DNA from: Limnothrix sp. BL-A-16
GTDB taxonomy: Bacteria > Cyanobacteriota > Cyanobacteriia > CACIAM-69d
Assembly (NCBI GenBank): GCA_041937175.2
Contig: CP166615.1
Location: 2,336,001-2,400,000, forward strand
Direction of reading: 5' to 3'
DNA: 64,000 bases
Each line of letters starts with the position of its first letter. Position 1 is the stretch's first letter. Below, piece by piece: positions 1 through 64,000 of the stretch. The position numbers and the translations under genes were made by a program. Below the pieces are notes generated by a model that was given only the letters and a program-made list of their open reading frames with translations, was not told where the DNA came from and searched no databases.

Positions 1-1
1 G

Positions 2-1453
2 ACCACCGGGCCCAATCGCCCCCAAAATGCAGCGGCTTTTTATCCAGAGGCAGGCACAAAACAGGTGCATTGGCTGGTGCAACAGGCGATCGACGGTGGT
101 TGGAGCGGGGAAGTCATTTGCCAGCGCCAAGGGGGCGATCGGTTCCCTGCGTTGGTCTCGGTGGGGCCCGTCCCCGACGAGCAGGGCCGGCCCGTGGCCT
201 TTTCGATCGTCACCCGCGACATTAGTGATCAAAAACAAACCCAAGCGGAATTGGCGGCCAAAAACCTGGAATTGGAACGGGCCAGCCAATTGAAATCCGC
301 CTTTTTGGCCAATATGTCCCATGAGTTGCGCACACCGCTGACGGCTATTTTGGGCTTTTCTTCTCTGCTAAAACAGCAGCTTTATGGGCCGCTGAACGAA
401 AAACAGATGGTCTATATCGAACAAATTCGCAAGAGCGGTGATCATCTGCTCAGTTTGATTAATGACGTGTTGGATTTATCCAAAATTGAGGCGGGCCAAA
501 TTGAACTAGCGATCGAGGCGATCGATGTGCCCACCCTCTGCGATTCGGCGTTGGCCCTGGTCAGCCAGCAGGCAGCCGATCGGGATATTCGGATTCGCAA
601 ACGGATTCCCAAACGGTTGCAACCCTTGATGGCCGATGAGGTGCGCGTGCGCCAAATGCTGTTGAACCTGCTCAGTAATGCGGTCAAGTTTTCCCATGAG
701 GGGGGCGAAATTGGCCTTGAGGCGATCGAGCGAGGCGGCTACGTGCATTTTTGCGTGTGGGATCATGGTATCGGGATCCCCGAAGAAGCCCGCTCCGTCA
801 TGTTCCAGCCCTTTCATCAACTGGATAACTCCCTTTCTCGGCGGCACCAGGGCACGGGGTTGGGCCTGTCCCTCACCCGGCAGTTAGCGGAACTACACGG
901 CGGCTCTGTGGACTTTGAATCCAAGCTGGGCCAAGGCAGCACCTTCACGATTCGGTTGCCCTTAACCTTTGTGCCGCCCGGTCGATCGCCCGCGCCGGCC
1001 ATTCAACCCGGCGCATCGGCGGCGCGGGTGATGGCGGCGGAACAGGCCCGGCCACCACAAATTTTGGTTGTTGAAGACGATTCGACCAATGCCAAGTTGC
1101 TGCAAGACCTGTTGAGCAGTTGGGGTTGTGGCGTGGCGATCGCCCCGGACGGTTGGCGAGCGATCGACTGGCTAGACAGTCACCCGGTGGATTTGGTGTT
1201 GCTGGATATCCAACTGCCGGACATGGACGGGCTGGCGGTCTTGCAGCAAATCCGCAGTGATGAACGTTGGCAGGATTTGCCCGTGGTGGCGGCCACGGCC
1301 CTGGCTATGGAGCACGATCGCCAGCGCTGTTTGGCCGCCGGAATGCAGGGCTATCTCAGCAAACCGCTGGATCATCAAGCCTTGCGGGCGATCGTGGCCG
1401 AATTCACCGGCTATCATACCCCTGGCCAAGCCAGAGATCACGCAAGCAATTAG
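2..1453 (+). CDS. Hybrid sensor histidine kinase/response regulator (PAS-HisKA-HATPase-REC), 5'-truncated by window edge
   Basis: Frame stays open back to position 2. H-box FLANMSHELRTPL, N-box NLLSNAVKF, G-boxes DHGIGI/GTGLGL, receiver LVVEDD...LLDIQLPDMDG...KP. Confidence 0.95.
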   Translation, partial: TTGPNRPQNAAAFYPEAGTKQVHWLVQQAIDGGWSGEVICQRQGGDRFPALVSVGPVPDEQGRPVAFSIVTRDISDQKQTQAELAAKNLELERASQLKSAFLANMSHELRTPLTAILGFSSLLKQQLYGPLNEKQMVYIEQIRKSGDHLLSLINDVLDLSKIEAGQIELAIEAIDVPTLCDSALALVSQQAADRDIRIRKRIPKRLQPLMADEVRVRQMLLNLLSNAVKFSHEGGEIGLEAIERGGYVHFCVWDHGIGIPEEARSVMFQPFHQLDNSLSRRHQGTGLGLSLTRQLAELHGGSVDFESKLGQGSTFTIRLPLTFVPPGRSPAPAIQPGASAARVMAAEQARPPQILVVEDDSTNAKLLQDLLSSWGCGVAIAPDGWRAIDWLDSHPVDLVLLDIQLPDMDGLAVLQQIRSDERWQDLPVVAATALAMEHDRQRCLAAGMQGYLSKPLDHQALRAIVAEFTGYHTPGQARDHASN

Positions 1454-2152
1454 CTAGGGCGGCGGAGATTCCAAGGGGCGATCGGTGACCGGCGTGGCGG
1501 AGGGAAACCGCTGGCGCAACACCTGAAACAACCGAGCCACCTGATCCAGATCTTTATCAGCGGGCCCCCGCTCCACCCCACTCGATAGATCAATCCCGAT
1601 CGGGGCAGCCATAGCCAGGGTGTCGATCGCTTGGAGCAGGTTATCGGGGGTAATGCCACCCGCCAAAAACCAAGGCAGGGGCGATCGCCAAGCTTGCAAC
1701 CGCTGCCAATCGAGGGTGTGGCCCGTGCCGCCCAAGGCTTCGGGCCGGTAAGCATCCAGCAGCAGGGCATCCACCGCCGTTGCGTAGGATTCTGCTAAAT
1801 CAAGAGTTTCCGCCGATCGCACCCGCAGCGCTTTCCAAAGGGTTTGATGGGGCAAGCGCGATCGCACCGCTTCGCAAAACTCAGGGGACTCATCCCCATG
1901 CAGTTGTACGATCGTCAGGTTGCCTGTGGTCACGGTTTCGGCGATCGTGTCTAGATCCGTATTCGCGAAGATACCCACCCGCTCCACTGCACAGCCCGCC
2001 GCCCCGAGCCGATCGCTCACCAAGCGCATTTGTGCCGGACTGACATAGCGCGGCGAAGCGGGCACAGCAATCAACCCGATCGCCCAAGCGCCTAAACGGG
2101 CGATCGCCACCGCTTGGTCAGGATCTTTCAGTCCGCAAATTTTGACGAGCAT
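1454..2152 (-). CDS. trpF: Phosphoribosylanthranilate isomerase
   Basis: MLVKICGL, VQLHGDES, LLLDAY...GGTG, FLAGGITPDN and DLSSGVE motifs; ATG at 2152 chosen over upstream TTG. Confidence 0.96.
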   Translation of the reverse strand: MLVKICGLKDPDQAVAIARLGAWAIGLIAVPASPRYVSPAQMRLVSDRLGAAGCAVERVGIFANTDLDTIAETVTTGNLTIVQLHGDESPEFCEAVRSRLPHQTLWKALRVRSAETLDLAESYATAVDALLLDAYRPEALGGTGHTLDWQRLQAWRSPLPWFLAGGITPDNLLQAIDTLAMAAPIGIDLSSGVERGPADKDLDQVARLFQVLRQRFPSATPVTDRPLESPPP

Positions 2153-2626
2153 CAGCAAAAATTCCGAAAAATTCCAAGCCTGAGCGTTGTAATAGGGCTT
2201 TGTCGCCCAGAAACCCTGAAGTCTGAAATATTGAGTACTGTTAAAGTCTACCGAAATTTCTGTTAAGTCTTAATAACAGGGCTGTCTACCCCTGAGACCG
2301 GGTTTCTATAATTTGGCCGGTTTCCGCTGCCGGGAGTCAGCAGGCTGTCATGGTTCAGTCATGGTCATTTATAAGCTATTCATGAGCCGTTCATGAACTA
2401 TCAATGGGCCATTCATTTGAGCCATGAATCTGCATCATCATTGACACCATTTCTGATCCAACCAGCAGTCCCCAGCAGCCCGATTTCTTCACAACCTGTT
2501 GACAATATCAATTTCCATTGGATTTTTAACGCTTTGCTCTCGGGCAATTCTTGTTAAGAATCCTCAGCAGTTGATAGCTTTAGCAACTGATGGCTTTAAC
2601 ATTCTGAATCCTTGGAGGAATGACCC

Positions 2627-2902
2627 TTGTTTAATCTATTCACGATTCAAAATCTTTTGGCCACCGCCACCACCGTTGAATGGTCGCCCAATGTGGGGAT
2701 CATCATGGTCACCTGCAATGTGTTCGCGATCGTGATTGGTTACTACGCCATTCAAAAGCGTGGCGTTGGCCCCACCTTGCCCTTGCCTTTGCCCGCCATT
2801 TTCACCGGGTTTGGCATTCCGGAATTGTTGGCAACCGCTAGCTTTGGCCACCTGTTGGGAGCAGGGATGGTTTTGGGTTTGGCTAACGCCGGTTTACTGT
2901 AG
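2627..2902 (+). CDS. psaK: Photosystem I reaction centre subunit PsaK
   Basis: Two hydrophobic helices, WSPNVGIIMVTCN and PELLATASFGHLLGAG motifs; GGAGG RBS before TTG start. Confidence 0.92.
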   Translation: MFNLFTIQNLLATATTVEWSPNVGIIMVTCNVFAIVIGYYAIQKRGVGPTLPLPLPAIFTGFGIPELLATASFGHLLGAGMVLGLANAGLL

Positions 2903-3000
2903 GTTCTAGCTACTCAACTTCGACTTCAAAACCGCACGTTAGCATCACACGAAAATTTTTACCTAATTTTCGGAACAAGGGGTTTAAAACCAAGATCTTA

Positions 3001-3154
3001 GGGCTTGTCGCCAAATCGCCTGAAACCTTGATTCCACCGTGAGCAAATCGTGAGGGGCAAGGGGCTTAAGCCCCTTGTCTTCGTTGATCAGTGCAACCCA
3101 CAAAGTGATCAGTGCAACCCACAAAGTAGTCATTTTGGCTTTTCAGAGATTCTC
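3001..3154. mobile_element. Chimeric MITE: family A left half + shared palindrome + family B right half
   Basis: 3001-3057 aligns with the left part of the A copies at 35879/39791; palindrome at 3058-3077; 3078-3154 aligns with the right part of the B copies at 22882/53376; includes a 21-bp tandem duplication at 3085-3126. Confidence 0.75.
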
Positions 3155-3156
3155 TA

Positions 3157-3298
3157 GGATTTGTTGTCGTTTAGCCCGAAGCCCTAGATCTGCCGTTAGC
3201 GGATCGTGGGAAACAAGGGGCTTGAGCATCTTGCTACAGCGACTGAGACATGGAAAACCAATTGTTTCTGCCTGATCCTAGAAAATGACGACAAGCCC
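3157..3298. mobile_element. MITE-like family A copy (142 bp)
   Basis: Degenerate TIR GGATTTGTTGTC...GACGACAAGCCC, TA on both flanks, internal similarity to the 16281 copy. Confidence 0.8.
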
Positions 3299-3311
3299 TA
3301 AAACCCCTTGT

Positions 3312-3785
3312 TTATCGATTAGACCGCTTGAGCGTAATAATTGATAGCACTAACAGAAAACCGTAAATTACCAGAAGGGGTAAAAAGGACTGCTCGATCG
3401 CACTCCAATGGGGCGGTTGATTTTGAAAACTGATTTCGCCTAAGTTTCCCCACCAAACCTGAGCTAGGCTATAGCATTGATTGCCCTGCTTAAAGCCATA
3501 GCAATTCCCCGGACTCACGATAATTGCCAGAGTTTGACTCACCAAAACTAAGATCAAAAATAGTGGTTTGACTTGCAATTGATACCCACGATATCGACTG
3601 GTCAAGGCAGCTAATAACAAAATCAAAAATCCATAGAATGGCAATAGAAAAAACAGATAAACAATCCAAGCCAGCATGGTAAATGAGCTACCCATGAACA
3701 AGAGGGTGCTCAAGAGTAAATAGCCCAAGAAGCAGAACCAAAATTCCCGAAGGGAGAGCCAAGGAAGAGAAGGCAAGAAGGACAT
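3312..3785 (-). CDS. Hypothetical multi-pass membrane protein (AT-rich)
   Basis: 157-aa ORF with about 4 hydrophobic segments and a CYGFKQGNQCY loop. Confidence 0.7.
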   Translation of the reverse strand: MSFLPSLPWLSLREFWFCFLGYLLLSTLLFMGSSFTMLAWIVYLFFLLPFYGFLILLLAALTSRYRGYQLQVKPLFLILVLVSQTLAIIVSPGNCYGFKQGNQCYSLAQVWWGNLGEISFQNQPPHWSAIEQSFLPLLVIYGFLLVLSIITLKRSNR

Positions 3786-3825
3786 TCTAGTTACGAAGTT
3801 CTACTGAATTAGTCCCTGGCAGCGA

Positions 3826-4194
3826 TCAGGAGTTTTCATCAGTTTCGTCCGCCTCAAGATCAATAATCCAATCCTGAACGAGTTGGGCAAATTCCTCGAT
3901 CGACAGGGTGCAACTTGGCGATTCGTCATCCACCGTGTCTTCAATCGTGGCGCGATCGCCCGATAGGTTCAAACAGTAGGCATTACCCAACCGTTCCCAA
4001 CCGTCCAATTCCCCCGTTCGCACCGCTTCCAGTTTTTCTAACAATTCCGCTGCTGCTGCTTTCACCCGCTGAATATCCAAGGTTAAAAACGCGATCGCCC
4101 GCTTTTGGGCGGTCTGTTGCGCTTGGGGAGGCTGGGGTGGTTCCGGTTCGGGCATGTTGGACGGCTCGGGGCGATCGGGAAAAAGGGGGTTCAT
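3826..4194 (-). CDS. Hypothetical protein (start uncertain)
   Basis: ORF with Pro-rich N-terminus and an acidic C-terminal domain (GNAYCLNL...EEFAQLVQDW); no family recognised. Confidence 0.55.
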   Translation of the reverse strand: MNPLFPDRPEPSNMPEPEPPQPPQAQQTAQKRAIAFLTLDIQRVKAAAAELLEKLEAVRTGELDGWERLGNAYCLNLSGDRATIEDTVDDESPSCTLSIEEFAQLVQDWIIDLEADETDENS

Positions 4195-4511
4195 GGGTCG
4201 GAATAGCCTGACTGATTGGGCGATCGGGAACAACAATCAGGAACTTGCTTGTTAGTTTACCGGCCCCGATCAGCCTGGCCCAAAGGCCCAGTTCGGCGGC
4301 ACAAACGGTGATTGCCCCCCAAGACCAGACTTTCTGGCTCCCTAGTTCTCTAAAATCGATAGGGAAGAAAACACCGCGATCGAATCGTTTCCCCAACCCA
4401 ACATCCCCCCACGGTCAACCGCCGCCGCTGCCGAAACCTGCACGGAATTGATCGGGAGTTGATAGGGTGGATGGTTGGGATTACTAGGGACTTTTAAACC
4501 CGCCGTAAGCT

Positions 4512-5522
4512 ATGGATTTGGTTGTACTGCAAACCTGGTTAGATAACGCATCGTTTGGCATCCTGCTGGTGACGATGCTGCTGTATTGGGTGGGGGCGGC
4601 GTTTCCCCAATGGATTCTGTTGGGATCCTTGGGCACGGCCGGTATGGCGATCGCCAACCTCTGTATGGCGGCATTGTTGGGCGCAAGGTGGATTGAGGCG
4701 GGCTATTTCCCCCTCAGCAACCTATATGAATCGCTGTTTTTCCTCGCTTGGGGGATCACGGCTGTGCATTTGTTGACCGAGCGCAACAGCCGCAGCCGCT
4801 GGGTTGGAATTGTTACGGCTCCCGTGGCCATGGGGATCACGGCCTTTGCTGCCCTCTCCCTTCCGGACAACATGCAGGCCGCTGAGCCGTTGGTTCCGGC
4901 CCTGAAGTCCAACTGGTTGATGATGCATGTGAGCGTGATGATGCTCAGCTATTCGGCCCTGATGGTGGGGTCGTTGCTGGCGATCGCCTTTTTGATTGTG
5001 ACGAAAGGGCAGAATGTGACCCTGCGCGGTAGCTCCGTGGGCACGGGCAGTTTTCGGGACAAGGTGGCGCGGCTGGCGGTCAGCACGGCGGCCGTTGAAG
5101 CGCCGGCCGCCCTTGCGATCGGGGGTGAAGCCAGCGGGGTTGCCCTGCTCGATCGCCCCGCCACTGACAGCACCACCACCCTGAACCTGTCGCCCCAACG
5201 ACTGACCCTGGCGGACACTCTGGATAACATCAGCTACCGAACGATCGGGCTGGGCTTTCCCCTGCTTACCATTGGCATCATTGCCGGTGGCGTGTGGGCC
5301 AATGAAGCTTGGGGATCCTACTGGAGCTGGGATCCCAAAGAAACCTGGGCTTTCATCACCTGGTTGGTGTTCGCCGCCTATCTCCATGCCCGCTTAACCA
5401 AAGGCTGGCAAGGCCGCAAACCGGCGATCTTGGCCGCTTTGGGCTTTGTGGTGGTTTGGGTTTGCTATTTGGGCGTGAACCTGCTGGGCAAGGGCCTGCA
5501 TTCCTACGGCTGGTTTTTCTAA
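4512..5522 (+). CDS. ccsA: Cytochrome c biogenesis protein (system II heme attachment; CcsA/CcsB)
   Basis: WWD domain [31 protein letters not shown]-terminal GLHSYGWF. Confidence 0.97.
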
Positions 5523-5534
5523 GGGCTAGTTCCT

Positions 5535-7268
5535 GTGGCGGCATCCGACCTCACCCCAGACCTACAGCGGCTGCTCGATCGAGCGGCCGCTTGTCGTGAG
5601 CAGGGCCACTGGCCAGAGGCGATCGTGCTCGATCGGCAGGCAATCCAGTTGGCCCCTGATTCTGCCTTGGCTTATGGTTCCTTAGGCCAATCGCTGCGGG
5701 GAGCCGATCGCCCATCAGCAGCCGCCCAAGCCTGGAAACGGGCGATCGCCCAAGGATTGGCACAACCCTCCCAAATGGCGATTGCCCATTGGGAACTCGG
5801 CAAACTTCAATGGGAACTGGGAGAACACAATGGGGCGATCGAGCAGTTCCTCAACGCGATCGCGCTGAACCCCACCCTGATTTCCCTACAAACCCTCGAT
5901 GACCTCAGCCGTTGGCTCCGGCGGCGCGATCGACCCACCGCAGCCGCCGCCTTCGAGCAAGCTGCCCTGAAACGGCTGATTCCCGAAGTTCGCCAATTAA
6001 TCCACCAGGGTAATGCAACCCTCGCAGCCCGCTGGTGCCTTTGGTCATTGCAAATTGCACCGGCCCATAACGCTGCCTATAACTTGCTGTTTGAGGCCCT
6101 AACGGCCCTTGATCGCCCCGAAGAAGCGAAAGATTGTTTTTGTCGATTGGTACCCGCCACCGTCCTGGATGAATTCGCTCCCCATCCCCCACTCCCGATC
6201 GCCCGGTTGCCCTTAACGGCTAACGACTCAGCGGGCTTGAAGCCGCTAGCGATCTGGCCCTTGGTCGCTCCCTACCCCTTACCCGAACCTCAATCCATTT
6301 TGTGCGATCGCCCCACGGCCAACTTTCCAGCTATCAGCCCCCTGCAAGAACCGCCACGGCAATGTTGGGCCTTGAACAACGGCCGTGTTTGGGTGGATGC
6401 CTGCAATCGGGTGTTTTGGAATCGGGATGGAGCGGTTGTGGATGACCTTTCGATCGGGGTGGAGCACTTAATCGCCACCTCCCATCGGCTGCCTGCCCCA
6501 CAACCCATTCAAGGCACAGTCGCCGTCATTGCCAAACAACATACAGAGAATTATTTTCACTGGGTTACGGAATTTCTACCCCAGGCGATCGATCTTTTAG
6601 ATCTTGCCCAAAGCGTGGGAAAATCCATTGACTATTGGTATTTTGATGCAGACTATTTACCATTTCAGATTCAAAGCTTGGAGTCCTTAGGCATTTCACG
6701 TAGCCAAATTCTTGCGAGCCAAGACATTCCCCATTTACAAGCTGACTTACTGTTAACCTTCAACGCCAGCAGTCTAATTGAAGGTCGCCGAGAAAGCCTT
6801 CAGAAGTTGCGTCAAATATTCTTAGCTAAAACTTCGCCAAATCGTCTCCAATCTAGACGGCTATATTTAGGGCGATCGCACGCCCGCCGCATCCTGAACG
6901 AAAATCAGCTACGATCTGTACTTCAAAAATGGGGATTTGAGCCAGTTCCTGAAGGACTCTCCTTTGCCGAGCAAATTCAATTATTTGCAGAGGCATCAGT
7001 TATCATTGGCCCCCATGGCGCAGCATTTACTAATATGATTTTCAGTCAACCTCAAAGCCGTATTTTAGAATTCTTTGCGCCGAGCTATATCAGCCATTTT
7101 TATTGGCGATTGAGTGGTCAACTAGATTTTCAGTATTCCTATTTAGTCGGGGACGTTGTTCCGTTGGATGATCAATCACCCTTGTCCAAAATCAGCTTCT
7201 ATCATGATTTAGAAATTTCGCCCTTCGTTTTGGAGCAAGCACTTCAAAATCTGATCAACTCCAATTGA
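5535..7268 (+). CDS. TPR-repeat protein with C-terminal glycosyltransferase family 61 (DUF563) domain
   Basis: N-terminal TPR-like helices; ENYFHW, RRLYLGR...RRILNE, EQIQLFAEASVIIGPHGAAFTN motifs. Confidence 0.88.
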   Translation: MAASDLTPDLQRLLDRAAACREQGHWPEAIVLDRQAIQLAPDSALAYGSLGQSLRGADRPSAAAQAWKRAIAQGLAQPSQMAIAHWELGKLQWELGEHNGAIEQFLNAIALNPTLISLQTLDDLSRWLRRRDRPTAAAAFEQAALKRLIPEVRQLIHQGNATLAARWCLWSLQIAPAHNAAYNLLFEALTALDRPEEAKDCFCRLVPATVLDEFAPHPPLPIARLPLTANDSAGLKPLAIWPLVAPYPLPEPQSILCDRPTANFPAISPLQEPPRQCWALNNGRVWVDACNRVFWNRDGAVVDDLSIGVEHLIATSHRLPAPQPIQGTVAVIAKQHTENYFHWVTEFLPQAIDLLDLAQSVGKSIDYWYFDADYLPFQIQSLESLGISRSQILASQDIPHLQADLLLTFNASSLIEGRRESLQKLRQIFLAKTSPNRLQSRRLYLGRSHARRILNENQLRSVLQKWGFEPVPEGLSFAEQIQLFAEASVIIGPHGAAFTNMIFSQPQSRILEFFAPSYISHFYWRLSGQLDFQYSYLVGDVVPLDDQSPLSKISFYHDLEISPFVLEQALQNLINSN

Positions 7269-7419
7269 GTTTGTTAAACGAAACTTTCTGATTGGTATTG
7301 TGGCCTTGGCTAGCCGCTGGTTGCGTGCAAACCGCCCGTACCGCTGGCAGATTGCGATCCCCGCCGTCTCTCCACTAAGGTTAAGATTCGGGACGCGATC
7401 GACTCGTTCGATCTAAACC

Positions 7420-9240
7420 TTGCCGAGTGCGTCTTTTCCCGAGTGCGTCACTGTGATTTCGCCCAAACCTGCTCATCGTTCTTGGTTGGTGCTGTCGGCT
7501 GCCATTGGTGGCACGTTGCTGGTTGTGGCGGCCCTGGCGATCGCCCTGTTGTTGCGGGTTCCGGCCTTGCCCAACTGCCCCGCCATCTTTTGGCCGCTGG
7601 CTTCGGCTTCCATGCGCCTTTACTGCGCGGAAGTGGCGGCCAACAAGCGGACGGTGCGGGATTTGCTGGAGGCGATCGCCCTGGTGGAGGTGCTCCCGGC
7701 GGATCACGAGTTGCGCCCCCAAGCGAATCGCTACTTAGTCGCTTGGGTGGAGGAAATTTTGCGGTTGGCGGATGGGGCCGTGCAGGCGGGCAACTTGGAA
7801 GAGGCGCTGAAAATTGCCCGCCAGATTCCAACAACGGTTCCCAATCATGGCCAAGTGAAAGCACAGATGGCCGCCTGGGAGCGGGATTGGCGGGAGGCAG
7901 AAGGGATTTATAAGGCGGTGATTGGGGCGATCGACCAACGAAAGTGGGATGTGGCGATCGGGAACGCTAACCGGCTGGTGCGTGGCCCCTTGCGCTACTG
8001 GGCAACGGTCAAACACGATGAGCTGCGGGTGCTGATTGCGGAAACACGCCAGGATGATGGACGGATTCGCCGGGCCCTGGCGCTGGCAAAAGGCGGCAAC
8101 CCCGATCGCTTTGAGCAGGCCTTTGAACTGCTGCGGGGCATTGAAGCGCGACGGCGACTTTATCCCCTTGCCCAACAGACGATCGCGGATTTAACGGAGC
8201 AGGTGTTGACCCTGGCTCAGGAAAGTATCGATCGCGGTAATGGAGAGGCGGCGTTGCGGTGGGCGGATTTGCTGCCCGATCGGGAATCGTTGCAGGCCCA
8301 AGCGGAGGATTTACGAAATCTAGCAGCGGCGGAAACGGCGGCCAAAGGGGGCACGCCTAAGGATCTGGAAGTGGCGATCGAGGAGGCCAGCAAGATTCCG
8401 GAAGGGCGACCCCTCTATGAACGGGCCCAGGCCAAAATTGCCCAATGGCGACGGGACAGCGAAGATGCAGCGCGTTTGGAGCAAGCAAGAGAATTAGCCC
8501 AATCGGGCACATTGGCGGACTTGACCAACGCCATTTCCCAGGCTCAGGAAATTCCGGAAACCAGCGGTTTGGCGGCCCTGGCACGGCGGGAAATTACCAA
8601 CTGGAGCCGTCAAATTCAAGAACTGCGCGATCGCCCCCTGTTGGATCAAGCGGAAACCCTGGCCGGTCAGGGGCGTTGGGCCGAGGCGATCGCCCAGGCC
8701 CAGCGCATTGAACCGGAAAGCCCTTTGGCCGCCGATGCCCGCCGCCGGGTGGCCACTTGGCGAGCGGAGTTGGAACAGCGACAGGACGAGCCGATTTTGC
8801 AACAGGCGGAGGAACTGGCTCGGGGGGGCGACCTCGCCGGGGCGATCGACATGGCGAACCAAATTGCCAGCGGCCGATCGCTCTATCGCCAGGCCCAACA
8901 GGCGATCGCCCGTTGGCAAACCCAGCGCCAAGATCAACAACAACTCATGGAGGCCCAACAGCTCGCCACCAACAACAGCCCGGACGGCCTCGTGAGCGCC
9001 ATCCTGCTGGCCGATCGGGTCAAACGCAACAGCCCTTGGCGCAGTCAGGCTGACGGTAACATTGCCCGCTGGAGCCAGCAGCTTTTGGCCTTGGCCCAAC
9101 AACAGGCAGCCAACGGCGACTTACCCGGTGCGGTGGCCTTGGCTCGCCGCATTCCAAGGGCAGCCACCACCTACGAGGCCGCCCAAACCCAAATTAGTGC
9201 TTGGCAGCGGTGGATCTCACCCGCACCAACCAGCCCCTAA
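7420..9240 (+). CDS. Conserved cyanobacterial membrane-anchored helical-repeat protein (often annotated 'chromosome segregation ATPase'; no P-loop seen)
   Basis: N-terminal TM then PNCPAIFWPLASASMRLYCA; repeated AI..A..IP....Y..AQ..I..W units. Confidence 0.8.
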   Translation: MPSASFPECVTVISPKPAHRSWLVLSAAIGGTLLVVAALAIALLLRVPALPNCPAIFWPLASASMRLYCAEVAANKRTVRDLLEAIALVEVLPADHELRPQANRYLVAWVEEILRLADGAVQAGNLEEALKIARQIPTTVPNHGQVKAQMAAWERDWREAEGIYKAVIGAIDQRKWDVAIGNANRLVRGPLRYWATVKHDELRVLIAETRQDDGRIRRALALAKGGNPDRFEQAFELLRGIEARRRLYPLAQQTIADLTEQVLTLAQESIDRGNGEAALRWADLLPDRESLQAQAEDLRNLAAAETAAKGGTPKDLEVAIEEASKIPEGRPLYERAQAKIAQWRRDSEDAARLEQARELAQSGTLADLTNAISQAQEIPETSGLAALARREITNWSRQIQELRDRPLLDQAETLAGQGRWAEAIAQAQRIEPESPLAADARRRVATWRAELEQRQDEPILQQAEELARGGDLAGAIDMANQIASGRSLYRQAQQAIARWQTQRQDQQQLMEAQQLATNNSPDGLVSAILLADRVKRNSPWRSQADGNIARWSQQLLALAQQQAANGDLPGAVALARRIPRAATTYEAAQTQISAWQRWISPAPTSP

Positions 9241-9294
9241 TCCAGATTTGGCTTAGTGATGGTGGTTGAGATTTTTGGGATCCCAACCGGATCC

Positions 9295-11778
9295 TTAGCG
9301 CAATTCCACTTGCAATTGCAGCGATCGCAAGTTGGCCGGAGCATTGGCCCAACGCAGCAGCACTTGCCGGAATTGGGCTGCTTGCTCAGGGGTCAGGGCA
9401 CTGGAAACCGTGTCATCCCAAACCACACCCACCACGGAACCACGTTCCAGGGTGAGGGTAACCACGAACGTCCCCCGCAGGCTAGCTGGCAAGTTGTGTT
9501 TTAGGTATTGCGTGAGCTGCTCGATCGCCTGTTGATCCAAGCCCGGGGCGCTGGCAATCTGCACCGTGGGGCCCGTTGGCAAAGGAGACGTAAGATCGCC
9601 ATTCACCTCTCCAGCGGGCGGCGGCGGGGCGATCGGGAGGGGCGCGGGTTGCCAGCCGCTGCGGCCCCCTTGGCCACCCGTGCGGCGCGGGGGAGCACCC
9701 ACCGATCGGGCCGCCTCGGAGCGATCGGCTGCCCCAAAGAACCCTTCGTAGCTGGTTCCTTCTGGCAATTCCACAGGCACGGTCACCCGCTGGGTTGAAC
9801 CATCCGGATTGACCCGCACTTCCTCACTCACGGCTACAAAGGCGGTGTATTGAGACAAAACCCGATAGGCCAAGGAGGTTTCAACCACCCGATCGACCAG
9901 GGATTTCACCTCATTGCCATAGAGCTGATTCATGAGGTCTTTGATCCGGGAGCGGGCCCACAGTTGAGCAATGGCCGGCCGATCGCTCTGGTTAAACTCC
10001 ACCTTGAACCGCTGCTCAAAGGGTTGATTACCGGCGGTTTTGCCCGTCACAATCAGGGTTCCGGGAGCACGATCGCCCTTGCGCCCAAAGATCACCAGGG
10101 GTTGCGCCGCAAACAGATCCGGCGCGGCGGCCGGATAAATTTCGGGCCCGGGGCCCGGCCCTTCCCAACGCACCCGCACTTCCGTGAGCACCGGGTTGGC
10201 AATTTGGCGAAAGAATTTTTCCACGGGGGCTTCGGTGGTTTCGTCTTGGCGCACCACTTGCAGGGTTCCGCGTCCCACTTCCGCCAGGCGATCGAGCAAA
10301 AAGCGGTTGACGGAGCTGCCCACCCCAAAGCTAAACAGCCGATTCCCGGGCTTCAGATTGCGTTGAACGCTGGCGATCACCTCCCGATCGTTGCCAATGT
10401 AGCCATCGGTCAGCAGCACCACACTCCGCAATCGCCCCGCTTCGGCCGCTGGAAACCGCAACATTTCATCAATGCCCGCTTGCAGATTAGTCCCGCCGTT
10501 GGCTTGCAGGGCTTCAACGTAGCCCAAGGCTCGCTGTCGGTTGGCGGCGGTGTTGGCCAAGGGGCGATCGGACAAGCGCGTGGCCGCATTGGCAAAGTCA
10601 ATGATCGTGAAGGTGTCGTTGGGATTCAGGCCATTGATGAAACGGCGCATCAATTCCTTGGATTTGGCCAAGGGTTGCCCCTGCTGGGAGCCGGAGGTGT
10701 CCATCAAGAACACCACGTCCTTGGGCACGATCGCCCGTTGGGGATAACCAATTGCCGGGATCAGATATAGCCCAAAGAAACCGCCCCGATCATCCCCTTG
10801 GGTGAGCACGCTGGCTTGGGTATTAGCCCCCGCCACCCGATAGCGCAGGATGAAGTCTTTGTTGGGAATCGAGTCCGCTGGGGACAGTTGCACGGCGGTG
10901 AAGCGCCCTTTGCCGGTGAAGTCGATTTTGTGGGAGGGCGATCGCACCGCCTCGATCGGCACGCCCGCATCGATCGACAGTCGGAGGATGATGTCATGGC
11001 CCGATCGACTGCCGGGGGGCAACACTGGCGGATTAATCCGCGAACCATCGGGCACTTGATCCGTGTTGCCATTGGGGTTGCCATTGGGGCCGATCGGGTT
11101 GCCGGGGTTATATCGCGGCCCCACCACCATCGGGAACACAAATTCATAATCCCCCCCTTCAAACCTCAGGGATTCGGTGTATTGAATGGTGACTTGGATC
11201 GCTTCCCCGGGACGAATGTTGGCCAAAGATTGGGTGAAAATATTATCGCGCTCTTGCTCCAGCAGTCCGGCCGTGCGCCCCTCTTGGCGGGCTTGCTCAT
11301 AAATTTGGCGGGCTTCTTCGCGGGTTTTTAAATCGCCCTTAATCACCCGATCACCAATCCGAATTTCCATATCATCCACGGCGGCATTTTCCGGCAGTGG
11401 AAAGACATAAACCGCCTCCAAAGGGCGATCGAACGGATTGGTAAAGGTCTGTTGCACCGTCACCCGCGACAGGTTGCCGGTCACCTGGGCGGTCACCTCG
11501 GTTTTATCCAACACAAACCGATCGAGCGAGCCATCGGGATTCGGGGCATAGAGACCGCCCACCGGGCGATCGGGCTGGGGCGAAACCATCGGGCGGCCCT
11601 CCGGAGGCATCCGTTGTGTTAAATGAGCAGCGGGAGCAACCGTGGGGCGAGTCATGGCATCGGTTGTGGGTATCGATCGCGCCATCACGGGTGTTGATGA
11701 TTGGACGATCACCCCGCCCGCCGCCAGCACCACCATCCACCCGATCGCCGTCATTTGCTTACTCATTTCGATCCCCAT
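9295..11778 (-). CDS. VIT + von Willebrand A domain protein with probable signal peptide
   Basis: VIT domain (LEAVYVFPLPENAAVDDMEIRIG), MIDAS DTSGS, VVLLTDGYIG, FGVGSSVNRFLL. Confidence 0.92.
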   Translation of the reverse strand: MGIEMSKQMTAIGWMVVLAAGGVIVQSSTPVMARSIPTTDAMTRPTVAPAAHLTQRMPPEGRPMVSPQPDRPVGGLYAPNPDGSLDRFVLDKTEVTAQVTGNLSRVTVQQTFTNPFDRPLEAVYVFPLPENAAVDDMEIRIGDRVIKGDLKTREEARQIYEQARQEGRTAGLLEQERDNIFTQSLANIRPGEAIQVTIQYTESLRFEGGDYEFVFPMVVGPRYNPGNPIGPNGNPNGNTDQVPDGSRINPPVLPPGSRSGHDIILRLSIDAGVPIEAVRSPSHKIDFTGKGRFTAVQLSPADSIPNKDFILRYRVAGANTQASVLTQGDDRGGFFGLYLIPAIGYPQRAIVPKDVVFLMDTSGSQQGQPLAKSKELMRRFINGLNPNDTFTIIDFANAATRLSDRPLANTAANRQRALGYVEALQANGGTNLQAGIDEMLRFPAAEAGRLRSVVLLTDGYIGNDREVIASVQRNLKPGNRLFSFGVGSSVNRFLLDRLAEVGRGTLQVVRQDETTEAPVEKFFRQIANPVLTEVRVRWEGPGPGPEIYPAAAPDLFAAQPLVIFGRKGDRAPGTLIVTGKTAGNQPFEQRFKVEFNQSDRPAIAQLWARSRIKDLMNQLYGNEVKSLVDRVVETSLAYRVLSQYTAFVAVSEEVRVNPDGSTQRVTVPVELPEGTSYEGFFGAADRSEAARSVGAPPRRTGGQGGRSGWQPAPLPIAPPPPAGEVNGDLTSPLPTGPTVQIASAPGLDQQAIEQLTQYLKHNLPASLRGTFVVTLTLERGSVVGVVWDDTVSSALTPEQAAQFRQVLLRWANAPANLRSLQLQVELR

Positions 11779-11996
11779 AGCCTCACACCGGGCCCCATTA
11801 GCAATCCGTCGCCATCCAACATTCGGGCCCGCCGGTCAACGGGCCCAACCAAACTCGACCCGGAACGACTGGCCCTCCTGTTCATGCCTTGGGGCATGTT
11901 GGGGGCGCTGTCCCGAGTCAAGGTTCTGAATGACGGTACTACTGTTGTAGTGCTTCTGTTTTAGTTCCGCGATCGTCGATCGCCCTCCGGATCCGT

Positions 11997-13355
11997 CTAG
12001 ACCCTGGTTGCACGGTTGGTGGTGCGTTCCATCTCGCGAGTCTTTTTGCCACGCCAGAAGAATTTCACCGGGGTGCCTTCAAAGCCCAATTCTTTGCGGA
12101 AATGGCCTTCGATGTAGCGGCGATAGTTGTCGTTGAACCGGTGGGGATCGTTCACAAACAGGGCGATCGCGGGTGGCTGGCTGCTGACTTGGGTTCCGTA
12201 ATAAATCTTGCCCTGCTTGCCTTGGCGAGTGGTTGGCGGCGAGTGCCAACGCAGCGCATCTTCCAACACCTCATTGATCGTGGCTGTGGAAACCCGGCGA
12301 CGATGTTGTTCAGCGGCGCGATCGACCAATTCCAAAACCTTCGGGACTCGCTGACCGGTCACGGCACTGGTGAAAATCATTTCCGCCCAATCTAGGAAAT
12401 AGAGACGGCTGCGCAATTCCCGCTCATATTCATAAATTGAGGTGGAATCCTTATCCACCGCATCCCACTTATTCACCACCAACACGCAGGCTCGCCCATC
12501 GTCCGTAATCCGGCCCGCCAGGCGCTGATCCTGCTCCGTGATGCCATCCAACACATCAATCACCAACAACACCACATCCGATCGACGGATAGCCTTAAAG
12601 GCCCGATTGATGCTGAAGAATTCCGGGCCGTAGTCGATCATCTTTTTGCGGCGAATCCCGGCGGTGTCAATCAACCGGTAGCGCTTGCCATTGCGCTCCA
12701 CCACCATATCGATCGAGTCCCGAGTGGTTCCCGAAATGGGGCTGACGATCGCCCGGTTTTCGCCCACAAAGGCATTCAACAAACTGGACTTGCCCACATT
12801 CGGCCGCCCCACGATCGCAATGTTTAATTCCGGTTCCTCCGGCAACTGATCCACGGGCGGCAGGTAACGAATCGCCGCATCCAACAAATCTCCCGTGCCG
12901 TTGCCGTGAATGCCCGACACCGCAAAGGGTTCGCCCAGTCCCAATTCCCAAAACAGGCTCGCCTGAGCCAAACCTTGATCCGGTGATTCACACTTGTTCA
13001 CCGCCAGCAACACCGGCTTCGGCTGGCGACGCAACCAATCGGCAATTTCCCGATCGGCATCGGTGGGGCCTTGCTTCCCATCCACCACAAAAATCGCCAC
13101 CGCCGCCTCCGACAGGGCCGCCATCGCCTGTTCGCGAATCAGGGGCAAAAACTCCGTGTCATCATCAAACACCAGCCCGCCCGTATCCACCACCAGGAAA
13201 TCCCGATCGCCCCAGAAAGCCGGCCGATAGGTGCGATCGCGCGTGATCCCCGGTTGGTCGAACACGATCGCTGATTGATCCCCCGCGAACCGATTCACCA
13301 GGGTCGATTTGCCCACGTTGGGCCGTCCCACGATCGCCACCACCGGAAGAGACAT
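11997..13355 (-). CDS. der: Ribosome biogenesis GTPase Der (EngA)
   Basis: Two tandem G domains (GRPNVGKS x2, DTGG/DTAG, NKCE/NKWD) and KH-like C-terminus. Confidence 0.98.
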
Positions 13356-13474
13356 ACGCCTCACCTACCGCTCTTTGTTCAAAACCAAACTAGTAATCAT
13401 AGCGCGATTTGGAAGGCGTAATTCATGATCAATTCAGGAATTCTCGGCCATTCCTGACCAGCCTCCTCAGCGCA

Positions 13475-14371
13475 CTATTCGTGTTTATGACCATCGGGCA
13501 TAATCGCCGCCGCCATCAGAGCGCCCTCAAAGGAAGCTGAGTAAAGATTCGCCCGGTGTAGATTGGCTCCTTCCAAGTTTGCTCCATGGAATTTCGCTTC
13601 TCGCAAATTTGCCATGCTCAGGTTGGCCAACATCAAATTCGCCCCAGACACATCCACTTGGCTGAGGGTCACCTCCCGCAAATCCGCTTCCCGCAAAATG
13701 GCATCTCGCAGCGTTGCCATATACAAATTGGCCCCAATCAGATTCGCCCCAATCAGGGTCGCCTCATCCAAATTGGCACTCATCAAGCTGGCCATGCAGA
13801 GGTTAGCCAAGCTGAGATTCGCCATGCGGATATTGGCGCAGTACAGGTTGGCCCCCACCAAGTTAGCCAAGCAGACGATCGCCAGGCTCAAATTTGCCTC
13901 CCGCAGGTTCGCCTCCCGCAGATCCGCCATGCCCAAGTTCGCTTCTCGCAAGTCGCAGCGGCTGAGATCCGCCTCCCGCAGCTTAATTCCCTTCAGGTTG
14001 GCCGTGTAAAGACTGGCTTCCCGCAAATCAGCGCGGCTGAAGTCCGACTCTCGCACCACACTCATGCACAGATCCGCCCGTCGCAAGGTTGCCTCGCGAA
14101 AGTCCACATGACGCATCACCGATTCCCGCAGGTTCACCCCCGATAGGTTGGCCGTGTAGAGGTTGGTTTTGCGAAGGCTGGCCCGCTGCAAATTGGCCCC
14201 TTCCAAATTCGCCATACACAAATCCGCATGGCTGAGGTCAAATTGCTGCAGGTTAACTTTGCTGAGATCGGCTTCGCGGAGGTTGGGATAGATGTTGGGG
14301 TTGGCGCGTCGCCAGCGGTTCCAAACATCTGCACCTTGCTCGATCAGCACGAGGTGCTCGGGGTTTGCCAT
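13475..14371 (-). CDS. Pentapeptide repeat protein
   Basis: WNRWRRANP N-terminal motif then continuous A(D/N)Lxx repeats; C-terminal MPDG. Confidence 0.95.
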   Translation of the reverse strand: MANPEHLVLIEQGADVWNRWRRANPNIYPNLREADLSKVNLQQFDLSHADLCMANLEGANLQRASLRKTNLYTANLSGVNLRESVMRHVDFREATLRRADLCMSVVRESDFSRADLREASLYTANLKGIKLREADLSRCDLREANLGMADLREANLREANLSLAIVCLANLVGANLYCANIRMANLSLANLCMASLMSANLDEATLIGANLIGANLYMATLRDAILREADLREVTLSQVDVSGANLMLANLSMANLREAKFHGANLEGANLHRANLYSASFEGALMAAAIMPDGHKHE

Positions 14372-15031
14372 CCTGTTGACTCCGGCTCTGAGGACGATGC
14401 AGCAAGGTGCGACAGGGAACGAGAGGGGGTTGATCGACGAAATTGAATAGATCGACGAAGAAATGGAATGGTTCTGCCCATTGGACTAAGCATATCAAGG
14501 CAATGAAGCCGTTGAAAGGCAACCCAGAGTTGGCCCTGCCTCCCATCGCCCTGGGGTGATGAAACAGTCTCCAAGGGCTTCCGTGAGCGATCTGGCTTGA
14601 CCCGATCGCCCCGCAAATTGGCCAGAAAAGTGGCTAAATCATCCGGATGACCCTTGGGCGATCGAGAAATCAGTTTTTGAAAATAGATGCACCCCAATGC
14701 CAAATCCTCAGCTCCCAATGGGAATGGGGATTTTTTTATGGGTTCGTTGGGTTGATTGAAACTCGACAGGCTCAAGCTCAGCAGCCCTAGACTCGGAAGC
14801 CGTTGCTTAACCCTGAGCTTGAAAGCCCCAGACTCGGCAGGTTAAAACGCAACGGACTTGACCATTGAACCCGAGCAACCGGCAATCCGGCAATCCGTCG
14901 TAACTGCCCAATCGATCGGCAACATTCGCTACAATCATCAATCCAGATGCGTCCACTAGTCTGACCCAGTTTGTTGGTCATCCCGCTAGTTATTCATCAT
15001 TTTATTCACTCACATACCGGAGACAGTCCCC

Positions 15032-15775
15032 TTGCTGACCCTCGGAGTCAATATTGACCACATTGCCACCATCCGCCAAGCCCGCCGCACCGTGGAGCCG
15101 GATCCGGTGGCCGCGGCTGTTTTGGCAGAATTGGGGGGCGCGGATGGGATCACGGTACACCTGCGCGAAGATCGCCGCCACATTCAAGAGCGCGATGTGC
15201 GTCTGTTGCGGCAAACGGTGCGCACCCATTTGAACTTGGAAATGGCAGCAACCGATGAGATGGTGGCGATCGCCCTGGATATCAAGCCGGATTACGTGAC
15301 CCTCGTGCCCGAGCGGCGAGAAGAGGTGACCACTGAAGGCGGCCTAGACGTGGTGGGGGCGGTCGATCGGCTCGGAGATGTGGTGGAAACCCTGCAAGAT
15401 GCCCACATTCCCGTCAGTCTGTTCATTGATGCTGACAGCAAGCAAATTGAAGCTTCTGCTAAAACCGGCGCGAAATTCATTGAGCTGCACACGGGTCGCT
15501 ATGCGGAAGCCCACAGCCCCGAAGAACGGCGCAAGGAGCTGGGAATTTTGGCCCAAGGTGCTTGGCGGGCCCGGGATGCGGGCTTGCGGGTGAATGCCGG
15601 CCATGGCTTGACCTATTGGAACACCTACGAAGTGGCCTGCATTGAGGGCATGGAAGAACTGAACATTGGCCACACGATCGTCAGTCGGGCGGCGCTGGTG
15701 GGCATGGAGCGGGCGGTGCGCGAGATGAAGGAAATTTTGCAGCGGGCAGCGTTGGATATAAAGTTTCGTCGCTAG
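15032..15775 (+). CDS. pdxJ: Pyridoxine 5'-phosphate synthase
   Basis: [45 protein letters not shown]. Confidence 0.98.
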
Positions 15776-15905
15776 GGGTGCGATCGCCCAACGATTCGAT
15801 CGCCAGGCCGCTAAAATGCAAAGTCGCTAGCACTTCCGCTGATTGCGCCTGTTTTCAAAATCCTTAAAATTCCTCTGGTAAACCTGCTACCTCTCCCCAA
15901 AACCG

Positions 15906-16241
15906 ATGACCACCTATCACTTCTGTTTGGCTAGCCGTCATTTTCTCCTGGAAGAAGAACCCCTTGAAGAAGTGCTCAAGGAACGGACGCGCAACTATCA
16001 TGAGCGGGAACAGGAAATTGATTTTTGGCTGGTGGAGCAACCGGCATTCCTGGAAGCTCCTGAGTTCAAGGAAATGAAGCAACAATGCCCCCAACCGTCG
16101 GCGGCGATCATTTCCACCAACCCCACCTTCATTACCTGGTTGCGGTTGCGGTTGGAATATGTGGCAACGGGCCAGTTTGAAGCGCCTTCTGAGTCGATTC
16201 CGGAACCGTTGAAGTCGTTGGCTCCCGTTTCGGCCAGCTAG
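15906..16241 (+). CDS. ycf54: Ycf54, Mg-protoporphyrin IX monomethyl ester cyclase auxiliary protein (DUF2488)
   Basis: LASRHFLLEEEPLEEVLKER...IDFWLVEQPAFLEAPE...FITWLRLRL signature. Confidence 0.93.
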   Translation: MTTYHFCLASRHFLLEEEPLEEVLKERTRNYHEREQEIDFWLVEQPAFLEAPEFKEMKQQCPQPSAAIISTNPTFITWLRLRLEYVATGQFEAPSESIPEPLKSLAPVSAS

Positions 16242-16280
16242 GTTTTGCGCCAGCGATCACGGCAAACAATACAGGGTTTA

Positions 16281-16423
16281 AGGCCTGTCGTCGTTGAGCA
16301 CGAAACCCTAGATCTGCCGTTAGCGGATCGTGGGGGACAAGGGGCTTGAGCATCTTGTTGCGACGATTAGGGCATGGAAGATCAACGGTTTCAGCATCAC
16401 CTCGAAATAATGACGACAGGCCC
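16281..16423. mobile_element. MITE-like family A copy (143 bp)
   Basis: TIR AGGCCTGTCGTC...GACGACAGGCCC, TA on both flanks, variant core CAAGGGGCTTGAGCATCTTG. Confidence 0.85.
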
Positions 16424-16657
16424 TAAGACCCCTATTCGTCTTGGCCAGGGTCAAGCGTTGGACAAGGGGGAGGATTCGACTGCGGATCCTCCCTTTTGGT
16501 GTTGATCGATGATTACTGGCTTTGATCGGTGCAGTGTGGAGGACTTGGTTTTTAGGTAGAAAGTCCGGTTTTTCCCGATCGCTCGGGTTAGGCTTGGGAG
16601 GCTGCACCCTAGATCTATCCTTCAGAATCCATCCCTCAAAACCCATCCCTCAAAACC

Positions 16658-17311
16658 ATGTTGAAACAGCGGTTATGGCGGCCCCTGTGGCAATCCTTGG
16701 CGATCGGAACCGGCCTGGCGGCGATCGCGGCCGGTGGCCTGATTCCTGCGGCCCAAGCTCAAACTCGGGAAGACTTGCCCGAGTGCGAACCGCCCCAGTC
16801 CGGTGAATTTTTGCTGTTGGTGCGCCGGGCCAGCCGGGATGTGGAAGATCGGCTTTACAAGGCGTTGCCCCAGAATGTATCGGCGGAACCCTGTCGCTAC
16901 GTGGGGGAAGCGGTGATGCGTTTGGAAGGGTTTCCCTCGTTGAACATTGCCAAGGCTTGGGCCGATTATGTGCGCGATCGCACGGGGTTGCAGGCTTTTG
17001 CGATCGAATCGCCCAGCGCGCGGGCGGCGGCGGCCTTTCAACCCACGGCGTTGGGAAATGGCTATGCGGTGTTGGTGAATTATTTTGACGATCCGACGGT
17101 GGCTCGTGAGTTACGGGATTTTCTGAGTCGGGATGTGGGGCTAGCCAGCTATGCCGATCGCCCTTATCTATTGGCATCGAGCAGCACAGACAGCAAGGCG
17201 GCGGGCGAGTTGATGCGTCGTTTGAGCGATCGGGGATTCACGGCCATGGTGGTGGACGGTCGGCAAGTGATGTTGCTGCGTCAGGCGATCGCCCTACCGG
17301 TCGATCGATAA
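16658..17311 (+). CDS. Secreted hypothetical protein
   Basis: Signal peptide ending AQA; LPECEPP...FLLLV and YAVLVNY motifs resemble a cyanobacterial hypothetical family. Confidence 0.75.
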   Translation: MLKQRLWRPLWQSLAIGTGLAAIAAGGLIPAAQAQTREDLPECEPPQSGEFLLLVRRASRDVEDRLYKALPQNVSAEPCRYVGEAVMRLEGFPSLNIAKAWADYVRDRTGLQAFAIESPSARAAAAFQPTALGNGYAVLVNYFDDPTVARELRDFLSRDVGLASYADRPYLLASSSTDSKAAGELMRRLSDRGFTAMVVDGRQVMLLRQAIALPVDR

Positions 17312-17460
17312 ACACCCTAGGAAAACTATCCCCCCAAACATCCTCCAAAACATCCCAGAGTTCTTAACCTAGAAGCATTTCAGCCCTTTCGCCCAGTCAT
17401 CCAACAGACCGTCACCCAAAACGTTACCCAAAGGCCCCCAAAAAACTTTGCCCGAGCGCT

Positions 17461-17488
17461 GAACCTTTTTCGCTAGCCCTCTGTCCAA
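17461..17488 (+). promoter_or_regulatory. Putative ECF-sigma promoter (GAACCT-N16-GTCCAA)
   Basis: Matches RpoE-type consensus GAACTT-N16-GTCnAA; lies about 90 nt upstream of the ECF sigma gene. Confidence 0.6.
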
Positions 17489-17575
17489 AGGAGCAATTCA
17501 ACCGCATTGCGAGCATGGAGGGGCTAACAAGCCGCCAGCAGCAGTGTTTCTAGGATTTCTAGGTTTAAGGGCTGA

Positions 17576-18214
17576 ATGCTGGGAAAGGCTCTCTATGCTC
17601 AATTGGGTCGCTGGCAAAGGACGGCGGTTTTGGCGGTGGCCACGGACGATCGCTCGATCGTGCAACGGGCCGCTGGCGGGGACGCACGTGCCTTTCAGCA
17701 TCTTTATCGTCAACACCAAGCTCGGGTACGCGCCACGCTCTATTCCCTCTGCGATGCGGATGGTTTAGATGATTTGGTGCAGGAGGTGTTCCTGCGGGTT
17801 TGGCGAGGGTTGCCGCGTTTTCGAGGGTCGGCCAGCTTTTCCACTTGGCTTTATCGAATCACTTGGAATGTGGCCAGCGATCGGCGGCGGGAGTTGGCCA
17901 AAAACCGCGCCCGCCGCTTGGAATCCACGGCGGATCCTGACTTGGCGGAACGGGCGATCGAACAGGCGATCGATCCCCAAACCCAAGACAAATCCCCCCT
18001 CAGCCAACTGCACTACCAAGATTTGGTGCAGCGATCGCTGGCCATTTTGGGGTTCGAGGCCCGGGCCGTTTTGGTGTTGTGTGATCTCGAAGACGTTTCG
18101 CAAAAGGAAGCGGCGGAAATTTTGGGAATTCCTGTGGGAACCGTCAAATCGCGGCTCTTTTACGCCCGGGCCCAAATTCGGCAGTTTTTGCAGCAGCAGG
18201 GGGTGGAACTATGA
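17576..18214 (+). CDS. ECF (group 4) RNA polymerase sigma factor
   Basis: Region 2 DDLVQEVFLRVWR...FSTWLYRI; region 4 EAAEILGIPVGTVKSRL. Confidence 0.95.
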   Translation: MLGKALYAQLGRWQRTAVLAVATDDRSIVQRAAGGDARAFQHLYRQHQARVRATLYSLCDADGLDDLVQEVFLRVWRGLPRFRGSASFSTWLYRITWNVASDRRRELAKNRARRLESTADPDLAERAIEQAIDPQTQDKSPLSQLHYQDLVQRSLAILGFEARAVLVLCDLEDVSQKEAAEILGIPVGTVKSRLFYARAQIRQFLQQQGVEL

Positions 18215-18741
18215 CCGATCGCCCATCTCATCCATCCGATGAGGCTAACGCTCAACCCCGCCCCGGTGGCACCCCCCGCCGGCCCGCCCATCCGGCTGCT
18301 GGCCCTTCCGGTCAGGAGGATGTCAAAGTGGTGAACTTCTTGCGCCAACATCGTCCCAGCCCACCGCCCGCCGCCCCGAGTCTGGAGCGATCGCTGCTGT
18401 TGGAAATTGAGGCCAGCCAACTGCGGGCCGCCCGCCGCCATCGGCAACTGTGGTTAGGCAGTTTGGGGGCGATCGCGATCGGCTGTTGGGCCCTCTTTCA
18501 ACAGGGCCCGGGAACTCAGGCCCCAGCCCCCAGCGTTGCGGAAGCCGATCTCGAAAGCTTCATCAACGAAACCTGGGGCGTGACCCTCGCGCCCAGCAAC
18601 GTCACCACCCAAACGGCCAGCACCGATGACTCGCTGCCCTGGAGTTTCGACCCCCACACCTGGGAAACGGAGCCAACCAAGCTGGTGAATCGATCGCTCT
18701 CGGCCATGGCGCTTCCCGATCAATGGACACCTTACCTCTAG
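18211..18741 (+). CDS. Probable membrane-anchored anti-sigma factor
   Basis: ATGA overlap with sigma gene; VVNFLRQHRPSPPPAAPSLE motif; single TM segment. Confidence 0.75.
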   Translation: MTDRPSHPSDEANAQPRPGGTPRRPAHPAAGPSGQEDVKVVNFLRQHRPSPPPAAPSLERSLLLEIEASQLRAARRHRQLWLGSLGAIAIGCWALFQQGPGTQAPAPSVAEADLESFINETWGVTLAPSNVTTQTASTDDSLPWSFDPHTWETEPTKLVNRSLSAMALPDQWTPYL

Positions 18742-18779
18742 CCCCTGATTAATCAGCATCTCTCAGGAGTTCGTCAATT

Positions 18780-19445
18780 ATGAAATTTTGGAACTTGAAT
18801 CGCCTTCAGATCACCCTCATGTCCATGGCCGCCGTTGCTGCCGTGGGGACTGCTGCCCTGGTGCCGTTGGCCAACGCCCAAGCGGGGCCCGATGATGATT
18901 GGATGTCGCAAATGGACGATCGCCCCGGCCCGGGTGGCCCCGGCGGCCCGGATGGTGGCCCTCCCGGTGGTCAACGGGGTGGTCGGGGTGGCCCCGGTGG
19001 CATGTTGCGCGACCTGAACTTGACCACCGAACAAACCCAAAAACTCGACCAAGTGCGCGAGCAATTCCGCAGCCGCATGGATCAACAAAGAACCGCGATC
19101 GACACCGTTCGCCAAGAAATGGGTCGCCTGATGGCCGGCAGCGCCAGCGCCGACCAACTGCGGCAGCAGCACAACCGCTTGCAGGCGGAAATGCAAAAAA
19201 TGGGTGATTTGCGCTTTGAAAGCATGTTGGCGATGCGGGAAATTTTGACCCCGGCCCAGCGGCAACAATTGGCTCAACGAATGCAGGAGCGCGGGCCGGG
19301 CCGGCGACATGGCGGCCCCGACGGCCAGGGTGGGCCCGGCGGTCGAGATCGGCAAGGGCAACCTAATAACCAAGGCGGCCAGGGCTGGAATCGGCAAGGA
19401 CAACCCAATAACCAAGGGCAGCCTAACAACCAACGGTCGCAATAG
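18780..19445 (+). CDS. Spy/CpxP-family periplasmic chaperone
   Basis: Signal peptide; LNLTTEQ and ILTPAQ (LTxxQ) motifs; Gly/Gln-rich termini. Confidence 0.9.
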   Translation: MKFWNLNRLQITLMSMAAVAAVGTAALVPLANAQAGPDDDWMSQMDDRPGPGGPGGPDGGPPGGQRGGRGGPGGMLRDLNLTTEQTQKLDQVREQFRSRMDQQRTAIDTVRQEMGRLMAGSASADQLRQQHNRLQAEMQKMGDLRFESMLAMREILTPAQRQQLAQRMQERGPGRRHGGPDGQGGPGGRDRQGQPNNQGGQGWNRQGQPNNQGQPNNQRSQ

Positions 19446-19778
19446 AGCCGCAATAGGTTGGTGCTCTCCAGTTGAGTCTTCAAAGCGATTTTTCTAGGGA
19501 AATTGCTAGGGATTGGTTCGGAGAGTTTCCCAACGGTTTTTCGACCATTTTCCCAGCGCCAGCCAACTTCCCAGCGTTAGCCAGCGCTGCAACCTGATAG
19601 CCGTGTAGGATCGCCTGTCCTGCGCGGTTTTCTGCTGAGAATCTTCTGCCGCGAATCTAGTGAAAATTTGGTGAACATTTGACCAATCAGGGCGATCGCG
19701 ATGTTGGGATCGTAACTGTGGTGATCACGGCGATCATGCTGCTCGTTTGCTGTTTTTCCTTGGCTTGGATCCAGCTCT

Positions 19779-20438
19779 ATGCGCTATCTCTACCTGCACG
19801 GTTTTGCTTCGGGCCCCGGTTCATTTAAGGCCAGGGCCTTGACCGATCGATTTCAACAACATCAAATCGCCCTTGAAATTCCCGACTTTAATGAGGGGGG
19901 ATTCACCGGACTGACCCTCAGCCGCCAAATTCAGCAAGTGCAAGCCCTGATTAACCAAATGCCGGAGGAACCGATCGGGCTGATTGGTTCGAGCTTTGGT
20001 GGCTTGACGGCCCTGTGGGTGGCGGAACAATGCCCCCAGGTGCAACGGTTGGGGCTGTTGGCTCCGGCCTTGGGATTTCCCCAAAGTTGGTACGATCGCC
20101 TGTCGCCGGATCAATTAGCCCAATGGCAAAGGAGTGGTCAGTTGATGGTTTACCACTACACAGCCGGGAAAGAGTTGCCCTTGGGGTTGGGCTTTTGGGA
20201 AGATGCCCAGCGCTATGATCAGCCCAAGCTTCAGCGGGTGTTGCCAACGGTGATTTTGCATGGACGGGCCGATCGCACGGTGTCGATCGAGCTGAGTCGG
20301 CAATGGGTAGCGAGCCATCCTTGGGTGGAATTCATCGAACTGGAAACGGATCACGCCATGGGCGACGCGATCGAGCCGATTTGGCAAGCAATTGAGCGAT
20401 TTTTTCAGCTCCTCAACCCTCCCCAAATACTCCATTAG
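19779..20438 (+). CDS. YqiA/YcfP-family alpha/beta hydrolase (esterase)
   Basis: YLHGFASGP, GSSFGG nucleophile elbow, ILHGRAD, TDH. Confidence 0.92.
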   Translation: MRYLYLHGFASGPGSFKARALTDRFQQHQIALEIPDFNEGGFTGLTLSRQIQQVQALINQMPEEPIGLIGSSFGGLTALWVAEQCPQVQRLGLLAPALGFPQSWYDRLSPDQLAQWQRSGQLMVYHYTAGKELPLGLGFWEDAQRYDQPKLQRVLPTVILHGRADRTVSIELSRQWVASHPWVEFIELETDHAMGDAIEPIWQAIERFFQLLNPPQILH

Positions 20439-20495
20439 TTTTGGGCTGAATAATTTTGGGCTGAATAGTTTTGGGCTGAATAGTTTTGGGCCGAA
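20436..20495. repeat. 15-bp tandem repeat x4 (TAGTTTTGGGCTGAA)
   Basis: Seen directly; begins at the esterase stop codon. Confidence 0.9.
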
Positions 20496-20527
20496 TCATT
20501 GCGGAAATCAAGAGCAAGATAGCCAGC

Positions 20528-22819
20528 ATGGTCATCACCAGCAGTCGAGATGAGATCGCTTGGCAACAGTTACGGGATGGTTTGCGGCCGGGCCAGCGGG
20601 AAATTGCCGATTGGACGGGCGGGCCCTTGGCGGTTTCGGCGGTACCGGGTGCGGGCAAGTCCACGGGCATGGCCCGAGCGGCGGCCCTGACGATCGCCCG
20701 GTTTCAGTTGGACGCGCGCCGCCAACTGGCCGTGGTGACCTTTACTCGATCGGCAGCGGCCCACCTGAAGGCCAAAATTCGCGAATCTCTGCAAACATTG
20801 GGCCTCCCGCGCCAGGGCTTCACGGTGCAAACCCTCCATGGCTTGGCCTTGCAAATTGCCGGACGCAATCCGGAACTGTCGGGCATGGAGCGCGATCGCA
20901 CCCTGGTGTCTCCCGATCGCCAGCACCGACTAATTGCCAATGCCGTTGATGATTGGATTACCCAAAACCCGGCCCTCTACGGGCTGTTGCTGGAGGGGTT
21001 GGAATTTGACGGGGAAGAGGCGGAACGGTTGCGGCGACTGTCCGTGTTGCGAACGGATTTGTTGCCGGAGTTGATGTTAACGGTGGTACGCGAGGCCAAA
21101 AGCTCGGGCCTGAAGCCCGCAGATTTGCAGCAAATGGGCCAAGCGCCGGAGCTGGCCACCGATCGCTATCCAGGTTTGGCGATCGCGGCGGGTCTCTACG
21201 AAGCCTATGAAGCCCAACTGCAACGGCGCAATGCGATCGACTATGACGACATGATTTTGGCGGCCTTGCGGGTTTTGGCGGATCCGGAGGCGGCGAACCT
21301 ATGGCGATCGCGCATTTTTGCGGTGTTTGAGGACGAAGCGCAGGACTCCTCACCCCTGCAAGCGCGACTGTTGGAACAGTTGGCGATCGACCCGGCCACG
21401 AACGCGGTGAACCTGGTGCGGGTGGGCGATCCCAATCAGGCGATTAACTCCTCCTTCACGCCGGCCGACCCGGTGTTCTTTCGGCGGTTTTGCCAAGCCT
21501 GTCGATCGCAGGGGCGGTTTGCCCAAATGGATCGATCAGGACGCAGCAGCTTGATCATTCTGGAAGCGGCCAACGTCCTGGTGCAGTGGACGAACGATCG
21601 GGAATTTCCCCGCCTCACCCAACAGATGGGCGCGCGATCGGCCCTGCCGCCCTTTGAGTTGCAATGCATTCAAGCGGCAGAACCCAACGATCCCCAGCCG
21701 AACGCCAACCCAACGCCGATCGGATTGGGGCTGGAGTTGGTGCGTCCCGCCGATATTCACCAGTCGATCGCTCAAATTGGCCAACGGGCGATCGACCTGT
21801 GGGCCAAGACCCCCGATCTCAGCTTGGCGATTTTGGTGCGCACCAATGATCAGGGGCGCTGGGTGGCCAAATCCTTGGGCGATCGATTTGGCGATCGGCT
21901 CAATCTTTACGAAGTGGGAGCCAGCGATCGCCAATCCCACGTACCTGGGGAAATGTTGACCCTGCTGCAATTTCTCGATCGGCCCCACTCGCCCCAATAC
22001 CTGAAGGCCCTGCTGCGGGTTTTGGTCGATCGACAACGAATCCCCACCCAAGACCTGGACAGCCTGGCCGCCCAGCCCGAACAGTTTCTTTATCCGGGGC
22101 CGTTGGATCCACCCTTAGCAGACTCAGCCCGCCAGGCCCGGCGGATTTGTGCCGGCATTTTGGCCGCCCGGTTGCATTTGCCCCACTACGCTCTCCTGTC
22201 CTTTTTGGCCATGACCTTGGGCTACGATCGCGCCGAGCTGGCCACCACCGACAAATTAATCGAAACCCTCGTGCAGCGCGATCGGGGTGACCAACGGCTA
22301 GAAACCACCTTGAACAACCTCGCTGAAATTGTCAGCAACGAAACCTTCGCTCCCGTCGAAGCTGAGGAGTTGCCCGAGTCCCCCTACACCCGTTCCGGTC
22401 AGCTCACCATCATCACCGCCCACAAAGCCAAGGGTCTCGACTGGGATGGGGTCTTTTTGCCCTTCCTCCACAGCGACTATTTCAGCACCGAAGCGCGTGT
22501 GCCTTTGCAAATGGAGTTTTTAGGGGCATTTAACTTGGGTGATTGTTTACGGGCCCAAATTCGCGATCGGGTGCATGGAGCCGCCAAACTTCCCCCGATC
22601 GCGATCGCCACCCACCAAGCCCGTTGGTTAAAAGTGGCCGAAGAATATCGCCTGCTTTACGTGGCCATGACCCGGGCGAAGCGACTGCTGTGGATGGCGG
22701 CCGAACAACAAGCCCCCTTCACCTGGAACAAGCCCGAAAACCTCACCACCAAAACGCCCTGCCCTGCATTTTTGGCTTTGGAGGCGGACTTTCCCGAATG
22801 CAAGCGATCGGCTCCCTAG
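20528..22819 (+). CDS. UvrD/Rep-family (SF1) ATP-dependent DNA helicase
   Basis: AVPGAGKST, VTFT, DEAQD, VGDPNQAI, TAHKAKGLDW, LYVAMTRAK. Confidence 0.95.
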   Translation: MVITSSRDEIAWQQLRDGLRPGQREIADWTGGPLAVSAVPGAGKSTGMARAAALTIARFQLDARRQLAVVTFTRSAAAHLKAKIRESLQTLGLPRQGFTVQTLHGLALQIAGRNPELSGMERDRTLVSPDRQHRLIANAVDDWITQNPALYGLLLEGLEFDGEEAERLRRLSVLRTDLLPELMLTVVREAKSSGLKPADLQQMGQAPELATDRYPGLAIAAGLYEAYEAQLQRRNAIDYDDMILAALRVLADPEAANLWRSRIFAVFEDEAQDSSPLQARLLEQLAIDPATNAVNLVRVGDPNQAINSSFTPADPVFFRRFCQACRSQGRFAQMDRSGRSSLIILEAANVLVQWTNDREFPRLTQQMGARSALPPFELQCIQAAEPNDPQPNANPTPIGLGLELVRPADIHQSIAQIGQRAIDLWAKTPDLSLAILVRTNDQGRWVAKSLGDRFGDRLNLYEVGASDRQSHVPGEMLTLLQFLDRPHSPQYLKALLRVLVDRQRIPTQDLDSLAAQPEQFLYPGPLDPPLADSARQARRICAGILAARLHLPHYALLSFLAMTLGYDRAELATTDKLIETLVQRDRGDQRLETTLNNLAEIVSNETFAPVEAEELPESPYTRSGQLTIITAHKAKGLDWDGVFLPFLHSDYFSTEARVPLQMEFLGAFNLGDCLRAQIRDRVHGAAKLPPIAIATHQARWLKVAEEYRLLYVAMTRAKRLLWMAAEQQAPFTWNKPENLTTKTPCPAFLALEADFPECKRSAP

Positions 22820-22821
22820 CT

Positions 22822-22873
22822 CAACCGCAACCAACAACCGCAACCAACAACCGCAATCAACAACCGCAACCAA
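22822..22873. repeat. 13-bp tandem repeat x4 (CAACCGCAACCAA)
   Basis: Seen directly after the helicase stop codon. Confidence 0.85.
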
Positions 22874-22881
22874 TAACCTCG

Positions 22882-23011
22882 AAGGATGTCTGAGAAGTGG
22901 CTTGGGATACTTGTAAAGCGCTAGTAGTCGTGGGGCAAGGGGCTTAAGCCCCTTGTCTTCGTCGAGCAAGGTAACCCACAAGGTAGCAGCTTTGGCCGTT
23001 CAGGCATCCTC
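22882..23011. mobile_element. MITE-like family B copy (~130 bp)
   Basis: TIR AAGGATGTCTGAGAAG...GTTCAGGCATCCTC; perfect core palindrome inside; similar to the 53376 copy. Confidence 0.8.
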
Positions 23012-23227
23012 TCAACAAACAATGCAAAAGGGACTGGCCGAAACCAATCCCTTTTCCAAAAACCCTTTTCAGAGTTGTTCGCCAGAGCACTTTGCAGCAG
23101 CAAATCTAGAGAGTCTTGAGACTGGATCTAAACTCCGCTGCTTCACTCCGCCGATTTAGACTCCACCAGCATTGATCACGATTCGGCCTTGAAACCGAAT
23201 GCAACAACCAGAGCAGGAGGGGCTAAT

Positions 23228-23881
23228 TTACCACAGACCTTGAATCGGGCCCGAGGGAACCATCGGCGCGGAAGGAGCCACAAACGGACGTTGCTCAACC
23301 ACCACGTCACGGCACTGACGATCCATGCTCACGGGGGTGGCACGGCCGATGAACTGACGGCACACGGCCTTGCCGGAAGCATTCAGCACAATATCGCGCG
23401 ACAGCTCTTGGCCATCCTTGTTGTAGATGAACACTTCGTTACCAGTCAGGTCACGGATCAACACCGGGCCAGCCTTCATGCACTCTTGCACTTCGCGCGA
23501 CCAAGCTTGGAAACGCGAGTTGCAGATACCCCGGTGAATATCGAGATCTTCGAAGGTAATTTTGTTGTCGCTGTTGCAATCACCAAATTGGTGAATCTTG
23601 TAGCGATCGGTGATCGGGGTGCTGGTGGTGATGCTGCTCTCTTTCTTCATCGAGAGGTCGATCGGGAACTCAAAGCTCTTGCGCAGAGCTGCACCGGTCG
23701 GATCGGTCACCACGCGCAGGCGAGGGCCATCGTAGTAGGTTCCATAGACCACCTCTTGAGCAAGGCTTTGCTCGTGGTAGTCAACTTTGATGTGGGGGTT
23801 CAACGCAGGTGCAGCTTGGGCCACCGTAGGCACGCTAGCCGCCACCAGGGAAACCAAGCCCCAAAATGCTTTCGATTTCAT
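23228..23881 (-). CDS. Secreted hypothetical protein
   Basis: MKSKAFWGLVSLVAASVPTVAQA signal peptide; several Cys; host-like codon usage. Confidence 0.75.
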   Translation of the reverse strand: MKSKAFWGLVSLVAASVPTVAQAAPALNPHIKVDYHEQSLAQEVVYGTYYDGPRLRVVTDPTGAALRKSFEFPIDLSMKKESSITTSTPITDRYKIHQFGDCNSDNKITFEDLDIHRGICNSRFQAWSREVQECMKAGPVLIRDLTGNEVFIYNKDGQELSRDIVLNASGKAVCRQFIGRATPVSMDRQCRDVVVEQRPFVAPSAPMVPSGPIQGLW

Positions 23882-24002
23882 AGGTGCTGTGGGTCTTTCT
23901 CGTCGGTTGGAAACGAGCATACCGCTTTGGCGGCAGCCCGCAGGGTCGGTGGTGCGGAGCTTCCAATTACTCTAACAGATTGCCTGAAGTTGACCAGCTA
24001 AC

Positions 24003-24030
24003 AAAAACGGCAGGCGCGGGGCCTGCCGTT
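24003..24030 (-). terminator. Rho-independent terminator downstream of HetZ-related gene
   Basis: 10-bp stem AACGGCAGGC/GCCTGCCGTT with a U-tract on the minus strand. Confidence 0.7.
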
Positions 24031-24101
24031 GAATTTCGTCGTTACCGAAGGAGCTGAATTCCTGGGCGATCAGCCCCCAGAAGGGGAAATGAGGCGATCG
24101 C

Positions 24102-25337
24102 CTAGGCCTCTTGCAGAAGGGTCACTTCACCGTTGCGCACTTGCCAAGCAAAGGTCAGCAGCTTGAACCAGCGCTTTTGCACCTGTTTGGGGGTGCAGCC
24201 GATCGCCTTGCCAATGGTTTTTTCGTCTTTTTGAGCTTGCTTCAGTTGCACCAGTTGCTGTTGCTCGGGGGTCAGTTCCTCCCAAAACAAAGTCCACAGC
24301 GCACCGGACATCCCTAGGCGATCGCCCACATCGGCCCCGAGCCACTGGTGAACCAATTCCCAGTTGTGCATCCGGGAAAAGCGCTCCACATGATACTTAA
24401 ACCGTTGTTGCAGATAGTCGCGCTGGCGAGGGCTGAGGCCCAATACTTCGTCAATTTCCGGGGCAGACAGGTCTTGCATTTTCAGGGCCAGGTAATCCAC
24501 GCAGTCGTGGTGACCTTGGTTGCGCAGATAGTCCACCAGTTCGTTCAAGATTCGATCGCGCAGAACCGCTTCCGCTGGGTCGATCGCCTCCGAAACCATT
24601 TGCTCGCGCACTTGCTGCACGGCACTGCTGCGGGCATATTGTTCAGCCTCTTCGCCTTTGCCCCCTTCCACGGCCAATTCCATGTCGATCGCCACTTCCG
24701 GCGGTTGGCGACGGGCAAAGCTTTTCGCCCGCAGCACGATCAACTGTTGGTTGCGGCAACCGGGCAGGGAAATGCGGCGCTTGGCATATTGCTCCGCGAA
24801 GGAGAGATATTCAGCCAACTCCAGCCGGGTGCGGGGCTGGTAAGTCTCAAGCAAGTCGTTTTCCCGCCGGAAAGCCCGCAGGGATTCGATGTAAAACGCC
24901 TGCATGAAATCTTCAATCAGGGTGTAGCGAGCCTGGAAGCTCAGTTCCGCTTGGGCCGGAGCAATGTAGCGATAGACCATGGCGCTGAGGGTGCTGTGCA
25001 GTTCCACTCGGCCACGCTCGGAGCCGCGCTTATAGTAAGCCAGGCATTTTTGGAGCCGGTGACGAGCCAGGGACAGGGCCCAATCGTCCACTTGACCGGA
25101 GGCTTGGATCCGATCGCTCTTTTGGCAAACGCGGCTGACTTCGTTCAGGATGCGCTCAACCGTGGCGATCGCTCGGGTGGGCATTTGCCCCACCGAATTC
25201 ACCACCTCATCCAACAACATCTGTACTTGGGCGCTGGCATCGGCGGGGGCTGGCACAAGGCTGAGGGCAACGGTCGCGGCGGGAACGGGGCTGGAAGGGC
25301 GGCGGACTTGGGGGGCGGTGGCCAGTTGAGCGTTCAC
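24102..25337 (-). CDS. HetZ-related protein (putative DNA-binding regulator)
   Basis: GRVELHSTLSAMVYRYI, LIEDFMQAFY, LELAEY..F.EQYAKRRI.LPG..QQLIVLRA, RQRDYLQQRFKYH, WELVHQWL; GTG start after GAGG RBS. Confidence 0.85.
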   Translation of the reverse strand: MNAQLATAPQVRRPSSPVPAATVALSLVPAPADASAQVQMLLDEVVNSVGQMPTRAIATVERILNEVSRVCQKSDRIQASGQVDDWALSLARHRLQKCLAYYKRGSERGRVELHSTLSAMVYRYIAPAQAELSFQARYTLIEDFMQAFYIESLRAFRRENDLLETYQPRTRLELAEYLSFAEQYAKRRISLPGCRNQQLIVLRAKSFARRQPPEVAIDMELAVEGGKGEEAEQYARSSAVQQVREQMVSEAIDPAEAVLRDRILNELVDYLRNQGHHDCVDYLALKMQDLSAPEIDEVLGLSPRQRDYLQQRFKYHVERFSRMHNWELVHQWLGADVGDRLGMSGALWTLFWEELTPEQQQLVQLKQAQKDEKTIGKAIGCTPKQVQKRWFKLLTFAWQVRNGEVTLLQEA

Positions 25338-25895
25338 GATTCTTACCTCAGGATGCACAACACAACGGTGACGACGAAGGTTGTCGGGGAAGCGCTTGGG
25401 AGGTGCGTTTCTCTTGACAGCTTCACTCTACGGAGCTAGCCCCAGTGCCGATCGCGCGTCTGTGTCACTGGCTCGATCGCAATCGGCCCCCTGTTTCGGG
25501 GCGATCGACCATCGCAGACACCTAAAACGCCCAAGGGCAGATGGGGTAAAGCTTGTGGCGGCCTGTTTCCGAGGCTATCCAGCTTGGCAACCGCCCCTGA
25601 AACCGTCGCTTTCCTCAGCCAGTTGACCAACCGGATCGAAACAGCGCATTTTTGAGGATGGGGTTGCGGATTTGCCGGGTTGCACAATCCTCCCTGCCAA
25701 TGTTTCGGGCAAGGGGGCGAGGATCCGGATCTGCGCCGCCGAATGCTGGGGCATTCAAGCCAAGAGCCGCCCGATCGCCGTGGTTCAAAGTGTTGTGCGC
25801 TCAGAGGATGCCTGAATCGTCAAAAATTCTCCGAAATTTTCCGACCGCCTCGCAGACCCCAAACAGCAGCATTCAAAATTTCTTGAGCAATTTGC

Positions 25896-25925
25896 TTGAC
25901 AAACCCTAGCGGCGGCGATTATCTT
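25896..25925 (+). promoter_or_regulatory. Sigma70-type promoter of tRNA-Asn (TTGACA-N18-TATCTT)
   Basis: Perfect -35 and near-consensus -10 about 22 nt before the tRNA. Confidence 0.65.
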
Positions 25926-25947
25926 AGTTTCCGCGTTGGACGCGCAT

Positions 25948-26019
25948 TCCTCAGTAGCTCAGCGGTAGAGCGGTCGACTGTTAATCGATTGGTCACAGGT
26001 TCGAATCCTGTCTGGGGAG
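25948..26019 (+). tRNA. trnN: tRNA-Asn (GTT)
   Basis: Acceptor stem TCCTCAG/CTGGGGA, D-arm TAGCTCAGCGGTAGAGC, anticodon loop CTGTTAA, T-loop GTTCGAATCC; CCA not encoded. Confidence 0.97.
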
Positions 26020-26041
26020 TTTCTAAAATCTCGAATGCAGA

Positions 26042-26061
26042 CAAGGGGCTTAAGCCCCTTG
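26042..26061. repeat. Solo copy of the 20-bp palindrome CAAGGGGCTTAAGCCCCTTG
   Basis: Perfect palindrome without MITE flanks, between tRNA-Asn and a convergent gene. Confidence 0.85.
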
Positions 26062-26096
26062 CTCCGAAGTCCAGCAACCACAACGGCTAACTGGGG

Positions 26097-27038
26097 CTAA
26101 CTGGGGCGAACCTGTCGATCGCGGATCAGGTTCATGAAAAAGTCCTCCAGGGAAGGGCGCTGAAGGTTCAGGCTCAGCACTTGGGCTTGGGCCTGGTCGA
26201 TCGCCCGCAGAAACTCAGCCGGATCGCCCTTCAGCAAGCCGCGCCAGTGATCTCCCTGAAAATCCGCCTCCGTTAGCCACGACGCGATCGCCTCCGGTGA
26301 CCCCCCTCGGCCCACAACGCGATAGGTACTGCTGGGGCCCAGTAGTTCATCCAGAGATCCCACACAGAGCAACTCTCCCTGGGCCAAGATCGCCACCCGA
26401 TCGCACACTTGCTCCACATCGGAGAGGATGTGGCTGTTGAAAAAAATCGTTTTGCCGCGCTCTTTCAGAGTCAACACAATTTCCCGAAACTGATGCCGCC
26501 CGATCGGGTCAAGGCCCGACATTGGCTCATCTAGAAAAATCACCTCCGGATCATTGATCAGCGCTTGGGCCATGCCCACCCGCTGCAACATGCCTTTGGA
26601 ATATTGCTTCATCAACTTCTTGCGGGCCGCCGTTTCGGAAAGCTGCACCCAATCAAGCAGTTCCACGATGCGCTTTTGGGCAACGGCACGCGGAATTTGA
26701 AACAGGGCCGCCGCCTGCTCCAAATATTCCCAACCAGTCAGGTGGTCATAGAAATAGGCATTTTCCGGCAAATAGCCCACCCGCTGCTTCACGGCTCGAT
26801 CGCCCAAGGGCCGCCCCAGCACCGTGCCACTGCCGGCCGTGGGGTTGGCAATCCCCAGCAAAATCTTGAGCAGGGTGGTTTTGCCCGCCCCGTTGGGCCC
26901 CAACAGGCCAAAGGTCTCGCCCGATCGCACCGCCAAGGACACGCCCCGCAGGGTGGTGACCAATTGATTGAGCCAAAAACCAGTGCGGTAGGTTTTGCGA
27001 ATGTTGTGGGCTTCAACAATCCAGGATTCCAGTTCCAT
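26097..27038 (-). CDS. ABC transporter ATP-binding protein (ABC-2/exporter type)
   Basis: GPNGAGKTT, YSKGM signature, FLDEPMSGLD, NSH. Confidence 0.95.
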   Translation of the reverse strand: MELESWIVEAHNIRKTYRTGFWLNQLVTTLRGVSLAVRSGETFGLLGPNGAGKTTLLKILLGIANPTAGSGTVLGRPLGDRAVKQRVGYLPENAYFYDHLTGWEYLEQAAALFQIPRAVAQKRIVELLDWVQLSETAARKKLMKQYSKGMLQRVGMAQALINDPEVIFLDEPMSGLDPIGRHQFREIVLTLKERGKTIFFNSHILSDVEQVCDRVAILAQGELLCVGSLDELLGPSSTYRVVGRGGSPEAIASWLTEADFQGDHWRGLLKGDPAEFLRAIDQAQAQVLSLNLQRPSLEDFFMNLIRDRQVRPS

Positions 27039-27461
27039 AGCAACGCAGCAAGGTTAATGCAGCAAGATCAAAACAGTACAGGTCAAGACAATAAAGGCCG
27101 ATCGGGGCGGGATGCATTCGGCGCAGCAAGATCAATCCCGCACAGACCCATGCAGCACAGATCGATCAATGCGGACAATGCGGATCGATCACTGTGGATC
27201 GATCAATGCGGAATGCATCTGGATCCCAACTAATGCACCCATTGAGTCGCAATCCCCATTGTGCCGTTGATTCAGCCTGTAGATGTGGGTTCCGCAGCGG
27301 GCCACCGGACGATCTCCCTTGGCCCGGCGCACCTTAGACTGAAGAATGCACAAGGCCCCTGTTGGGCCCGTGACTGAGACGCTGGGACATGGATTAACCC
27401 AGCCAACTCGGTCAATTCCGAACATACCGCGAAAACATCCTGAACCTTGCGAGGAACCCCC

Positions 27462-27605
27462 ATGACCCGATCAAAGTGGGTAGCCATTGCCACTGGCGCA
27501 ATTTCGTTGCTGTTGGGGGCGATTTATCTGATTGTGGTGCAAATCCTAGACAGCCGGGAAATGGTTCCAGCGCCCATTCTGGAATGGTTGCCCATGGGTT
27601 TCTAG
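27462..27605 (+). CDS. Small single-TM protein (47 aa, MTRSKWVAIATGAISLLLGAIYLIVVQILDSREMVPAP...), absent from ORF track
   Basis: GAGG RBS, one hydrophobic helix; resembles from memory a conserved cyanobacterial small-protein family often mislabelled 'glucose-inhibited division protein A'. Confidence 0.75.
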   Translation: MTRSKWVAIATGAISLLLGAIYLIVVQILDSREMVPAPILEWLPMGF

Positions 27606-27680
27606 GACGCTTTATTCATTCAAGATTTAGTTCATTCAAAGTTCAGTTCATTCAAATCATTCAAAAATTCAACAATCATC

Positions 27681-28439
27681 ATGACTTCTGAAATGTCTTT
27701 GGAATCGCCTGTCAAGTCAGGTTCCTTACGCGATCGACTGCATCCCACCATTACCGCCGTTGCCAACGCGATCGAGCAAATTTGGCGATCAGAATTGAGC
27801 CTGGAACCCTACCAAATGCCTGAGGATTTGGGGTATGTGGAAGGAACCCTGGAAGGCGAAAAATTAATTATTGAAAATCGCTGCTACCAAACTCGCGAAT
27901 TTCGCAAAATTCACCTGGAATTGGCGCAAGTGGGCAGCGCCTTGGATATTTTGCATTGTGTCATGTTTCCGCGATCGACCTTTGCTCTGCCCATGTTTGG
28001 TTCTGATTTGGTGGCTGGGCGCGGGCAATTGAGCATGGCGATCGCGGACTTGTCACCCGTAATGGACGATCGCGCCCTGCCCAGCCCCTATGACCAAGCC
28101 CTCAGCGCCTTGCCGGAATTGGTTTTCAGCCAAGAACGAACATTCCCCAGTTGGGGCACCATTTTTTCCGCTCACTGCCTGTTTGTGCGGCCCGAAAATG
28201 CCCAGGAAGAAGCACAAATTGTGACCCGCATTGGTGATTTTTTGCGGCTGCATTGTCAACAGGCGATCGCCCTTTCTCCCACAGAAGATGCCGCTGAAAT
28301 TGCCGCCATTGAAATGGGTCAGCGGCGCTATTGCCAACAGCAACTGCAAAACGATAAAACTCGCCGCGTGTTGGAAAAAGCCTTTGGAGCCGATTGGGCC
28401 GATCGCTACATGACCACTGTTCTTTTTGATGTTGTCTAG
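27681..28439 (+). CDS. pcyA: Phycocyanobilin:ferredoxin oxidoreductase
   Basis: GYVEG.LEGEKL.IENRCYQT..FRKIHLELA, LDILHCVMFP, QNDKTRRVLEKAFG. Confidence 0.96.
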   Translation: MTSEMSLESPVKSGSLRDRLHPTITAVANAIEQIWRSELSLEPYQMPEDLGYVEGTLEGEKLIIENRCYQTREFRKIHLELAQVGSALDILHCVMFPRSTFALPMFGSDLVAGRGQLSMAIADLSPVMDDRALPSPYDQALSALPELVFSQERTFPSWGTIFSAHCLFVRPENAQEEAQIVTRIGDFLRLHCQQAIALSPTEDAAEIAAIEMGQRRYCQQQLQNDKTRRVLEKAFGADWADRYMTTVLFDVV

Positions 28440-28518
28440 ACGGTATTACACAGAGATTTAACCCGCTTTAACTGGACTAGCTGCCCTGGACTGGCTGAAA
28501 TTGATGGTTGCTGAACCA

Positions 28519-28865
28519 GAGCCTGTCGTCATTTCCTGAGATCAGGCAGAAACGATTGATTTCCCATGCCCCAACCGTCGTAACAAGGGGCTTAAGCCCC
28601 TTGTCTCCCACGATCCGCTAACGGTGGAACCAGGGTTTTGGGTTAAAAGACGACAAGCCCTAAGCCCCTTGTCTCCCACGATCCGCTAACGGTGGAACCA
28701 GGGTTTTGGGTTAAAAGACGACAAGCCCTAAGCCCCTTGTCCCTCACGATCCGCTAACGGTAGATCTAGGATTTTGGGTTAAACGACGACAAGCCCTAAA
28801 GCCCCTTGTCCTCCACGATCTGCTAACGGTGGAACCAGGGTTTCAGGTAATTTGACGACAACCCC
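28519..28865. mobile_element. Family A MITE (28519-28660, inverted) followed by three ~68-bp half-elements
   Basis: TIR GAGCCTGTCGTC...GACGACAAGCCC; then units 28661-28728, 28729-28796 and 28797-28865, each TA(A)AGCCCCTTG...GACGACAA.CCC. Confidence 0.85.
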
Positions 28866-30020
28866 CAACATTTCAGCCCCCATTTGAGCCAATCCTCCAA
28901 AACTCGGCTCCCTAAACCCATGTTTACTCCGTGCCCAGTTGCTCCCCAGCATCTGGGTTCAGTCGTTTGGGCGATCGCCTGGTTCGTCAACGGCCGGAAG
29001 CCAACCCAAAAGCCTCCCAGAAGCATGGGCTAAAGGGCAACACCACAGGAACCCGAGCGATCGAACCAGCCCCCCAACGGATTCTGGCCAGGTTGCCGGA
29101 TCGACGGGGATCAATTGGTAAAAGTAAGCGATTCATCATAACTACCCCCTAGACACCTCGTTGAATTACCCTCGCGGGTTGCTCTTTAAGGGGCCTTGAA
29201 CCAAGACTTGTTTTCTTGCTATGCCTTGGGTAAATGTGCCAACATAAGCTTCTTTTTGATCGTGGTTCTCCAGTCAAAAAAAGACCGTCATTTATTAAAA
29301 TTGAATCATTTTTCCTGAAAACCCTCTCAAAGTTCACTCAACTTAGATCAAGCCAGTAGGAGAAAAGCTCAATTTGCAGCCCATCTTAGACCGATTTAAT
29401 ACATTTCTTGAGATTTTCTTCATAAAACCGATGAATGAGTCTCTTTTTGCATTTTTTTAAAGAAAGTTCATGAAGTTTCAGGGGATCAGAGTTTTCTCAA
29501 GGGGTTTTACATTTTTTTAAATTTCCATACAGGTTGTGACAATCTTCGCCACAATACAATCAGTGTTCGTTGCTTTAAATTCTCGGAAAATCTCACAATG
29601 AACCATTAATCAAGCTTCAACCTAGCTTTCTCAATCGATTTGTAGGAGGATAATTTTACATTCAAAGCCGTTACATTCAAAGCAGCACTGAGAAATGATG
29701 AGTCGAGAACCACCCACCTTGGTTAACTCGGTAATTCTTCCCATTCCCAATCCGCTCATCCTTTAACCCAAAGACTCACAGCGATCGTGATGGATGGAGA
29801 TTAGCATCATTTCTCAATGCGTCTTTAATCTGTGGGAAATTGCTTAAAAGATACCGTTGGGTTAACCGTTGGGTTAATTGTTCTTGATTTCGACTTGATC
29901 CGATTGCGACTCAATTTCCTACTTAATCTTTTTAGACTCCTATCATTGGCATTGACCAGTGAATCTTGATTGTTTTAACAACAATCTGCGCAATGCTTTC
30001 ATTTTTCCCAGCTCTAAATC

Positions 30021-32237
30021 ATGCATGATATCGCGCAAAACCCTGCTATCCACACACTCCTCAGCAAGATGCCAGGGGTTGCTTATCAGCTTTTGATGGA
30101 TCGTGATGGCCGATTGTCATTTCTGTTCATCAGCGAAAGCTGCTATCGCTTGTTTGGTCTTTCGGCAGAGGCAATCATGGCCGATAGTCACTGCCTGTTG
30201 TCGCGCATTCATAGCCGCGATCGCCGGGCTTTTCATCGATCGCTCCAAGCAGCCGCCCGCAATCGATCGTCCTGGTTTTGGCAAGGGCGATTTGATGGAC
30301 ACCAACATCAAGAATGTTGGGTGTATGCCACCTCAGAACCGGAATTATTGGAAGATGGTTCGATTTTGTGGCATGGCACTTTGATGGAGGTGAATTCCTT
30401 CAAGCAGGCGGAATCTCGGCTCAAGCGATCGCGGAAAACCGTCCACAAAGATCGAATGCGCTATCGCTACGCCCTGGATAGCACCAGCGAAGCGGTGGCC
30501 TTGGTTGATGCAGAGGGACAGCCGATTTATCACAACGGAGCGTTTGCCCGGTTGTTCCAGGTTGATGAGTTGTCGGTACTGGTGGCGGCGGGGGGCATAG
30601 CGAGTCTTTACACCCAGCCCCAAACTTGGCAAGCGATCTATGACTTGGTGCGATCGGATCGCTCTTGGGTGGGTGAGGTGACTATGAAAAGCACCCGTGG
30701 AAAAATGCTGACGATTTTTCTGCGAGTCAGCCCCATCCATGACGCAGATGGTTCCTATATGGGTTGCGTCAGTTTGTTTTCGGATGTGACCCTGAAGCGG
30801 CAGGCAGATCAGGAGCGCCGTCAACTGGCTGCTTTGGTGGAAAATAGTCCGAATCTAATCGGCATCACCAGCCTGGATGGCGAAGTTTTATATCTGAACG
30901 GGGCGGGCTTGGCCCTGGTGGGGTTGCCTAATTTATTGGCGGCCCAACATCACCAGCTCATGGACTTTTTCGCGGTGGAAGATCGCCCGATCGCGGCGGG
31001 ACTCATCCACCCGATCGCCCTCAGGGACGGCACCTGGAGCGGGGCTTTTCGGCTGTGGAATTTGCAAGCCCAAAGTTATATTCCCGTTGATTACACCATT
31101 TTTGTGATCCGCCATCCCCAAACGAACGATCCCCTTTGCTTGGGGGTGATTGCCCGGGACGCGAGCGATCGAGAAGCGGTGGAAGTGGCCTTGCGGGAAT
31201 CGGAAATGCGGTTGCGGCAACAGGCCAAAGACCTAGAAGAAACCATTAGCGAATTGCGTCACACCCAGGCTCAACTGATTCAACAGGAGAAGATGTCGAG
31301 TTTGGGCCAGTTGGTGGCGGGGGTGGCCCATGAGATCAATAACCCCGTGAACTTTATCTATGGCAATTTGGATCATGCCAAACGATATGCCATTGATTTG
31401 CTCAATTTGATTTTGCTTTGTCGAGAATATTTTGATTTTGAGGCGATTCCAGCGATCGCGGAGCATCTAGAAGACATTGATTTTGAATATCTCAGTCAGG
31501 ATCTACCTAAGTTATTTACTTCCATGAAAATGGGAGCCGATCGCATTAAAGCCATTATTAAATCCTTGCGCACCTTCTCGCGAATGGATGAATCAGAACT
31601 GAAGGAAGTGAATTTGCATGATGACTTAGAAAGCACCCTTACTATTTTGAATCATCGATTGCGGGGCAGTGATCAACACCCCTCCACGCAGGTGATTCGC
31701 AATTATGGGCATCTGAGTTTGGTGGAATGCCATCCGGGCCAACTCAATCAGGTGTTTATTAATATTCTGGCCAATTCGTTGGATGCACTGGAAGATCGCT
31801 ATCAGGTTGAGGGGAAGAATTTTCAGCCGCAAATTGTGATTTCCACTCGCCCCATTTTGGATAACCATTGGGTGCAAATTTCCATTTCGGACAATGGAGC
31901 AGGGATTCCAGAATCCATCCGAGCGCAGTTGTTTGACCCATTTTTCACCACAAAAGCAGTCGGCCGGGGAACAGGGCTGGGATTATCCATTAGCTATCAG
32001 GTGGTGACGGAGCGACATCATGGCCGCCTGCTGTGCGAGTCCCAGGAGGGATTGGGCAGCACTTTCACGATCGAGATTCCCACCCGCCAATCAAGCTACC
32101 CCAGCCGGGGCACGGAACGGCGCTCCGCTTCGATCGCCCATCGATCGCCCCAAAACGGCTCCGCAGCCTCCTCCGCCCCGCCGATTGTTGCTTCGCCTTC
32201 GGTGCTCAGCACCCGCCCGGAGTCCTCGCCGGATTGA
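30021..32237 (+). CDS. Multi-PAS cytoplasmic sensor histidine kinase
   Basis: Three PAS-like domains; EKMSSLGQLVAGVAHEINNP, LNQVFINILAN, DNGAGI, FDPFFTTK, GTGLGL. Confidence 0.95.
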   Translation: MHDIAQNPAIHTLLSKMPGVAYQLLMDRDGRLSFLFISESCYRLFGLSAEAIMADSHCLLSRIHSRDRRAFHRSLQAAARNRSSWFWQGRFDGHQHQECWVYATSEPELLEDGSILWHGTLMEVNSFKQAESRLKRSRKTVHKDRMRYRYALDSTSEAVALVDAEGQPIYHNGAFARLFQVDELSVLVAAGGIASLYTQPQTWQAIYDLVRSDRSWVGEVTMKSTRGKMLTIFLRVSPIHDADGSYMGCVSLFSDVTLKRQADQERRQLAALVENSPNLIGITSLDGEVLYLNGAGLALVGLPNLLAAQHHQLMDFFAVEDRPIAAGLIHPIALRDGTWSGAFRLWNLQAQSYIPVDYTIFVIRHPQTNDPLCLGVIARDASDREAVEVALRESEMRLRQQAKDLEETISELRHTQAQLIQQEKMSSLGQLVAGVAHEINNPVNFIYGNLDHAKRYAIDLLNLILLCREYFDFEAIPAIAEHLEDIDFEYLSQDLPKLFTSMKMGADRIKAIIKSLRTFSRMDESELKEVNLHDDLESTLTILNHRLRGSDQHPSTQVIRNYGHLSLVECHPGQLNQVFINILANSLDALEDRYQVEGKNFQPQIVISTRPILDNHWVQISISDNGAGIPESIRAQLFDPFFTTKAVGRGTGLGLSISYQVVTERHHGRLLCESQEGLGSTFTIEIPTRQSSYPSRGTERRSASIAHRSPQNGSAASSAPPIVASPSVLSTRPESSPD

Positions 32238-32325
32238 GTTCTGGGCTGGGTGCTGATGGGGTGAGGGTTGATCCAGAGGCCGGGTTAGGCCAGACATCCA
32301 GGGGTTAGATAACGGCAATCAGAAT

Positions 32326-33579
32326 CTAGTGGGATTCTGAAGGGCTAAGGGCATAGACATCCGGAGATCGCCCCAAAGCGAACCGGATCGATCGACCCAC
32401 GGACTTGCTCGACAGGGTGATAAACATCATCAACGCCACCAAAGCCAACCCAGAGGCGATTGCAAACAACACCCGATAGCCCAAGGCATCGGACAAGGCC
32501 CCCAAACCGGGCCCAGCGATCGCAATTCCCAGATCAAACCCCAGCAAGACCAGGGAAAAACTGCGGCCGCGCTCGTGGGCAGGAACCCGATCGGACACCA
32601 GGGCCACAATCGAGGGAATCAGCAACCCAGCCCCCAGCCCTTCGAGCAAGGCGGCCACGATGAATCCCGCCACGGATTCCGCTTGGGCCAACAGGCCCAT
32701 GGCCACCACATAACAGACCAAGCTGAGGGTGATGAACGCACCGCGGCCCAGGCGATCGGACTGTTTGCCCGCTAAAAATCGAGCACCGAAGCTGGCCACA
32801 GCGGCGGCGGTATAGAACAGGCCGGGAATCAGGGCCACGCGGCTCTCCACAATCAAGAGCGGCACAAAGGTGCTGAGCGTGCCAAACACCAGCCCGATCG
32901 TCAGCATCACCAGGGCTGGAGTCCGCAGGGCGGGGGTGGCTAACTTGGCCCAAAAACGCTCCGGATTGCCCGATGCGCTGGCGGCAGGATCCTCCGCCGG
33001 AGGAGCTGTTTCTTGAATAAAGCTCATCCCGATCGTGGCGGCCGTTCCAAAGCTGGCGGCCACAATGAAGGTGGGCCAAAAACCATAGGCCGTTTGCAGG
33101 TAGCTGCCCAGGGCCGGACCGATCGCCACGCCCACCGGCTGGGTCAGGGTCATGTAGCCAATTAGCTCCCCCTTTCGCTCTGGAGGAGACAAATCCACCA
33201 CCAAGGCGCTGTAACCGGTGGTGAAGGCGGCAATGCTCAGGCCATGGAAAATGCGCACCAACATCAGTAGGGGCACGGAGGTGACCAGGCCATAGCCGAT
33301 CGGGGCGATCGCCGCCACTACGGTTCCCAGCAGCAACACCCGCCGCCGACCTTGGAGATCCGCCAACTGGCCCAACTGCGGGCGCGACAACAACAGCCCG
33401 ATCGCGAAGGCTCCCATCACAAGCCCCACTTGGCTATCGTTGCCGCCCGTTTGGCGCACATATAAGGACAGCACCGGCAGTTGCGAAGCCATGCTGCACC
33501 AAAACAGGAAGGCCGCCCCCGCTAAAAACAACAAATTCCGCCGACTGTGGGCCGGCAGCGATCGAAACAGCGACAACAC
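32326..33579 (-). CDS. MFS transporter
   Basis: About 12 TM segments; motif A GQLADLQGRR and GKQSDRLGRG. Confidence 0.93.
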   Translation of the reverse strand: MLSLFRSLPAHSRRNLLFLAGAAFLFWCSMASQLPVLSLYVRQTGGNDSQVGLVMGAFAIGLLLSRPQLGQLADLQGRRRVLLLGTVVAAIAPIGYGLVTSVPLLMLVRIFHGLSIAAFTTGYSALVVDLSPPERKGELIGYMTLTQPVGVAIGPALGSYLQTAYGFWPTFIVAASFGTAATIGMSFIQETAPPAEDPAASASGNPERFWAKLATPALRTPALVMLTIGLVFGTLSTFVPLLIVESRVALIPGLFYTAAAVASFGARFLAGKQSDRLGRGAFITLSLVCYVVAMGLLAQAESVAGFIVAALLEGLGAGLLIPSIVALVSDRVPAHERGRSFSLVLLGFDLGIAIAGPGLGALSDALGYRVLFAIASGLALVALMMFITLSSKSVGRSIRFALGRSPDVYALSPSESH

Positions 33580-33871
33580 GGCAGCTTCAGGTGCTTACAC
33601 GCTGGCGATAGAGTTGATCATTGTAGCGAATGTGACAAAAATGTAATGAAGCGCCGCTCGGCCCCAAGCCGCGATCGCCCCATGGCAACGTCTTTTCACG
33701 TCAACGTCTTTTCAGAGCTTCCCTGCAAACTGATCGGCCTGTGAATCCGGTGTCGCTCAACCACCGCCAAGCCATTACTCAAGCCATTACTGCGGATTAG
33801 CTGCGGATTAGCTGCTGCTGATCAACTTGATCAACCTGATCAAGTTGATTAACCGTTGACTAGCCCACCAA

Positions 33872-34867
33872 CTAGCCCACTTCCTCCCGAATTCGATAAA
33901 TCGGTCGGCCCTGGGATTCGTGGTAGGTGCGCATGGTCAGCTCCGACAACAGACCAAAGCAGAAGAATTGAAAGCCCGCCAGCAACAACACAGTGGCAAT
34001 GGTCAACAGGGGGCGATCGCCAATGGCCTGGGCCAAAAAGACTTTGATCGCAATCAAATAGATGAACAGGACTCCCCCGATCGCAATTAGCCCCAACCCC
34101 AGGGGGCCAAACACATGCATCGGCCGGGTCAGAAATTTTTTCATGAACCAAATGGTCAGCAGATCCATCACCACCCGGATCGTGCGGCCCAGGCCATACT
34201 TACTTTGGCCAAACTGGCGAGCATGGTGGCGCACGGGAATTTCCGTGATTCTGGCCCCTTCCATGAAGGCCAAAGCGGGCAAAAATCGGTGTAATTCGCC
34301 GTAAAGGTTCATATCAGCCAGCAATTCGGCGCGGTAAACCTTGAGGGAGCAACCATAGTCCCGCACGCGCACACCCGTGACACGACGAATGATGGCGTTG
34401 GCAATCCGCGAGGGCAGCAGTCGGGTCACGGCCGCATCTTGGCGCTTCACCCGCCAACCGGTTACCAGGTCGTAGCCCTCGTTGAGCTTTTCCAGGAGGG
34501 CCGGGATGTCTTGGGGGTCGTTTTGCAAGTCCGCATCCAGGGTCACGATCGTGTGGCCCCGGGAGCGATCGAACCCGGCGGCCATGGCGGCGGTTTGACC
34601 ATAATTGCGCCGCAAAATCACCGATCGCAGGTTGGAGCGCTCGATCGCCGCCTGCTTCAACCAATCGCCGGAGCCATCCCGCGACCCATCATCCACGCAA
34701 ACAATCTCGTAGCGATCGCCCGTCGGTTCCATCGCCGCCGTAATGGCATCCAGCAGATGAGGCAGGCTTTCAATTTCATTGTGGATGGGCACAACGATCG
34801 AGATATCGGGGCGATCATCCAAGGGCAACTCAGACCCAGGAATCGATCGAGCCGGAGAAGAGATCAT
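33872..34867 (-). CDS. Glycosyltransferase family 2 (ArnC/polyprenol-phosphate sugar transferase-like; start uncertain)
   Basis: SIVVPIHNE, VDDGSRD, RNYGQTAAM, DADLQND, two C-terminal TMs. Confidence 0.92.
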   Translation of the reverse strand: MISSPARSIPGSELPLDDRPDISIVVPIHNEIESLPHLLDAITAAMEPTGDRYEIVCVDDGSRDGSGDWLKQAAIERSNLRSVILRRNYGQTAAMAAGFDRSRGHTIVTLDADLQNDPQDIPALLEKLNEGYDLVTGWRVKRQDAAVTRLLPSRIANAIIRRVTGVRVRDYGCSLKVYRAELLADMNLYGELHRFLPALAFMEGARITEIPVRHHARQFGQSKYGLGRTIRVVMDLLTIWFMKKFLTRPMHVFGPLGLGLIAIGGVLFIYLIAIKVFLAQAIGDRPLLTIATVLLLAGFQFFCFGLLSELTMRTYHESQGRPIYRIREEVG

Positions 34868-34965
34868 GGGGGCATCCTTAGGGAATCGGCCTTGCGCCTC
34901 GGCGGACGCTTGCAAAAGAATATCGCGATCGCACCCCCCGTGATACCCTAGTCAAGCTCTCTAAA

Positions 34966-35090
34966 ACGCACATCCAGCGTTTCGGGTGTTTTGCCAGTTG
35001 CCAAAGAGCCGAAGCCAAGGTCGCAAACCCTGAGCTAGTCAGCCTTTCGACTTCTGCAAAATCGCTCGCTGGATGGAGGATAAACCCGAA
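34966..35090 (+). ncRNA. rpsB leader (S2-binding/t44-type cis-regulatory RNA)
   Basis: CATCCAGCG...CGCTGGATG closing stem, GGGTG near the 5' side and GGAGG-ATAAACCC at the 3' side, directly upstream of rpsB; extended -10 TGATACCCT just before. Confidence 0.7.
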
Positions 35091-35111
35091 TATCAGGAGA
35101 AATGGCCAACC

Positions 35112-35879
35112 ATGGCAGTCGTATCCCTTACCCAAATGCTCGATGCCGGTGTTCACTTTGGACACCAGGCTAGCCGCTGGAACCCCAAGATGTCGCCCTA
35201 CATCTTTGCGGCTCGCAACGGCGTGCATATTATTGACCTGGTGCAAACCGCCCAGTGCATGGAATATGCCTATCAATTTCTGCGCGAAGCCTCCGAGCAA
35301 GGCAAGCGCGTGCTGTTTGTGGGCACCAAGCGCCAAGCCGCTGGCATCGTGGCCCAAGAAGCGGCCCGCTGCGGCAGCTTCTATGTGAACCAGCGTTGGT
35401 TGGGCGGGATGCTCACCAACTGGACCACGATCAAGAGCCGGGCCGATCGGCTGAAGGAACTGGAGCGCCGCGAAGAAACCGGCGGTCTTGACCTGTTGCC
35501 CAAGAAGGAAGCTTCGGTGCTGCGCCGCGAAATGGCCAAGCTGCAAAAGTACCTAAACGGCATCAAGCACATGCGCAAGTTGCCTGACATCGTGGTCATG
35601 GTAGACCAACGCCGGGAATACAACGCGGTGCAAGAATGCGTGAAGCTGGGAATCCCGATCGTGGCGCTGCTGGACACCAACTGCGATCCCGATACGGTGG
35701 ATGTGCCCATTCCCGCCAACGACGACGCAATTCGATCGATCAAGCTGATCATCGGCAAGCTGGCCGATGCGATCTATGAAGGTCGCCATGGTCAGTTGGA
35801 TAGCGAAGACGAAGCCTTCGACGAAGAATACGACTACGACGCAGAAGAGTACGAAGAAGAAGAAAGCACCGAAGCCTAA
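35112..35879 (+). CDS. rpsB: 30S ribosomal protein S2
   Basis: [57 protein letters not shown]. Confidence 0.99.
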
Positions 35880-36196
35880 GGTCTGTCGCCAAATCGCCTG
35901 AAACCCTGATTCCACCGTTGGCGGATCGCGGGGTCAAGGGGCTTAAATCCCTTGTCTAGGGTAGGCGGATCGCGGGGTCAAGGGGCTTAAATCCCTTGTC
36001 TAGGGTAGACGGATCGCGGGGGCAAGGGGCTTAAATCCCTTGTCTAGGGTAGACGGATCGCAGGGGCAAGGGGCTTAAATCCCTTGTCTAGGGTAGACGG
36101 ATCGCAGGGGCAAGGGGCTTAAGCCCCTTGTCTAGGGTGGTTAAAGTATGGAAGATCAGCCGTTTTCACTGGATCCCAGAAAATGATGACAGTCCC
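35879..36196. mobile_element. Family A MITE with internal 44-bp unit expanded x5 (35921-36140)
   Basis: TIR AGGTCTGTCGCC...GATGACAGTCCC, TA on both flanks; five head-to-tail palindrome-containing units. Confidence 0.88.
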
Positions 36197-36573
36197 TAAG
36201 GTCTGTCCTCAGGATCTGTCCTCGGATTCGCAAAACTTCTGATTCTTCCATTGCAAGACTCTGGGAAGTTCGGCGTTTAAGCCCCTTGTTCAGCCACTGT
36301 TTGGATCGATCGGCTGGGTCGAAATGATCACCCCCGGTCGATCGAGCAGAATCCAACAGTCCCAAACCTTGGCTCAATTGATCTCCTAAACTTCGTCGCT
36401 TCCTCGGTCAATTCGTCTCGGTTCGTCTCCGTTCATTGATTTCATATCGATCGGGCGAGCCGGGTTAGGGCAAGCTTAACCCCGCCCTGACTCGCCAGGT
36501 TTTACAATCAACGGCAAATAACTGCTGCACAGTTCACGACAACGCTTGCAAACGCTTAGGTAACGAGGGCCCC

Positions 36574-37233
36574 ATGGCAGAGATTTCGGCAAAGCTGGTT
36601 AAAGACCTGCGCGAACGTACCGGCGCGGGCATGATGGACTGCAAAAAAGCCCTGGCAGAAAACAACGGCGACATCGAAAAGGCCACCGAATGGCTGCGCC
36701 AAAAGGGCATCGCCTCCGCTGGCAAGAAAGCGGGCCGCGTTGCCGCTGAAGGGCTGGTTGATGCATACATCCACACCGGCGGTCGGATTGGCGTGTTGGT
36801 GGAAGTGAACTGCGAAACGGACTTCGTGGCCAAGCGCGATGAATTCCGGGAGCTGGTGCGCAACATTGCCATGCAAATTGCCGCTTGCCCCAACGTGGAA
36901 TTTATCTCCACCGATGAAATTTCGCCTGATGTGGTAGTCCGCGAAAAGGCGATCGAAATGGGTCGCGAAGACCTGGCCGGCAAGCCCGAGCAACTGAAAG
37001 AAAAGATTGTTGATGGTCGGATTAAGAAGCGTTTGGAAGAGCTGTGCTTGCTGCCTCAGCCCTTCATCCGCGACCAAAGCAAGACCGTGGAAGAACTGAT
37101 CAAGGAATCGATCGCTAAAATTGGCGAAAACATTCAAGTGCGTCGCTTCCAACGCTTTGTGTTGGGTGAAGGCATCGAGAAGCAAGCAATCAACTTCGCT
37201 GAGGAAGTGGCTGCCCAAACCGGCAACAAATAG
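36574..37233 (+). CDS. tsf: Translation elongation factor Ts (short cyanobacterial form)
   Basis: [43 protein letters not shown]. Confidence 0.99.
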
Positions 37234-37543
37234 GACGGCTGGGGCTGGATGGCCCCCATCCGATTTGTGGGGAAAGCGGTTTTGTCCGGCTTGTCGCCCC
37301 AACGGCTGAATTAAACCCGAAGGCATGGCCCGATCGATCGCGCAACCGTCCGAACGATCTGTGGCTGTGCCTTTGGTGCTGTTGGGGCGATCGGTTTTGT
37401 TGGGTCTTGTTTGGAATATTGGATTTGTTTGAGCTTGTGCAAATTGCGGCAAATTGCAGCAGATTGAGTTTATGTAGCCTGGATTTGCGCGTTGGAATTT
37501 GCACGGATTTGAACTGGTGCAGAGAGAAGAGGCAAAATCACCC

Positions 37544-38680
37544 GTGACCGACCCGATTCATCGACTGGAGCAAGAATTGGCGGAGCTGCGCGATCGGTCC
37601 CGATCGCTGGCGGAGTCCTTATACGAGGCAGATTTGAGCTATCTGCGCACCTTGGGGGCCGCTGCCGGTCAGCAGTTGATTTTGGCCAGCTACCGGATCT
37701 GTACCCATAAGTATCCTGAGCAGTTTTTGGCCCTGCCCTTCATGGAGCGCCAAAACCTGCAGCAGGCCCTGCGACAGTTGGCCCGCGACCTGGCTGAACA
37801 GTTGGCACAAAACCTGGCCTTACCCATTCCCAAGCCCGAACGGAAACAGCGGATTGTGAAGGTGGAGGCGATCGAGCGGCCAAAATCCAGCGGTCGCCGC
37901 TCGGCCAACGGGGCAGACAACGAAGACAACGAGGGCCCCAGCACCGCTGAAATGGCGGCGGCCCTGGCGGCGGCTTTTAACTCGTTGGTCAATATTGAGT
38001 CGATCGAGCTAGAGGGGGATGATGCGGACGACGCTGAAGATTCTGAAGATTCTGACGACGAAACGAGCGATCGCCTCCGAAACGCGAACCCATCCTCAGA
38101 GCGCGATGACGACGATCTAGCAGCCGACGCAGAAGAAGAAGCCGACTCAGAACCGGAGTCAGATCCCGAACCCCGGCCCCCAGCGATCGACCTGGATGCT
38201 GGGATGCCCGAAGTGCTGGCAACGCTGGCAAACCATCCCAGCCGCGTGCTGCAATGGCATCGATCGCGCGAAAAGCTCACCAACAAAACGCTTCGGGCCC
38301 AATCCCATCAGGCCAACGAGCTATTGCGCTCAGTCGGCATTTTGCCCCGCAAACTCCCGTCCGCCATGCTGGACATTGCGGCCAAAGGAGACTTCGACGA
38401 CTTCACCGGCAACTCGCCTAATCTGATTGAGCTGATCATGCAAGGCGAAGGCGATGATGATTCCGACAACAACAACGACGGAGCCACCCGCCTGGTGGCC
38501 GTGCATTTGCGTCTCTCGGAAATTCACTTTAGCAACCCCGACCTGAAACCCCAGCGGGCCGCGATCCAACAGGTGCTGGAGCAGCTTGACCAACTCCGCA
38601 CCCGCTACGAAAAGGTGCAGCATCGCCAGGCAATCGCCTCCGCCGAATCCGCCTGGCGTAGTGCTTGGTTTGAAGACTAG
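37544..38680 (+). CDS. Conserved cyanobacterial hypothetical coiled-coil protein with acidic linker
   Basis: QQLILASYRICTHKYPEQFL...RQ.LQQ and LRLSEIHF...AE.AWRSAW motifs; follows tsf. Confidence 0.8.
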   Translation: MTDPIHRLEQELAELRDRSRSLAESLYEADLSYLRTLGAAAGQQLILASYRICTHKYPEQFLALPFMERQNLQQALRQLARDLAEQLAQNLALPIPKPERKQRIVKVEAIERPKSSGRRSANGADNEDNEGPSTAEMAAALAAAFNSLVNIESIELEGDDADDAEDSEDSDDETSDRLRNANPSSERDDDDLAADAEEEADSEPESDPEPRPPAIDLDAGMPEVLATLANHPSRVLQWHRSREKLTNKTLRAQSHQANELLRSVGILPRKLPSAMLDIAAKGDFDDFTGNSPNLIELIMQGEGDDDSDNNNDGATRLVAVHLRLSEIHFSNPDLKPQRAAIQQVLEQLDQLRTRYEKVQHRQAIASAESAWRSAWFED

Positions 38681-38852
38681 GAAAGACTCGAGGTCGTCAG
38701 CCAGCTAAAGATTTGCCTCAGGGATCAGCGCCCACCAAACCGATCGCACCTCGATCGCGCCCGATTCCTTGAAAATCCATCACCACACACCCAACGCCTC
38801 ATCCCAGGTGCTAGGTTATTGGGGATTTCAAACCCCCTAGCGCAACGTTGCC

Positions 38853-39791
38853 ATGAGAATCCTCGTCACCGGAGGCGCGGGCTTCATCGGTTCGCACTTG
38901 ATCGATCGGCTAATGAACGCCGGTCATGAGGTCATTTGCCTCGACAATTTCTACACCGGCCACAAGCGCAACATCGTTCACTGGCTGGGCCACCCGAACT
39001 TTGAACTCGTCCGCCACGATATTACCGAAGCTATTCGGCTGGAAGTGGATCAGGTTTATCACCTGGCCTGTCCTGCCTCTCCGGTGCACTACCAATACAA
39101 TCCCGTCAAAACCGTTAAAACCAACGCGATCGGAACCATGAACATGCTGGGCTTGGCCAAACGGGTCAAAGCTCGGTTCCTGCTGGCCTCCACCTCCGAA
39201 GTCTACGGCGACCCAGAAGTTCATCCCCAAAGCGAAGACTATCGGGGCAACGTCAACCCGATCGGGATCCGGAGTTGCTACGACGAAGGCAAACGAATTG
39301 CCGAAACTCTCACCTTTGACTATCACCGCCAAAACGGCGTAGACATCCGCGTGGTGCGTATTTTCAACACCTACGGCACTCGGATGCTGGAAAACGATGG
39401 GCGCGTGGTCAGCAACTTCGTCGTGCAAGCCCTGCGCGGCCAGCCCCTGACCATCTATGGAGACGGCTCCCAAACCCGCAGTTTCTGTTACGTGTCGGAC
39501 TTGGTGGATGGGTTAATTCGGATGATGAACAACCCCGACCACACTGGCCCCGTTAACCTCGGCAACCCTGGGGAATACACGATTTTGGAGCTAGCCAAAG
39601 CCGTCCAGGCCCAGGTGGGTTCCGGCGTGGAAATTGACTATAAACCCCTGCCCCAGGACGACCCGCGCCGCCGCCGTCCCGACATTACCCGCGCCAAGCT
39701 GTGGCTGGGTTGGGAGCCAACCGTACCCCTAGAAGAAGGACTGCAAAAGACGATCGAGGACTTCCGCCAACGGATTGTTGCTGAAGCCTAA
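38853..39791 (+). CDS. UDP-glucuronate decarboxylase (UDP-xylose synthase-like SDR)
   Basis: [44 protein letters not shown]. Confidence 0.95.
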
Positions 39792-39932
39792 GGCATGTCG
39801 TCAAATCACCTGAAACCCCGATTCCACTGTTGGCGGATCGTGGGGGCAAGGGGCTTAAGCCCCTTGTCTGGGGTGGTTAGAGTATGGAAGATCAACCGTT
39901 TTCACTGGATCCCAGGAAATGACGACGGGCCC
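39791..39932. mobile_element. MITE-like family A copy (142 bp)
   Basis: TIR AGGCATGTCGTC...GACGACGGGCCC, TA flanks, perfect core palindrome; sits at the stop codon of the upstream gene. Confidence 0.88.
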
Positions 39933-40118
39933 TAATGGGGAAGTTGGAACAGTCAGCATCCAGAAACCATCCAAGATTTCGGTCGCAATCAGCCGGACTG
40001 ATGCCAGGCTCTAGGGAATACGGATCTCAGTTTGTCTGCACCATTTGGCCCCAATGGGGCTGAATGGTTGCCGAATGACCCAACTTGTAAGGACTCCACT
40101 TGTACAGAAGGTGAATTT

Positions 40119-41474
40119 ATGCGGGTTTGCGTAATTGGAACAGGCTACGTGGGCTTGGTAACCGGAGTTTGCTTGGCGCGCACGGGCCACCACGTCACCT
40201 GCGTGGACAACAACGAGGAAAAGGTCAAGCTGATGAAGTCGGGGCAATCCCCAATTTATGAGCCGGGCCTGTCGGAACTGATGCAGGCGGCCATGACGGA
40301 GGGGACGATCGAGTTCACTAGCGACCTGGCTTCCGGGGTTGATCAAAGCGACATCCTCTTCATTGCCGTGGGCACGCCGCCGCTACCCACGGGGGAAAGT
40401 GACACGCGCTATGTGGAAGCGGTGGCCCGAGGCATTGGCACCAGCCTGAAGAGTGGCAGCAACTATAAGGTAATTGTGAATAAGTCCACGGTGCCGATCG
40501 GCTCGGGGGACTGGGTGCGCACCATCGTGCTCGATTCCTTTAAGGAACATTCGCCGGGCCAACCGGAGCCGGCCTTTGCGGTGGTCAGCAATCCGGAATT
40601 TTTGCGGGAAGGCTCGGCCATTTACGACACCTTCAACCCTGATCGAATCGTGCTGGGCAGCAATGATCCCAAGGCGCTGGGGATGATGAGCGAGTTGTAT
40701 GACCCGATCGTCCGGCGCGACTTCGCAGAAAACCAAGCCCTGCCCCCGGTGCCGATCGTCACGACGGATTTGGCCTCGGCGGAAATGGTGAAATACGCGG
40801 CCAACGCGTTCTTAGCCACCAAGATTAGCTTCATTAACGAAGTGGCCAATATCTGCGATCGGGTGGGGGCCGATGTGACCCAAGTGGCTAAGGGCATTGG
40901 CTTGGATTCGCGGATTGGGCCCAAGTTCCTGAATGCGGGCATTGGCTGGGGCGGTTCCTGTTTCCCGAAGGATGTGTCTGCCCTGGTGCATACGGCCAGT
41001 GACTATGGTTACGATGCGGAACTGCTGAAGGCGGCCGTGAATGTGAACCAGCGGCAACGGGCGATCGCGATCGAGAAGTTGCAACAGACCCTCAAGATCC
41101 TGAAGGGCAAAACGATCGGCCTGCTGGGTCTCACCTTCAAGCCCGACACGGACGACATGCGCGATGCCCCGTCCCTGATTTTGATTGAACAACTCACTCG
41201 CTTAGGCGCAAAGGTAAAGGCCTACGACCCGATCGTTTCCCAAACGGGGATGCGCCACGGCCTTTCAAATGTCTATGTGGAGACCGATCCCGAACTGCTG
41301 GCGGATGGCTGCGATGCGCTGGTAATTGTCACGGAATGGGAACAATTCCGCACCCTGGACTACGCCAAGATGGCCAAAGCCATGCACAATCCCACGGTGG
41401 TTGATGGTCGAAACTTCCTCGATCGGGCGGCTTTGGAGGCCGCAGGCTTCCACTACGTGGGCATTGGTCGATAA
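40119..41474 (+). CDS. ugd: UDP-glucose 6-dehydrogenase
   Basis: IGTGYVGL, NKSTVP, SNPEFLREG, KYAANAFLATKISF, GGSCFPKD. Confidence 0.96.
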   Translation: MRVCVIGTGYVGLVTGVCLARTGHHVTCVDNNEEKVKLMKSGQSPIYEPGLSELMQAAMTEGTIEFTSDLASGVDQSDILFIAVGTPPLPTGESDTRYVEAVARGIGTSLKSGSNYKVIVNKSTVPIGSGDWVRTIVLDSFKEHSPGQPEPAFAVVSNPEFLREGSAIYDTFNPDRIVLGSNDPKALGMMSELYDPIVRRDFAENQALPPVPIVTTDLASAEMVKYAANAFLATKISFINEVANICDRVGADVTQVAKGIGLDSRIGPKFLNAGIGWGGSCFPKDVSALVHTASDYGYDAELLKAAVNVNQRQRAIAIEKLQQTLKILKGKTIGLLGLTFKPDTDDMRDAPSLILIEQLTRLGAKVKAYDPIVSQTGMRHGLSNVYVETDPELLADGCDALVIVTEWEQFRTLDYAKMAKAMHNPTVVDGRNFLDRAALEAAGFHYVGIGR

Positions 41475-41483
41475 AGATCACCT

Positions 41484-41506
41484 TCAGGGGCCCGTGGGGC
41501 CCCTGA
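41484..41506. terminator. GC-rich hairpin after ugd (possible terminator or processing signal)
   Basis: TCAGGGGCCC-GTG-GGGCCCCTGA perfect stem; no clear U-tract. Confidence 0.45.
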
Positions 41507-41815
41507 GATATACTGGCCCACAAGCGGTTTTGGCCGTCCCCGCCTTGGGAGGCGCTCAATCGCTCCCAATCCCACTCCCGGTTTTGTCCAAAACGCCCTC
41601 AACACAAGCATGAGGGGGAGAGCAGGCGAGGTTTTTTACTGAGTTCTTGCGCCCGATGGCGCTGTTGCTGTTGCCCTTCAATTCACAGCATTACCGGTTC
41701 GCGGGGCATCTCGCAGGGCATCTTGCGGGACATGGCATCCTCGGCAAACGTCAGGGAATTGTGACCCAAGACAGCCGCGATCCCCATCCCCGGCGCGATC
41801 GCGCGGGAGGCAATT

Positions 41816-43720
41816 GTGGCTGAGATTGCCCAAACCCTCATCCTGGCCGTCTTGGTGGGCATCGGGGCCCAAATTGTGGCGGCCTGGTTGCGGCTGCCCG
41901 GCATCGTTTGCCTGCTGGTGTTTGGAATTAGCCTGGGGCGCAGCGGCCTCGGGGCGATCGACCCGCAACAGTTGGGCCCGGCCCTGGAGGCGATCGTTTC
42001 CTTGGCAGTGGCCCTCATTTTGTTTGAGGGGGGGTTGGGCCTGGAGTTGCGCGATGTGGGCAAAGTCTCCGGCAGCCTGCGCAATCTGGTGACAATCGGG
42101 ACGTTGGTTTCCTTTGCGGGCGGCGGCATGGCGGCCCATTGGTTGGCGGAGTTTCCTTGGCCGATCGCCCTGCTCTACTCCTCCCTGGTGGTGGTGACCG
42201 GGCCCACGGTCATTGGCCCCCTGCTGAAAAATATTCAAGTCGATCGGCAGGTTTCAGCCCTCCTCGAAAGCGAAGGCGTATTAATTGACCCGATCGGGGC
42301 GATCCTGGCCGTCGTTGTTCTCAACATCATCATCGACGGCGGCGGCGACCCAAGCACCATCCTAGCCAGCATGTTATGGCGCTTGGGATCCGGCAGTTTG
42401 ATTGGCGGGTTGGGTGGCTGGGCGATCGCCGCCTTCCTGCGGCGGGCCCCCTTCCTGTCCGATGACCTGCGGAATTTAACCGTTTTGGCCGGAGCCTGGG
42501 GCCTCTATAGCCTGTCGCAACAAACTGCCAGCGAATCCGGCCTGATGGCAGTGGTCATTGCAGGCATTGTTCTCCGGGCCGCCGAGCTGCCCGAAGCCCG
42601 CACCCTGCGCCGCTTCAAAGGGCAACTGACCCTGCTGGCCATCTCCGTCCTGTTCGTGCTGTTGGCGGCAGACCTCTCCCTCGCCAGCGTCTTCACCCTT
42701 GGTTGGGGCGGCTTGGCCGCCGTTGTGGTGTTGATGTTGGTGGTGCGCCCCCTGAACGTGTGGCTTTGCACCGCCGGTAGCGACTTTAATTGGCGACAAA
42801 AACTCTTTGCCGGTTGGGTGGCTCCCAAGGGAATTGTTTCCGCGTCCGTGGCCTCCCTGTTCTCCATTTTGTTGACCCAAGGGGGTATTACCGGCGGCGA
42901 GTCCATTAAAGCCTTGGTGTTTTTGACGATCGCCACCACGGTCACCGCCCAAGGCCTGACGGCGGGCTGGGTTGCCGATTGGTTGCGGTTAACCTCCACG
43001 GAACGGCGCGGCATCGCGATCGCCGGGGCCACGCCCGTGGGATTGCTGGTGGCGCGGTTGTTTGCCGATCGCGGGGAAGCGGTGGCGATCGTGGAAACGG
43101 ACCCGGAAGCCTGCAAGCAAGCCGAAAGCGCCGGATTTCGCGTGTTTTCCAGCAGTGCCCTCGACACGGCCGTTTTGGAAGCGGCCGGTTTGGAGTCTGT
43201 GGGAACGTTCCTCGCGGCCACCAGCAATGGGGAAGTGAATGCGGTTTTGGCCCAACGCGCCGCCGAAGAATTCGCCCCGCCTCGGGTCTTGGCTGCCGTT
43301 CCCACCGAAGAGAACAGCAACGGCAACGGCCAAGCCAAACGCAGCAGCAAGGTGCAACCCGCCTTTGCCACCCAACGCAGCCTCAAGGAATGGAATCAAT
43401 TGGTGAGCGATCGGGCGGTCAAACTCGGAGAAACGATCATGCGATCGACCGATTTAGACCTGCAACATGCCCACCTCACGGCCCTGATTCGCACCGGGGA
43501 ATTAATTCCATTGTTGATTGCTCGGGACGATCGGCTGATGGTGGTTTCTGCCCATGACCCATGGTTAGCGGGCGATCGGCTCATCTATTTACTCCATGAT
43601 CCCAAGCCAAAAATTCTGCAAAGTTTGGCCGGATCTCGCAAGCCCGAATTCACGATCGAGCGTCTGCCTTCTGTGGAGGAGTTACCCCTTGCCAGCGAAG
43701 CAATCCAAGAAGCCGTTTAA
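41816..43720 (+). CDS. Cation:proton antiporter (CPA1/NhaP type) with C-terminal TrkA-N/RCK domain
   Basis: ILFEGG, VTGPTVI, ESEGVLIDPIG, APKGIVSA; cytoplasmic Rossmann-like tail. Confidence 0.92.
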   Translation: MAEIAQTLILAVLVGIGAQIVAAWLRLPGIVCLLVFGISLGRSGLGAIDPQQLGPALEAIVSLAVALILFEGGLGLELRDVGKVSGSLRNLVTIGTLVSFAGGGMAAHWLAEFPWPIALLYSSLVVVTGPTVIGPLLKNIQVDRQVSALLESEGVLIDPIGAILAVVVLNIIIDGGGDPSTILASMLWRLGSGSLIGGLGGWAIAAFLRRAPFLSDDLRNLTVLAGAWGLYSLSQQTASESGLMAVVIAGIVLRAAELPEARTLRRFKGQLTLLAISVLFVLLAADLSLASVFTLGWGGLAAVVVLMLVVRPLNVWLCTAGSDFNWRQKLFAGWVAPKGIVSASVASLFSILLTQGGITGGESIKALVFLTIATTVTAQGLTAGWVADWLRLTSTERRGIAIAGATPVGLLVARLFADRGEAVAIVETDPEACKQAESAGFRVFSSSALDTAVLEAAGLESVGTFLAATSNGEVNAVLAQRAAEEFAPPRVLAAVPTEENSNGNGQAKRSSKVQPAFATQRSLKEWNQLVSDRAVKLGETIMRSTDLDLQHAHLTALIRTGELIPLLIARDDRLMVVSAHDPWLAGDRLIYLLHDPKPKILQSLAGSRKPEFTIERLPSVEELPLASEAIQEAV

Positions 43721-43834
43721 TGCGATGACCAAATGGATCGCTCTAAATCAAATTTCGACTTCCAAGGCTGCCAAACTCGCCCTTGTCCAAAAATGGCACT
43801 GAGTAAATGAACCAATGGATTAGGAGGCTCCAAG

Positions 43835-44164
43835 ATGTTAATTATGCCAGTGACGGAAACGGTTCCTTTAGCCATTGATGCTACAGATGTCATTCGCGTG
43901 GGAGGAACCCGCGTGACGTTGGATACGGTGATCTTGGCATTTCTAGAAGGCAATTTAGCTGAGGAGATTCAAGAGCAATATCCTTCGCTCCAGTTGGCTG
44001 ATATCTATTCTGTGTTGGGCTATTACTTGCGACATCGATCGGAGGTTGATAGCTATTTGCGATCGCGATCTAATTTGGCAGTAACGGTACAGCAAAGAAT
44101 TGAAGCGACTGATAACCCCGTGGGTTTACGCGATCGGCTGCTGGCACGACGCATGAGTCACTAA
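43835..44164 (+). CDS. DUF433-family antitoxin (VapB45-like)
   Basis: IRVGGTRVTLD..I..F..G..AEEI..QYPSLQLADIY..L.YY; AGGAGG RBS. Confidence 0.9.
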   Translation: MLIMPVTETVPLAIDATDVIRVGGTRVTLDTVILAFLEGNLAEEIQEQYPSLQLADIYSVLGYYLRHRSEVDSYLRSRSNLAVTVQQRIEATDNPVGLRDRLLARRMSH

Positions 44165-44178
44165 TCCACTTCTAAAGT

Positions 44179-44316
44179 ATGAAGTTTCTTGCGGACGAAA
44201 ATTTCAATAATCAGATTGTACGCGATATTTTACGGCGCAATCCAACCATAGATTATTATTACTTAATTATGCTCTCGCCTACCCTAAAAGATTACTCGAG
44301 TCTTAATTGCAAATGA
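44179..44316 (+). pseudogene. Truncated DUF5615/PIN-like toxin
   Basis: MKFLADENFNNQIVRDILRRNPTID is the typical N-terminus; similarity is lost after about 25 codons and a stop follows at codon 46. Confidence 0.8.
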
Positions 44317-44329
44317 CTTTATCTTAATT

Positions 44330-47083
44330 TCAATTTCCATAAATAGATGAAGGATTTTCATCTTTTTGGGTGGCGTTAATTTTAGCTAAAGCTTTAGTGG
44401 CTATATCGCGGACAGTCCAGTTATTTTCTTTCAAGAGAGGGGTTAAAATTTCGGCAGCTTTTGAGTTACCAGTTTCTCCCAACTGATAGGCTACTGTATA
44501 TCGAACACTAGGATTGGGATCACGACTAAGTATTTTCAGGACACTCAAAGCCAGTTCAGTGCCAGCTTCGCCAAAAACCTGGGCCACTTCGCCAAAAACC
44601 TGAGCTACCGAGCTGCGAACAATCGAGCTGGGATCCTGAATTGCCCGAAATAGTGCTTTGATTGCCTTCGGAGTTCTGATTTTTCCCAGGGCAATGACAG
44701 CTTGCTGTCGAACATAACAATCCTGATCATGAAGGGCAAGTATGAGGCGATCACTAACTCGTGGATCACCTAAGATTCCTAAGAGCGCTGTTGCTCTCCA
44801 ACAAACTTTAGGATTGGAATGATGAGCAGCCGGCCATAGACAATTGATTGCGCGCTGACCGCCGATACAAATCAAGCTAGCAGAAACACTACGATAAGTC
44901 AGGGGATCAGACTCATCCAGTAAGGCTACCAATGGCTCAATCGCATCTTCGCATTCCATAAATGCTAATACATTTGCAGCATTCTCACGAACTTTTGGAT
45001 CTGAGTCCCGAAGAGCCGACAGCAATCCTGGAAGTGCTCGTTCACTTTCAGTTGTCCATAGACCATACACTGCCCAATAACGTACATCTGCATCTGGATC
45101 TTGAAGTGCCAAAAGCAACCCATCAACTACCTGCTCACCTCCAATAATTTGTAAAGCACTAGTGACCGCGTAACGAATTTTGGCATCCTTATGACTTAGG
45201 AGAGATTCCAATTTAACAATTGTTCTCTTGCCACCTATTGCGCCTAAGGCATCAACAATATCATGAATCAAATAGTTAAACTCTATATTTTGAAGTACCA
45301 ATAGTAAGCTATTGACTACTTGATCACCTCCGATCTTACCAAGGGCACTAATAGCGTGACAGCAAACCTCGGAATTCTGATCATGAAGTGCCGCTAACAG
45401 TTCATCAATTGCTATTTCACTCCTAATCATCCCGAGAGCTTGAGCTGCCTTGCTACGCACCTTAGCTCTTGAGTCTTTAAGGGCTAACAACAAACCATAA
45501 GCAGCCGTTTTAGAGCCAATTTTTCCCAGCGCTAGTGCTGCTTGACAACAGATTAAATAGTCTGAGTGATTGAGAGCAAGTAATAAACTCCTAATGCCAG
45601 GGTTTGATCGACTCGTTTCCCAACACTGAATTTTTAGTGTAATTGGTAATTCTTTCTGATCAATCCAACCTACCATCATGGCTTGAAACTCTGGCTTAAC
45701 CTCTCCTGCCAACCGCGCCCCCAACATCAAATCGACCTCATCCATTGCCAGCCGCACCACCTGCAAAGCCTGCGTTTCGTCCTCCAGCAGCGCCAACATC
45801 AACGCCACCGGTTCTGTCCATTTCAGATAGTTCAAATAATCCCGCTTCAGTTCCTCATCGCTCAATTGCGGTAAGCAACGCAATAAATATTCCGCCGCGT
45901 AATATTCCTGAATCAGTTGGTGGCGAAACTCCAAATGCTGCTCAAAATTGGGCTGAATCACTGGCTGAATTAAGTGGTATTTCACCAAATCTTGTAGCCA
46001 GCGCACCGCACAACCACGCGGATCAGCCCAACCAACCTCTTGCAAATAGGTTGTTAAGCAATCTTCAGCCGCTTCTTGAGAAATTGATAACCGCAATTCC
46101 GTAGGCGTTTTGCCCTGCATCATTTCAAAGGCCAAATGTTGTAGCAACTTGGGCCACTGATCGCGCGAATCCGTCGGCACATCATCTTGCAATTCTCGGT
46201 CATGAAGTTGAGCAAACTCCCGAAACGCTAACCCCAAGTTGCTGGGCACTTGTCCACTTTCTGCAAATACTCGACAAAGCATCCACAACAACAGCGGAGT
46301 TTCAGCAAATTTCCGCAACCGATCGCCCTGAAGCTGCTGAAACAGGCGATCGCCCTCAGTTCCCAAATAGCCCCGCACAAACTCCCGCATTTGCGATTCC
46401 GTCAGGGGCAACATTTTCAGGGTTTTCTGAATCCCCAAAATGCCACCCACCGCCAGATCTCGCGTGGAGACAATCATTGGCGTGGTTACCCGATAGCGAT
46501 CGCGAAAATTCGCCGCCGCTGTTCTGAAGGCTTCCGGCAACTCGTTCAGCCCATCCAACAACAACAGGAACCGCCCTTGGCGCAGGCAATCCTCCACCTG
46601 GGAAATGTCCAAGGCCGCCCGATGCTGTTGCAAAAAATCGCGAATTAGGGCTTCCAAGCTGTCGTTGCAGCGCCGCAACTTCACCAACACCGGAATCCGT
46701 GCGCTCGGGTCTTGTTGCGCCCGTTCCGCTTCTTCCCACAGCAACCGTTCTAGCGAAGTGGACTTGCCCGATCCCGGCTTACCAATCAAAACCACATGAT
46801 CGGTCGCATAGTGACGCAACCCCGCCAACACGTCCCACTGTTCAACCTTTTCCCGCTGCTCGTCCTCTTGTTGGCTAGGATTGCCCGCTTCTGGCTCGGG
46901 TTTGACCGTTTCTACCCGCAACTTCAACCGCGATGGGGGCCGCCCCGCGAGCGATCGACTCGCCACTAGCCGCCGATCTTCCACCGTCGTGGGCGTGTAG
47001 CAGTCTTGCCATTCCTGATAGTCATCGCTGGTCAGGATGGCAGCTAAATAAGGCTGAAAATCAATGGGTAGTGGCGGAGTCAT
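44330..47083 (-). CDS. NACHT NTPase with C-terminal HEAT (PBS-lyase-like) repeats
   Basis: Walker A GKPGSGKST, Walker B LLLLDGLNE, TPLLL, FRHQLIQEYYAA; many L..AL.D.D..VR..A..ALG repeats. Confidence 0.92.
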   Translation of the reverse strand: MTPPLPIDFQPYLAAILTSDDYQEWQDCYTPTTVEDRRLVASRSLAGRPPSRLKLRVETVKPEPEAGNPSQQEDEQREKVEQWDVLAGLRHYATDHVVLIGKPGSGKSTSLERLLWEEAERAQQDPSARIPVLVKLRRCNDSLEALIRDFLQQHRAALDISQVEDCLRQGRFLLLLDGLNELPEAFRTAAANFRDRYRVTTPMIVSTRDLAVGGILGIQKTLKMLPLTESQMREFVRGYLGTEGDRLFQQLQGDRLRKFAETPLLLWMLCRVFAESGQVPSNLGLAFREFAQLHDRELQDDVPTDSRDQWPKLLQHLAFEMMQGKTPTELRLSISQEAAEDCLTTYLQEVGWADPRGCAVRWLQDLVKYHLIQPVIQPNFEQHLEFRHQLIQEYYAAEYLLRCLPQLSDEELKRDYLNYLKWTEPVALMLALLEDETQALQVVRLAMDEVDLMLGARLAGEVKPEFQAMMVGWIDQKELPITLKIQCWETSRSNPGIRSLLLALNHSDYLICCQAALALGKIGSKTAAYGLLLALKDSRAKVRSKAAQALGMIRSEIAIDELLAALHDQNSEVCCHAISALGKIGGDQVVNSLLLVLQNIEFNYLIHDIVDALGAIGGKRTIVKLESLLSHKDAKIRYAVTSALQIIGGEQVVDGLLLALQDPDADVRYWAVYGLWTTESERALPGLLSALRDSDPKVRENAANVLAFMECEDAIEPLVALLDESDPLTYRSVSASLICIGGQRAINCLWPAAHHSNPKVCWRATALLGILGDPRVSDRLILALHDQDCYVRQQAVIALGKIRTPKAIKALFRAIQDPSSIVRSSVAQVFGEVAQVFGEAGTELALSVLKILSRDPNPSVRYTVAYQLGETGNSKAAEILTPLLKENNWTVRDIATKALAKINATQKDENPSSIYGN

Positions 47084-47247
47084 CCGGTTACTTCAGCAAT
47101 CCCACTCACTAATCTAGCTAACACCCAGCAAAGCGCAACCGCCAACTGATCGCCCTAAAAATATTGAGCCTTGGGACAACCATGGCGGTAACCATCATCC
47201 CAAGGCAAACAGCAAGCAGCCGCTAGAATCGCTCGATCGAGCCGTGA

Positions 47248-47622
47248 CTATTCGGAATATTCGTAAGTGCCGCCATCACAGACAGAAACGCTGGATTGGA
47301 TCAAAGCTCCCCGACCCACACCATTACCGGGGCCAAGCACACCTTTGAAATCGTAGAGACAATCCTCGCGGCCATCATCGATCGTGATCTCAATGGACTC
47401 GCCCGGGTTGAGTACATCAGCTCCCAAAATGTCCGCTTCCCAGTCATTGGTAGTGGGGGGAGATGCATAGAATTCTTCGAGCACCCGACTGGTGGAATTA
47501 ATCAGAGTGAAGGTCACCGACTGATATTCAGCAGCAGCGGGTTGCGCGCCCAGGGCAGAACCCACGAGGGCCACAGCTAACCCTGCCAGGGAGGAGTGCC
47601 AAAAAAAGCGATTGTTCGCCAT
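47248..47622 (-). CDS. Small secreted hypothetical protein
   Basis: Signal peptide ending PAAA; FTLINST...EFYASP...WEADILG..VL.PGES...C.YD motif. Confidence 0.8.
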   Translation of the reverse strand: MANNRFFWHSSLAGLAVALVGSALGAQPAAAEYQSVTFTLINSTSRVLEEFYASPPTTNDWEADILGADVLNPGESIEITIDDGREDCLYDFKGVLGPGNGVGRGALIQSSVSVCDGGTYEYSE

Positions 47623-47786
47623 AGAACGTCTGAGGAAGAAGTGGATTGCAATTCAAGGGATTGCTGGGCCCCGCGATCGTGGCGGCAATCCTATCCATTG
47701 CGTCCATTAAGGTAGCCTACCGATCGGGAAGAATCACAGGGGGATCAGTGGTTTTCCAAGGCTGGGGCGATCGCCCATGAATGCTC

Positions 47787-47831
47787 ATAACCCCCATTGA
47801 CCTCCTCAATCGGCCGGTCAATGGGGGTTAT
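47787..47831. terminator. 16-bp perfect hairpin downstream of adenylate cyclase
   Basis: ATAACCCCCATTGACC...GGTCAATGGGGGTTAT. Confidence 0.6.
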
Positions 47832-47898
47832 AAACAGGTTGCGCCGGATTTCGCGAGGTTTCGCAGCGGCTTGCCGGGTTTTGGGGACGTTGCTGAAT

Positions 47899-50715
47899 TT
47901 ACTTGCTGGTCATGGTGAATGCGCCATCCCACTCGGACTCGGGGGGATTGGTCAGGTAATGCTGACAGCGTTGGAGTTGCAGTTGGGCGGCCTTTTCGTC
48001 CTTGTTAATTTCCAGCACCATCCCGAATTCGGCCATGGCTCGGGCAAACTGCCGATCGAGATAGAGCCGCCGGCCGCGGCCGTAGTGATCCAGGATATCC
48101 AGCTTGGCTTGGGGCACTTCGCGAGCCAGGGGCCCTTCCTTGATGGCGATGATTTCGTACACCGAGACGGGCTTGTTTTTGCCCTTCACTTTGATGTAGT
48201 CCAGCTCGCGGGCCCAGAGTCGATCGGGGTTGCACTTGCGATAGGTGTTTTCGCTGATCAAGATGTCGCAGCCATATTGCTTGGTGGCTCCTTCCAGACG
48301 AGACCCCAGGTTCACACCGTCCCCGATCGCGGTGAACTCCATCCGCCGACTGGAACCAATGTTGCCGCTGATCACTTCGTCGGAATGCAAGCCAATCCCG
48401 ATGCTGATTTCCTTCTTGCCCTGTTCGCGCCGCTTCAGGTTGAACTCCACCAACCGATGGCGCATATCCACCGCCGTTTGCACCGCCATCCAAGCATGGT
48501 CATCAAGGGGCAACGGTGAGCCAAACACGGCCATGATTGCGTCCCCGATGTATTTGTCGAGGGTTCCCTTGTGTTGGAACACCGCATCCACCATGGACTC
48601 GAAATATTCGTTGAGCATGGCCACCACCTCTTCGGCGGTCATGCTTTCGGTGATGGTGGTGTAGCTGCGGATGTCGGAGAACAGCACCGATACATCCTTG
48701 CGATCGCCCCCCATCTTGGTTTCGCCGCTGGCCAGGAGCTGTTCCGCCAATTCCTGGGTCATGTAGCGATACATGGTGCTCTTTAGGCGTTTTTCATCGC
48801 TGATGTCTTCCATCACGATCAAGGCCCCGCGCACCTGGGTGGGATCGGCCGCATCGGCGATCGTGTTCAGGGACAGGTTAACGCTATGTTCCTCCTGCTT
48901 GGCTTCCGGTTCCGGCTCTGGAACGATCATTGTCGGTTCGCCCCACAGGTCGTCATCGAGGCCGGGGGGTTTGGGAACGGGAGTCGGGGCCGGGGCCGGC
49001 GGTGGCGCTTCGATCAGGGTCGAAGGCATCAAGGTTTGGTCAGGATAATATTGCCGGCGGGCCTTTTCCTCACTGGCCGAGAGGGCCGCTTGCACCCACT
49101 GGTTAAACTTGTCGCCCCCTTCCCGATCGGCCTTGGCCTTCAGGCGCACCACATCCGTGACCGACAGCCCTTCCAGTTCGTCATCGGATTCCAGCCCCAG
49201 CAGCTTTTTGGCGCTATCGTTGGCGGCCAGGATTTTGCCATTTTTGTCGGTGGAAATCACCCCATCGGAGAGCGATCGCAGAATATCCTTCTGCATTTGC
49301 TCTTGCTGTTTGATTTCCGCAAACAATTTGGCATTTTGCAGCGCCACCCCCGCTTGGATGTTGAAGGCTTCCATGAATTCTTGGTCGCTGCTGTCAAAGC
49401 TGGCTTTCCAGCATTCGGGGGCAGCGGGCCAATCGACGGGATCGTAGGCGGGAAATTCGCCTTGGCGCTTTTTGTTGATGAGCTGGGTCACGCCGATCAG
49501 GTGTCGATCGGCATTGAACACCGGCATACACAACATGCTGCAAGTGCGGTAGCCGCTGCGCTGGTCGGTTTGCTTGGAGGTTTCGGAATCGGGGCGATCG
49601 TACAGGTCAAAGTCAATCCGCAGGGGCTGGCCAGACTGGGCCACTTGGGCGGCGAAGGCCGTGCTGGCCGCATCAATCCGAATTTCCGTGGGCCGACCGT
49701 TGATCGGGATTTTGGTCCAAAGCTGATTTTTATTTTCGTCGTAGAGCCAAAGGGTGCTGCGATCGGCCTGCATCAATTCCTTGGCCTGATCCATCACATT
49801 GGCCAGGGTTTCTTCCAAGTCCAAGCTGCTCTTGCTCAGGCCTTCCGTGGCCTTCATCAGCGCATTGGCCGCCCGCTGACGTTTGATGGCCGCGTAGAAC
49901 GCCCGCGACGACTCCAAAATCAGACGGATGGAAGGAGCAAACTCCCGAAACACCTGTTCATCGTGGCTGGTGAAGCCTTCGAGATCAATTTTTTCCGCCA
50001 GCCCCGTACTGGGATCTGCGCCGGGTTTGAGTTTGTTGATCAGTTGCACCACGGCCACGAGTTCTTCAAACTCGTTGAGCAGCGGCATCACCAGCATGGT
50101 GTAGGTGCGGTAATGGTTTTGCTGATCAAACTTTTTGGCGGCGGCCGATCGGGGATCGTTGTAGAAGTCGTAGGGAATGTTGATGACTTTGCGGGAGGTG
50201 GCCACTTCTCCGGCAATCCCGACGGTGGAGGGAATCCGAATTTCGGGCGCACCTTTGGCCACCTTGGACCACAGTTCACCCCGCTCCTCGTCTAACAAAT
50301 AGATGGTGGTGCGATCGGCGTTGAGCAGTTCCCCGGTTTTCAGGCTGATCGATTCGAGCATTTCCTCCAGAACCGTTTCAAACCCCCCTTGGTTGTCGTT
50401 GAGCACGTCCAACATGGAGAGGGTTTGGTTCACGACCCGGAGCTTGTCCTCCACGTCGGTGACCACCTGTTTAAAGGTGTCACGCTTCAGGGGTGCGAGG
50501 AACGCCTTGAACCCGCCTTGGCGCGAGACCACTAACCCACCGCCGCCGCTGCTGGAGGGGCGCGGATTGGCTGGGGGCCGGCTGGCCTCGTGGGTGGCAG
50601 CGGTGTTATCCGTCACAACCTCGGTAGCGCGGGAGTCCGTGGCGACGACATCCACGACGGTGGCTTCGAGAATGGTGGCTTGGGCGATCGGTTGCTTAGG
50701 CGACGAGGGGGCCAT
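47899..50715 (-). CDS. GAF-GAF-PAS class III adenylate cyclase (CyaB-like)
   Basis: Two GAFs with QLINK..F...D motifs; catalytic LFSDIRSYT, DKYIGDAIMA, EFTAIGDGVNLGSRLE. Confidence 0.95.
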   Translation of the reverse strand: MAPSSPKQPIAQATILEATVVDVVATDSRATEVVTDNTAATHEASRPPANPRPSSSGGGGLVVSRQGGFKAFLAPLKRDTFKQVVTDVEDKLRVVNQTLSMLDVLNDNQGGFETVLEEMLESISLKTGELLNADRTTIYLLDEERGELWSKVAKGAPEIRIPSTVGIAGEVATSRKVINIPYDFYNDPRSAAAKKFDQQNHYRTYTMLVMPLLNEFEELVAVVQLINKLKPGADPSTGLAEKIDLEGFTSHDEQVFREFAPSIRLILESSRAFYAAIKRQRAANALMKATEGLSKSSLDLEETLANVMDQAKELMQADRSTLWLYDENKNQLWTKIPINGRPTEIRIDAASTAFAAQVAQSGQPLRIDFDLYDRPDSETSKQTDQRSGYRTCSMLCMPVFNADRHLIGVTQLINKKRQGEFPAYDPVDWPAAPECWKASFDSSDQEFMEAFNIQAGVALQNAKLFAEIKQQEQMQKDILRSLSDGVISTDKNGKILAANDSAKKLLGLESDDELEGLSVTDVVRLKAKADREGGDKFNQWVQAALSASEEKARRQYYPDQTLMPSTLIEAPPPAPAPTPVPKPPGLDDDLWGEPTMIVPEPEPEAKQEEHSVNLSLNTIADAADPTQVRGALIVMEDISDEKRLKSTMYRYMTQELAEQLLASGETKMGGDRKDVSVLFSDIRSYTTITESMTAEEVVAMLNEYFESMVDAVFQHKGTLDKYIGDAIMAVFGSPLPLDDHAWMAVQTAVDMRHRLVEFNLKRREQGKKEISIGIGLHSDEVISGNIGSSRRMEFTAIGDGVNLGSRLEGATKQYGCDILISENTYRKCNPDRLWARELDYIKVKGKNKPVSVYEIIAIKEGPLAREVPQAKLDILDHYGRGRRLYLDRQFARAMAEFGMVLEINKDEKAAQLQLQRCQHYLTNPPESEWDGAFTMTSK

Positions 50716-51301
50716 AGATGCTCGGGAGATTATCGCTGCGGGTCAAGGTGCGATCAAAAAAGGTGCGATCAAAGCAGAATCAGCAGGGAAGTCACTTGAA
50801 TGGGATCTGTAGGCGGTTGGTCGGGATATCGAGACGAATGAACTTCGACAGACCACGAAACTTGAACAACCTGAACCATTGACGGGAAATGGCGATCGAT
50901 CGCCCTACTGGATGAGTCACCAGTGATTAACCGGTCAGCAAGTGGTTTTTAAGACCATTGCCCGAACCTAAGAATCGGCATGGATCGTGGCGTTTTTGAG
51001 TCCGCTGATCACGGGCGATCGCTTCAAGGATGAAATCCGAAGCATTGTTTTTACGCCCTAGTGTAGTCTGTTTATTCTATTTTCCTCAGGGGGCAACTTC
51101 GGTGGCTTAGGCCCGGGGCCATGAATGAAGCCATGGTGATTGGAATCCAACAGGCGATCGGGTGGGCAATCCGGCAAGGCAAATCCGGTGATCAAGGCGA
51201 TCGAGAAGGGGTGATCCAGCGCTGAACAGCCACGGTGGGGGTTAGGGGTTGATCGCTACTCTGACCATAGAGGGATTCGGAAGTCGAGACTGTCGTTGAT
51301 T

Positions 51302-53140
51302 TTACGACGTTTTTCGAGGGAGGCGGCGCGAGGCCCTTGGGGAGCGATCTCCCTGTCGCAACCGGGCGGCTCGATCGAGTAGGGAATCGGCAAAGGCATT
51401 GGCCGCCGCTAGGGTTTCTGTGGAACCCGCCGGGCCGTCGAGGCCCCCGGCCAGTTGGGCCAACTCCAGCCGACGATGTTCGGCTCCCAAGGAACTGAGG
51501 CGCACCACGGTGCGGATGCCTTCCCCATCCCCTTGATCGGCCACCGACTCGGCCAGCGGGGTGCTAATCGTCACCTTGGCCACGCGGAAGTGATGATCGG
51601 CCATGGCCGCCACGATCGGCTGGTGCGTCACGCAAAGCACCTGGTGATCTTGGCTGAGGTGATGGAGTTTTTGGGCGATCGCCTGGGCCACCCGCCCGGA
51701 AACCCCCGCATCAATTTCATCAAAAATCGCCGTTTGTACCTGGCTCACCTGGGAAAAACAAGCTTCAAACGCCAGCAAAAAGCGGCTCATTTCCCCACCG
51801 GAAGCCGTTTCGCTCAGGGGTTGCAAGGGTTCTCCGGGGTTAGGACTGAAGGTGTAGGTGATTCGATCGAACCCGGCCGACGAAGGGGGAACCCGCCCAA
51901 ACTCCACAGCGAACTGCACCCGCTCCATGGCCAGGGGAACCAATTCCGCCACCAGTTGTGTTTCCAGATCCCGCGCGGCCCGGCGACGCAGTTGATGCAG
52001 GCGATCGCACTCGGTTTCAAGGGCTTGATAGGCCGCTTGGTATTGGTGCTCCAAAGACTCCAGGGACTGCCCCCCGTCCGTCAACTCCGCCACCCACTGG
52101 TCCAGCTCATCGCGCCGCGCAATCAGAGCACCCAGATCGAGGTTATATTTCCGGCAAAGGGCCTTGAGTTGCATGATCCGCTCCTCCACCCACTCCAGCC
52201 GATCGGGATCGCTTTCCAGGCTGGCTCCGTAGGCGTTGATTTGCAGCCCCGCCTCCGTGACCTGGGTGAGGGCGCTGGTCACCATCTCCAAAATGGCTTC
52301 CACCTGTCGATCGAACCGGGCCGATCGCTCCAGTAGGGCTTCCGCCTTGCCCAACAGTTCCGCGCAGGAAGCCGCGTCATCGGCCCCGGCATAGAGCAAC
52401 TCATAGGCTTGGTAGCTCTGTTGTTGCAAATCCACCACATGGGTCAGGCGATCGCGCTCTTGCTCCAGGTCAGCCAGTTCCTGCGCTTCCGTGAGGGCCG
52501 CCGCCATTAACTCCTGCAACTGGAATTGATAAAGATCGAGTTGCTGTTGTCGCTGGGCTTCCTGTTGGCGGCGGTTGCTCAGTTGCAGCCACAATTCTTG
52601 GGCCCGGTCATAGGCTTTGGCCACGGCCGATCGCTGCTTCAAAATTGGTGCGCCGCCAAATTCATCCAGCCAATCTCGCTGGGATTCTGCCTGCAGCAAT
52701 TGCACCGTTTGCCCCTGGGCAGCAATGGTCACCAATCGATCGCGCAGGATGGCCATGCGGGCCTTGGGGATGGGTTGCCCATTGCAACGAAACCGGCTGC
52801 GCACCGTGCTGCGGCCGCCTTTGCCTCCATCGCTATTGCCGGGACTGCTGACAATTTCCACGCTGCAAACCAGCCGATCGCCTGTCATATCCCATTGCTG
52901 CACCTTCAGCCAGTCCCGCAGCGATCGATCAATGGCAAAGGTCGCCTCGATTTCTGCCCGATCACAGCCTGTGCGGATCGATCGGGCCGTGATCCGCCCG
53001 CCCAACACCGCCTCGATCGCATCGAGAATAATCGACTTGCCCGCGCCCGTTTCTCCCGTCAGCACATTCAGCCCGGGCCCAAGGGTCACTTCCAGCGCAT
53101 CCACCAGCGCAAAGTTTTCAATCCGCAATGACAGCAGCAT
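51302..53140 (-). CDS. recN: DNA repair protein RecN
   Basis: IENFALV, TGETGAGKS, ASGGEMSR, IFDEIDAGVSG, CVTHQP. Confidence 0.96.
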   Translation of the reverse strand: MLLSLRIENFALVDALEVTLGPGLNVLTGETGAGKSIILDAIEAVLGGRITARSIRTGCDRAEIEATFAIDRSLRDWLKVQQWDMTGDRLVCSVEIVSSPGNSDGGKGGRSTVRSRFRCNGQPIPKARMAILRDRLVTIAAQGQTVQLLQAESQRDWLDEFGGAPILKQRSAVAKAYDRAQELWLQLSNRRQQEAQRQQQLDLYQFQLQELMAAALTEAQELADLEQERDRLTHVVDLQQQSYQAYELLYAGADDAASCAELLGKAEALLERSARFDRQVEAILEMVTSALTQVTEAGLQINAYGASLESDPDRLEWVEERIMQLKALCRKYNLDLGALIARRDELDQWVAELTDGGQSLESLEHQYQAAYQALETECDRLHQLRRRAARDLETQLVAELVPLAMERVQFAVEFGRVPPSSAGFDRITYTFSPNPGEPLQPLSETASGGEMSRFLLAFEACFSQVSQVQTAIFDEIDAGVSGRVAQAIAQKLHHLSQDHQVLCVTHQPIVAAMADHHFRVAKVTISTPLAESVADQGDGEGIRTVVRLSSLGAEHRRLELAQLAGGLDGPAGSTETLAAANAFADSLLDRAARLRQGDRSPRASRRLPRKTS

Positions 53141-53375
53141 GGACCGTTGATTAACCCCACTCGCCTAGCGCTCTCCTAGCTTAAGGCGTGTCGCCTACCA
53201 GGTCGAAAGGCTTGGCAACCGGGAAAGGCTTTCGGCGGCCTATGTTGATCCAGTCGGCCCAGCGGAATGGACGAGAAAACCGAAACAGAACTGATCGTGA
53301 CCCGCAACCAACGAAAACCAGATCGCCGTAGGGGTTGGGAAACCCAACCCTGACCTGAGCGATCGCGACTTTTCA

Positions 53376-53502
53376 GAGGATGTCTGAGAAGTATCTTTCA
53401 ATATGGGCTGAAGATTAATTGTCGTAGAAGGGGCTTGAGCATCTTGTCTACATCGATCTCTGGGGCGTACAGAGTAGCAATTTTGGCTTTTCAGACATCC
53501 TT
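53376..53502. mobile_element. MITE-like family B copy (127 bp) with TCA target duplication
   Basis: TIR GAGGATGTCTGAGAAG...CTTTTCAGACATCCTT; TCA on both flanks; variant core AAGGGGCTTGAGCATCTTG. Confidence 0.85.
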
Positions 53503-53524
53503 TCAGGTATTGATCAAATATCGA

Positions 53525-54670
53525 TCAAGGGCGCTGTTTCAAATAGGTTTCAATGGCTTGCCGAATATCTTGAGAAAATTGCTCCGTTGAAAACAGTTGA
53601 GCCTGTTTTTCAAGGGCCGATCGCATTCGGTTTTGCAGCTCCGAAGAGGACAGCAGAGCCACAATTCTAGCCACCGCTTCCTCATCATTGGCGAACATCA
53701 ATTCTTTGTTCTGTTCTCCGACAATTTCCACCTGGCCACCGCCCCGATCGCGCACAAAGGGAATCGTTCCCACCTTCACCATTTCCGCGATCGAAATGCC
53801 AAAGGGTTCCTTTTTCCAGTGGAGTCCATAGCGGCAACGGGACAGCACATTCACATAATCGGCATAGCTCAAGTTTTCGTAAAGGGTCACCCAATCGGCA
53901 TTTTCATCAATTTTTTGTTGTAAAAATTGCCGATATTTTTGACCATAAACCCCGCCACCACCGCCTGTGAAATAGAGCTTGATCGGAAAACCCTGATCGC
54001 GCACCCGCTTCAAAATTTCCAGCACCCGATGCGGTTCCTTGGCTTTGGTCAAGCGCCCACTACAGATAAAGGCTTCTTCGCGATCGGGCCAAGCCACCGT
54101 CGGCGCATCCACAGCCACGGGCGGATAAACCACCACCGGTTGGCCGCCATACCGCTCCTGAGTCACCGTGGCCACCATCCGTGAATTGGCGATCGACCAA
54201 TTGCGCCGCATTCTGGCTTCTGAAAACTGCGAAACCCAATAGAAATTCCGATTTTCTAAGACACCCACCCAATGGACATATTGCACCCCATCGCAGCCCA
54301 AATCAATCGCGTTGTAGCCAGAAACTGCCAAGTTATATTGCCGACTAAATTTCTTGAAAAATCGGATGCAAAAGTGGCAAAAAAACTTACGAAAAAACTG
54401 ACTATTGGCGATTAGAAATTCCACCAAATTCTTGAAGGGCGCTGGAATGCAATGGCGCACTTGCACCCGATCGGACAGTTGGGTTCCATAGAGCTGATTT
54501 AACCGATTGAGGTCGAGCGGGGTCAGTGTAAATAATGTCAAGTCATAGTCTGCCTGCAACGCATTCAACATCCACAGGGTCACGGCTTCCGCTCCCCCAC
54601 CCGCAAAAAACGGATAAAAAACCGCGATCGTGGTGGGAGTTTGGGGGCGGGGGTGTTGTTCTGAGGTCAC
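53525..54670 (-). CDS. Glycosyltransferase family 4
   Basis: GGGAE N-terminal motif, VVYPPV, SGRLTKAK, EPFGISIAE. Confidence 0.9.
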   Translation of the reverse strand: MTSEQHPRPQTPTTIAVFYPFFAGGGAEAVTLWMLNALQADYDLTLFTLTPLDLNRLNQLYGTQLSDRVQVRHCIPAPFKNLVEFLIANSQFFRKFFCHFCIRFFKKFSRQYNLAVSGYNAIDLGCDGVQYVHWVGVLENRNFYWVSQFSEARMRRNWSIANSRMVATVTQERYGGQPVVVYPPVAVDAPTVAWPDREEAFICSGRLTKAKEPHRVLEILKRVRDQGFPIKLYFTGGGGGVYGQKYRQFLQQKIDENADWVTLYENLSYADYVNVLSRCRYGLHWKKEPFGISIAEMVKVGTIPFVRDRGGGQVEIVGEQNKELMFANDEEAVARIVALLSSSELQNRMRSALEKQAQLFSTEQFSQDIRQAIETYLKQRP

Positions 54671-54857
54671 GATGAAAAACCAATGAGCGACGAGCGATCG
54701 ACCCGGCCAAGCAGCGGGCCCAGGTCGGGGGCCAATCCACGGGGCGATCGGCTGGGGCCATTATCGCCTAGCCTAACTTTCCCCTCTTTGCCCGCCAAGG
54801 ATTCAGCCAACCGGACAATTCCCCCAGGACGCTCGCTCCGATCATTTCGATCATTTT

Positions 54858-54949
54858 TTGACAATCATCGGTAACCCGATCGGGAAAGTGGACTTTTTAA
54901 GACAGGAGTGATACCATGCACTGCATTAAACGGTAATCCGATCGGAAAA
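54858..54949 (+). promoter_or_regulatory. TTGACA followed by two copies of CGGTAAYCCGATCGGRAAA (54869-54887, 54931-54949): candidate operators
   Basis: Near-identical 19-mers 62 bp apart upstream of the sulfurtransferase. Confidence 0.6.
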
Positions 54950-54999
54950 CCGGTCTTTATAGATCCAAGCAGTTCAAGGGCAAATGAGGGTTTCGACAA

Positions 55000-55995
55000 A
55001 TGGGCAGAATCAATGGCAGCGATCGTTGGACAAAACGAGCGTCTCGGCGTTGGCACTTCACAACCTGGCTGTGGGGCATGTTGGCGATCGCCCTTGTGGT
55101 GTTGTTGCCCACTTGGGCCTTGCCCGCCGTCGCCAATGCTCCCAAGGCGAAAATTGAATTTGTGTCACCCCAGTGGCTCAGCCAACATTTGAGTGATACC
55201 AACTTGCGCGTTTTGGATGTACGCAACTCGCCCCTGGACTACATCGGGGGCCATGTTCCCGGCGCTGTGCATATTGCGGATTTAGCCTTTCGCGGCCCCG
55301 ATGGCTTTTTGCCGGTGCAATATTGGGACAACGAAAAAATCGCATCGCTCTTTGGCAAAGCCGGGGTTAACAATCGCCAAAAGGTCGCCGTTTATTCCAA
55401 CGGTAATGACGTGTTAGGCGCAACCATGGTGGCCTACTTGCTGGAGCGATCGGGAGTCAAAGACATTGCGATCGTGGATGGCGGTTTTGCCGGTTATCAG
55501 GCCTCGGGCCAAACCGTCACGAAGGAATATCCCCGGTACGATCGGCAAACATTCCAACTCAAAGACGATCCCTCCGTTCGCGTCGCCCTGGCCGATGTGC
55601 GGAAATTAATTGGTCAACCCAACGTAGTTTTCATTGACCCGCGCCCTCCGGAATTATTCAGCGGTGAAAAACCCCTTTGGGTGCGAAACGGTCACATTCC
55701 CGGTGCCAGAAACATTCCTTGGCCCACCTTTACCGAAGCCAACAATTCCCAGGAAGCGCTCAAGAATCCCCACAAGCTGAAATCCTTGGATGAAATTCGG
55801 CAAATTCTGGCCAGCCGTAACATCACTCCCGACAAGCAAATCATTGTTTCTTGCAGCACTGGGCGGGAAGCTACCTTGCAATATGTAGTGCTGAAGCATC
55901 TTTTGGGCTATCCCAATGTGCGTATTTACGAAGGGTCTTGGACTGAGTACAGCACCACTGATTTACCGGTGGAAACTGGCCCCGATCGCGCCTAG
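55000..55995 (+). CDS. Tandem-domain rhodanese/sulfurtransferase with signal peptide
   Basis: VSPQWL...LDVR, GHVPGA, GHIPGA, active-site CSTGRE, YEGSWTEY; hydrophobic N-terminus ending AVANA. Confidence 0.93.
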   Translation: MGRINGSDRWTKRASRRWHFTTWLWGMLAIALVVLLPTWALPAVANAPKAKIEFVSPQWLSQHLSDTNLRVLDVRNSPLDYIGGHVPGAVHIADLAFRGPDGFLPVQYWDNEKIASLFGKAGVNNRQKVAVYSNGNDVLGATMVAYLLERSGVKDIAIVDGGFAGYQASGQTVTKEYPRYDRQTFQLKDDPSVRVALADVRKLIGQPNVVFIDPRPPELFSGEKPLWVRNGHIPGARNIPWPTFTEANNSQEALKNPHKLKSLDEIRQILASRNITPDKQIIVSCSTGREATLQYVVLKHLLGYPNVRIYEGSWTEYSTTDLPVETGPDRA

Positions 55996-56154
55996 GAATT
56001 AATCCAAAGTTGACTGAACATTCAGTCCAGGATTTGGATTCTTTGGGTCGATTGTCAAAATTGGTCAATCTTAAACCCGTTGATCAGCATTGATCAGGGA
56101 CTGATTGACCAAGCCCCTTGATTCAAAATTACAGCCTTTACCTAGCTCAAGCCT

Positions 56155-56178
56155 GTAGGGCAGGCAATGCCTGCCTAC
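56155..56178. repeat. GTAG-type REP-like hairpin (GTAGGGCAGGCAATGCCTGCCTAC)
   Basis: Starts GTAG, ends CTAC, internal palindrome; a related GTAGGGGTTGGGAAACCCAACCC lies near 53327. Confidence 0.5.
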
Positions 56179-56299
56179 TCACTGCTTCATACCCCCTGTG
56201 ATGTGACGCACCAATCGTTCTAGGTCAAGGCTGTATGAATCGGCCAGCCTGAATTTTCTGCCAATTATTGCCCCAACCGAAGAACAAGGAGAGATAAAA

Positions 56300-56827
56300 A
56301 TGGCGCTATTTTTGGTTGAAGCATCGATTTTGAATCGGCATGTGGATGAAATTCGCACCGCTCTAGACCAAGTATCGAAGGCTGCACAGGCAACCCATTC
56401 AGAATTGATTGAGGCACAAATTGGTAAGGATCTTTTTCGACTCTTCGCCATCCTCAATGCCCAAGATGAAGTATCAGTACGCGCGGCTTTTTTGAATAGT
56501 AATCTGACGATCGAACTAGTTAAACCCGTGCGCTTGGTGGGGCAAGACCTGACTGTCGTTAGAACCCAAAAGGACAAGGCTAATTACCTTGTGGAATGGG
56601 ATTTGCCAGCGGGGCTGACGATGGACAAGTATTTGCAACGCAAGGCTGAAAAATCTCTTCTTTATGCTCAAGTTCCAACGGTTTCCTTTGAGCGAACCTA
56701 TGTTTGCGAGGACTTGAGTAAATGCCTCTGTTTTTATGACAGTCCCGATGAGGCAACGGTGAAGCAAGCGCGCGAGGTGGTGGGTGCGCCCATCGATCGG
56801 CTCACCAGTCTGGAAACGCTGGACTAA
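56300..56827 (+). CDS. DUF4242-domain protein
   Basis: YLVEW...F.RTYVCED.SKCLCFYDSPDE..V..AR motif; AAGGAGA RBS. Confidence 0.85.
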   Translation: MALFLVEASILNRHVDEIRTALDQVSKAAQATHSELIEAQIGKDLFRLFAILNAQDEVSVRAAFLNSNLTIELVKPVRLVGQDLTVVRTQKDKANYLVEWDLPAGLTMDKYLQRKAEKSLLYAQVPTVSFERTYVCEDLSKCLCFYDSPDEATVKQAREVVGAPIDRLTSLETLD

Positions 56828-56914
56828 GACTCAGGTTAATGCCCGGGAAAATGACCAATTTAGGGTCGATTTAGGTCGGTAATTTTGTAGGCAATCATTC
56901 TGTAGGCAATAGAT

Positions 56915-58153
56915 GTGAATACTGGTGTTGTCGATCCACAGGCAATCCGGGCTTTGCTGGCGGAGCAAGCCCAAGCAGTAAATGATGGCGAGGGTTACCG
57001 AGACAGTCGGAACTCATTGCGGCTGTTGGCATCGGTTGGCTGGCTCGGGCTGGGCATTCCCGAGCGCCAAGGCGGGACGGGGGGCACGCGTTTGGATGCC
57101 ATTGAGGCGATCGCCCAAACGGCAGAGGACTGCTTAACCAGCGCCTTCGTGTTTTGGTGCCAGCGAGCCTTTGCGGAATATTTGGTGGCCAGTGATAACG
57201 ACAAGTTGCGCCAAACCCTTCTGCCCCAGGTGGTACGGGCCGATCGCTTCGGTGCGACGGGTTTATCGAACGCCATGAAGCATTTGGCCGGCATTGAGGC
57301 CTTGCGGGTACAAGCCCGTTGGCAGGGGCAACGGTTACGCCTGGATGGCCATTTGCCCTGGGCTTCTAATTTGGTGCCGGGTGAGTTTTTGGTGGCGGTA
57401 GCGGCGGAAACCCCTGAGGGGGAAGCGATCGTGGCGGTGATTCCGGCGAATACCCCGGGCCTGTCGCGTAGTGCGGATTTGGATTTGTTGGGGCTGCGTG
57501 GTTCCAACACGGCGGCCTTAACCCTAGAAGGGGTGGAGGTTGATCGCACTTGGGTTTTGAGCGATCGGGCAAGGCAGTTTTTGCCGACTATTCGACCGGC
57601 ATTCTTGCTGTTGCAGTGCGGTTTGAGTTTGGGCAAGGCTCGATCGGCTCGGCGGGCGATTCGCAACACGCTCCAAACCCGATCGCAGGTCTTGCGGGGA
57701 GCCTTGCAGCAGCTTGATCACCGCTATGACGAGTTGGCCACGCAACTGCGGCAATTGGCGGCGCTCTCCGAGTTTTCCTTCGCTGAAACCCGACATCTAT
57801 TTGAAGTCCGCATTGCCTTAACTCGCCTGGCTGTGGATGCCATCACGTTGGAGTTGGAAGCGCAGGGGGGCGGGGCCTATCTCAACGACCATGCAACGGC
57901 CCGACGCTGGCGGGAAGTGGCGTTCTTGCCGGTGCTCACCCCCAGCTTGGTGCAACTGGAAACGGAACTGGCCCGCGTCACTCCCACCACCGCGATCAAC
58001 CCGGCGATCGAACCAGCCATCAGCCCCACGATCCACAACCCCTCCCGTACAACCCTGACCGCTGCCCCCGTTCTGGCTACGGGGGCCATTCCACCGTCGA
58101 TCGCCAAAGCCGCCGCGAGTCGATCGCCCTCCCGATCGGAGGTCAGGCGATGA
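56915..58153 (+). CDS. Acyl-CoA dehydrogenase-fold flavoprotein
   Basis: CLTSAFVFWCQR, GATGLSNAMK, LPWASN, LLGLRGSNTA, ELEAQGG.AY...RRWREVAFLP..TPS.VQL. Confidence 0.9.
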   Translation: MNTGVVDPQAIRALLAEQAQAVNDGEGYRDSRNSLRLLASVGWLGLGIPERQGGTGGTRLDAIEAIAQTAEDCLTSAFVFWCQRAFAEYLVASDNDKLRQTLLPQVVRADRFGATGLSNAMKHLAGIEALRVQARWQGQRLRLDGHLPWASNLVPGEFLVAVAAETPEGEAIVAVIPANTPGLSRSADLDLLGLRGSNTAALTLEGVEVDRTWVLSDRARQFLPTIRPAFLLLQCGLSLGKARSARRAIRNTLQTRSQVLRGALQQLDHRYDELATQLRQLAALSEFSFAETRHLFEVRIALTRLAVDAITLELEAQGGGAYLNDHATARRWREVAFLPVLTPSLVQLETELARVTPTTAINPAIEPAISPTIHNPSRTTLTAAPVLATGAIPPSIAKAAASRSPSRSEVRR

Positions 58154-59136
58154 GTGAGTTGCTGCCGGTGACCGTGGGCCGATCGCCGGATCTGTGGGAG
58201 TCCGGTGAATTACCCGATCGCGTCAATGCCTCAATTTTGCGATCGCCCCCATCGACCGCGCCTCAACCCACCGCACCTCAACCCGGTGTCGCCAACGCTG
58301 CCGCCGATCGGGAGACGGATCGCCCATTGCTGACCGTGCGGGGGTTAACCCATCACTACCCAGTAGGACGCGATCGAGTCCTGGCCTTCGCGCAAATTAA
58401 CCTCGACCTTCGCCCTCGGGAGTTGGTTTGCCTGCTGGGCCCCAGCGGTTGCGGCAAGTCTTCGCTGCTGTTGGCCATTGCCGGTTTGCAACGGGCCACG
58501 GCAGGGGAAGTGCGGCTGAAGGGTCAACCCATCCAAGAGCCACAACCATCGGTGGGCATGGTGTTTCAGGGGTCGGCCTTGCTGCCCTGGTTAACGGTAA
58601 CCCAAAACATTACCTGGGGCTTGAAGTTACGGCGAATGCCGGCCATTGCCAAAGCAGTTGCCCGATCGCGGGCGGCCGAAGCCTTAGCCAGCGTTGGCTT
58701 AGGGGGCGTTGAACGGGCCTATCCTCACCAACTCTCGGGAGGAATGGCGCAGCGGGTGGCCCTGGCGCGGGCCTTGGTGCGGCAACCGGAACTGCTGCTG
58801 TTGGATGAGCCGTTCAGCGCCTTGGATGCGATTACGCGCCGATCGATGCAAGCGTTGCTGCTTCAGGCGATCGCCCGCTACCCAGCAGCCGTGTTAATGG
58901 TCACCCACGACATTGATGAGGCCTTGGCCCTAGGCGATCGGGTGGTGTTGATGGATCGCAATCCCGGGCGGATTCGTCGCCAGTGGATTTTGCGATCGCC
59001 CCCCACAGACCCCAACGATCGCTCCCTGCGAGATCCCGCCGCCCAAGGGGCCCTGCGTCGCGAAATTTTAGAGGAGTTGTTAACCGTGATTGACCCTGTT
59101 GTTCCGCCCTCGATCACGAGAGGTGTGCAGCCATGA
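58150..59136 (+). CDS. ABC importer ATP-binding subunit (SsuB/TauB/NrtD-like)
   Basis: GPSGCGKSS, LLPWLTV, LSGGMAQR, LLDEPFSALD, VTHDIDEA; ATGA overlap with previous gene. Confidence 0.95.
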   Translation: MSELLPVTVGRSPDLWESGELPDRVNASILRSPPSTAPQPTAPQPGVANAAADRETDRPLLTVRGLTHHYPVGRDRVLAFAQINLDLRPRELVCLLGPSGCGKSSLLLAIAGLQRATAGEVRLKGQPIQEPQPSVGMVFQGSALLPWLTVTQNITWGLKLRRMPAIAKAVARSRAAEALASVGLGGVERAYPHQLSGGMAQRVALARALVRQPELLLLDEPFSALDAITRRSMQALLLQAIARYPAAVLMVTHDIDEALALGDRVVLMDRNPGRIRRQWILRSPPTDPNDRSLRDPAAQGALRREILEELLTVIDPVVPPSITRGVQP

Positions 59137-60455
59137 CGCGCGATCGCCAAGCCCGCGCTCGATCGAGCCGCGCCACCCCCCATTGGATTGCGCCCCCCTT
59201 TGCCAGCGGCCCCACAGCCGGCCTGGGTTGCGACTGCTGCGGCCTCAGCCGACGAGATTTCCTGCAACTCACAGGGCTATTCTCAGCCTCCCTGGGGGCA
59301 ACCCTGGCCGTCGGGGGTTGCCAGCCAACCCAAGGCCCCGCTCAATCTAGCCCCGCTGCTTCAGCCCCTGCGACACCAACGGCCCAACCCCCGGTCAAAA
59401 TTGGCTACCTGCCCATCACCGATGCGGCTCCCCTGTTGGTGGCCCATGCCCGCGAGCTATACCAAGCGGAGGGACTAACGGCCGAAAAACCAACCCTCTT
59501 TCGCTCTTGGCCGCAGGTGGTCGAAGCGTTTTTGGCCAGACAGGTCAATGTCATCCATATCCTGATGCCCGCCACCTTGTGGTTGCGCTATGGCCGCAAG
59601 TTTCCGGCCAAGATTGTGGCTTGGAATCACACCAATGGCTCAGCCCTGACCGTCTTGCCGGAAATTGATCGCCTGGAAGACCTGGGCGGTCGCAAGGTGG
59701 CTGTGCCCTTTTGGTATTCAATCCACAACGTGGTGCTACAGCAACTGCTGAAGAAAGCGGGACTGAAGGTGGTGCGGCGGCCCAAAGAGGCCCAGGTAGC
59801 CGCCAATGAGGTGAATTTAATTGTGCTGCCGCCACCGGATATGGTTTCGGCCCTCGCCAACAAAGCGATCGCGGGCTACATCGTGGCGGAACCTTTCAAC
59901 GCGGCGGCGGAAAACCTCAAAACAGGCAAAATTCTGCGCTTTACCGGGGATGTGTGGAAGGATCACGCCTGCTGTGTGGTGCTGATGCATGAAGACGACC
60001 TCACCCAGCATCCCGATTGGGCGCAGCGGGTGGTGCAGGCGATCGTCAAGGCCCAGCATTGGAGCGGCGAAAACCGCGCAGATGTGGCTGAAATTTTGTC
60101 GAAGGAGGGTGGCAAATATACGCCTCATCCCAAAGCGGCCCTGATGCGGGCCCTAACGGCCTACGACCCAGCCGTTTATCAAGCCCAAGGGGCGATCACC
60201 CATCCCGATTGGCAAATCGATCGAATTGATTTTCAACCCTATCCTTTTCCGTCCTACACCGCTGAGCTGGTGCGCCTGCTCAAGGAAACCCAAGTGGAAG
60301 GAGAAACCCAGTTTTTACAGGATCTTGACCCCGAGTGGGTGGCCCAAGATTTGGTGGATGACTCCTTGGTGAAGGCGGCCCTGGCAGCGGTGGGCGGCCC
60401 CGCTGCCTTCCGGCTGCCGGAAAACCTGACCCGCAAGGAAACGATTGCGCTCTGA
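59133..60455 (+). CDS. ABC substrate-binding protein (NrtA/CmpA/SsuA family), probable Tat lipoprotein
   Basis: SRRDFL Tat motif, LAVGGC lipobox, IGYLPITDAAPL, WNHTNGS, VAEPF, HACCV. Confidence 0.93.
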   Translation: MTRDRQARARSSRATPHWIAPPFASGPTAGLGCDCCGLSRRDFLQLTGLFSASLGATLAVGGCQPTQGPAQSSPAASAPATPTAQPPVKIGYLPITDAAPLLVAHARELYQAEGLTAEKPTLFRSWPQVVEAFLARQVNVIHILMPATLWLRYGRKFPAKIVAWNHTNGSALTVLPEIDRLEDLGGRKVAVPFWYSIHNVVLQQLLKKAGLKVVRRPKEAQVAANEVNLIVLPPPDMVSALANKAIAGYIVAEPFNAAAENLKTGKILRFTGDVWKDHACCVVLMHEDDLTQHPDWAQRVVQAIVKAQHWSGENRADVAEILSKEGGKYTPHPKAALMRALTAYDPAVYQAQGAITHPDWQIDRIDFQPYPFPSYTAELVRLLKETQVEGETQFLQDLDPEWVAQDLVDDSLVKAALAAVGGPAAFRLPENLTRKETIAL

Positions 60456-60658
60456 AGCTTTGGGGATCACCCCATCCAGCTCGCTTCAGTGCCAATTTCG
60501 CCGGGTCAGTTCCCGATCGATAGATCACAGTCATGCCGAGTCATGCCGATCTCGATTCACGCCGAGTTCGGGGAAGGGTGGCCAACGATTCCACCCATTG
60601 ACCCCACTCATTCAGCATCGTCAAGACAAGCATTAGGCATTGGAGGGATTGAGCGGCC

Positions 60659-61465
60659 ATGGCGGTTGGAATGTGGCAAAAAGCAGGGCGATCGGGCGTT
60701 GCTCGACAACTTCGCGGCGTGTTGGGGATCGTGAGTAGCCCCTTGCTTGGCCTGCTGCTGGGGCTGCTGTTGTGGTGGGTGCTCACGTCCCCGCTGTTGC
60801 ATCCCGGCGCGATCGTGGGGGACTTTTCACCAGAAAAATCGCTCACCACCGTCCTGAAACTGCTGGGTGACGGCACTTTGGAACCCCACATTGGCGCAAG
60901 TTTACGGCGTGTCGTGATTGGCTTAGCCACCGCCGCCCTGATTGGGATTCCCGTTGGCATTGCCCTGGGGCTGTGGCGGCCCCTGGAGCAGGGCACGTCT
61001 ATTCTGTTCCAGTTTGTGCGGATGGTGTCGCCCCTGTCTTGGATGCCGCTGGCGGTGATGGCCTTCGGGATTGGGGATGCGCCCGTGTACTTTCTGCTCA
61101 CCGTGGCGGCGGTTTGGCCCGTGTTGCTGAATGCGGCGGCGGGAGTGCATAGCGTCGATCGGCGCTGGTTGTTGCTAGCCCGCAGCCTTTGTGCAACCCG
61201 TTGGGAGGTGATTGGCCGGGTCATTTTGCCCGCGATCGGGCCACATCTCCTGGTGGGGCTACGCCTCGCGGTCGGCGTGATTTGGATCGTGTTAGTGCCC
61301 GCCGAAATGTTAGGGGTTAGCTCAGGCTTGGGCTACTTCATTTTGGACACGCGCGATCGCTTGGCCTATAGCGAGTTGATGGCGGCCATTTTGACCATTG
61401 GCGCGATCGGCTATGGGCTGGATGCCGGGTTGCGATCGCTCAATCGCCTCACCCATTATTCCTAG
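60659..61465 (+). CDS. ABC importer permease (SsuC/NrtB-like)
   Basis: SLRRV..G, RMVSPLSWMPL, EAA-like loop ARSLCAT, LVPAEMLG.SSGLGY. Confidence 0.93.
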   Translation: MAVGMWQKAGRSGVARQLRGVLGIVSSPLLGLLLGLLLWWVLTSPLLHPGAIVGDFSPEKSLTTVLKLLGDGTLEPHIGASLRRVVIGLATAALIGIPVGIALGLWRPLEQGTSILFQFVRMVSPLSWMPLAVMAFGIGDAPVYFLLTVAAVWPVLLNAAAGVHSVDRRWLLLARSLCATRWEVIGRVILPAIGPHLLVGLRLAVGVIWIVLVPAEMLGVSSGLGYFILDTRDRLAYSELMAAILTIGAIGYGLDAGLRSLNRLTHYS

Positions 61466-61617
61466 TCCCTGTTGATAGAATTCAGTCAAGCCATAGTCAG
61501 TGAAACCACAAAGAAACTGTGATGTTTAGGCTGATTCTTTTTTGGACATTCTGAATAGCTAATTTCAGAAAAATTTTGAATGATTGCAACAAACCTCAAT
61601 CCTCAATTCTAAATATC

Positions 61618-61977
61618 ATGAGTATTCAAGAAATCATTTCAGGACAAGCAATTTCAGAAATCACACCCGAGACACTCGACCAATGGTTGAAGACTCAAAA
61701 AATCACCTTAATCGATGTGCGAGAATTTCAGGAATTTGAGACAGAGCATATTGCTGGCGCTGTTTTGCAACCCTTGAGTCAACTGAACGGGTTAGATTGG
61801 AGCGCTGAATTGGGAACGGTGGTGTTATATTGCCGCAGCGGCAGACGATCGGCTGAAGGAGGTCAACGACTCTTGCGCGATCGCAATCTACCGTTGGTGC
61901 ATCTGAGAGGAGGAATTTTAGCTTGGAAAGCAGCGGGTTATCCAACCGTCGTGAAGAATGAAAGCGATTCAATTTAG
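61618..61977 (+). CDS. Single-domain rhodanese
   Basis: LIDVRE..EF..EHIAGA, active-site loop YCRSGRRS, LRGGILAW. Confidence 0.9.
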   Translation: MSIQEIISGQAISEITPETLDQWLKTQKITLIDVREFQEFETEHIAGAVLQPLSQLNGLDWSAELGTVVLYCRSGRRSAEGGQRLLRDRNLPLVHLRGGILAWKAAGYPTVVKNESDSI

Positions 61978-64000
61978 TTCTGCAAAGTCATTTAATTTTG
62001 GAGAGGCAAGTCACCAAAATCCTGAATGGGATGGTGAAGAATCTGAATTTGGCACTTCACTCAAAATTGGGGTGTTAGCCAACCGAGGATTAAAGATTGC
62101 TGAGTCCATGTGGCAACCAACGGCTGATTATTTATCGGCCGTTGTTTCTGGTCGCGAATTTACAATGGTTCCCCTCAGCTTTGATGATATTCATCAAGCC
62201 ATTGCCAGCCAATCCGTACAGTTTGCCATTGTTAATCCGGGGCTGTATGTGGAGTTTGAAACACAATTTGGCCTGAACCGAATTGCCACTTTGAAAACGC
62301 TGCAATTGGGAAAACCGGCAACGGAATTTGGCGGCGCAATTTTTAGTCGGCGCGATCGCCTGCCCATGACTCAGTTGTCGGATTTGAAGGGGCGATCGGT
62401 GGCGGCGGTGGCGGAAACCTCCCTGGGGGGATGGCGGATGGCGTGGCGGGAATTGGTCGAAGCGGCGATCGATCCCTATCGAGATTTTGCGGCGCTGGAG
62501 TTTTTGGGGAGCCACGATCGGGTGGTGGCCGCCGTGCAATCGGGCCAAGCAGAAGTGGGAATCGTTAGCACCCATGTTTTGGAACAGCTCGCGGGCACGG
62601 GGGCACTGGACTTAAGCACCATTCAAATTCTGCCGCCTCCGGCGATTGTGCCGTCGGAGTTGCCCTTTGCCCTCAGCACTCGGCTTTATCCGGAGTGGCC
62701 CTTTGCCGTTTTGCCCAGGGTTCCTCGGGCGATCGCGGAGGCGGTGACCATTGCGCTGTTGCAGATGCCCGCTGACGCGCCCGCGGCCCAAGCGGCTGGG
62801 GCGGCCGGTTGGACAATTCCCCTGAATTATCAGTCAGTGCATGAATGTTTCCAAGTGCTGCAAGTGCCACCCTATCGGGACTTTGGGCGCACCACGGCGA
62901 GCTTTGCCCTGGCGGTGAAGGGATCCCATGATGGTCTGTGGGATTGGATGGTGGAAACGGGCCGAACGCTGTTTTCTGATCGCTGGGCAGCTTTGTTGGG
63001 CTATCAACCCGCAGACATTCCGCCCCATGTTGATCAATGGTTCGATCGATTGCATCCCGACGATCGCGATCGATTCACTCAGGCCTTAAGCCAATTTTTT
63101 GCCAGCGATCGAACCCAATGGGAGTTGGAATATCGCCTGCGACATCGTGATGGTTCCTATCGCTGGGTGTTGTGCCGAGGAACCTTGCAACGGAACTATC
63201 AAGGGCGACCCTACCGCATGGCCGGTTCCCACACCGATATTACCAATCGTAAACAGGTGGAAGACCAGCTCCGAACGTCCAAAGTCCATTTACAAGAAAA
63301 GGCACAAACCCTGCAAGCCACCTTGCAAGAGTTGCAATCAACCCAACTCCAACTCATTCAGGCAGAAAAAATGTCGAGCCTCGGTCAGTTAGTGGCGGGA
63401 ATTGCCCATGAATTGAATAATCCTGTCAGTTTTATCTATGGCAATATGCGCTATCTCGAAGAGTATGCTTCGGAGCTGGTGAAGATTATTCAACTTCTAA
63501 AAAAACACCAAGAATCGCCTCATTTGCAAGAAGAAATCCTTGATCAACTCGATCTAGATTTTATTCAGACTGACTTACCCAAGCTGATTACCTCAATGAA
63601 GACTGGCACCGATCGCATTCGATCGCTAGCCCTGTCTCTGCGTAATTTTTCAAGGGTTGACGAAGCGGAGATGAAGGCAGTGGACTTACATGAGGGGTTG
63701 GAAAGTACGCTTTTGATTTTGCAGCATCGACTCTTACCCTCTTTAAAGGGCTTAGAGATTCAAATCGATCGCCAATATGGTGATTTGCCGCTGGTGGAGT
63801 GCTATCCCGGGCAAGTGAACCAGGTTTTTATGAACTTACTCAGCAACGCAATTGATGCCCTTGAAAGTCAGTTTCAGCCGTTGGCCTATGGGGTTTCCGA
63901 TCGCGAGGATTCTGTGAAACTCGTTCCCAAAATCACCATTCAAACGGTTGTGGAAGATCATGAGGTGGTGGTTAAAATTACCGATAACGGCACGGGCATT
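61958..64000 (+). CDS. Sensor histidine kinase with N-terminal PhnD-like (TtrS/ThsS-type) binding domain + PAS; 3'-truncated by window edge; absent from ORF track
   Basis: Manual translation from ATG 61958: KIGVLANRG..WQPTADYL, NPGLYVE, FGGAIF, SLGGW, SHDRVV, STRLYPEWPFA, GWTIPLNYQSVH; PAS DGLWDW; EKMSSLGQLVAGIAHELNNP; VNQVFMNLLSNA; DNGTGI. Confidence 0.92.
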   Translation, partial: MKAIQFSSAKSFNFGEASHQNPEWDGEESEFGTSLKIGVLANRGLKIAESMWQPTADYLSAVVSGREFTMVPLSFDDIHQAIASQSVQFAIVNPGLYVEFETQFGLNRIATLKTLQLGKPATEFGGAIFSRRDRLPMTQLSDLKGRSVAAVAETSLGGWRMAWRELVEAAIDPYRDFAALEFLGSHDRVVAAVQSGQAEVGIVSTHVLEQLAGTGALDLSTIQILPPPAIVPSELPFALSTRLYPEWPFAVLPRVPRAIAEAVTIALLQMPADAPAAQAAGAAGWTIPLNYQSVHECFQVLQVPPYRDFGRTTASFALAVKGSHDGLWDWMVETGRTLFSDRWAALLGYQPADIPPHVDQWFDRLHPDDRDRFTQALSQFFASDRTQWELEYRLRHRDGSYRWVLCRGTLQRNYQGRPYRMAGSHTDITNRKQVEDQLRTSKVHLQEKAQTLQATLQELQSTQLQLIQAEKMSSLGQLVAGIAHELNNPVSFIYGNMRYLEEYASELVKIIQLLKKHQESPHLQEEILDQLDLDFIQTDLPKLITSMKTGTDRIRSLALSLRNFSRVDEAEMKAVDLHEGLESTLLILQHRLLPSLKGLEIQIDRQYGDLPLVECYPGQVNQVFMNLLSNAIDALESQFQPLAYGVSDREDSVKLVPKITIQTVVEDHEVVVKITDNGTGI

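Follow-up and report, generated by a model that had tools for sequence, protein, structure and literature searches.

The 64,000-nucleotide stretch of Limnothrix sp. BL-A-16 DNA analysed here (the window) runs out into a block of eight genes that is best understood as three modules: an exported tandem rhodanese; an operon joining a DUF4242 protein and an acyl-CoA dehydrogenase (ACAD)-fold flavoenzyme to an ABC importer; and a small rhodanese with a PhnD-PAS histidine kinase. Together they probably constitute an accessory sulfur-scavenging island. Uptake and processing of a sulfur compound, as proposed in a first-pass annotation of the sequence, is still the best reading, given that the Pseudomonas orthologues are induced by sulfur starvation and that the core has sulfur genes as neighbours.

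A strain-variable island of eight genes

Comparison by blastn with contig C29 of the same-genus genome G002 places all eight genes within one insertion/deletion of ~9.6 kb (Table 1). The flanks are 94.9% identical in DNA up to window position 54843 and 94.5% identical again from 64422, and G002 has ~46 nt in place of window 54844-64421. Since the flanks match so closely while the whole block is missing from G002, the grouping of the eight genes is more than chance. HIP1 sites are about as dense in the island genes as in the window on average (1.23 per kb), so that the island is not a recent foreign import. The genes downstream of the kinase, rimM and MTHFR, are encoded on the opposite strand.

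The first-pass annotation did not recognise the eight genes as a single strain-variable island. It described them as co-oriented, and all eight reading frames do lie on the + strand where it placed them. The overlaps it reported (58150/58153, 59133/59136 and 61958/61977) are present with longest-ORF starts, but the first two depend on start choice, because alignments to homologues do not begin until ~residue 54-60 in the ATPase and ~residue 32 in the binding protein. For expression in Limnothrix sp. BL-A-16, three RNA runs with 0 reads are no test, and a metatranscriptome cannot prove transcription, as all it yielded was partial contigs from a 95-97% relative.

Table 1. Features of the island, in window coordinates
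Feature	Position	Strand	Basis
Strain-variable island, all eight genes	54844..64000 in window, on to ~64421 (421 nt past window end)	.	blastn vs G002
Exported tandem rhodanese (RhdA-like)	55000..55995	+	PF00581, 2 stretches, E 6.4e-34
Strongly structured intergenic element, rhodanese/DUF4242 gap	56120..56245	+	RNA fold
Tandem DUF4242 protein (SCO4226-like)	56300..56827	+	PF14026, 67.8 bits, in C-terminal half
ACAD-fold flavoenzyme, PA2330 orthologue	56915..58153	+	Pfam ACAD N-domain and ACAD fold
ABC ATPase, NitT/TauT type	58150..59136	+	PF00005
NMT1_2 substrate-binding protein, Tat signal, PA2328 orthologue	59133..60455	+	PF13379, E 1.6e-46
ABC permease	60659..61465	+	PF00528
Single-domain cytoplasmic rhodanese	61576..61977	+	PF00581, E 1e-14; catalytic loop CRSGRRS
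Soluble PhnD-like + PAS + HisKA + HATPase histidine kinase	61958..64000, ends 64237 (759 aa)	+	Pfam

The conserved core and its Pseudomonas orthologues

A search with the ACAD alignment returned 570 relatives, and the best 80 loci were kept. In 77 of these best 80 of 570 the ACAD-fold protein, ATPase, binding protein and permease are encoded in the same order, the exceptions being two loci cut by a contig end and L027, which has the ACAD gene alone; among the same best 80 of 570, the ATPase gene comes after the ACAD gene in 79 and DUF4242 lies directly upstream in 13, as it always does in cyanobacterial-type loci. The 66 proteobacterial-type loci in this set all have a CMD/AhpD-like gene upstream (27-174 nt away, same strand), whose product carries the motif HGCxFCVxGH (CxxC). 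The neighbours of the core in other genomes are overwhelmingly sulfur-acquisition genes. Pfam finds TauD near the core in the cyanobacterial loci L001, L006 and L123, an SsuD-like luciferase and an FMN reductase in L001, a sulfatase in L123 and, in L005, a sulfate-binding-protein-like protein (SBP_bac_11) with a CysA-type ATPase bearing a TOBE domain. Near the core also lie cysTWA and a Crp-type regulator (L122), a CysK-like protein and a chromate transporter (L092), methionine-salvage genes (L003) and AhpC/TSA-type genes (L006, L092, L123), and in L002 and L003 the operon itself contains TauE. A beta-carbonic anhydrase resembling carbonyl sulfide (COS) hydrolase is encoded inside or beside the operon in six loci (L001, L002, L003, L005, L006, L123); its PDB relatives include COS hydrolase (3vqj, 2.7e-31) and CS2 hydrolase (3.9e-27), and its best PDB matches are ordinary carbonic anhydrases (6e-43).

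Sequence comparison identifies Pseudomonas aeruginosa PA2327-PA2330 as the orthologues of the ACAD-ABC core. The first-pass annotation had drawn this parallel, and gene order and identities bear it out (Pseudomonas loci against the window proteins: ACAD 43-49%, binding protein 53-60%); its remark that PA2327-2331 have no assigned substrate agrees with a full-text literature search, which found no paper assigning one. In sulfur-starved PAO1, PA2327-PA2331 RNA rises by log2 3.17-3.62, ~9-12-fold (PMC12581299, supplementary file 3), and supplementary file 4 of the same paper records no significant change in the proteins PA2328-31 (log2 0.17-0.63). In a PA2504 mutant, a drop in PA2328-30 is reported alongside one in cys/ssu genes (PMC8466066), and PA2328-PA2331 belong to a set of 12 genes induced by endogenous HCN according to section 18 of PMC10687435, which cites Frangipani 2014. 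The Tat signal published for PA2328 (PMC6085387) is nearly identical to the binding-protein N-termini of the Pseudomonas loci.

The best NCBIfam matches of the ATPase (PhnT2, TauB, NtrCD) and the matches of the permease (SaoP, NtrB, TauC) all lie below cut-off, as does SsuA_fam, the best match of the binding protein (102.8 bits against 163.5). The latter protein carries a Tat signal (TIGR01409, 19.8 bits against a cut-off of 16.7; SRRDFLQ...LAVGGC), is probably lipidated, is 53-71% identical across phyla and has 3un6, NrtA (1.9e-14), CmpA (5.2e-10) and TauA as PDB relatives.

All Pfam and NCBIfam matches of the flavoenzyme lie far below family cut-offs. Its nearest relatives in sequence and fold are genuine FAD-ACADs (E 7e-22), the best fold matches of its model being true ACADs at 17-21% identity, and the sulfur monooxygenases TdsC (7.3e-8), MsuC (2.8e-7) and DszC (1.4e-6) are more distant. 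The model has a pLDDT of 83, falling below 50 for residues 358-412, a disordered tail of ~55 residues. The position of the catalytic Glu of IVD is held by Ala; because this dehydrogenase glutamate is missing, identity as a fatty-acyl-CoA dehydrogenase was rejected. R84, in an N-domain helix, is an invariant Arg lining the pocket, and T342-P343-S344, invariant in a 17-sequence alignment of the family, sits where, by motif spacing, ACADs would carry YEGT. The DUF4242 protein is modelled (pLDDT 92.3) as two ferredoxin-like repeats forming a double ferredoxin-like alpha+beta barrel, which matches HemQ/Cld/ABM-type barrels at TM 0.5-0.6. In an 11-sequence alignment C136, C142 and C144 are invariant, as is YVCEDLSKCLC, and we propose that this protein is the thiol/sulfur-handling partner of the flavoenzyme.

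The flanking rhodaneses and the kinase

The exported rhodanese begins with a hydrophobic, signal-like segment (KD19 2.22 at residue 27); its N-terminal domain lacks the catalytic Cys, and its C-terminal domain carries CSTGREA. The family is already known in cyanobacteria, a point absent from the first-pass annotation: its representative in Synechococcus elongatus PCC 7942 is RhdA, a periplasmic rhodanese under sulfur regulation reported by Laudenbach and colleagues in 1991. Orthologues of 52-74% identity occur in 32 of 401 sampled cyanobacterial genomes and the DUF4242 core in 10 of the same sample, nine of which also have the RhdA orthologue; counted by genus, it is present in 5 of 6 core-bearing genera against 20 of 156 overall. 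It adjoins DUF4242 in G000 and G052. In G052 the transporter is partly deleted and the rhodanese, DUF4242 and ACAD genes are kept, so that parts can persist apart. The exported rhodanese is tied to the core statistically, not obligatorily. The intergenic element that follows it (-47.9 kcal/mol, z -5.09, equalled by 0 of 200 shuffles) has no Rfam match at E <= 0.1 and could be a terminator or a leader.

The small rhodanese has no hydrophobic segment in a KD19 scan, and its gene overlaps that of the kinase by 20 nt. The kinase has neither a receiver domain nor an adjacent response regulator, and because it contains no transmembrane segment (no KD19 window above 1.6), its sensor is expected to be cytoplasmic. 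It had been annotated as a TtrS-like sensor; this assignment was abandoned, as it reaches 160.5 bits against the 750-bit cut-off of the TtrS model and lacks a membrane segment and an adjacent regulator. A query with its sensor domain gave no match in five other core-bearing genomes and included no positive-control genome, so that it shows nothing.

Flanks were surveyed in 19 DUF4242-type and 66 proteobacterial-type loci, among which the small rhodanese lies beside the core in no other locus, the kinase in one (L002, where a 54-55% identical homologue is divergent from the core) and the exported rhodanese in one (G052). The first-pass annotation had argued for a sulfur substrate from these flanking genes and proposed such a survey, naming their non-conservation as what would speak against it; non-conservation is largely what emerged, and the argument from the flanks is not supported. 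The same counts favour the view, in our estimate rather unlikely, that the eight genes are three unrelated units sharing an island and that the kinase regulates something else. The modules are separated by intergenic gaps of 304 nt (with the strong hairpin element) and 110 nt, no response regulator is nearby, and GC3 differs by module (rhodanese 0.60, core 0.67-0.73, small rhodanese 0.42, kinase 0.53). However, GC3 also differs within the undoubted operon (DUF4242 0.49 against ACAD 0.68), so that composition does not mark module borders; and this view is opposed by the joint gain or loss of the eight genes relative to G002, by the presence of RhdA in 9 of the 10 core-bearing genomes and its adjacency to the core in a second genus, and by the kinase beside the core in L002.

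A proposed sulfur route, its alternatives and known systems

Taking the block as a sulfur-scavenging island, its conserved engine would be the five-gene operon that runs from the DUF4242 gene to the permease gene. When sulfur is limiting, the Tat-exported binding protein would capture some small sulfur-containing anion in the periplasm, the NitT/TauT-type transporter would import it, and the ACAD-fold enzyme would oxidise or cleave it at sulfur; a cysteine-rich partner (the tandem DUF4242 protein here, the AhpD-like CxxC protein in proteobacteria) would then accept or reduce the sulfur-containing product, leading to its entry into cysteine synthesis. The exported RhdA-like rhodanese may add an accompanying scavenging activity by acting on sulfane sulfur in the periplasm. 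The PhnD-PAS kinase, which is soluble, and the small rhodanese may form a strain-specific sensing pair, probably reading an intracellular ligand; control of the operon by this pair is conjecture.

It could also be argued, although we consider it unlikely, that the imported compound is a sulfonate, sulfinate or sulfate ester and that the enzyme is a reduced-flavin S-oxygenase (SfnB/MsuC/DszC-like) or a non-redox desulfinase (3-sulfinopropionyl-CoA desulfinase-like), releasing sulfite. This would accommodate the weak NCBIfam matches to SfnB (1.8e-13), 3-sulfinopropanoyl-CoA desulfinase (1.2e-6) and DszC (3.7e-5), the SsuA_fam match of the binding protein, the sulfite-exporter-type TauE genes inside two operons, the TauD, SsuD and SsuE neighbours, and the missing catalytic Glu, which we believe SfnB, MsuC, DszC and the desulfinase likewise lack. 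The scores are, however, far below cut-off (SfnB 50.1 against 430.9, DszC 22.7 against 850, and SsuA_fam as above); the first-pass annotation saw no flavin reductase gene in the window, and tblastn and Pfam searches of the block likewise gave none; and the cysteine-rich partner and the HCN induction are left unexplained. Assimilation of thiocyanate or another C1 sulfur anion, yielding COS or cyanate, appears quite improbable. Here the NrtA/CynA-like binding protein would take up SCN-, the flavoenzyme would oxidise it and the cysteine partner capture the sulfur, in loci that encode one a clade-D beta-carbonic anhydrase would hydrolyse COS or supply bicarbonate for cyanase, and the exported rhodanese would be the connection to cyanide/thiocyanate chemistry. 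In its favour, rhodanese converts cyanide to thiocyanate, S. elongatus PCC 7942 grows with thiocyanate as sulfur source, the solved relatives of the binding protein (NrtA, CmpA) bind small planar or linear anions, and the anhydrase of six loci has COS and CS2 hydrolases among its relatives. It would also fit the report that HCN induces only 12 genes in a cyanide producer, PA2328-31 among them (PMC10687435), whereas a general sulfur-starvation response would involve many more. Nevertheless, the anhydrase is most similar to ordinary carbonic anhydrases and is absent both from the island, whose genome has only a 27%-identical one elsewhere, and from all 66 proteobacterial-type loci among the best 80 of 570 relatives, and the literature search found no paper tying PA2327-2331-type genes to thiocyanate. 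We know of no thiocyanate enzyme with an ACAD fold.

A role in defence, in which the core detoxifies reactive sulfur, cyanide-derived or oxidant species and starvation induction is secondary, is highly improbable. It would account for the same HCN induction (PMC10687435) and for the thiol-redox partners, AhpD-like CxxC in 66 of 66 loci (among the best 80 of 570) and AhpC/TSA-type in three; RclX of P. aeruginosa, another AhpD-like protein, is reported to respond to HOCl and HOSCN (PMC7950407), and antioxidant genes to be co-induced by sulfur starvation (PMC12581299). A binding-protein-dependent ABC system is, however, an importer, which fits nutrition, not detoxification, as do the sulfur-acquisition neighbours, and Table 6 of PMC10687435 gives no significant NaOCl phenotype for PA2328, PA2330 and PA2331 single mutants.

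The island shares with PA2327-PA2331 the order ACAD-fold protein, ATPase, Tat-exported binding protein, permease, but has DUF4242 where PA2331, a CMD/AhpD-like CxxC protein, is the upstream partner; the Pseudomonas-type core has an AraC-type regulator nearby (65 of 66 proteobacterial-type loci, best 80 of 570 relatives), and its operon has no rhodanese or histidine kinase. With the Ssu, Tau, Msu and Sfn systems and DszC it has in common a NitT/TauT-type importer with a flavoenzyme, sulfur-starvation control, seen in its Pseudomonas orthologues, and, for SfnB, MsuC and DszC, an ACAD fold without the dehydrogenase base. It departs from them in its equivalog scores, in lacking a flavin reductase gene, in its cysteine-rich partner and in an NrtA-sized (440 aa) binding protein with a Tat signal. 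The 3-sulfinopropionyl-CoA desulfinase AcdDPN7 is a sulfur-releasing ACAD-fold enzyme without the catalytic Glu; by analogy, the island enzyme, which has likewise lost this base, may release sulfur, and R84 is a candidate equivalent of the invariant N-domain Arg of the desulfinase. It differs in its NCBIfam score (27.5 bits against 600), in a PDB match spanning profile positions 6-71 only, and in having no CoA-ligase or CoA-transferase context. The binding protein belongs to the same fold family (NMT1_2) as those of cyanobacterial NrtABCD, CmpABCD and CynABD, with a Tat-type, lipoprotein-like signal and NrtA and CmpA among its PDB matches, but the similarity is distant, the ATPase lacks the regulatory domain of NrtC/CmpC, and the surrounding genes point to sulfur rather than to nitrogen or carbon. 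As in TtrS/TtrR, a PhnD-like sensor domain precedes a histidine-kinase core, and the TtrS model is the best NCBIfam match of the kinase; the island differs from that system in its cytoplasmic sensor, in an additional PAS domain and in the absence of ttrBCA genes and of a neighbouring TtrR-type regulator. Finally, the island rhodanese is, like RhdA of PCC 7942, an exported tandem rhodanese, and other cyanobacteria with the core have orthologues 64-70% identical to it, that of G052 lying beside cysTWA and a Crp-type regulator; it differs from RhdA in being joined in one island with the DUF4242-ACAD-ABC operon.

Gene content of the island and its presence in related strains

Eight open reading frames on the plus strand between 55000 and 64000 are placed exactly as the first-pass annotation had described them. 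The overlaps of 4 nt that it had recorded at 58150 and 59133 are present in the longest reading frames and are contingent on that choice of start, because homologues of the ATPase begin to align only at about its residue 54–60 and those of the binding protein at about residue 32.

Coordinates of the island genes in the window and the basis of their assignment
Gene product	Position	Strand	Basis and remarks
Exported tandem rhodanese	55000-55995	+	PF00581, two stretches
DUF4242 protein, 175 aa	56300-56827	+	PF14026; good Shine-Dalgarno sequence in front
ACAD-fold protein	56915-58153	+	Domain search
ABC ATPase	58150-59136	+	Domain search
NMT1_2 binding protein	59133-60455	+	Tat motif and lipobox-like LAVGGC
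Permease	60659-61465	+	Domain search
Single-domain rhodanese	61576-61977	+	Domain search
PhnD-like, PAS, HisKA and HATPase kinase, 759 aa	From 61958, 237 nt past the window end	+	

The exported rhodanese starts with a hydrophobic signal followed by VANA and contains two Pfam rhodanese stretches, of which the second alone harbors the catalytic cysteine (CSTGREA). With two domains, a second-domain cysteine and an export signal, it matches the RhdA type. The DUF4242 protein matches PF14026 at residues 96–169 (67.8 bits against a gathering score of 28.5); its N-terminal half has no Pfam match, yet the same beta-alpha-beta-beta-alpha-beta pattern is predicted for it. Its structural model (pLDDT 92) is a double ferredoxin-like alpha+beta barrel, a fold that was confirmed by the fold search, with no function assignable from the matches, and alignment of DUF4242 proteins reveals three invariant cysteines within YVCEDLSKCLC. 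The 126 nt at 56120-56245, between the rhodanese and DUF4242 genes, fold with −47.9 kcal/mol (z −5.09, equalled by none of 200 shuffles), and could be the terminator of the rhodanese gene or an operon leader. No Rfam family matched over 53000-64000 at E ≤ 0.1, this element included, and a promoter and terminator scan gave no excess over shuffles (counts of 7 versus 5.2 and 10 versus 11.9).

The island is variable within the genus. In the same-genus genome G002, the upstream glycosyltransferase (98% protein identity) and the downstream MTHFR (96%) are separated by only about 800 nt, and its DNA aligns with the window at 94.9% identity up to 54843 and at 94.5% from 64422, with about 46 nt in between. 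This alignment of the flanks indicates that the whole eight-gene block is present or absent as a unit. Orthologues of the ACAD-fold protein (best match 25% identity) and of the RhdA-type rhodanese (about 30%) were not found in G002 or in the second same-genus genome, G001, and the sensor domain of the kinase is unmatched in both, all matches beginning past residue 314. HIP1 and CGATCG are as dense in the island as they are on average in the window, so that it does not appear to be a fresh foreign import, and recent horizontal transfer was dropped as a strong claim.

In the metatranscriptome run X17, one contig of a close relative, corresponding to window 53512-54826, departs from the window at 54826 and then matches the G002 junction that lacks the island; island genes are covered, with 95–97% identity, by further contigs of this run. 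There is a hint here that island-bearing and island-less forms coexist in nature. Freshwater metatranscriptome matches are partial contigs (95–99% identity), from which neither transcription nor operon structure can be deduced. Three polyA RNA-seq runs under the name of the organism yielded zero reads, a result that carries no weight either way.

A conserved core with an exchangeable cysteine-rich partner

A genome scan with the single ACAD-fold protein as query returned no confirmed relatives, and an alignment of 17 proteins of its family was then used, by which 570 relatives were confirmed in the genome collection and the best 80 loci were examined. In 77 of these best 80 of 570 loci the ACAD gene is succeeded by those for the ATPase, the binding protein and the permease, in this order; in the exceptions, two loci end with their contig and one, L027, holds the ACAD gene alone. 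This solitary gene of Pantanalinema rosaneae (L027, 8968-10029; 52–53% identity), without transporter or DUF4242, has TerC, cadmium-transporter and PEP-mutase genes as neighbours, and the same species encodes a second family member, P0033.

The gene preceding the ACAD gene divides the loci. Among the best 80 of 570, a tandem DUF4242 gene lies directly upstream in 13, from cyanobacteria including Microcystis, Raphidiopsis, Alkalinema and Pannus, one Armatimonadota MAG and unclassified MAGs. In all of the remaining 66 loci, from Pseudomonas, Achromobacter, Cupriavidus, Sideroxydans and others, this place is taken by a CMD/AhpD-family gene of about 185 aa with the motif HGCxFCVxGH, 27–174 nt away and on the same strand; an AraC-type regulator is close by in 65 of them. 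The window holds no PA2331-like CMD/AhpD CxxC gene (tblastn, best E 0.13), a tandem DUF4242 standing in its place. The exchange of DUF4242 for the CMD/AhpD-like protein is thus a clean non-homologous replacement of the cysteine-rich partner. Several of the regions upstream of DUF4242 in L002, L003, L004, L005, L008, L009, L010, L122 and L126 contain sigma-70-like boxes (TTGACA/TTGACT about 17 nt ahead of TATCAT) and after them, close to where DUF4242 begins, a word resembling AGTAAAC that recurs from locus to locus; neither is clear in the corresponding region of the window, and a strict NtcA/Crp-type regular expression gave no consistent match in the regions upstream of DUF4242 genes.

The parallel with PA2327-PA2331 drawn in the first-pass annotation is borne out. 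The Pseudomonas loci of the survey are the PA2327-PA2331 operon, and the window genes show the same type of arrangement on one strand. The signal peptides of the binding proteins of these loci nearly match the Tat signal of PA2328, which has been validated experimentally according to PMC6085387.

The flanking genes behave differently from the core. They were followed through 19 distinct DUF4242-type loci (L001-L013, L092, L122, L123, L125, L126 and L127, where L126 and L127 are near-identical and L124 is the L005 contig) and the 66 proteobacterial-type loci. Nothing corresponding to the small rhodanese adjoins the core in any of them. A counterpart of the kinase lies beside the core in one locus, L002, where it is 54–55% identical, runs divergently and likewise lacks a membrane anchor. 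The exported rhodanese also has one, 70–72% identical and directly upstream of DUF4242, in locus L122 of the cyanobacterial genome G052, whose cluster adjoins cysT, cysW, cysA and a Crp-type regulator. With 0, 1 and 1 counterparts in these loci, the sulfur role previously deduced from the flanking rhodaneses and kinase is mostly unsupported. L122 itself (G052:C1:2640001-2660000) looks like an internal deletion that spared the genes for the rhodanese, DUF4242 and ACAD proteins, as its interval 9206-10422 matches ATPase residues 58–234 and permease residues 79–263 and the binding-protein gene is absent. In a sample of 401 cyanobacterial genomes from 156 genera, the core is present in 10 genomes (6 genera) and an orthologue of the exported rhodanese in 32 (20 genera), including nine of the ten core-bearing genomes, that is, five of the six genera. 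It is therefore suggestive that this rhodanese tracks the core genome-wide, and the comparison is not a formal test, since the genomes are related and five come from one genus.

Class of the flavoenzyme-like protein, binding protein and kinase

The top Foldseek matches of the ACAD-fold model (pLDDT 83.2) are ACADs (TMq 0.67–0.76, 17–21% identity), and a three-domain ACAD fold is predicted for the protein; dehydrogenase and monooxygenase are not separable from these fold matches. The best matches of the family profile are genuine ACADs (IVD, 7e-22), and the sulfur monooxygenases TdsC, MsuC and DszC score just 1e-6 to 7e-8. The catalytic Glu of IVD (in DLERLVL) pairs with an Ala of the profile. 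The residues T342-P343-S344, invariant in the 17-sequence alignment, presumably occupy the ACAD YEGT site, where we place them by motif spacing, as the HMMER alignment ends 8–10 residues before. No ACAD catalytic glutamate was found at the IVD-type position or at the MCAD-type position, the latter also located by motif spacing. The replacement of Glu by Ala, together with TPS in the place of YEGT, argues that this is not an ordinary acyl-CoA dehydrogenase. Its scores of 50.1 for SfnB (curated cut-off 430.9) and 22.7 for DszC (850) lie far below the cut-offs of these sulfur oxygenases, as does every curated family score. Within the island, Pfam and NCBIfam searches found no gene for an NAD(P)H:flavin reductase, the partner of SfnB, MsuC and DszC. 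Four residues invariant in the family alignment, R84, K122, R227 and R243, would suit an anionic substrate.

The C-terminal tail of the ACAD-fold protein (residues 358–412, window 57990-58153), about 55 residues long, is proline/alanine/serine-rich and disordered (pLDDT below 50); it is absent from 15 of 16 aligned homologues and, among the proteins searched, shared only by the 96%-identical P0001. The tail runs into the start of the ATPase, whose N-terminal extension is of similarly low complexity.

The binding protein scores below the cut-offs of SsuA_fam (102.8 versus 163.5) and TauA (31.4 versus 490), and the only family it enters is the broad Pfam NMT1_2 (159.6 bits). The kinase had been called TtrS-like, after the tetrathionate sensor, a name that does not hold. 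TtrS (NF040750) is its best NCBIfam match, yet at 160.5 against a cut-off of 750 bits. It has no membrane segments such as the two that flank the periplasmic sensor of TtrS, the 19-residue Kyte-Doolittle maximum being 1.35 for a threshold of 1.6, and a PAS domain is added. The neighbours of TtrS, a response regulator and ttrBCA, are missing as well, and the genes downstream encode RimM, MTHFR, a pentapeptide-repeat protein and a protease. Being soluble, with a sensor resembling periplasmic binding proteins, the kinase presumably reads an intracellular ligand. The protease, past the other three genes and about 4.3–5.9 kb beyond the window end, is an RTX-repeat serralysin-like metalloprotease (Peptidase_M10 and HemolysinCabind; locus L091, 5265-6866).

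Sulfur association and candidate substrates

A sulfur compound as the substrate, proposed in the first-pass annotation for the system as a whole, is supported for the core by its neighbour genes and by the sulfur-starvation RNA of the Pseudomonas orthologue. According to Pfam, genes for TauD, a sulfatase, TauE-type permeases and methionine salvage neighbour the core in other cyanobacteria. So do genes for an SsuD-like monooxygenase together with an FMN reductase and an SsuA-like protein, for an SBP resembling sulfate-binding proteins (SBP_bac_11) along with a CysA-type ATPase, and for a CysK-like enzyme and a transporter of the chromate/sulfate type. In the window, no remnants of beta-carbonic anhydrase (beta-CA), TauE, AhpC, CMD, TauD or SsuD genes were detected. 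In P. aeruginosa PAO1, sulfur starvation raises the RNA of PA2327-31 by log2 3.17–3.62 (PMC12581299, supplementary file 3), with the proteins showing no significant change (PMC12581299, supplementary file 4). In a PA2504 mutant, expression of PA2328-30 drops along with that of sulfur-assimilation genes (PMC8466066), and PMC10687435, citing Frangipani 2014, lists PA2328-31 within 12 genes induced by endogenous cyanide. The literature search found no paper giving a substrate for PA2327-2331 or its cyanobacterial counterpart.

One clue to the substrate is a gene for a clade-D beta-CA, which occurs within the operon or next to it in six loci from cyanobacteria. It separates the binding-protein gene from the permease gene in L001 (12466-13044), L002 (8973-9575), L003 (12319-12897) and L006 (12198-12821), lies directly upstream of DUF4242 in L123 (5811-6452) and nearby in L005 (5947-6588), and is followed by TauE-type permease genes in L002 and L003. 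Its solved relatives include carbonyl sulfide (COS) hydrolase and CS2 hydrolase; ordinary carbonic anhydrases score higher. Thiocyanate or another C1 sulfur anion becomes a candidate on account of the NrtA/CmpA-like binding protein, the island rhodaneses and the cyanide induction reported in Pseudomonas. It is improbable, taken as a whole, that the DUF4242 or AhpD-like protein, the ACAD-fold enzyme and the importer constitute a cross-phylum route for assimilating thiocyanate or a related C1 anion yielding COS or cyanate. This doubtful reading would involve new flavoenzyme chemistry and a sulfur acceptor based on cysteine, to which some cyanobacteria would add a dedicated beta-CA of the COS-hydrolase type. 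For this strain it would further couple the pathway, with the same small likelihood, to rhodaneses in the periplasm and the cytoplasm and to a ligand-binding kinase of the cytoplasm. The low rating follows from the core-linked beta-CA gene being absent from this island and from all 66 proteobacterial-type loci.

Sulfate-starvation regulons still hold operons without an assigned substrate, and PA2327-2331, induced as strongly as ssu and tau, is one of them. The same engine is found in cyanobacteria, Armatimonadota and proteobacteria, and a COS-hydrolase-like enzyme often accompanies its operon; the findings provide concrete, testable substrate candidates, and the pair of strains with and without the island is natural material for phenotype comparison. 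To our knowledge, sulfur acquisition by non-specialist bacteria and bloom-forming cyanobacteria is a gap in knowledge, one that a substrate such as thiocyanate, if true, would fill for the former and for bloom-formers such as Microcystis and Raphidiopsis. Compared with known systems, the core belongs to the kind of sulfate-starvation-induced importer plus flavoenzyme, of which it is a distinct, uncharacterised variant, and what is distinctive in this variant is its swapped cysteine-rich partner together with variability at the level of the island.
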